Source: a virus
Lineage: Duplodnaviria > Heunggongvirae > Uroviricota > Caudoviricetes
DNA length: 3,471 nucleotides
IMG/VR virus record: IMGVR_UViG_2663763280_000007
Location: 1-3,471 of that record
Strand: one strand, 5' to 3'
The notes below the pieces were generated by a model. That model was not told the DNA's origin and made no database searches. It saw only the letters and a list, made by a program, of their open reading frames with translations. The position numbers and the translations under genes were made by a program. Below, piece by piece: positions 1 through 3,471 of the stretch; positions within the stretch are counted from its first letter, which is position 1; every line of letters starts with the position of its first letter.

Positions 1-324
1 GTGTTCGCACCGACCTGGCTTGGGTTATCGTTTTACGATAGCCGCACCACGTCGTTGTTGCATCCTGCTCGCCAGATCCAGCTTCCCAGCCTGCAACGCG
101 GTGAAGGTGAAGCGATGCTTACCGCCCTCACCCATCTTAGCCGTTCGCCGCTGGAGCAGAATATCTCCATTAGTCTGATTCAACTTAAATTGCAGGCCGG
201 GCGGAAGCTGATGCAGGCAGAGACCACCCGACTTAACACTGTGCTGGATTACATTGACGCGGTGACGGCAACAGATACCAGCACAGCGCCGGATGTCATC
301 TGGCCTGAACTGCCGGAGGCGTAG
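1..324 (+). CDS. Tail fiber assembly protein, alternative cassette copy; C-terminal 107 codons only, 5' end truncated by the window edge
   Basis: Open frame runs from the window start to a TAG stop at 322-324. Its C-terminus (LDYIDAVTATDTSTAPDVIWPELPEA) is paralogous to that of the minus-strand Tfa (LDYLDALELVDTSSVLDIEWPTPPAVQAR), sharing the pattern GR-L ... LDY-DA ... DTS ... D--WP--P. Convergent orientation against the other tfa gene fits the second cassette of an invertible fiber segment. The antisense ORF 25..333 has no comparable motif. Confidence 0.7.
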   Translation: MFAPTWLGLSFYDSRTTSLLHPARQIQLPSLQRGEGEAMLTALTHLSRSPLEQNISISLIQLKLQAGRKLMQAETTRLNTVLDYIDAVTATDTSTAPDVIWPELPEA

Positions 325-748
325 GCCATTCAATATCTAGCACACTGGAGGTATCAACCAGCTCCAGTGCGTCCAGGTAATCCAGCCACAAATTATATTG
401 CGCCAGTTCCTCGTCTTTCAGACGACCAATAGCGGCTTTACCGGGCCATTGTTTACTGTTCATGTATTCGTTGGCCTGGTTAATTAGTAGCTGTCTTTCT
501 GATTCAGTAATTTCAATAAGTTCTTCATGCGTGGGTGGAGGAATATCTGCCCACGCAGGCAGCCCATCTTCTCCGGCAATACGGATTTTTCCTTGTGGCG
601 GTTCAGCCATAAACTCACTGATAATATTTTGATTTACTTCCTTAGCGTCTGATAAATCCCATCCCTCTGATTTATATTTATCAATCATATCCACAGGGAA
701 AAAAGCATTATGCCTTGCGCTATAAACATATTCATTCATATAAATCAC
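296..748 (-). CDS. Tail fiber assembly protein (Tfa chaperone), 150 aa as drawn
   Basis: Lies immediately downstream of the tail fiber gene on the same strand, with the fiber stop at 760-762. The C-terminal WP-x-x-P motif and size are typical of Tfa/Mu U-type chaperones. The codon at 746-748 is GTG, not ATG; an in-frame ATG at 737-739 is preceded by AGGGTG (SD-like, about 5 nt spacing) and may be the true start, giving 147 aa. Stop is TGA at 296-298. Confidence 0.8.
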   Translation of the reverse strand: MIYMNEYVYSARHNAFFPVDMIDKYKSEGWDLSDAKEVNQNIISEFMAEPPQGKIRIAGEDGLPAWADIPPPTHEELIEITESERQLLINQANEYMNSKQWPGKAAIGRLKDEELAQYNLWLDYLDALELVDTSSVLDIEWPTPPAVQAR

Positions 749-759
749 CCTGAATAAAA

Positions 760-1422
760 TTACTCACCAACAGCCCACCAACTGTAATTCATCGATACCG
801 TGTCGCTGGTTGATGACGTTCTGTAAGCAGAATTAAAGCCGGTTAACGTTGGGCCTTCTGCAGTCATCACGAACCCTCGCCCAGCGCCTAAAGGCGCACC
901 GCCATCACCAGAATGAGTAAGCATGGCGCAGTCCGCTTTTTTGGGGAAAGGGATGCTGAATGTAATTCTCATTGTTTGCGTCGATAATGTCGGCGTAACC
1001 GCACCACGACCATATTGCAGGATTTTCCCGTTGGGTAATTTCATCCATCCATCACCACTGGCAAAAGAGGCCATGTCCGGTATCTGATTTTCCCCTGTCC
1101 CCACATCCCGTTTTGCCGCTTCTCCCAAACCAAGGTTTTCGAGAGCCGTTTTCACCGTGCCATCCGATTTGATATCACCAAACGGATTCTTGCGGCTTAA
1201 CAGCAGAGCACGAAGCGCGGTAAGCAACTGGTCATGCCGCCCCTTCTCCAGGCTGGCACCGGAGGTCTCCACAACGCTGCAAAGCTCCTCCTGCAACATG
1301 TCAAAGTAGTCATCATCCAGATCGGTGGCAGGCGTACCAGTCTGGGGGTTACCACGGGTAAAACCGTTCTTACCCGCGCCGAACTTATCCTTCTGCGCGG
1401 TTTTCGTATCTATACGATGCAT
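760..1422 (-). CDS. Short side tail fiber protein, 220 aa: about 92-aa N-terminal constant anchor fused at an LENLGLGE junction to an about 120-aa receptor-binding tip
   Basis: ATG at 1420-1422 is preceded by GGAG about 6 nt upstream, lying inside the end of the upstream gene. Residues 93-101 (ALENLGLGE) are encoded by the crossover-like palindrome at 1120-1145. The downstream motif ([19 protein letters not shown] ... [13 protein letters not shown]) resembles the distal tip regions I recall from phage side tail fibers. Position between a gp48-like gene and a tfa gene matches the canonical order. Confidence 0.85.
1120..1145. other. Putative crossover site for a Din-family serine invertase (hix/gix/cix/pix-like), 26 bp
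   Basis: Sequence TTCTCCCAAACC-AA-GGTTTTCGAGAG: two 12-bp half-sites in inverted orientation around a central AA dinucleotide (left TTCTCCCAAACC, reverse complement of right CTCTCGAAAACC; 9 of 12 match). This closely resembles the hixL/gix sites as I recall them (TTCTTGAAAACCAAGGTTTTTGATAA-like). It sits in frame within the tail fiber gene at the conserved LENLGLGE junction. Confidence 0.75.
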
Positions 1423-1425
1423 GGA

Positions 1426-2010
1426 TTACTCCGGATATTTAAAAATTACGTAGGTATGCGACGGGCAGAGTTTGTTAAGCACACACTCGACAACGGTGTC
1501 GCCCCAGATACTCAGTGCGGAATCACAGGGATCGCCACATGTCATCCAGGTGGTGTTGGTGGCGGCTGGCATGTTGACCTGCCAGTAATACCGCCATTCC
1601 GGCGCATTCACCGCGTCAGTACAGGCCGATGAGCAGGTGAACGTGCTTTTGTCGTATCGCGTGATGGTGGCGTCTGGTCTGCCCAGGGCAGCAAGCTGTG
1701 CAAGGTAAAAATCCTCATTGATGCCGCCCGCCAGGTTAACCTTCGCATCCAGTCGTTGCTGACGCTGGCGAAGGGTCTGTGTCCCTGCGGGAATACATTC
1801 ATCCGGCAGGCCGCACAGACGCTCCCAGCGATTTATCAGTTCGGTGGTGGTGCGCGGATCCAGCTCCCGCATCAGGGCATCCGCACGCTGATGAACACGG
1901 GTTAATGACGGTGCCGCACCGGCAATCGCCGGATCGCTGGCTGACCACGCCGGACCGGGCGGCAACAGTGCCGATAACAGGCGGATGTAATCATCGTTTG
2001 TCACGTCCAT
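1426..2010 (-). CDS. ymfQ: Mu gp48-like / YmfQ-family (DUF2313) phage tail protein, 194 aa; probable baseplate component analogous to P2 gpI
   Basis: ATG at 2008-2010 overlaps the upstream J-like gene by 10 bp (J stop TGA at 2001-2003). The N-terminus [24 protein letters not shown] and the 194-aa length match what I recall of enterobacterial YmfQ-type proteins. Position between the J-like and tail fiber genes is as in Mu (gp47-gp48-S). Stop TAA at 1426-1428, 3 nt before the fiber ATG. Confidence 0.85.
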
Positions 2011-3059
2011 GAAATCGTCCCCAGTACCGCCAGTTCGTTTTTCGCAATGGAGATATTGTCCACCGGTGCAAGCAACTGATGGCTGTATTCCCCGTTCGCA
2101 CCGGAAATCGCTTCACTGATACGTGACACCTTCAGTTCTCCCTGCGGATAACCATCACGCAGCAGGAACGAACGCAACTCGGCGGTGATGGCAGCCCGTA
2201 TTTCCGGTGTGTCCGGCGTCACGCGGATATGAAAATCCACTTTATGCGCCACCGGCCTGAATACATACAAATCAGAGCCTGCCACCGGGGCCAGTGGCTC
2301 AATGTGTTGTCTTGCCGCCGTTTCCGTTGATTCTTCCGGAATGGGATTAATCAGGTCACTGCTGGCAATCATCACACCGACAGTCCCCGTTCCCATCCAG
2401 TGGCGGTATGTCCATGCACGGGTAATGCCGGGCACTTCTTTAGCCCAGACAACATAGTCCCCGTCAGCCCCGCCCTGAGGCGTCCAGTAATACCGCTCAA
2501 TGACGCGGGCGCGCCACGTTTCCAGCTCTTCAGTATCAAATCCACCTGTCAGAGTGTCTGCCACGCCGGAAGACGGCAGACCATTCACCGGCGTGACCAG
2601 GATTAATGCCGTACCGTCGTCAGCGTTACCGACCGCTCCTGCACTTGAGCAGGCGATCGGCACGCGCAGGACACCACCGGAGCTGGTTGCATCGGCAGTT
2701 GCCGTGTACTGAACCAGATCATCGCGCTGAATAACACTCCCGGCGGTCACCTTCAGGCCATCGCTGACACCTTCCCAGCGCATATACCCGCTGGCAGCCG
2801 TGGCCCCCTTGCGCGGACACCGTTTCATCGCAGCATGTCGCGCCAGCCAGGACTCATCGCACAGGTCAGGCAGCATGTTCATTGCCAGATAATCGATGTA
2901 ACCGTAAACCGTATGCAGCGCCGCCGCATACACCTTTGCCCGCACGTCTTCATCCATGCGCCGGAGCGTGTCGCTGACGTCCAGCCTGGCGAATAAATCG
3001 TTACGGAGCATACTGATATTTTCTGCCAGCGTCGGGCGCTGAAATTCACTGTCCGCCAT
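2001..3059 (-). CDS. Baseplate J-like protein (Mu gp47 / P2 gpJ family), 352 aa
   Basis: Long, GC-rich ORF with ATG at 3057-3059, overlapping the stop of the upstream gp46-like gene by 14 bp. Size and position (after the gp46-like gene, before the gp48-like gene) fit the baseplate wedge J family. Plus-strand ORFs 2400..2606 and 2500..2712 lie wholly inside it and are taken as antisense shadows. Confidence 0.85.
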
Positions 3060-3471
3060 GCGTTATCGCACTCCACAGATCATCAAAAGAAATCATTACC
3101 GGTCCGTCACGACGCCAGAGAGTGATACTGTTACCCAGTTCATTAATCCCGGTGCGGCGGATATCCAGATCAATACGGGACACCACACCGTCATCAATCA
3201 TCCATTGCAGGCATTCGCGGATATACCCCCTTACCGTCTGCACCAGCTGATTGGTCAGTTTGCCGCGCTGAAGCAGCCACAGCCGGGAGCCGTAACGGTC
3301 ATTCTGTACCGCAGGCCAGGTATCCCCCCACCATCCCATCGGGACGTCGGCATTGTCATCAGGCTCCGCCCGCCGCCAGGTGAACAGGGAAATCACCACG
3401 GCGCGGGTCAGCGGATCCAGCGGTGCGCTGGCGCAGGTGCGTTTACCGTTCACCGTCAGCCACAGTTCCAT
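3046..3471 (-). CDS. Mu gp46-like small baseplate protein (Phage_GP46 family; functional analogue of P2 gpW), 141 aa
   Basis: Contains GWWGD ... GSRLW-L motifs that I associate with the GP46 family, and 141 aa is typical for it. ATG at 3469-3471 is the last codon of the window, so the upstream context and RBS cannot be seen and a longer N-terminus cannot be excluded. Stop TGA at 3046-3048. Confidence 0.75.
   Translation of the reverse strand: MELWLTVNGKRTCASAPLDPLTRAVVISLFTWRRAEPDDNADVPMGWWGDTWPAVQNDRYGSRLWLLQRGKLTNQLVQTVRGYIRECLQWMIDDGVVSRIDLDIRRTGINELGNSITLWRRDGPVMISFDDLWSAITHGGQ

Follow-up and report, generated by a model that had tools for sequence, protein, structure and literature searches.

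The e14 P segment of Escherichia coli K-12 is a 1,797-bp stretch bounded by TTGGTTTGGGAGAAGG repeats that carries stfP, tfaP, tfaE, and stfE and is inverted by PinE, PinQ, and PinR (PMC12529663). It has been found in both orientations (PMC12529663), and a 2025 study reported that its inversion blocks adsorption of phage T2 (PMC12529663). The G segment of phage Mu (S/U and U'/S', with gin) and the Hin/Cin/Pin family likewise combine tail-to-tail pairs of tip and chaperone genes with crossover sites in inverted orientation and a neighboring gene for a serine invertase. The Mu segment measures 3 kb and has 34-bp repeats, and its U and U' genes are separated by a gap of 28 nt, with no overlap. A third group consists of frozen remnants: in CPS-53 (tfaS/yfdK) and in phage SfIV (gp22/gp21), an intact tail fiber assembly gene (tfa) converges on a 5'-truncated second copy (tfa'), and the annotation of the stretches that we examined shows no invertase gene beside the tfa pair.

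We analyzed a 3,471-nt stretch of DNA of viral origin (IMGVR_UViG_2663763280_000007:1-3471; hereafter, the window) for which a pair of overlapping, convergent tfa genes had been predicted. The long open reading frames of the window are all encoded on the minus strand and together make up the terminal part of a Mu-type tail operon, and the gp46-J-YmfQ block is syntenic with that of e14-like prophages (which carry pinE), SfIV, and Mu. Judged from its sequence, the window very probably derives from an e14/SfIV-like prophage that has a Pin-type invertible fiber segment, and covers the distal end of its tail operon. The late operon would run along the minus strand through gp46, J, YmfQ, the 220-aa fiber, and Tfa, with the fiber gene split by a Pin-type site and everything to the left of that site contained in an invertible segment of ~1.9 kb. 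An intact segment would hold two tail-to-tail cassettes (tip plus tfa and tfa' plus tip') with pin adjoining, and its inversion would swap the tip and chaperone that are joined to the constant fiber head and the late promoter, which would change receptor specificity. The minus-strand tfa is the chaperone gene of the putative expressed cassette, and the tfa' remnant would be that of the silent alternative. The coordinates of the features are collected in the table.

Table. Features of the window, with positions counted from its first base.
Feature	Position	Strand	Basis or remark
gp46 (Mu-type baseplate)	3046-3471	minus	Pfam PF07409
Baseplate J/gp47	2001-3059	minus	Pfam PF04865
YmfQ/gp48	1426-2010	minus	Pfam PF10076
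Tail fiber, 220 aa, Gp53-like C-terminal domain	760-1422	minus	Pfam PF21882, residues 128-219
Constant N-terminal part of the fiber, ~97 codons, outside the invertible segment	1133-1422	minus	Identical in the L004 and L014 fibers
Variable C-terminal part of the fiber (Gp53-like_C), inside the invertible segment	760-1132	minus	PF21882
Hin/Gin/Cin/Pin-type crossover site, TTCTCCCAAACC-AA-GGTTTTCGAGAG	1120-1145		20-nt repeat arm; within the fiber gene, encoding ENLGLGE
Intact tfa, 147 aa	296-739	minus	Pfam Caudo_TAP, PHROG 188
Imperfect palindrome around the overlap, 18 nt, 89% complementary	243-386 (arms 243-260 and 369-386)		Repeat search
Antiparallel overlap of the tfa 3' ends, 29 bp	296-324	both	Sequence; stops conserved in relatives
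tfaE-type 3' remnant, 52 codons + TAG	166-324	plus	Caudo_TAP, PHROGs, identity to L004
ypdC/tfa' junction	165/166		Identity to L004 starts at 166
ypdC fragment, codons 98-152	1-165	plus	100% identity to ypdC

The minus-strand protein gave a significant, full-length match to the Tfa family: in its 150-aa form, it matched Caudo_TAP (PF02413) over residues 13-145 (profile positions 3-130 of 131; E = 2.6e-30) and PHROG 188 (E = 5e-62). The real start of the gene is likely the ATG at 739, which is preceded by the Shine-Dalgarno-like sequence AGGGTGA and yields a protein of 147 aa, the form called or annotated for relatives. The ORF end at 748 in the original prediction corresponds to the longer, 150-aa form that begins with a GTG at 748. 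A search of PDB sequences with the 147-aa Tfa yielded no match. In the fiber protein, PHROG tail fiber families matched residues 1-103, so that the PHROG matches divide the protein at about residue 103. The GC content drops to 35-41% at 500-800, a region that comprises the 5' half of tfa and the tfa/fiber junction, compared to 55-63% in the baseplate genes; this drop fits a different origin of the cassette.

Window positions 166-3471 aligned to the intact prophage of L004, part of a complete 5.2-Mb chromosome, without a single mismatch in 3,306 nt. There, the plus-strand gene encodes a full 200-aa TfaE, after which come a Collar-domain fiber tip lacking its own N-terminus and a 184-aa invertase of the resolvase family, and the genes of the segment are flanked by a 20-nt inverted repeat (L004 10285-10304 and 12168-12187). 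When L004 was compared with another natural isolate, L014, the flanks were collinear at 99.99-100% identity and a 1,903-bp segment was inverted at 99.9% identity, with the breakpoints inside the 20-nt inverted repeat and the outer half-sites remaining with the flanks. Orientations thus do differ among intact relatives, and the breakpoints fall at the repeat found in the window at 1120-1145. The two orientations give either a 220-aa, Gp53-type fiber or a 256-aa, Collar-type fiber, which share their first ~100 residues and diverge after ENLGLGE. The tip that is not in use remains beside pin as an orphan ORF, which in L014 is the Gp53-type part and measures 137 aa.

Of the 16 bases of the e14 P-segment repeat quoted above, 15 are found in the crossover site of the window. 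This site is the only one in the window, where zero matches would be expected by chance, and its partner would lie beyond base 1. No serine invertase gene was detected in the window; such a gene adjoins the segment in L001, L002, L004, and L014. The reading of the convergent genes as two alternative fiber/chaperone cassettes therefore stands for the element family, in which both orientations occur and L004 holds the full second cassette, but fails for the window itself, from which the second cassette is absent: one tfa is complete there, and the other is reduced to 52 codons. We infer from the identical relatives only that the segment may switch in the source strain.

Among the described systems, the P segment of K-12 e14 (stfP-tfaP/tfaE-stfE, pinE) shares with this locus the gene order after ymfQ, the type of crossover repeat, the convergent tfa pair, and an identical 29-bp overlap sequence, and the tfa' found here is of the tfaE type. 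DNA identity to K-12 e14 is ~88% over 166-452. The segment is slightly longer here (1.9 kb vs. 1,797 bp), and the tip and chaperone alleles differ, a Gp53-like fiber of 220 aa and a Tfa of 147 aa standing in place of the 209-aa StfP and 137-aa TfaP of e14. Unlike e14, which is a remnant, relatives of the window retain a complete upstream tail module; the window, for its part, keeps only 52 codons on the tfaE side, and these are joined to ypdC. Mu follows the same plan as this locus (PMC4406740), including a constant fiber N-terminus outside the segment, with tips and chaperones of other alleles. Taken at face value, the window most closely matches the frozen remnants in CPS-53 and SfIV, which have the same 29-bp overlap. 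The truncation in those elements was caused by gtr/yodE-side sequence or an insertion sequence (IS), whereas in the window it is formed by chromosomal ypdC joined in frame, and the joint is doubtful. The architecture is that of the textbook Mu G/e14 P host-range switch, which is already known, annotated, and experimentally studied.

Three further observations concern the behavior of the segment in other genomes. Two prophages that are otherwise collinear carry a second, adjacent segment of 2,060 bp (L004 12180-14239 vs. L016 11497-13556), containing pin and a gene for a GIY-YIG-domain protein, in opposite orientations and at 100% identity. The crossover here is between the pin-proximal site and a third site, only one half of which is good (L004 ~14226-14251, TTTTATGAAAAC-TT-GATATCATATAA), which suggests use of a quasi-site or a multi-inversion system. 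In one draft assembly (L008/L021; GCA_001911015.1, LRKK01000146.1, positions 1-5935), constant baseplate genes lie on both sides of the segment, so that the 220-aa and the 256-aa fibers both appear complete; a palindromic assembly of this kind is expected if the culture held both orientations. Finally, L017 (AP027899.1, 9570-20444) carries the segment and pin on a different tail module, with Phage_Wedge1, a 399-aa baseplate J protein, and Sheath_initiator. Its homology to the window is limited to 166-1138 and 1119-1197, indicating that the cassette moves between phage types.

We then considered the overlap of the two tfa genes. Reading the sequence confirmed that the minus-strand ORF (296-748) ends with a TGA at 296-298 and that the plus-strand frame, which is open from base 1 for 107 codons, ends with a TAG at 322-324, giving the predicted 29-bp overlap. 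Positions 296-324 encode IWPELPEA and a stop on the plus strand and TPPAVQAR and a stop on the minus strand, and the proteins end in PDVIWPELPEA and LDIEWPTPPAVQAR, respectively. The motif D-[VI]-x-W-P-x-x-P that had been noted at both Tfa ends is present, with TGGCCT at 301-306 and its complement, AGGCCA, at 323-328. The predicted paralogy of the two genes was borne out for their C-terminal domains, both of which match Pfam Caudo_TAP: by pairwise BLASTP, the domains encoded in the window were 41% identical over 37 aa (E = 2e-7), and the minus-strand Tfa was 35% identical over 72 aa to a full-length, 200-aa relative of the plus-strand gene (E = 3e-10).

Both stops and the overlap were kept in every relative that we examined, and the overlap varied at a single position among 12 aligned copies, by a substitution that is synonymous for the minus-strand gene. 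The 221 nt of junction DNA around the overlap occurred in 2,034 of 5,426 complete E. coli genomes, as well as in phages of Escherichia, Klebsiella, Salmonella, and Citrobacter. Since the stops are conserved in relatives and the junction is present in so many genomes, the overlap is inherited and not the result of chance. On the simplest reading, it would represent a lost intergenic spacer, with the minus-strand frame extended by the eight codons for TPPAVQAR, which read antisense across the I-W-P-E-L codons of the other gene. The overlap is already annotated twice in E. coli K-12 and in thousands of other records. In K-12, these are e14 tfaP/tfaE (L024 4518-4546) and the CPS-53 pair of the tfaS pseudogene and yfdK (L025 5078-5106); the other copies include gp22/gp21 of phage SfIV (L027 4131-4159) and the e14-like prophages of E. 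coli 81EVA and MEI1-1023.

The original prediction held that the antiparallel overlap leaves no room for a terminator. This does not follow, since nothing prevents a terminator from being located within the opposite gene. A scan for intrinsic terminators in and near the overlap found two sites, neither of them convincing, compared to 1.2 expected from shuffled sequences, and thus no enrichment; the sole candidate close to the tfa stop is weak and lies immediately after it, on the minus strand at 278-292. Antisense read-through into the silent cassette, which had been proposed on the same grounds, would thus be plausible.

We also considered whether the overlap and the palindrome around it (243-386) might be a selected regulatory device, such as a bidirectional attenuator, a hairpin that affects RNA stability, or a way to silence the off cassette by antisense. 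The near-invariance of the overlap (one substitution in 12 copies), the inverted repeat, the weak terminator-like site at 278-292, and the predicted folding of the 240-380 region (z scores of -2.4 and -2.9) are all in keeping with such a role. Short-range folding, however, was not significant (z scores of -1.3 to -1.9), the number of terminator-like sites did not exceed that in the shuffled sequences, and no Rfam family was found in the window. The 18-nt inverted repeat itself arises because the convergent paralogs both encode L-D-Y-[IL]-D-A, making the palindrome an expected by-product of convergent genes with the same motif, and Mu accomplishes the same task with a 28-nt gap instead of an overlap. 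We consider a selected regulatory device unlikely. Similarly improbable is the broader proposal that the overlap and the LDY[IL]DA palindrome constitute a functional element of the switch, acting either in attenuation or stabilization of late transcripts or as a preferred recombination joint. If this were true, the end of whichever cassette is on would be subject to attenuation or stabilization in either orientation, or half-cassettes would be swapped between unrelated phages.

A role of the overlap as a recombination joint draws on few cases, namely a homology boundary near window position 337 in SfIV and a tfa remnant downstream of tfa in HK97. Mosaicism of tail fiber genes is a long-standing view. 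Homology between SfIV and the window ends ~13 nt past the overlap (at ~337) and resumes ~55 nt before the crossover site. This gap, together with the fall in GC content at 500-800, suggests exchange of the whole tip-plus-chaperone unit at conserved joints, and we infer that the overlap may also serve as one such joint for cassette exchange between phages. In HK97 and HK106, the match extends ~52 nt past the tfa' stop (window positions 324-376), which suggests that these phages keep a short relic of a convergent tfa downstream of their own tfa gene.

The plus-strand frame proved to be of composite origin. Matches to tail fiber assembly families in Pfam and PHROGs were confined to residues 55/56-106 of its product, with residues 56-106 aligning to positions 82-131 of the Caudo_TAP profile (E = 4.5e-10), and the corresponding bases, 166-324, were identical to those encoding the C-terminus of the 200-aa TfaE of L004. 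Residues 1-55 matched no Tfa family in either Pfam or PHROGs. Instead, bases 1-165 were 100% identical to ypdC, which encodes an AraC-family regulator, in thousands of E. coli genomes. In one of these (L003), 291 nt of ypdC precede the match, which places base 1 of the window at the first base of codon 98; the ypdC reading frame is the plus frame and is joined in frame to tfa', in agreement with the YpdC sequences that we retrieved. Accordingly, the GTG at base 1 that resembles a start codon encodes Val-98 of YpdC and lies two bases from the end of the contig. When the whole window was compared by megablast to the 5,426 complete E. coli genomes, matches always started at 166. The 107-aa chimeric ORF was not on record by exact look-up, and none of 538 protein homology hits to it covered both halves, the best coverage being 71% (TfaE).

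These results bear on two other ways of reading the frame. The first, raised as a possible refutation in the original prediction, is that the ORF is nothing more than an antisense shadow cast by the minus-strand gene and its neighborhood. Such a shadow could draw on just the 29 nt of the plus frame that lie opposite the minus-strand tfa, whereas 166-324 is mostly outside that gene, is identical to the TfaE C-terminus, and has significant family matches in Pfam and PHROGs; for this part of the frame the shadow is refuted, and as an account of the whole we regard it as having practically no chance of being correct. The second is the literal one, that positions 1-324 are the 3' part of a complete tfa' whose remainder lies just upstream. 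The C-terminal 52 aa are genuine Tfa, identical prophages do carry a complete second cassette, and, should the joint be artefactual, this reading would hold for the organism but still not for the given sequence. Against it, only 166-324 is Tfa, and the rest is ypdC, at full identity and in the ypdC frame. Extension upstream, which had been suggested as a way to recover the full tfa' and its partner fiber exon, is cut short by the contig end 2 nt past the window, and in a second assembly (L007) it yields ypdC and ypdB instead. For the given sequence the literal reading is refuted, and we consider it very improbable. The original prediction thus holds for 166-748 and fails for 1-165.

Whether the ypdC/tfa' joint exists in a genome is a separate matter. 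The window corresponds, base for base, to the reverse complement of positions 7952-11422 of a draft contig (L009; GCA_000945835.1, contig CCCB01000122.1), which ends 2 nt beyond the window. On the other side, beyond gp46, this contig continues into a 3' fragment of ruvB, two short unrelated pieces, and a eutQ'/eutP' piece before phage sequence resumes. The pieces are 150-530 nt long and are arranged head to tail, with N and NNN at two of the joints and 36 Ns in the locus. No E. coli genome holds 80% of this 1.46-kb patchwork stretch (L009 6500-7960), which in each genome is distributed over at least three (median, four) separate places. The ypdC/tfa' junction was similarly elusive: no place covering 80% of window positions 1-330 was found in the 5,426 complete E. 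coli genomes, scans that tolerated both versions of the breakpoint gave zero hits in GTDB representative genomes and zero in JGI metagenomes, and the junction was not found in protein clusters.

Window positions 191-1873 are matched at 100% identity by the second assembly, L007 (GCA_001373215.1), in which ypdC likewise adjoins tfa'. The breakpoint of L007 is displaced by ~24 nt from that of L009, in that ypdC-type bases continue to the equivalent of window position 188, followed by NN and then by tfa' in the same register (~189/190). L007 extends for 1.1 kb into the 5' part of ypdC and into ypdB, giving a 204-aa open frame. Elsewhere in this assembly, Ns occur at another non-syntenic joint, between der and lnt (2804-2812). 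By eye, the phage sequence of L007 is also cut inside ymfQ (L007 9540-9550; window positions 1874-1883), where it is joined to the 3' end of a tRNA-Gln gene at the short microhomology GGCAT-CCG, while the phage continues in L009 and L004.

The same register with a different breakpoint, the Ns at the transition, and the patchwork surroundings favor an artefact, and we think that the ypdC/tfa' joint was probably produced by scaffolding or gap filling at the end of a patchwork draft contig. What speaks most for a real junction is that the joint recurs in two assemblies. L009 and L007 share the adjacency, the orientation, and the frame, which would be hard to obtain from random chimeras and leaves room for a genuine junction molecule, L007 runs on into the 5' part of ypdC and ypdB with its frame open, and invertase-less tfa' remnants are common, as exemplified by CPS-53 tfaS and the IS-truncated gp22 of SfIV. 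A real rearrangement, for example a large inversion or translocation with illegitimate end joining, would have removed the 5' part of tfa', the alternative fiber tip, and pin, and would leave an in-frame pseudogene composed of YpdC(1-152) and the 52 aa of Tfa', with the cassette locked in one orientation. However, the difference between the two breakpoints (165/166 vs. ~189/190, with NN) at an unchanged register resembles a consensus or gap-filling effect, what lies on the other side of the phage piece differs between L007 and L009 (tRNA-Gln vs. continuing phage), and L009 is demonstrably chimeric elsewhere. Moreover, the junction was absent from the complete genomes and the other collections searched, and the identical prophage of L004 adjoins yagQRST(pao)-like genes, as judged by Pfam content only, a locus that lies far from ypdC on the K-12 map. 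We consider a real rearrangement possible, but short of probable. As to specific routes to the joint, neither of its sides resembled, by eye, the AAACC-NN-GGTTT core of a Pin quasi-site, and no IS sequence was found at the joint. We conclude that both the L009 and the L007 assemblies should be treated as chimeric.

As a discovery the locus is of little value, and its practical value lies in the caution that it gives about chimeric contig ends. The second tfa gene of the window is the product of a gene caller at the end of a chimeric contig, half host regulator and half phage chaperone, and support at the level of reads would be needed before the ypdC/tfa' frame is listed as a new gene or fusion protein. 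Should the joint be artefactual, the complete switch would be present in the real genome, as it is in the 100%-identical prophage of L004; if the joint is real, the switch would be broken and frozen with the Gp53-type tip expressed. The family to which the segment belongs is biologically relevant, as illustrated by the reported block of T2 adsorption on e14 inversion (PMC12529663).

Follow-up and report, generated by a model that had tools for sequence, protein, structure and literature searches.

The 26-bp imperfect palindrome at positions 1120-1145 of the window (the whole stretch of 3,471 bp that was analyzed) is, judged by its sequence, the known pix site on the fibre-gene side of an e14-type invertible P segment, and it forms the exact joint between the constant and the variable part of the tail-fibre gene. 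In close relatives the corresponding switch is real: fibre tip and chaperone are exchanged there and both orientations are seen. The copy in the window is best read, with slightly better than even confidence, as a decayed one, a fossil switch frozen in the gp53-like orientation.

The crossover site at the constant/variable joint of the fibre gene

The pix-type crossover site TTCTCCCAAACCAAGGTTTTCGAGAG occupies 26 bp (1120-1145); it belongs to neither strand and is read here on the plus strand. It consists of a segment-side half-site of 12 nt, TTCTCCCAAACC (1120-1131), the 2-bp core AA (1132-1133) and a constant-side half-site of 12 nt, GGTTTTCGAGAG (1134-1145), the reverse complement of which is CTCTCGAAAACC. 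Reading the half-sites TTCTCCCAAACC and CTCTCGAAAACC off the sequence, 9 of 12 positions agree around the central AA. This is the 26-bp layout of invertase sites, with two imperfect inverted half-sites of 12 bp and a core of 2 bp, and the palindrome of the Hin/Gin/Cin/Pin type announced by the first-pass annotation was thus found at its place. None of 200 dinucleotide shuffles contained a match to the 26-mer within 3 mismatches.

The site lies in frame within an open reading frame on the minus strand (760-1422), the tail-fibre gene of 220 amino acids. Translation of the minus strand from 1120 to 1146 gives ALENLGLGE, in which LENLGLGE corresponds to fibre residues 94-101, in agreement with the peptide that had been predicted for the site. 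The position of the joint was taken from an alignment of five homologues, namely the window protein, StfP of K-12, the "flipped" fibre of O157:H7 and the fibres of SKA5 and SfIV. Residues 1-101 are almost invariant in this alignment and similarity collapses directly after E101, which confirms the earlier proposal that the site sits where a conserved N-terminal part meets a variable tip.

Another inverted repeat of the window, 18 nt long (89%) with arms at 243-260 and 369-386, is not a recombination site; it arises because the convergent chaperone genes share a conserved C-terminal motif (LDYIDA and LDYLDA) on opposite strands. A comparison with Rfam gave no match to an RNA family within the window.

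Identity with known crossover sites

The site is identical in 26 of 26 positions to the one inside stfP (ycfK) of the E. coli K-12 prophage e14. It shares 20 of 26 positions with cixR of P1 (TTCTCTTAAACCAAGGTATTGGATAA) and 18 of 26 with gix of Mu (TTCCTGTAAACCGAGGTTTTGGATAA), the cix and gix sequences being those annotated in the P1 and Mu phage records. The e14 P segment comprises 1,797 bp between two inverted repeats, TTGGTTTGGGAGAAGG and CCTTCTCCCAAACCAA, which lie within stfP and stfE (PMC12529663); 15 of the 16 nt of CCTTCTCCCAAACCAA are contained in the site of the window. The K-12 partner TTCTCCCAAACCAACGTTTATGAAAA is inverted, lies in stfE and adjoins pinE. The assignment of the element as the known pix site follows from the identity with the stfP site, the published e14 repeats and the matches to cix and gix. 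An alignment to the known sites, which had been recommended as a check, therefore came out in favor of the first-pass annotation, and so did its expectation of a known mechanism rather than a new system, with the e14 P region as an example. For e14 it has been reported that both orientations coexist in cultures of MG1655 (PMC4272514) and that PinE, PinQ and PinR all invert the P segment, PinQ and PinR acting in trans from other cryptic prophages (PMC12529663).

Genes surrounding the site

The window covers the distal end of a contractile-tail module of the Mu type; the prophage to which it belongs is SfV/e14-like, has a Mu-type baseplate and resides in Escherichia coli. The Pfam assignments given here were taken from identical proteins of relatives. 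Three baseplate genes on the minus strand precede the fibre gene: a Mu gp46-like protein (3046-3471; PF07409), a baseplate J or Mu gp47-like protein (2001-3059; PF04865 with PF26078 and PF26079) and a YmfQ or Mu gp48-like protein (1426-2010; PF10076), the first two also assigned by the annotations of relatives and the third annotated there as ymfQ. The constant 5' part of the fibre gene, codons 1-101 (1120-1422, minus strand), was delimited by the open reading frame, the alignment and the translation and ends in the crossover site. It is followed by the variable tip that is now expressed, codons 102-220 and the stop codon (760-1119, minus strand), which was recognized by its gp53-like C-terminal domain (PF21882, Gp53-like_C) and by the divergence after residue 101. 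The tail-fibre assembly chaperone cognate to this tip, with 147 amino acids (296-739, minus strand; PF02413, Caudo_TAP, and annotation in relatives), lies inside the invertible segment.

The remaining DNA is read on the plus strand. Positions 166-324 hold a remnant of tfaE, the alternative chaperone gene, with the last 52 codons and the stop codon; it is 100% identical to nt 445-603 of tfaE in a complete chromosome (L003) that encodes the same fibre protein. The remnant and the gene for the 147-aa chaperone are convergent and overlap by 29 bp at their 3' ends (296-324). Positions 1-165 come from the host gene ypdC, of which they match nt 292-456 (codons 98-152) with 100% identity over 165 nt; this fragment is in frame with the tfaE remnant and is not phage DNA. 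The alternative cassette that had been placed at 1-324 on the strength of a tfa gene was thus correct for 166-324, which is derived from tfa, and wrong for 1-165, and a label of tail-fibre assembly for the open reading frame 1-324 is unwarranted since it begins with 165 nt of ypdC.

In its source records the identical fibre protein is labeled Escherichia coli. The nearest isolated phages are vB_EcoM-720R4 and SKA5 of E. coli and the serotype-converting Shigella phages SfIV, SfII, SfV and SfI, with 95-97% identity.

The complete switch in close relatives

The chromosome L003 is 100% identical to the window from 166 to 3471. Outward from the fibre gene it carries tfaE (200 aa), a promoterless fibre exon with a collar domain, the partner site TTCTCCCAAACCAACGTTTAAGAAAA and a gene for a 184-aa protein with Resolvase and HTH_7 domains. 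The 184-aa Pin proteins of the relatives show 94.6% identity with PinE, 81% with Cin and 74% with Gin. An inverted partner site is present in L001-L003, L005, L010, L013, L014, L016 and K-12, and the whole switch is also found in the isolated phage SKA5 (OR670062).

When the segment was flipped in silico an in-frame fibre of 256 amino acids resulted, which is identical to a real open reading frame in L007 and L013. A natural inversion was found in two O157:H7 strains from one project, ECP19-598 and ECP19-2498: the flanks are 100% identical, a block of 1,903 bp is inverted, and both breakpoints of this block lie within the 26-bp sites. In a set of 5,426 complete E. coli genomes, 451 carry the flipped junction as contiguous sequence and 72 the unflipped junction seen in the window. 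The strain pair and these genomes bear out, for the phage family, the claim of the first-pass annotation that inversion swaps the fibre tip together with its chaperone. The P1 record annotates an enhancer at nt 19-90 of cin, and a homologous stretch, presumably with the same function, is present in pin of the relatives.

Two of the records are short-read contigs that run into perfect hairpins. In L007 (GCA_001911015.1, LRKK01000146.1; 1-5301) positions 1-1719 recur at 3583-5301 as an exact reverse complement, and the constant fibre region with the upstream genes flanks the invertible segment on both sides, turning at the pix sites. In L023 (2346-4760) the pin end is duplicated and three sites are present. 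Such contigs fit with mixed orientations in the sequenced cultures, and equally with two copies or duplicated prophages.

The partner sites of L003 (10169-10194), L005 (10169-10194), L011 (6606-6631) and L016 (2588-2613) have the same inner half-site and AA core as the site of the window. Their outer halves vary widely (CGTTTAAGAAAA, GTTTTCATAAAA, CGTTTATGAAAA and CCTTTCAAATAT). This variation suggests that the demands of the invertase on the outer half of the pin-side site are very loose.

The switch is incomplete in the window and in its source record

The window corresponds, in exact reverse complement, to positions 5952-9422 of the source locus L008 (E. coli draft GCA_000945835.1, scaffold CCCB01000122.1). 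This record ends 2 bp past the window and 167 nt after the junction of ypdC and tfaE at 165/166. A second crossover site was not found in the window when it was searched with the exact site allowing 3 mismatches and with a degenerate consensus, and when all inverted repeats were listed. No partner was detected in the whole of L008 or in its sister record L006 (GCA_001373215.1) either. The window also contains no open reading frame for a serine invertase (about 184 aa, Resolvase and HTH_7), and the record ends before one could follow.

Two convergent cassettes are therefore not present in the window. One is complete (296-1119), and of the second only nt 445-603 of tfaE (166-324) are left, beyond which ypdC begins, so that 967 bp (166-1132) of a segment of about 1.89 kb are contained in the window. 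The site is solitary in this record because the switch is interrupted beyond the tfaE remnant and host sequence from ypdC stands in place of the missing part. The first-pass annotation had expected, upstream of position 1, an inverted partner in a promoterless 3' fibre exon and a serine recombinase gene. The former is absent from the window, L008 and L006, and in place of the latter L006 runs into ypdC and ypdB with neither a fibre exon nor pin. For the source genome the proposed phase-variable receptor specificity is consequently unsupported, as the record has no partner and no invertase. The annotation had itself named the lack of these two elements as evidence against its proposal, and by that standard the window shows either a fossil switch or a faulty assembly.

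The ypdC/tfaE junction: truncation or artefact

At the junction nt 292-456 of ypdC (1-165) are joined in frame to nt 445-603 of tfaE (166-324). Completed with the upstream part of ypdC, the record would encode a YpdC-TfaE chimera of 204 amino acids. In the reading that we favor as a little more probable than its opposite, the join results from a genuine truncation, which leaves room for a slightly different exact junction or for a dropped short repeat. The break itself would then be biological, the fibre of this record, lacking a partner site in cis, would be locked in its gp53-like state, and the 26-bp site would have been kept only because it is also coding sequence of the fibre. Three observations agree with a decayed copy. 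The sister record L006 places the 5' part of ypdC beside the 3' end of tfaE in the same orientation and register and continues into ypdB; the junction of the window contains no N; and decayed switches with a lone site recur in well-assembled relatives, namely L004 and phage SfIV.

L004 diverges from L003 at about nt 14 of tfaE. From position 9688 onward unrelated DNA stands where the second fibre exon, the partner site and pin would be. This DNA includes a resolvase, which was excluded as a Pin-type invertase with 36% identity to PinE. In SfIV (L017 1981-3659; KC814930) the element ISEhe3 abuts the truncated tfaE, and the lone intact site is kept.

The main alternative, to which we assign a real but somewhat less than even probability, is that the source genome carries a live and complete switch. 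The join of ypdC and tfaE would then be an artefact of scaffolding or gap closure, and the partner, the collar exon and pin would be located on another contig. Several findings argue for it. L006 (9205-9240), apart from the source record the sole one in which ypdC adjoins tfaE, differs from the window (160-200) at the join in a block of equal length, 25 nt, which is nt 445-469 of tfaE in the window and nt 457-481 of ypdC followed by NN in L006. This difference looks like the signature of one scaffold gap of fixed size that was filled from opposite sides, in which case reads extend both ypdC and tfaE past the apparent junction. The truncation, moreover, is read from a single draft scaffold, which is implausible around the window. 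In L008 the 1.2 kb beyond window position 3471 (4780-5960) is a chain of unrelated gene fragments of 150-535 bp with runs of N, including ruvB, a 4Fe-4S ferredoxin-like piece, eutP/eutQ and others, and phage homology begins just 65 bp upstream of gp46. Either the record is badly mis-scaffolded in this part or the genome is extremely rearranged, and the source scaffold looks unreliable at the ypdC/tfaE join as well.

The junction, moreover, was not found elsewhere. Positions 1-165 are contiguous with the rest of the window in 0 of 5,426 complete E. coli genomes, a 32-mer across the junction has no exact match in the GTDB species representatives or the JGI metagenomes, and among 5.8 billion protein clusters no YpdC-TfaE chimera was detected, the hits being YpdC in its normal form or with a frameshift. 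The full switch is present in most of the relatives whose DNA is identical. On the other side, an artefact would have to account for two separate records with the same neighborhood, orientation and register, for a junction free of N and for the natural occurrence of truncated lone-site copies. The 5' part of tfaE occurs, in the median, at one place per genome, which gives no reason to expect a repeat-induced contig break there.

Two candidate causes of the join were rejected. A contig break at a multi-copy repeat near nt 445 of tfaE is unsupported, as the 5' part of the gene is usually single-copy, and a junction made by Pin at a pseudo-site is contradicted by the lack of an AAACC-NN-GGTTT-like sequence at the ypdC or the tfaE breakpoint. 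We also noticed a 19-nt inverted repeat (16/19, with an exact core of 12 nt, AATATCTCCATT) with arms at 153-171 and 2046-2064, one spanning the junction and the other in the baseplate J gene. With about 0.5 such pairs expected by chance in the window it is probably a coincidence, even if its position on the junction is odd.

Could the lone site act in trans?

A more elaborate version of the truncation is that illegitimate recombination removed half of the segment, froze the fibre and created an in-frame YpdC(1-152)-TfaE(149-200) protein, leaving an orphan site as a rearrangement hotspot for Pin supplied in trans; we give it only a slim chance. Very improbable, in our view, is the wider proposal that the lone site is a live substrate which Pin made elsewhere pairs with a pix-like site of another prophage, with large chromosomal inversions or deletions as the result. 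It draws on the inversion of the e14 P segment in trans by PinQ and PinR of other cryptic prophages (PMC12529663). All 26 positions of the site are intact, and up to 9 places similar to the window exist per E. coli genome. Against this, the analysis turned up neither a partner of this kind nor such a rearrangement, and nothing resembling pix is present at the 165/166 junction. Invertases in general need an enhancer in cis and a supercoiled synapse for efficient inversion, which disfavors very distant sites.

That the palindrome is nothing but a feature of the sequence coding for LENLGLGE, with no role in recombination, has a practically negligible probability: the unchanged site in the partnerless copies of SfIV and L004 indicates that selection on the protein alone can keep it, but the site of the window is identical to one inverted experimentally (PMC12529663) and matches the annotated cix and gix sites, and the breakpoints of the natural inversion fall within it, so that the O157:H7 strain pair and the published experiments refute this explanation at the level of the family.

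Proposed working of a complete copy

In the Hin, Gin, Cin and Pin systems an enhancer in the 5' part of the invertase gene, bound by Fis, leads to the invertasome. The serine recombinase then makes double-strand cuts with a 2-bp stagger, the subunits rotate by 180 degrees and the strands are religated. The relatives described above have two inverted 26-bp sites with a common inner half-site and AA core, an adjacent recombinase of the Pin family and an exchange of the tip in frame; by analogy the same catalytic mechanism can be assumed for them. In a complete copy the serine invertase Pin, together with Fis on an enhancer in the 5' part of pin, would pair the site with its inverted partner about 1.89 kb away. 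Both sites would be cut with a 2-bp stagger at the central AA/TT, and the strands would be rotated and rejoined. The segment would consist of two convergent cassettes, tip plus chaperone and chaperone' plus tip', and the constant 97-101 N-terminal residues would be fused either to the gp53-like tip, giving the fibre of 220 amino acids (the state of the window), or to the collar-domain tip, giving the fibre of 256 amino acids.

The two tips probably confer different receptor specificities. For the e14 P segment a role on the side of the host has been described, as it blocks adsorption of phage T2 (PMC12529663), and the products of cryptic copies may likewise serve the host, as reported for StfE2 against this phage (PMC12529663). 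On account of this role the invertibility of a strain's copy is of some physiological interest. Beyond correct annotation the present copy is of little importance. A lone, perfectly conserved crossover site is no proof of a live switch, because it is also part of a coding sequence and has persisted in the decayed copies of SfIV and L004 and possibly in the window.

Comparison with known systems

The tail-fibre inversion switches of e14, P1 and Mu have been textbook material since the 1980s; the e14-type switch is well known and nothing in the site of the window is new. The closest system is the P segment of e14 in K-12, which has the same 26-bp site at the same position of the fibre gene, the same 101 constant residues and the same gene order, ymfQ, stfP and tfaP followed by tfaE, stfE' and pin (pinE in K-12). 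Tip and chaperone differ: the fibre of the window is 62% identical overall and has 220 instead of 209 amino acids, and its chaperone has 147 instead of 137. The gp46 and baseplate J genes are intact in the window and decayed in e14, whereas the stfE-side site and pin, both present in e14 of K-12, are missing from the window.

Prophages with a Mu-like tail in O157:H7 and other strains, and phage SKA5, have the same site and 95-98% DNA identity over 166-3471 of the window. Their switch is complete, with partner and pin, and occurs in both orientations between strains, while the copy of the window stops at nt 445 of tfaE. In SfIV, SfII, SfV and SfI the module of baseplate and fibre is 97% identical to the window. 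SfIV has the same kind of decayed switch, with an identical lone site and tfaE cut next to ISEhe3; there an IS element caused the truncation and 525 nt of tfaE are left, compared with 159 nt and ypdC as the neighbor in the window.

The flagellar switch of Salmonella, Hin/hix, uses the same recombinase family and the same design of 26-bp sites as pix, but it flips a promoter rather than the 3' exon of a gene and involves no fibre genes. The C segment of P1 (cixL/cixR, Cin) and the G segment of Mu (gix, Gin) follow the same logic as the e14-type switch, with the constant part of S, a site, Sv-U and U'-S'v, a second site and the invertase. In both phages the fibres are much longer, the segments measure 3-4.2 kb and the tips are unrelated to those of the window, and in Mu the two gix sites read identically over 26 nt.

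Follow-up and report, generated by a model that had tools for sequence, protein, structure and literature searches.

The fibers of Mu, P2 and the R-pyocins are trimers that dock on a wedge protein via their N-termini, have tips folded by a Caudo_TAP chaperone and bind LPS sugars with a foot domain; an invertase switches tip and chaperone together and thereby changes host range. In Mu, cryo-EM places the N-terminus of the fiber protein gp49 (S) on a loop of gp48 (PMC11915804). Inversion of the P segment of the e14 prophage by PinE, PinQ and PinR has been demonstrated experimentally (PMC12529663). The e14 P segment with its fiber StfP and the short fiber of the SfV type are already annotated and partly characterised. 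Here we analyse a 3,471-nucleotide stretch of viral DNA (the window) whose gene at 760..1422 on the minus strand belongs with these systems. The reading that best accounts for our data, to which we assign a probability of about 0.85 as a whole, is that this gene encodes the sole tail fiber of an E. coli prophage or temperate myovirus of the e14/SfV type, one with a Mu-like baseplate, that the fiber consists of an anchor and a lectin-like foot, and that a Pin-type switch selects between two fibers.

The gene extends from an ATG at 1420-1422 to a stop codon at 760-762 and encodes 220 residues, and the two sequence motifs quoted in the initial annotation lie where it had put them, at residues 108-117 (1072-1101) and 126-138 (1009-1047). 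This is a genuine conserved gene and no chance open reading frame: among the database matches listed, more than 100 proteins from E. coli, E. albertii, E. marmotae and Shigella are exactly 220 residues long and 97-100% identical to it. The ORF list, Pfam, a family alignment and PHROG 1396 ("tail fiber protein", E 4.5e-91) agree on the gene; a search of NCBIfam returned no match for the fiber or for its neighbours Tfa and YmfQ. Judged by sequence, the protein is the orthologue of stfP/ycfK from E. coli K-12 e14 and of orf21 from phage SfV; the ortholog alignment took in StfP, SfV orf21 and the fibers of SKA5 and pro483.

The neighbouring genes form a tail module in the order gp46-gp47-gp48-fiber-Tfa, as in Mu, with the fiber gene directly downstream of the gp48 homologue and followed by its Caudo_TAP chaperone. 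On the minus strand, the window holds the homologue of Mu gp46 (baseplate wedge 1; 3046..3471; Pfam GP46, E 1.2e-32), the Baseplate J protein homologous to Mu gp47 (2001..3059; Pfam Baseplate_J, E 5.7e-53) and YmfQ, the homologue of Mu gp48 (baseplate wedge 3; 1426..2010; Pfam Phage_Mu_Gp48, E 7.6e-27; BLASTP against Mu gp48, E 4e-15). Past the fiber gene lies the cognate tail fiber assembly chaperone Tfa (296..739, minus strand; Caudo_TAP, E 2.6e-30; PHROG 188), which has 147 residues counted from an ATG at 739, the length given by the gene calls in the related loci L007-L011; the mechanically made ORF list starts it at a GTG at 748. Convergent with tfa, and overlapping it by 29 nt, are the C-terminal 107 codons of Tfa', a TfaE-like alternative chaperone (1..324, plus strand; Caudo_TAP, E 4.5e-10; annotated in L001, L005 and L007), which is part of the other half of an invertible segment. 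All but the first 165 bases of the window (166-3471) are 100% identical to the E. coli chromosome OZ040064.1 (L007), and in 130 complete E. coli genomes, many of them from O157:H7 strains, prophages match the same part with 97-98% identity. In both the window and L007 the tail module is uninterrupted from the tape-measure gene onward.

A longer fiber, for example one joined to an upstream exon by inversion or frameshifting, had been raised in the initial annotation as a finding that would overturn its view; we looked for one made through an upstream exon, a frameshift or read-through and rejected it as unsupported. Because the TAA of the gp48 homologue (1426-1428) sits three bases before the fiber ATG, as it also does in SfV and SKA5, there is no room for an upstream exon, and a GGAG lies at 1429-1432 upstream of that ATG. 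TAA is an efficient stop codon. The ymfQ and fiber genes happen to share a reading frame. According to gene calls or annotation, the fiber begins as a separate gene from the equivalent of the ATG at 1420-1422 in L001, SfV, SKA5, K-12 e14, L007-L011 and FRIK944.

The N-terminal constant part of the fiber (Sc; residues 1-96; 1134..1422, minus strand) has the marks of a baseplate anchor. A profile made from a 23-sequence family alignment (A2) and searched against the PDB matches residues 33-107 to residues 37-115 of Mu S (E 6e-13; entries 5yvq and 8ju3 and the Mu baseplate 9ki1), pairwise BLASTP against Mu S gives E 2e-8, and Foldseek places the N-terminal part on chain 9ki1_j of the Mu baseplate with a probability of 0.96 and 24% identity over 104 columns. 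These comparisons argue that residues 1 to about 105 are homologous to the N-terminal 115 or so residues of Mu S/gp49, and they make YmfQ the predicted docking partner of the anchor. The AlphaFold2 model is of a monomer and gives low confidence to the N-terminal 110 residues (pLDDT 37-70), with helices at 37-54 and 64-75, so the anchor fold and the trimer rest mainly on homology. Such low confidence is what would be expected when an intertwined trimer is modelled as a monomer. When 136 distinct N-termini were aligned, they were near-identical up to ALENLGLG and divergent beyond it.

That point of divergence coincides with a crossover site, a 26-bp imperfect dyad (TTCTCCCAAACC-AA-GGTTTTCGAGAG; 1120..1145) with its central AA at 1132-1133, whose minus strand codes for LENLGLGE (residues 94-101; 1120-1143). 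In the window there is a single copy of the 19-mer TTCTCCCAAACCAAGGTTT (1120-1138), against none expected by chance; L007 has two, in inverted orientation at 7285-7303(-) and 9169-9187(+), 1.9 kb apart. A Resolvase/HTH_7 serine invertase gene adjoins the second of these sites (L007 9250-9804), outside the window, and L001 likewise has the inverted pair and pinE. The site agrees at 15 of 16 positions with the published repeat of the e14 P segment, TTGGTTTGGGAGAAGG (PMC12529663). LENLGLGE is thus a true recombination boundary, as the initial annotation had proposed for this very string: NLGLGE is coded by the crossover site, which is paired in inverted orientation in L007 and L001. From the position of the site and the homology to the N-terminus of Mu S/gp49, an N-terminal region of about 96 residues (about 92 in that annotation) lies outside the invertible segment, as claimed. 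We take the site to be of the Gin/Cin/Pin/Hin class, an assignment that, like the choice of its central dinucleotide, draws on comparison with gix and hix sequences.

Both orientations of the segment can be found in nature. When inversion was simulated by cutting at the central dinucleotide of both sites, the result was an in-frame fiber of 256 residues in which LENLGLGE is followed by a tip with a Collar domain. Among complete E. coli genomes, 513 have the junction of the anchor with this Collar tip at a coverage of at least 80%, and 74 have that with the gp53-like tip. Among O157:H7 strains, FRIK944 has the segment flipped: the 256-residue fiber and tfaE are followed by tfa in inverted orientation, by a gp53-like tip lacking a promoter and by pinE. 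Other O157:H7 strains have the orientation of the window.

Beyond the junction, a linker or neck of about 15 residues (residues 102-117; 1072..1119, minus strand) leads from the anchor to the foot. It is semi-conserved in front of many different tips (alignments A1 and A2) and is modelled with intermediate confidence (pLDDT 70-79). The remainder of the protein (residues ~118-220; 763..1071, minus strand) is the putative receptor-binding tip, a Gp53-like_C foot domain, and the C-terminal tip of about 120 residues that had been proposed is borne out as one globular domain by Pfam, the PDB profile, the AlphaFold2 model and Foldseek. Pfam PF21882 (Gp53-like_C) matches residues 128-219 at 47.3 bits (E 3e-12), above the gathering cut-off of 24.9. 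Profile positions 116-221 match gp92, the short tail fiber of Pseudomonas phage P7-1 (9zd7, E 3e-12), gp53 of Acinetobacter phage AP22 (4mtm, E 1e-8) and the C-termini of the R1 and R2 pyocin fibers (6cxb, 6cl5, 6ct8, 6cl6); a search of the PDB with the single sequence gave weak matches only (E 1e-4 and 0.04), and significance needed the 23-sequence profile. Built on A2, the AlphaFold2 model averages a pLDDT of 72.7; residues 120-220 mostly score 80-95 and form a confident beta-sandwich. Comparison of the tip with known fiber tip domains, a check that had been suggested, was run with Foldseek and returned the R1 and R2 pyocin feet (6ct8, 6cl5, 6cxb, 6cl6) at E 2.5e-5 to 6e-5, with an rmsd of 2.3-5.6 Å over about 102 aligned residues, and AP22 gp53 (4mtm) at E 1e-3; further matches were H-type and discoidin-type lectins and the C-terminal domains of the LKA1 and phi297 tailspikes. 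Together with the P7-1 gp92 match of the profile, these data indicate that the tip is a single globular jellyroll beta-sandwich of the discoidin/H-type-lectin kind and of a receptor-binding type.

Salazar et al. found the same set of structures starting from the pyocin foot, and proposed the foot as an LPS-sugar-binding domain (PMC6363177). By analogy, an LPS or O-antigen sugar is the most likely ligand of the distal loops of the tip described here. RefSeq calls SfV orf21 a "short tail fiber protein", a name that refers to length and not to homology with T4 gp12: the gp12-like collar and receptor-binding domains are not found in the fiber, of which Gp53-like_C is the sole Pfam match, and the Collar domain belongs to the alternative tip outside the window. 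The receptor-binding part had been described as easy to delimit, and it can be given as residues ~102-220 together with its Tfa.

The fiber had been called unusually compact, an anchor fused to a tip without a long shaft. The absence of a shaft or repeat holds for this protein: Tandem Repeats Finder detected no tandem repeat in the window DNA, a repeat search inside the fiber gene gave short pairs only, at chance level, the protein read by eye has no Gly-X-Y run, and only the linker separates anchor from foot. The claim of unusual size stands in comparison with Mu S, which has 504 residues, but fails within the protein's own family. Lambda Stf, the other protein to which the initial annotation compared it, has about 774 residues. 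An exhaustive HMMER scan returned 3349 cluster representatives at E <=1e-3, and the best 150 of these range from 80 to 400 residues with a median of 221. StfP of K-12 e14 (209 residues), SfV orf21 (216) and the SKA5 fiber (215) have a near-identical anchor and diverge just past LGLGE, and there are shorter members of 170 and 191 residues in which the tip is fused after residue ~71-75. Among 140 anchor-bearing representatives, Pfam identifies the tip as Gp53-like_C in 63, Gly_rich_2 in 11 and Collar in seven, and most of the others have no Pfam tip match. The protein, with its conserved anchor of ~100 residues ending in ALENLGLG and a length inside the range of about 200-260 residues of the e14 StfP/SfV orf21 short fibers, falls among these. 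The compact anchor-tip form is therefore normal for the e14/SfV-type family and has already been catalogued. The isolated phages SfV, SfI, SfII, SfIV and SKA5 have orthologues of 215-216 residues at the same position, and the annotation of the 37-kb SfV genome contains no second fiber or tailspike gene; therefore a fiber of about 216 residues appears to be enough for infection.

How such a short fiber might work can be sketched from the better-studied systems. By analogy with them, we infer for this protein trimerization, docking on YmfQ, sugar binding, dependence on a chaperone and host-range switching. We envision that residues 1 to ~105 form a trimer docked on YmfQ, as the N-terminus of Mu S does on gp48, and that the short linker leads straight to one lectin-like foot, which would bind a sugar of the LPS or O-antigen. 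The downstream Tfa chaperone would fold the tip, and the serine invertase encoded just outside the window would flip a segment of about 1.9 kb, swapping the pair of tip and chaperone. In this way the phage could switch between fibers of 220 and 256 residues, both of them short, and so between two host ranges. The fiber might be perhaps 10-15 nm long; for scale, P7-1 gp92 has 499 residues and measures about 410 Å, and a trimer of the R1 foot with a partial shaft measures 66 x 37 Å (PMC6363177).

Three other readings were weighed, and none of them is favoured over that of a sole, switchable fiber. The locus could be mainly an invertase-switched anti-phage module, in which the tip products made by a prophage occupy receptors and block the adsorption of other phages. 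Inversion of the P segment in K-12 e14 creates StfE2, a protein with a gp53-like domain that lowers T2 adsorption, and in K-12 the orthologous locus belongs to a prophage that is defective, its reported link being to phage defence and not to virion function (PMC12529663), which counts against the sole-fiber reading. Here, however, the tail operon is complete and includes both the anchor and its matching gp48 partner, and the tip allele is unlike that of K-12 StfP (63% identity overall, divergent past residue ~104); moreover, the receptor-blocking mechanism of that study rests on docking models (PMC12529663). We consider a mainly defensive locus unlikely. Defence and virion roles may coexist and are not mutually exclusive.

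Alternatively, the protein could be a baseplate pin or a short fiber with an accessory role, with a longer main host-recognition fiber encoded elsewhere. Pakpunavirus P7-1 offers a precedent, since it has a short fiber with this type of foot tip (gp92) plus separate long fibers, and for SfI, electron micrographs were described as giving "indications of ... long tail fibers" (PMC3636060). This remark is ambiguous and was the sole relevant text when the SfI and SfIV papers were checked for fiber length by electron microscopy; it fits poorly with a 216-residue fiber and so also counts against the reading we prefer. An accessory role is at odds with the 37 kb of SfV, in which no other fiber or tailspike is annotated, with the location of the gene in the position of Mu S, directly past gp48, and with the combination of an invertible tip and paired chaperones, which in Mu, P1 and e14 is the hallmark of the element that sets host range. 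These points make an accessory fiber quite improbable. The third idea is that the short gene is what decay has left of a longer fiber of the Mu S type, shortened by deletion in a cryptic prophage that has ceased to make a working fiber. It could draw on the larger Mu protein (a constant part of 169 residues in a fiber of 504), on its two NL(G/D)-type motifs (residues ~105 and 168-174), between which recombination could delete a segment, on the defective state of K-12 e14 and on L011, where the fiber of the window stands beside a truncated gp48 and host genes, but it is very improbable given the same length and architecture in the plaque-forming or lysogenising phages SfV, SfI, SfII, SfIV and SKA5, the median of 221 residues among the best 150 representatives, the intact 220-residue frame in more than 100 listed sequences and the tail module, which in the window and L007 is unbroken from the tape-measure gene on.

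The locus raises no new biological question, since descriptions already exist of the gene family, of the inversion system and of the folds of both domains. Its interest lies rather in the junction between anchor and tip, a place where parts are swapped in nature, by the invertase as well as through horizontal exchange with P2-like phages. The family is a small and convenient scaffold on which to retarget phages or tailocins and with which to ask how short a fiber of a contractile tail can be. A bolder idea, which we regard as doubtful, is that the ~96-residue anchor and the crossover junction form a natural minimal plug-in scaffold, that a small tip some 15 residues from the baseplate is enough for infection and that tips expressed from a prophage also act as switchable receptor blockers. 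On the scaffold idea, the foot or dozens of other small tips would serve, and the phages would depend on surface glycans that lie no more than about 10 nm from the baseplate; were the scaffold and receptor-blocker roles both true, the locus would combine host range and defence in one compact dual-use module.

Among the closest known systems is e14. There StfP (YcfK, b1154, 209 residues) follows ymfQ, as the fiber gene does in the window, with a near-identical anchor up to LENLGLGE, and the P segment (tfaP, tfaE, stfE, pinE) shares the crossover repeat, the convergent tfa pair and the pinE-type invertase found here. The StfP tip is gp53-like too, but it is another allele, only 63% identical overall and divergent past residue ~104, and e14 of K-12 has lost most of its tail genes (jayE is a pseudogene), whereas the window and L007 keep the full module. 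The SfV orf21 group (SfI, SfII, SfIV, SKA5) has the same gene order, a fiber of similar length and 97% DNA identity with the window from gp46 through fiber codon ~117; the SfV orf21 tip differs from that of the window past GTGxNQIPDM. SfV lacks an invertase and a second tip and has a single tfa followed by gtr genes, whereas SKA5 has the invertase cassette.

Mu supplies the counterpart for the anchor and the switch, and the R-pyocins supply that for the foot. The N-terminal docking region of Mu S (gp49) and its partner gp48 are homologous to the N-terminal part of the fiber and to YmfQ, and crossover at the Mu G segment also falls on an NLGL motif (QNLGLQE at residues 168-174, with the annotated G boundary at residue ~169 of S), tip and chaperone flipping together. 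Mu S divides into 169 constant and 335 variable residues, the fiber described here into about 96 and 124, and BLASTP found no significant sequence match between the two tips. The fibers of the R-pyocins (PA0620 / PALES_06171) and AP22 gp53 have the same foot fold as the tip analysed here and are detectably homologous to it; in the pyocin fibers, of some 690-700 residues, a head and a shaft precede the foot, whereas here the foot lies only about 15 residues past the anchor.

A natural exchange at the junction involves the P2-like phage pro483. Its fiber (399 residues) has a tip 95% identical over residues 90-220 of the fiber described here and the same cassette of tfa, tfa', second tip and invertase, but in place of the ~96-residue anchor it carries an N-terminal part of about 270 residues of the P2 H type. 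Window positions 166-1144 are 96% identical to L003, and homology with pro483 stops at 1144, inside the crossover site. The tfa gene was thus, to judge from these alignments, transferred together with the tip into a P2-like phage, across the same boundary at which the invertase acts.

Horizontal exchange has left an imprint on the fiber gene at the junction between its anchor and its gp53-like tip. Homology breakpoints with related phages and prophages are clustered (window 1071-1144) around the invertase crossover site, which spans 1120-1145 and encodes LENLGLGE: identity to the Shigella phage SfV and the E. coli phage SKA5 stops at 1071/1072 (codon ~117), that to the K-12 prophage e14 at 1110, and that to the P2-like phage pro483 at 1144. 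The anchor/tip junction therefore serves horizontal exchange in addition to inversion. A second discontinuity lies in the middle of the alternative chaperone gene tfa', where window positions 1-165 are unmatched in the best complete E. coli genomes and alignments begin at 166. The related locus L011 covers window 1-1883 at 99%, including these first 165 bases. A mosaic breakpoint thus lies within the gene.

The anchor upstream of this junction (window 1105-1422, fiber residues 1-~105) has no covering model in Pfam or NCBIfam. Thousands of cluster representatives nevertheless share it, and a structure has been resolved for its homologue, the N-terminus of Mu gp49. The compact architecture is found on another anchor as well: the short fiber P0259 (215 aa) has a Mu-S-like N-terminus (MFHVDNSTGVPVMP...) in place of MHRIDT..., together with a gp53-like tip and the very 10-residue linker sequence of the 220-aa fiber, and therefore at least two anchor subtypes carry this design. 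Two relatives, P0254 (170 aa) and P0249 (191 aa), are more compact still, with the tip joined after anchor residue ~71-75 and the segment ending in NLGLGE left out. Among the anchor-bearing representatives that we aligned, one member matches Pfam Resolvase and HTH_7, which suggests an anchor-invertase fusion call generated either by deletion or by an artefact of gene calling; searching quickly for motifs did not reveal which member this is.

The surroundings of the module vary among relatives. In L011 (6551-8127), a 220-aa fiber identical to that of the window and its Tfa adjoin a truncated gp48 (148 aa), which is directly abutted by host genes whose products carry FAD-binding/monooxygenase, Radical_SAM/TRAM, PhoH and YbeY domains; the locus is a prophage remnant in which the fiber module is the sole part kept. 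L008 and L009 (8099-9988) hold a cassette variant that lacks the alternative tip and in which the second chaperone gene is followed by a PRiA4_ORF3 gene and a different Resolvase-family gene.

At the upstream boundary of the fiber gene (1420-1432), the TAA stop codon of ymfQ (1426-1428), the Mu gp48 homologue, is separated by one codon from the fiber ATG (1420-1422). The two genes share a reading frame, and thus read-through of the stop would yield a hypothetical gp48-fiber fusion; a separate fiber gene is called in every relative examined.

The chaperone genes tfa and tfa' are convergent and their 3' ends overlap by 29 nt (296-324). An 18-nt inverted repeat (243-260 / 369-386) occurs here (243-386) because both genes encode a conserved C-terminal (W/V)LDY(L/I)DA motif. 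In K-12, tfaP and tfaE show the same kind of overlap.

Follow-up and report, generated by a model that had tools for sequence, protein, structure and literature searches.

The window analysed here is a stretch of 3,471 nucleotides, positions 1 to 3,471 of the Caudoviricetes record IMGVR_UViG_2663763280_000007. Five phage genes lie on its minus strand. Read from the far end of the window, these are open reading frames for a gp46-like baseplate wedge protein 1 (3046..3471, 141 aa; PF07409 GP46, E 1.2e-32), a baseplate J or gp47-like wedge protein 2 (2001..3059, 352 aa; PF04865, E 5.7e-53) and a gp48-like or YmfQ wedge protein 3 (1426..2010, 194 aa; PF10076 Phage_Mu_Gp48, E 7.6e-27), followed by a tail fibre gene with a Gp53-like C-terminus (760..1422, 220 aa; PF21882, E 3.1e-12) and a gene for a tail fibre assembly chaperone (296..739, 147 aa when counted from the ATG at 739; PF02413, E 2.6e-30). 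The Pfam E-values of the window genes, from 1e-12 to 6e-53, are well clear of the curated gathering cut-offs, and the gp46-like, J-like and gp48-like identities that a preliminary description of this DNA had given to the three baseplate genes were borne out by PF07409, PF04865 and PF10076 at levels far beyond chance. For the chaperone, the program-made list of open reading frames places the start at a GTG at 748 (150 aa), which falls within the GGTGA ribosome-binding site; in all other records the protein is 147 aa long and starts at the ATG at 739, behind the GGTGA.

The remaining features lie at the opposite end of the window and within the fibre gene. An open reading frame on the plus strand (1..324, 107 aa) combines, in one frame, a ypdC fragment with the 3' end of a tfa' gene. 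Its first part (1..165, plus strand) is an internal fragment of ypdC, a chromosomal, non-phage gene of the AraC family, and occurs at 100% identity in many complete genomes, while its second part (166..324, plus strand) is the 3' end, namely, the last 52 codons, of a tfaE-like, convergent alternative fibre-assembly gene, with PF02413 matching residues 56-106 of the frame. A Pin/Gin-type DNA-inversion crossover site is located inside the fibre gene (1119..1144), where it forms a 20-nt inverted repeat with a partner found in relatives.

The three baseplate genes are uninterrupted, their minus-strand frames 3471..3046, 3059..2001 and 2010..1426 all being open, and the tight junctions of the preliminary description could be read from the sequence exactly as it had claimed. 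The gp46-like and J-like genes have 14 nt in common (ATGGCGGACAGTGA), the J-like and gp48-like genes have 10 nt in common (ATGGACGTGA), and only a 3-nt spacer, TCC, separates the TAA of the gp48-like gene (1428..1426) from the fibre ATG (1422). The fibre ribosome-binding site, GGAG, which had been placed inside the gp48-like coding sequence, was indeed found there at 1433..1430, within the end codons CCG GAG TAA, with the fibre ATG 6 nt further on. The window closes with the start codon of the gp46-like gene, its final base being the A of the ATG, so that the upstream signals of this gene lie outside the window. In relatives, the gp45 stop and the gp46 ATG overlap by 1 nt, as do the hub and gp45 genes, and the next junction upstream is an overlap of 4 nt. 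No promoter- or terminator-like sites above chance were detected on the coding strand of 1426-3471, and a search for hidden RNA genes returned no Rfam or tRNA matches.

The best match in the PDB of all three baseplate proteins was one and the same entry, the phage Mu baseplate 9ki1, and each match was nearly full length. The gp46-like protein matched chain 9ki1_A (Mu gp46) with E 2e-14, residues 7-351 of the J-like protein matched 9ki1_H (Mu gp47) with E 1.5e-38, and the gp48-like protein matched 9ki1_a (Mu gp48) with E 1.3e-9. The three proteins thus combine the three Pfam families and the homology to the Mu wedge by which membership of a Mu-type simple baseplate wedge is recognized. Gene order is shared as well, since Mu has the arrangement gp45-46-47-48-S-U-U'-S'-gin, in which fibre and chaperone genes, an inverted pair of the same and an invertase gene follow the baseplate genes, and the overlap between Mu gp47 and gp48 is 10 nt, equal to that between the J-like and gp48-like genes. 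Mu is nevertheless distant in sequence (E 1e-9 to 1e-38), and the SfV-like relatives of the window differ from it in being otherwise lambdoid and non-transposable, with an HK97-type head. The junctions are a fixed trait of the family and no peculiarity of the window locus.

Megablast searches of phage records returned SfV, SfI, SfII and SfIV at 97% nucleotide identity over window positions 1068-3471. The lengths of SfV orf18, orf19 and orf20 (426, 1059 and 585 nt) are identical to those of the window genes, their order is the same and their junctions are identical, comprising the 14-nt and 10-nt overlaps and the 3-nt spacer. Nucleotide identity between orf18-20 and the window is 97.3%, reaching 98.1% for orf18 and the gp46-like gene, and SfV and the window differ by only one amino acid change in the gp46-like protein, three in the J-like protein and one in the gp48-like protein. 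The segment is hence collinear with the SfV late operon, with equal gene lengths, equal junctions and high identity. The dN/dS values against SfV were 0.044 (gp46-like), 0.052 (J-like) and 0.022 (gp48-like), pointing to strong purifying selection on the three genes across the family. In SfV, the fibre/chaperone pair is non-invertible and gtr O-antigen genes come after it, whereas the fibre C-terminus and chaperone of the window belong to a Pin-invertible cassette, an arrangement shared with E. coli prophages and the e14 element.

SfV, SfI, SfII and SfIV are plaque-forming, inducible myoviruses with contractile tails (PMC3636060). Among them, SfI, an inducible phage with a contractile tail that integrates at thrW beside proA, has been described as close kin of SfV and e14 (PMC3636060). 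SfV-like phages of E. coli and Shigella unite an HK97-type head with a Mu-type contractile tail. We conclude with high confidence that window positions 1426-3471 are part of the late operon of such an SfV-like temperate myophage and code for all three wedge proteins of its simple, Mu-type baseplate. The set is an ordinary, very common and already known module, which is routinely annotated as GP46 family, baseplate J/gp47 and YmfQ.

The preliminary description had stated that the corresponding genes of the e14 element of E. coli K-12 are partly pseudogenised, and the K-12 annotation, on which our comparison with e14 is based, agrees with this. e14 (jayE, ymfQ, stfP, tfaP, tfaE, stfE, pinE) has the same module layout as the window but matches it over 1110-2788 only. 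Its ymfQ is intact and 97% identical to the gp48-like gene, while jayE is annotated as a pseudogene that lacks the first 271 nt of J and is fused after a portal fragment, and gp46 is missing, as are the sheath, tube and head genes. In the window, by contrast, all three frames are whole, so that the truncated J and absent gp46 of an e14-type remnant are not seen. Remnants occur elsewhere too. In the locus L018, a deletion has fused a terminase fragment to the 3' end of J, next to gp48 and fibre genes that are 100% identical to those of the window, and the draft assembly L015 carries a truncated gp48. Since identical alleles are found both in full prophages and in remnants such as L018, open frames alone do not show a working tail, and caution is needed in that open, coupled frames in a 2-kb piece of DNA do not show a functional prophage.

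The crossover site in the fibre gene reads, on the minus strand of 1119-1144, CTCGAAAACCTTGGTTTGGGAGAAG. It is identical to the site in stfP of K-12 e14, and its core, AAACCNNGGTTT, is common to the Mu gix site. The window contains this one site; its inverted partner is known from the prophages L012, L004 and L001, where it lies beside a resolvase or pinE gene about 1.85 kb away (1863 nt in L012 and L004). This recombinase gene is present in relatives beyond base 166, at which the phage part of the window ends. Window positions 166-1138 run in opposite orientation in L004 and L005 compared to L012, although these prophages are otherwise 100% identical. Inverted sites sharing the core, one of them in a fibre gene, and the occurrence of both orientations are the marks of a Pin/Gin/Cin-type segment. 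The constant N-terminal part of the fibre extends from 1422 to about 1139; the invertible segment supplies the exchangeable C-terminal part, which is Gp53-like.

Matches to SfV and SfII end at about 1068-1072, P2-like phages (pro483 and P2 of O157:H43) match 166-1144 at 94-96% identity, and GC content is about 39-42% in window positions 450-900, which cover the fibre C-terminus and the chaperone, versus 55-63% in the baseplate genes. The fibre tip and its chaperone are a mosaic cassette traded among unrelated myophages, and the cassette is a host-range switch of the known P-segment/G-segment type. One further locus, L016 (1-6000), has J and gp48 flanking the invertible segment on either side as mirror images, a layout that likely arose when reads of both segment orientations were assembled together.

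The baseplate set was present at a coverage of at least 80% and an identity of 95-99% in 1076 of the 5426 complete E. coli genomes, and the exact J-like protein was found in 230 blocks of the assembly index. The baseplate genes are a re-identified textbook phage module that about every fifth complete E. coli genome carries, and the significance of the finding is low. Flanking sequences were examined in three complete genomes, namely, MEI1-1023, O157:H7 ECP19-598 and UPEC_U013, the integrase end being viewed in MEI1-1023. There, the set lies inside a prophage of about 37 kb that extends from thrW-proA to pinE. The early and lysis genes of this prophage comprise an integrase, a repressor/cro pair, replication genes, Q, holin, endolysin and spanin, and its head and tail genes comprise terminase, portal, protease, capsid, sheath, tube, tape measure, DNA-circularisation protein, hub and spike. 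Flanks of 20 kb in O157:H7 ECP19-598 and UPEC_U013 displayed a MEI1-1023-like layout from the lysis genes to pinE, and all three genomes had lysis, terminase, portal, capsid, sheath, tube, tape measure, hub and spike genes together with the baseplate set and the pin cassette. A full tail module upstream, with capsid genes beyond, was also found in L012, which is 100% identical to the window over 166-3471, and in L004 and L005, which are 100% identical over 1119-3471; a tail module lies upstream of the set throughout L004-L014. In relatives with resolved flanks, the set is thus part of a prophage layout and not of a tailocin layout.

Prophages with an identical J-like protein occupy different chromosomal sites. 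In L006, L007, L008 and L010 they lie beside dusA, with the integrase and DinI genes adjoining Dus and pspG (at about 14300-16800), and others are found at thrW-proA or adjoining pao genes, which gives at least three chromosomal contexts for the identical-J tail module. In L008, gp46 carries a 1-nt indel (9042-10000) within an otherwise 98.7%-identical prophage, and gene calls are missing for the hub, the DNA-circularisation protein and the tape measure; the indel and the missing calls may reflect either decay or assembly indel errors.

The whole window is contained in one record only, L017, the end of the E. coli contig CCCB01000122.1 from assembly GCA_000945835.1, in which it occupies 7952-11422 at 100% identity over 3471 nt. 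Phage homology in L017 ends 65 nt upstream of gp46, in a remnant of gp45, and at the other end at window base 166, where all phage and prophage matches to the window begin. Next to the gp46 end, L017 6400-7951 is made of butt-joined pieces of less than 1 kb, including 189 nt of yjjA, 535 nt of eutP/eutQ, a ferredoxin-like piece and the 3' end of ruvB, with scattered runs of N. Because these flanks are sub-kb pieces of unlinked core genes interspersed with N runs, they indicate an assembly cause rather than a biological one, and we read the joins as scaffold artefacts and L017 as chimeric.

The same explanation probably holds for the ypdC/tfa' joint at 165/166, which is spanned in none of the 5426 complete E. 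coli genomes; the 107-aa frame at 1..324 is, on this reading of the joins, an in-frame chimera. The draft assembly L015 joins ypdC and tfa' too, and this recurrence of the gene pair had made a real deletion boundary conceivable. We nevertheless take the junction to be probably an artefact, given that the breakpoints are 27 nt apart, that L015 has NN there and that complete genomes do not contain it. Inferences drawn from the ends or flanks of the window would mislead, owing to the chimeric scaffold and to the ypdC sequence at 1-165, and the L017 flanks, with their butt-joined ruvB, eutQ/eutP and yjjA fragments, were dropped as evidence on whether the prophage of the source strain is whole.

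The preliminary description had suggested that the locus may belong to a functional prophage or to a tailocin, and had named flanks without sheath or tube genes as an argument against this. Taken at face value, L017, in which no sheath, tube or tape-measure gene lies beside the set, goes against the suggestion, but a chimeric scaffold cannot count in this way. The prophage half of the suggestion found support in the layout seen in relatives, which at the same time speaks against the tailocin half; the open frames on which it had been built are by themselves no proof of function. The relatives favour a prophage tail over a tailocin because near-identical elements carry head, packaging and lysis genes and because SfV, SfI, SfII and SfIV form plaques, and we infer that the source strain's copy is likewise part of a complete prophage. 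An alternative that we consider possible, if unlikely, is that the source genome holds a cryptic, e14-like remnant that recently lost its sheath, tube and head genes, its frames still being open, and that makes no tail. If the joins in L017 were real, the 65 nt of gp45 and the end at base 166 would indeed leave a small piece from which no tail could be built, with no further tail gene upstream of gp46; remnants with identical alleles do occur, as in L018 with its terminase/J deletion, L015 has a truncated gp48, and K-12 e14 is an example of a remnant that has persisted. However, the flanks on which this alternative depends (ruvB', eutQ/eutP, yjjA and ypdC', with N runs) look like the product of scaffold assembly, and the ypdC/tfa' breakpoint differs between L017 and L015 and is in no complete genome.

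A complete prophage in the source genome remains our preferred reading, and two other views of the locus were weighed against it. According to one, intact frames and overlaps would be uninformative on function, the genes having been acquired too recently for decay to set in. The presence of the same alleles at 100% identity in full prophages and in remnants is in line with this view, which we nonetheless regard as improbable, since dN/dS values of 0.02-0.05 against SfV reveal strong purifying selection across the family and since conservation of the junction layout reaches out to Mu. Selection and conserved junctions together indicate that the genes have the sequence of functional ones, irrespective of the condition of the remaining element. 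According to the other, the source strain would carry an R-type tailocin, that is, a domesticated SfV/Mu-type tail cluster with Pin-switchable fibres that has lost its head, packaging and replication genes and kills competitors. Tailocins made from Mu/SfV-type tails are known from Pseudomonas syringae, whose R-type syringacin goes back to a phage with a Mu-like tail and has kept homologous baseplate genes (PMC4542187), and the window by itself holds tail genes only. Yet the syringacin is devoid of head, packaging and replication genes (PMC4542187), whereas the relatives of the window keep head and packaging genes: capsid, portal, terminase and lysis genes accompany the set in every relative whose flanks are resolved, MEI1-1023 has the integrase as well, and no head-less cluster carrying the set was found among the loci examined. 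The Pin-invertible fibre cassette and the thrW or dusA integrase context are likewise prophage traits. The head genes in all relatives with flanks rule out a tailocin as the best explanation, and we hold it to be extremely improbable that the source strain carries one; if it did, this would be the first R-type tailocin of the SfV/Mu-type lineage described in E. coli.

How the encoded baseplate may work can be proposed by analogy with Mu, for which a cryo-EM structure of the wedge is available (PMC11915804). Each of the six wedges of the Mu baseplate comprises one gp46, two gp47 conformers and one gp48. The first sheath ring starts to form on gp46, gp47 joins neighbouring wedges and touches the hub, and the trimeric fibre docks with its N-terminus on a loop of gp48 (PMC11915804). 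Binding of the fibre to its receptor makes the wedges splay, by which sheath contraction is released (PMC11915804). By analogy, the window proteins would assemble into six wedges, each with one gp46-like, two J-like and one gp48-like protein, in which the gp46-like protein would seed the first sheath ring and a loop of the gp48-like protein would serve as the dock for the trimeric fibre; this stoichiometry and these contacts are those predicted from the homology with the Mu wedge.

The baseplate genes would be transcribed together on one late message. In the late operons of phages, translationally coupled genes usually adjoin in such a way that the stop of one overlaps the start of the next, and the overlaps of 14 and 10 nt, followed by the 3-nt spacer with the GGAG, would presumably couple translation of the three genes and of the fibre. 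Inversion of the Pin-dependent cassette downstream, which includes the fibre C-terminus and the chaperone, may then switch receptor specificity.

In several loci, a LEM-3-like GIY-YIG gene adjoins pinE. Candidate defence cargo was also observed at the ends of prophages or beside them, in L001 (14501-18134 and 42146-43306), L021 (11816-13516) and L022 (13032-15785). Among the candidates are an FRG-domain gene with an AAA ATPase and an HNH gene, a PHP gene with a TrlF-like ATPase, a pair of TIR-domain and caspase-family genes located between the lysis genes and Q, and an ABC-three-component system in a neighbouring P4-like element.
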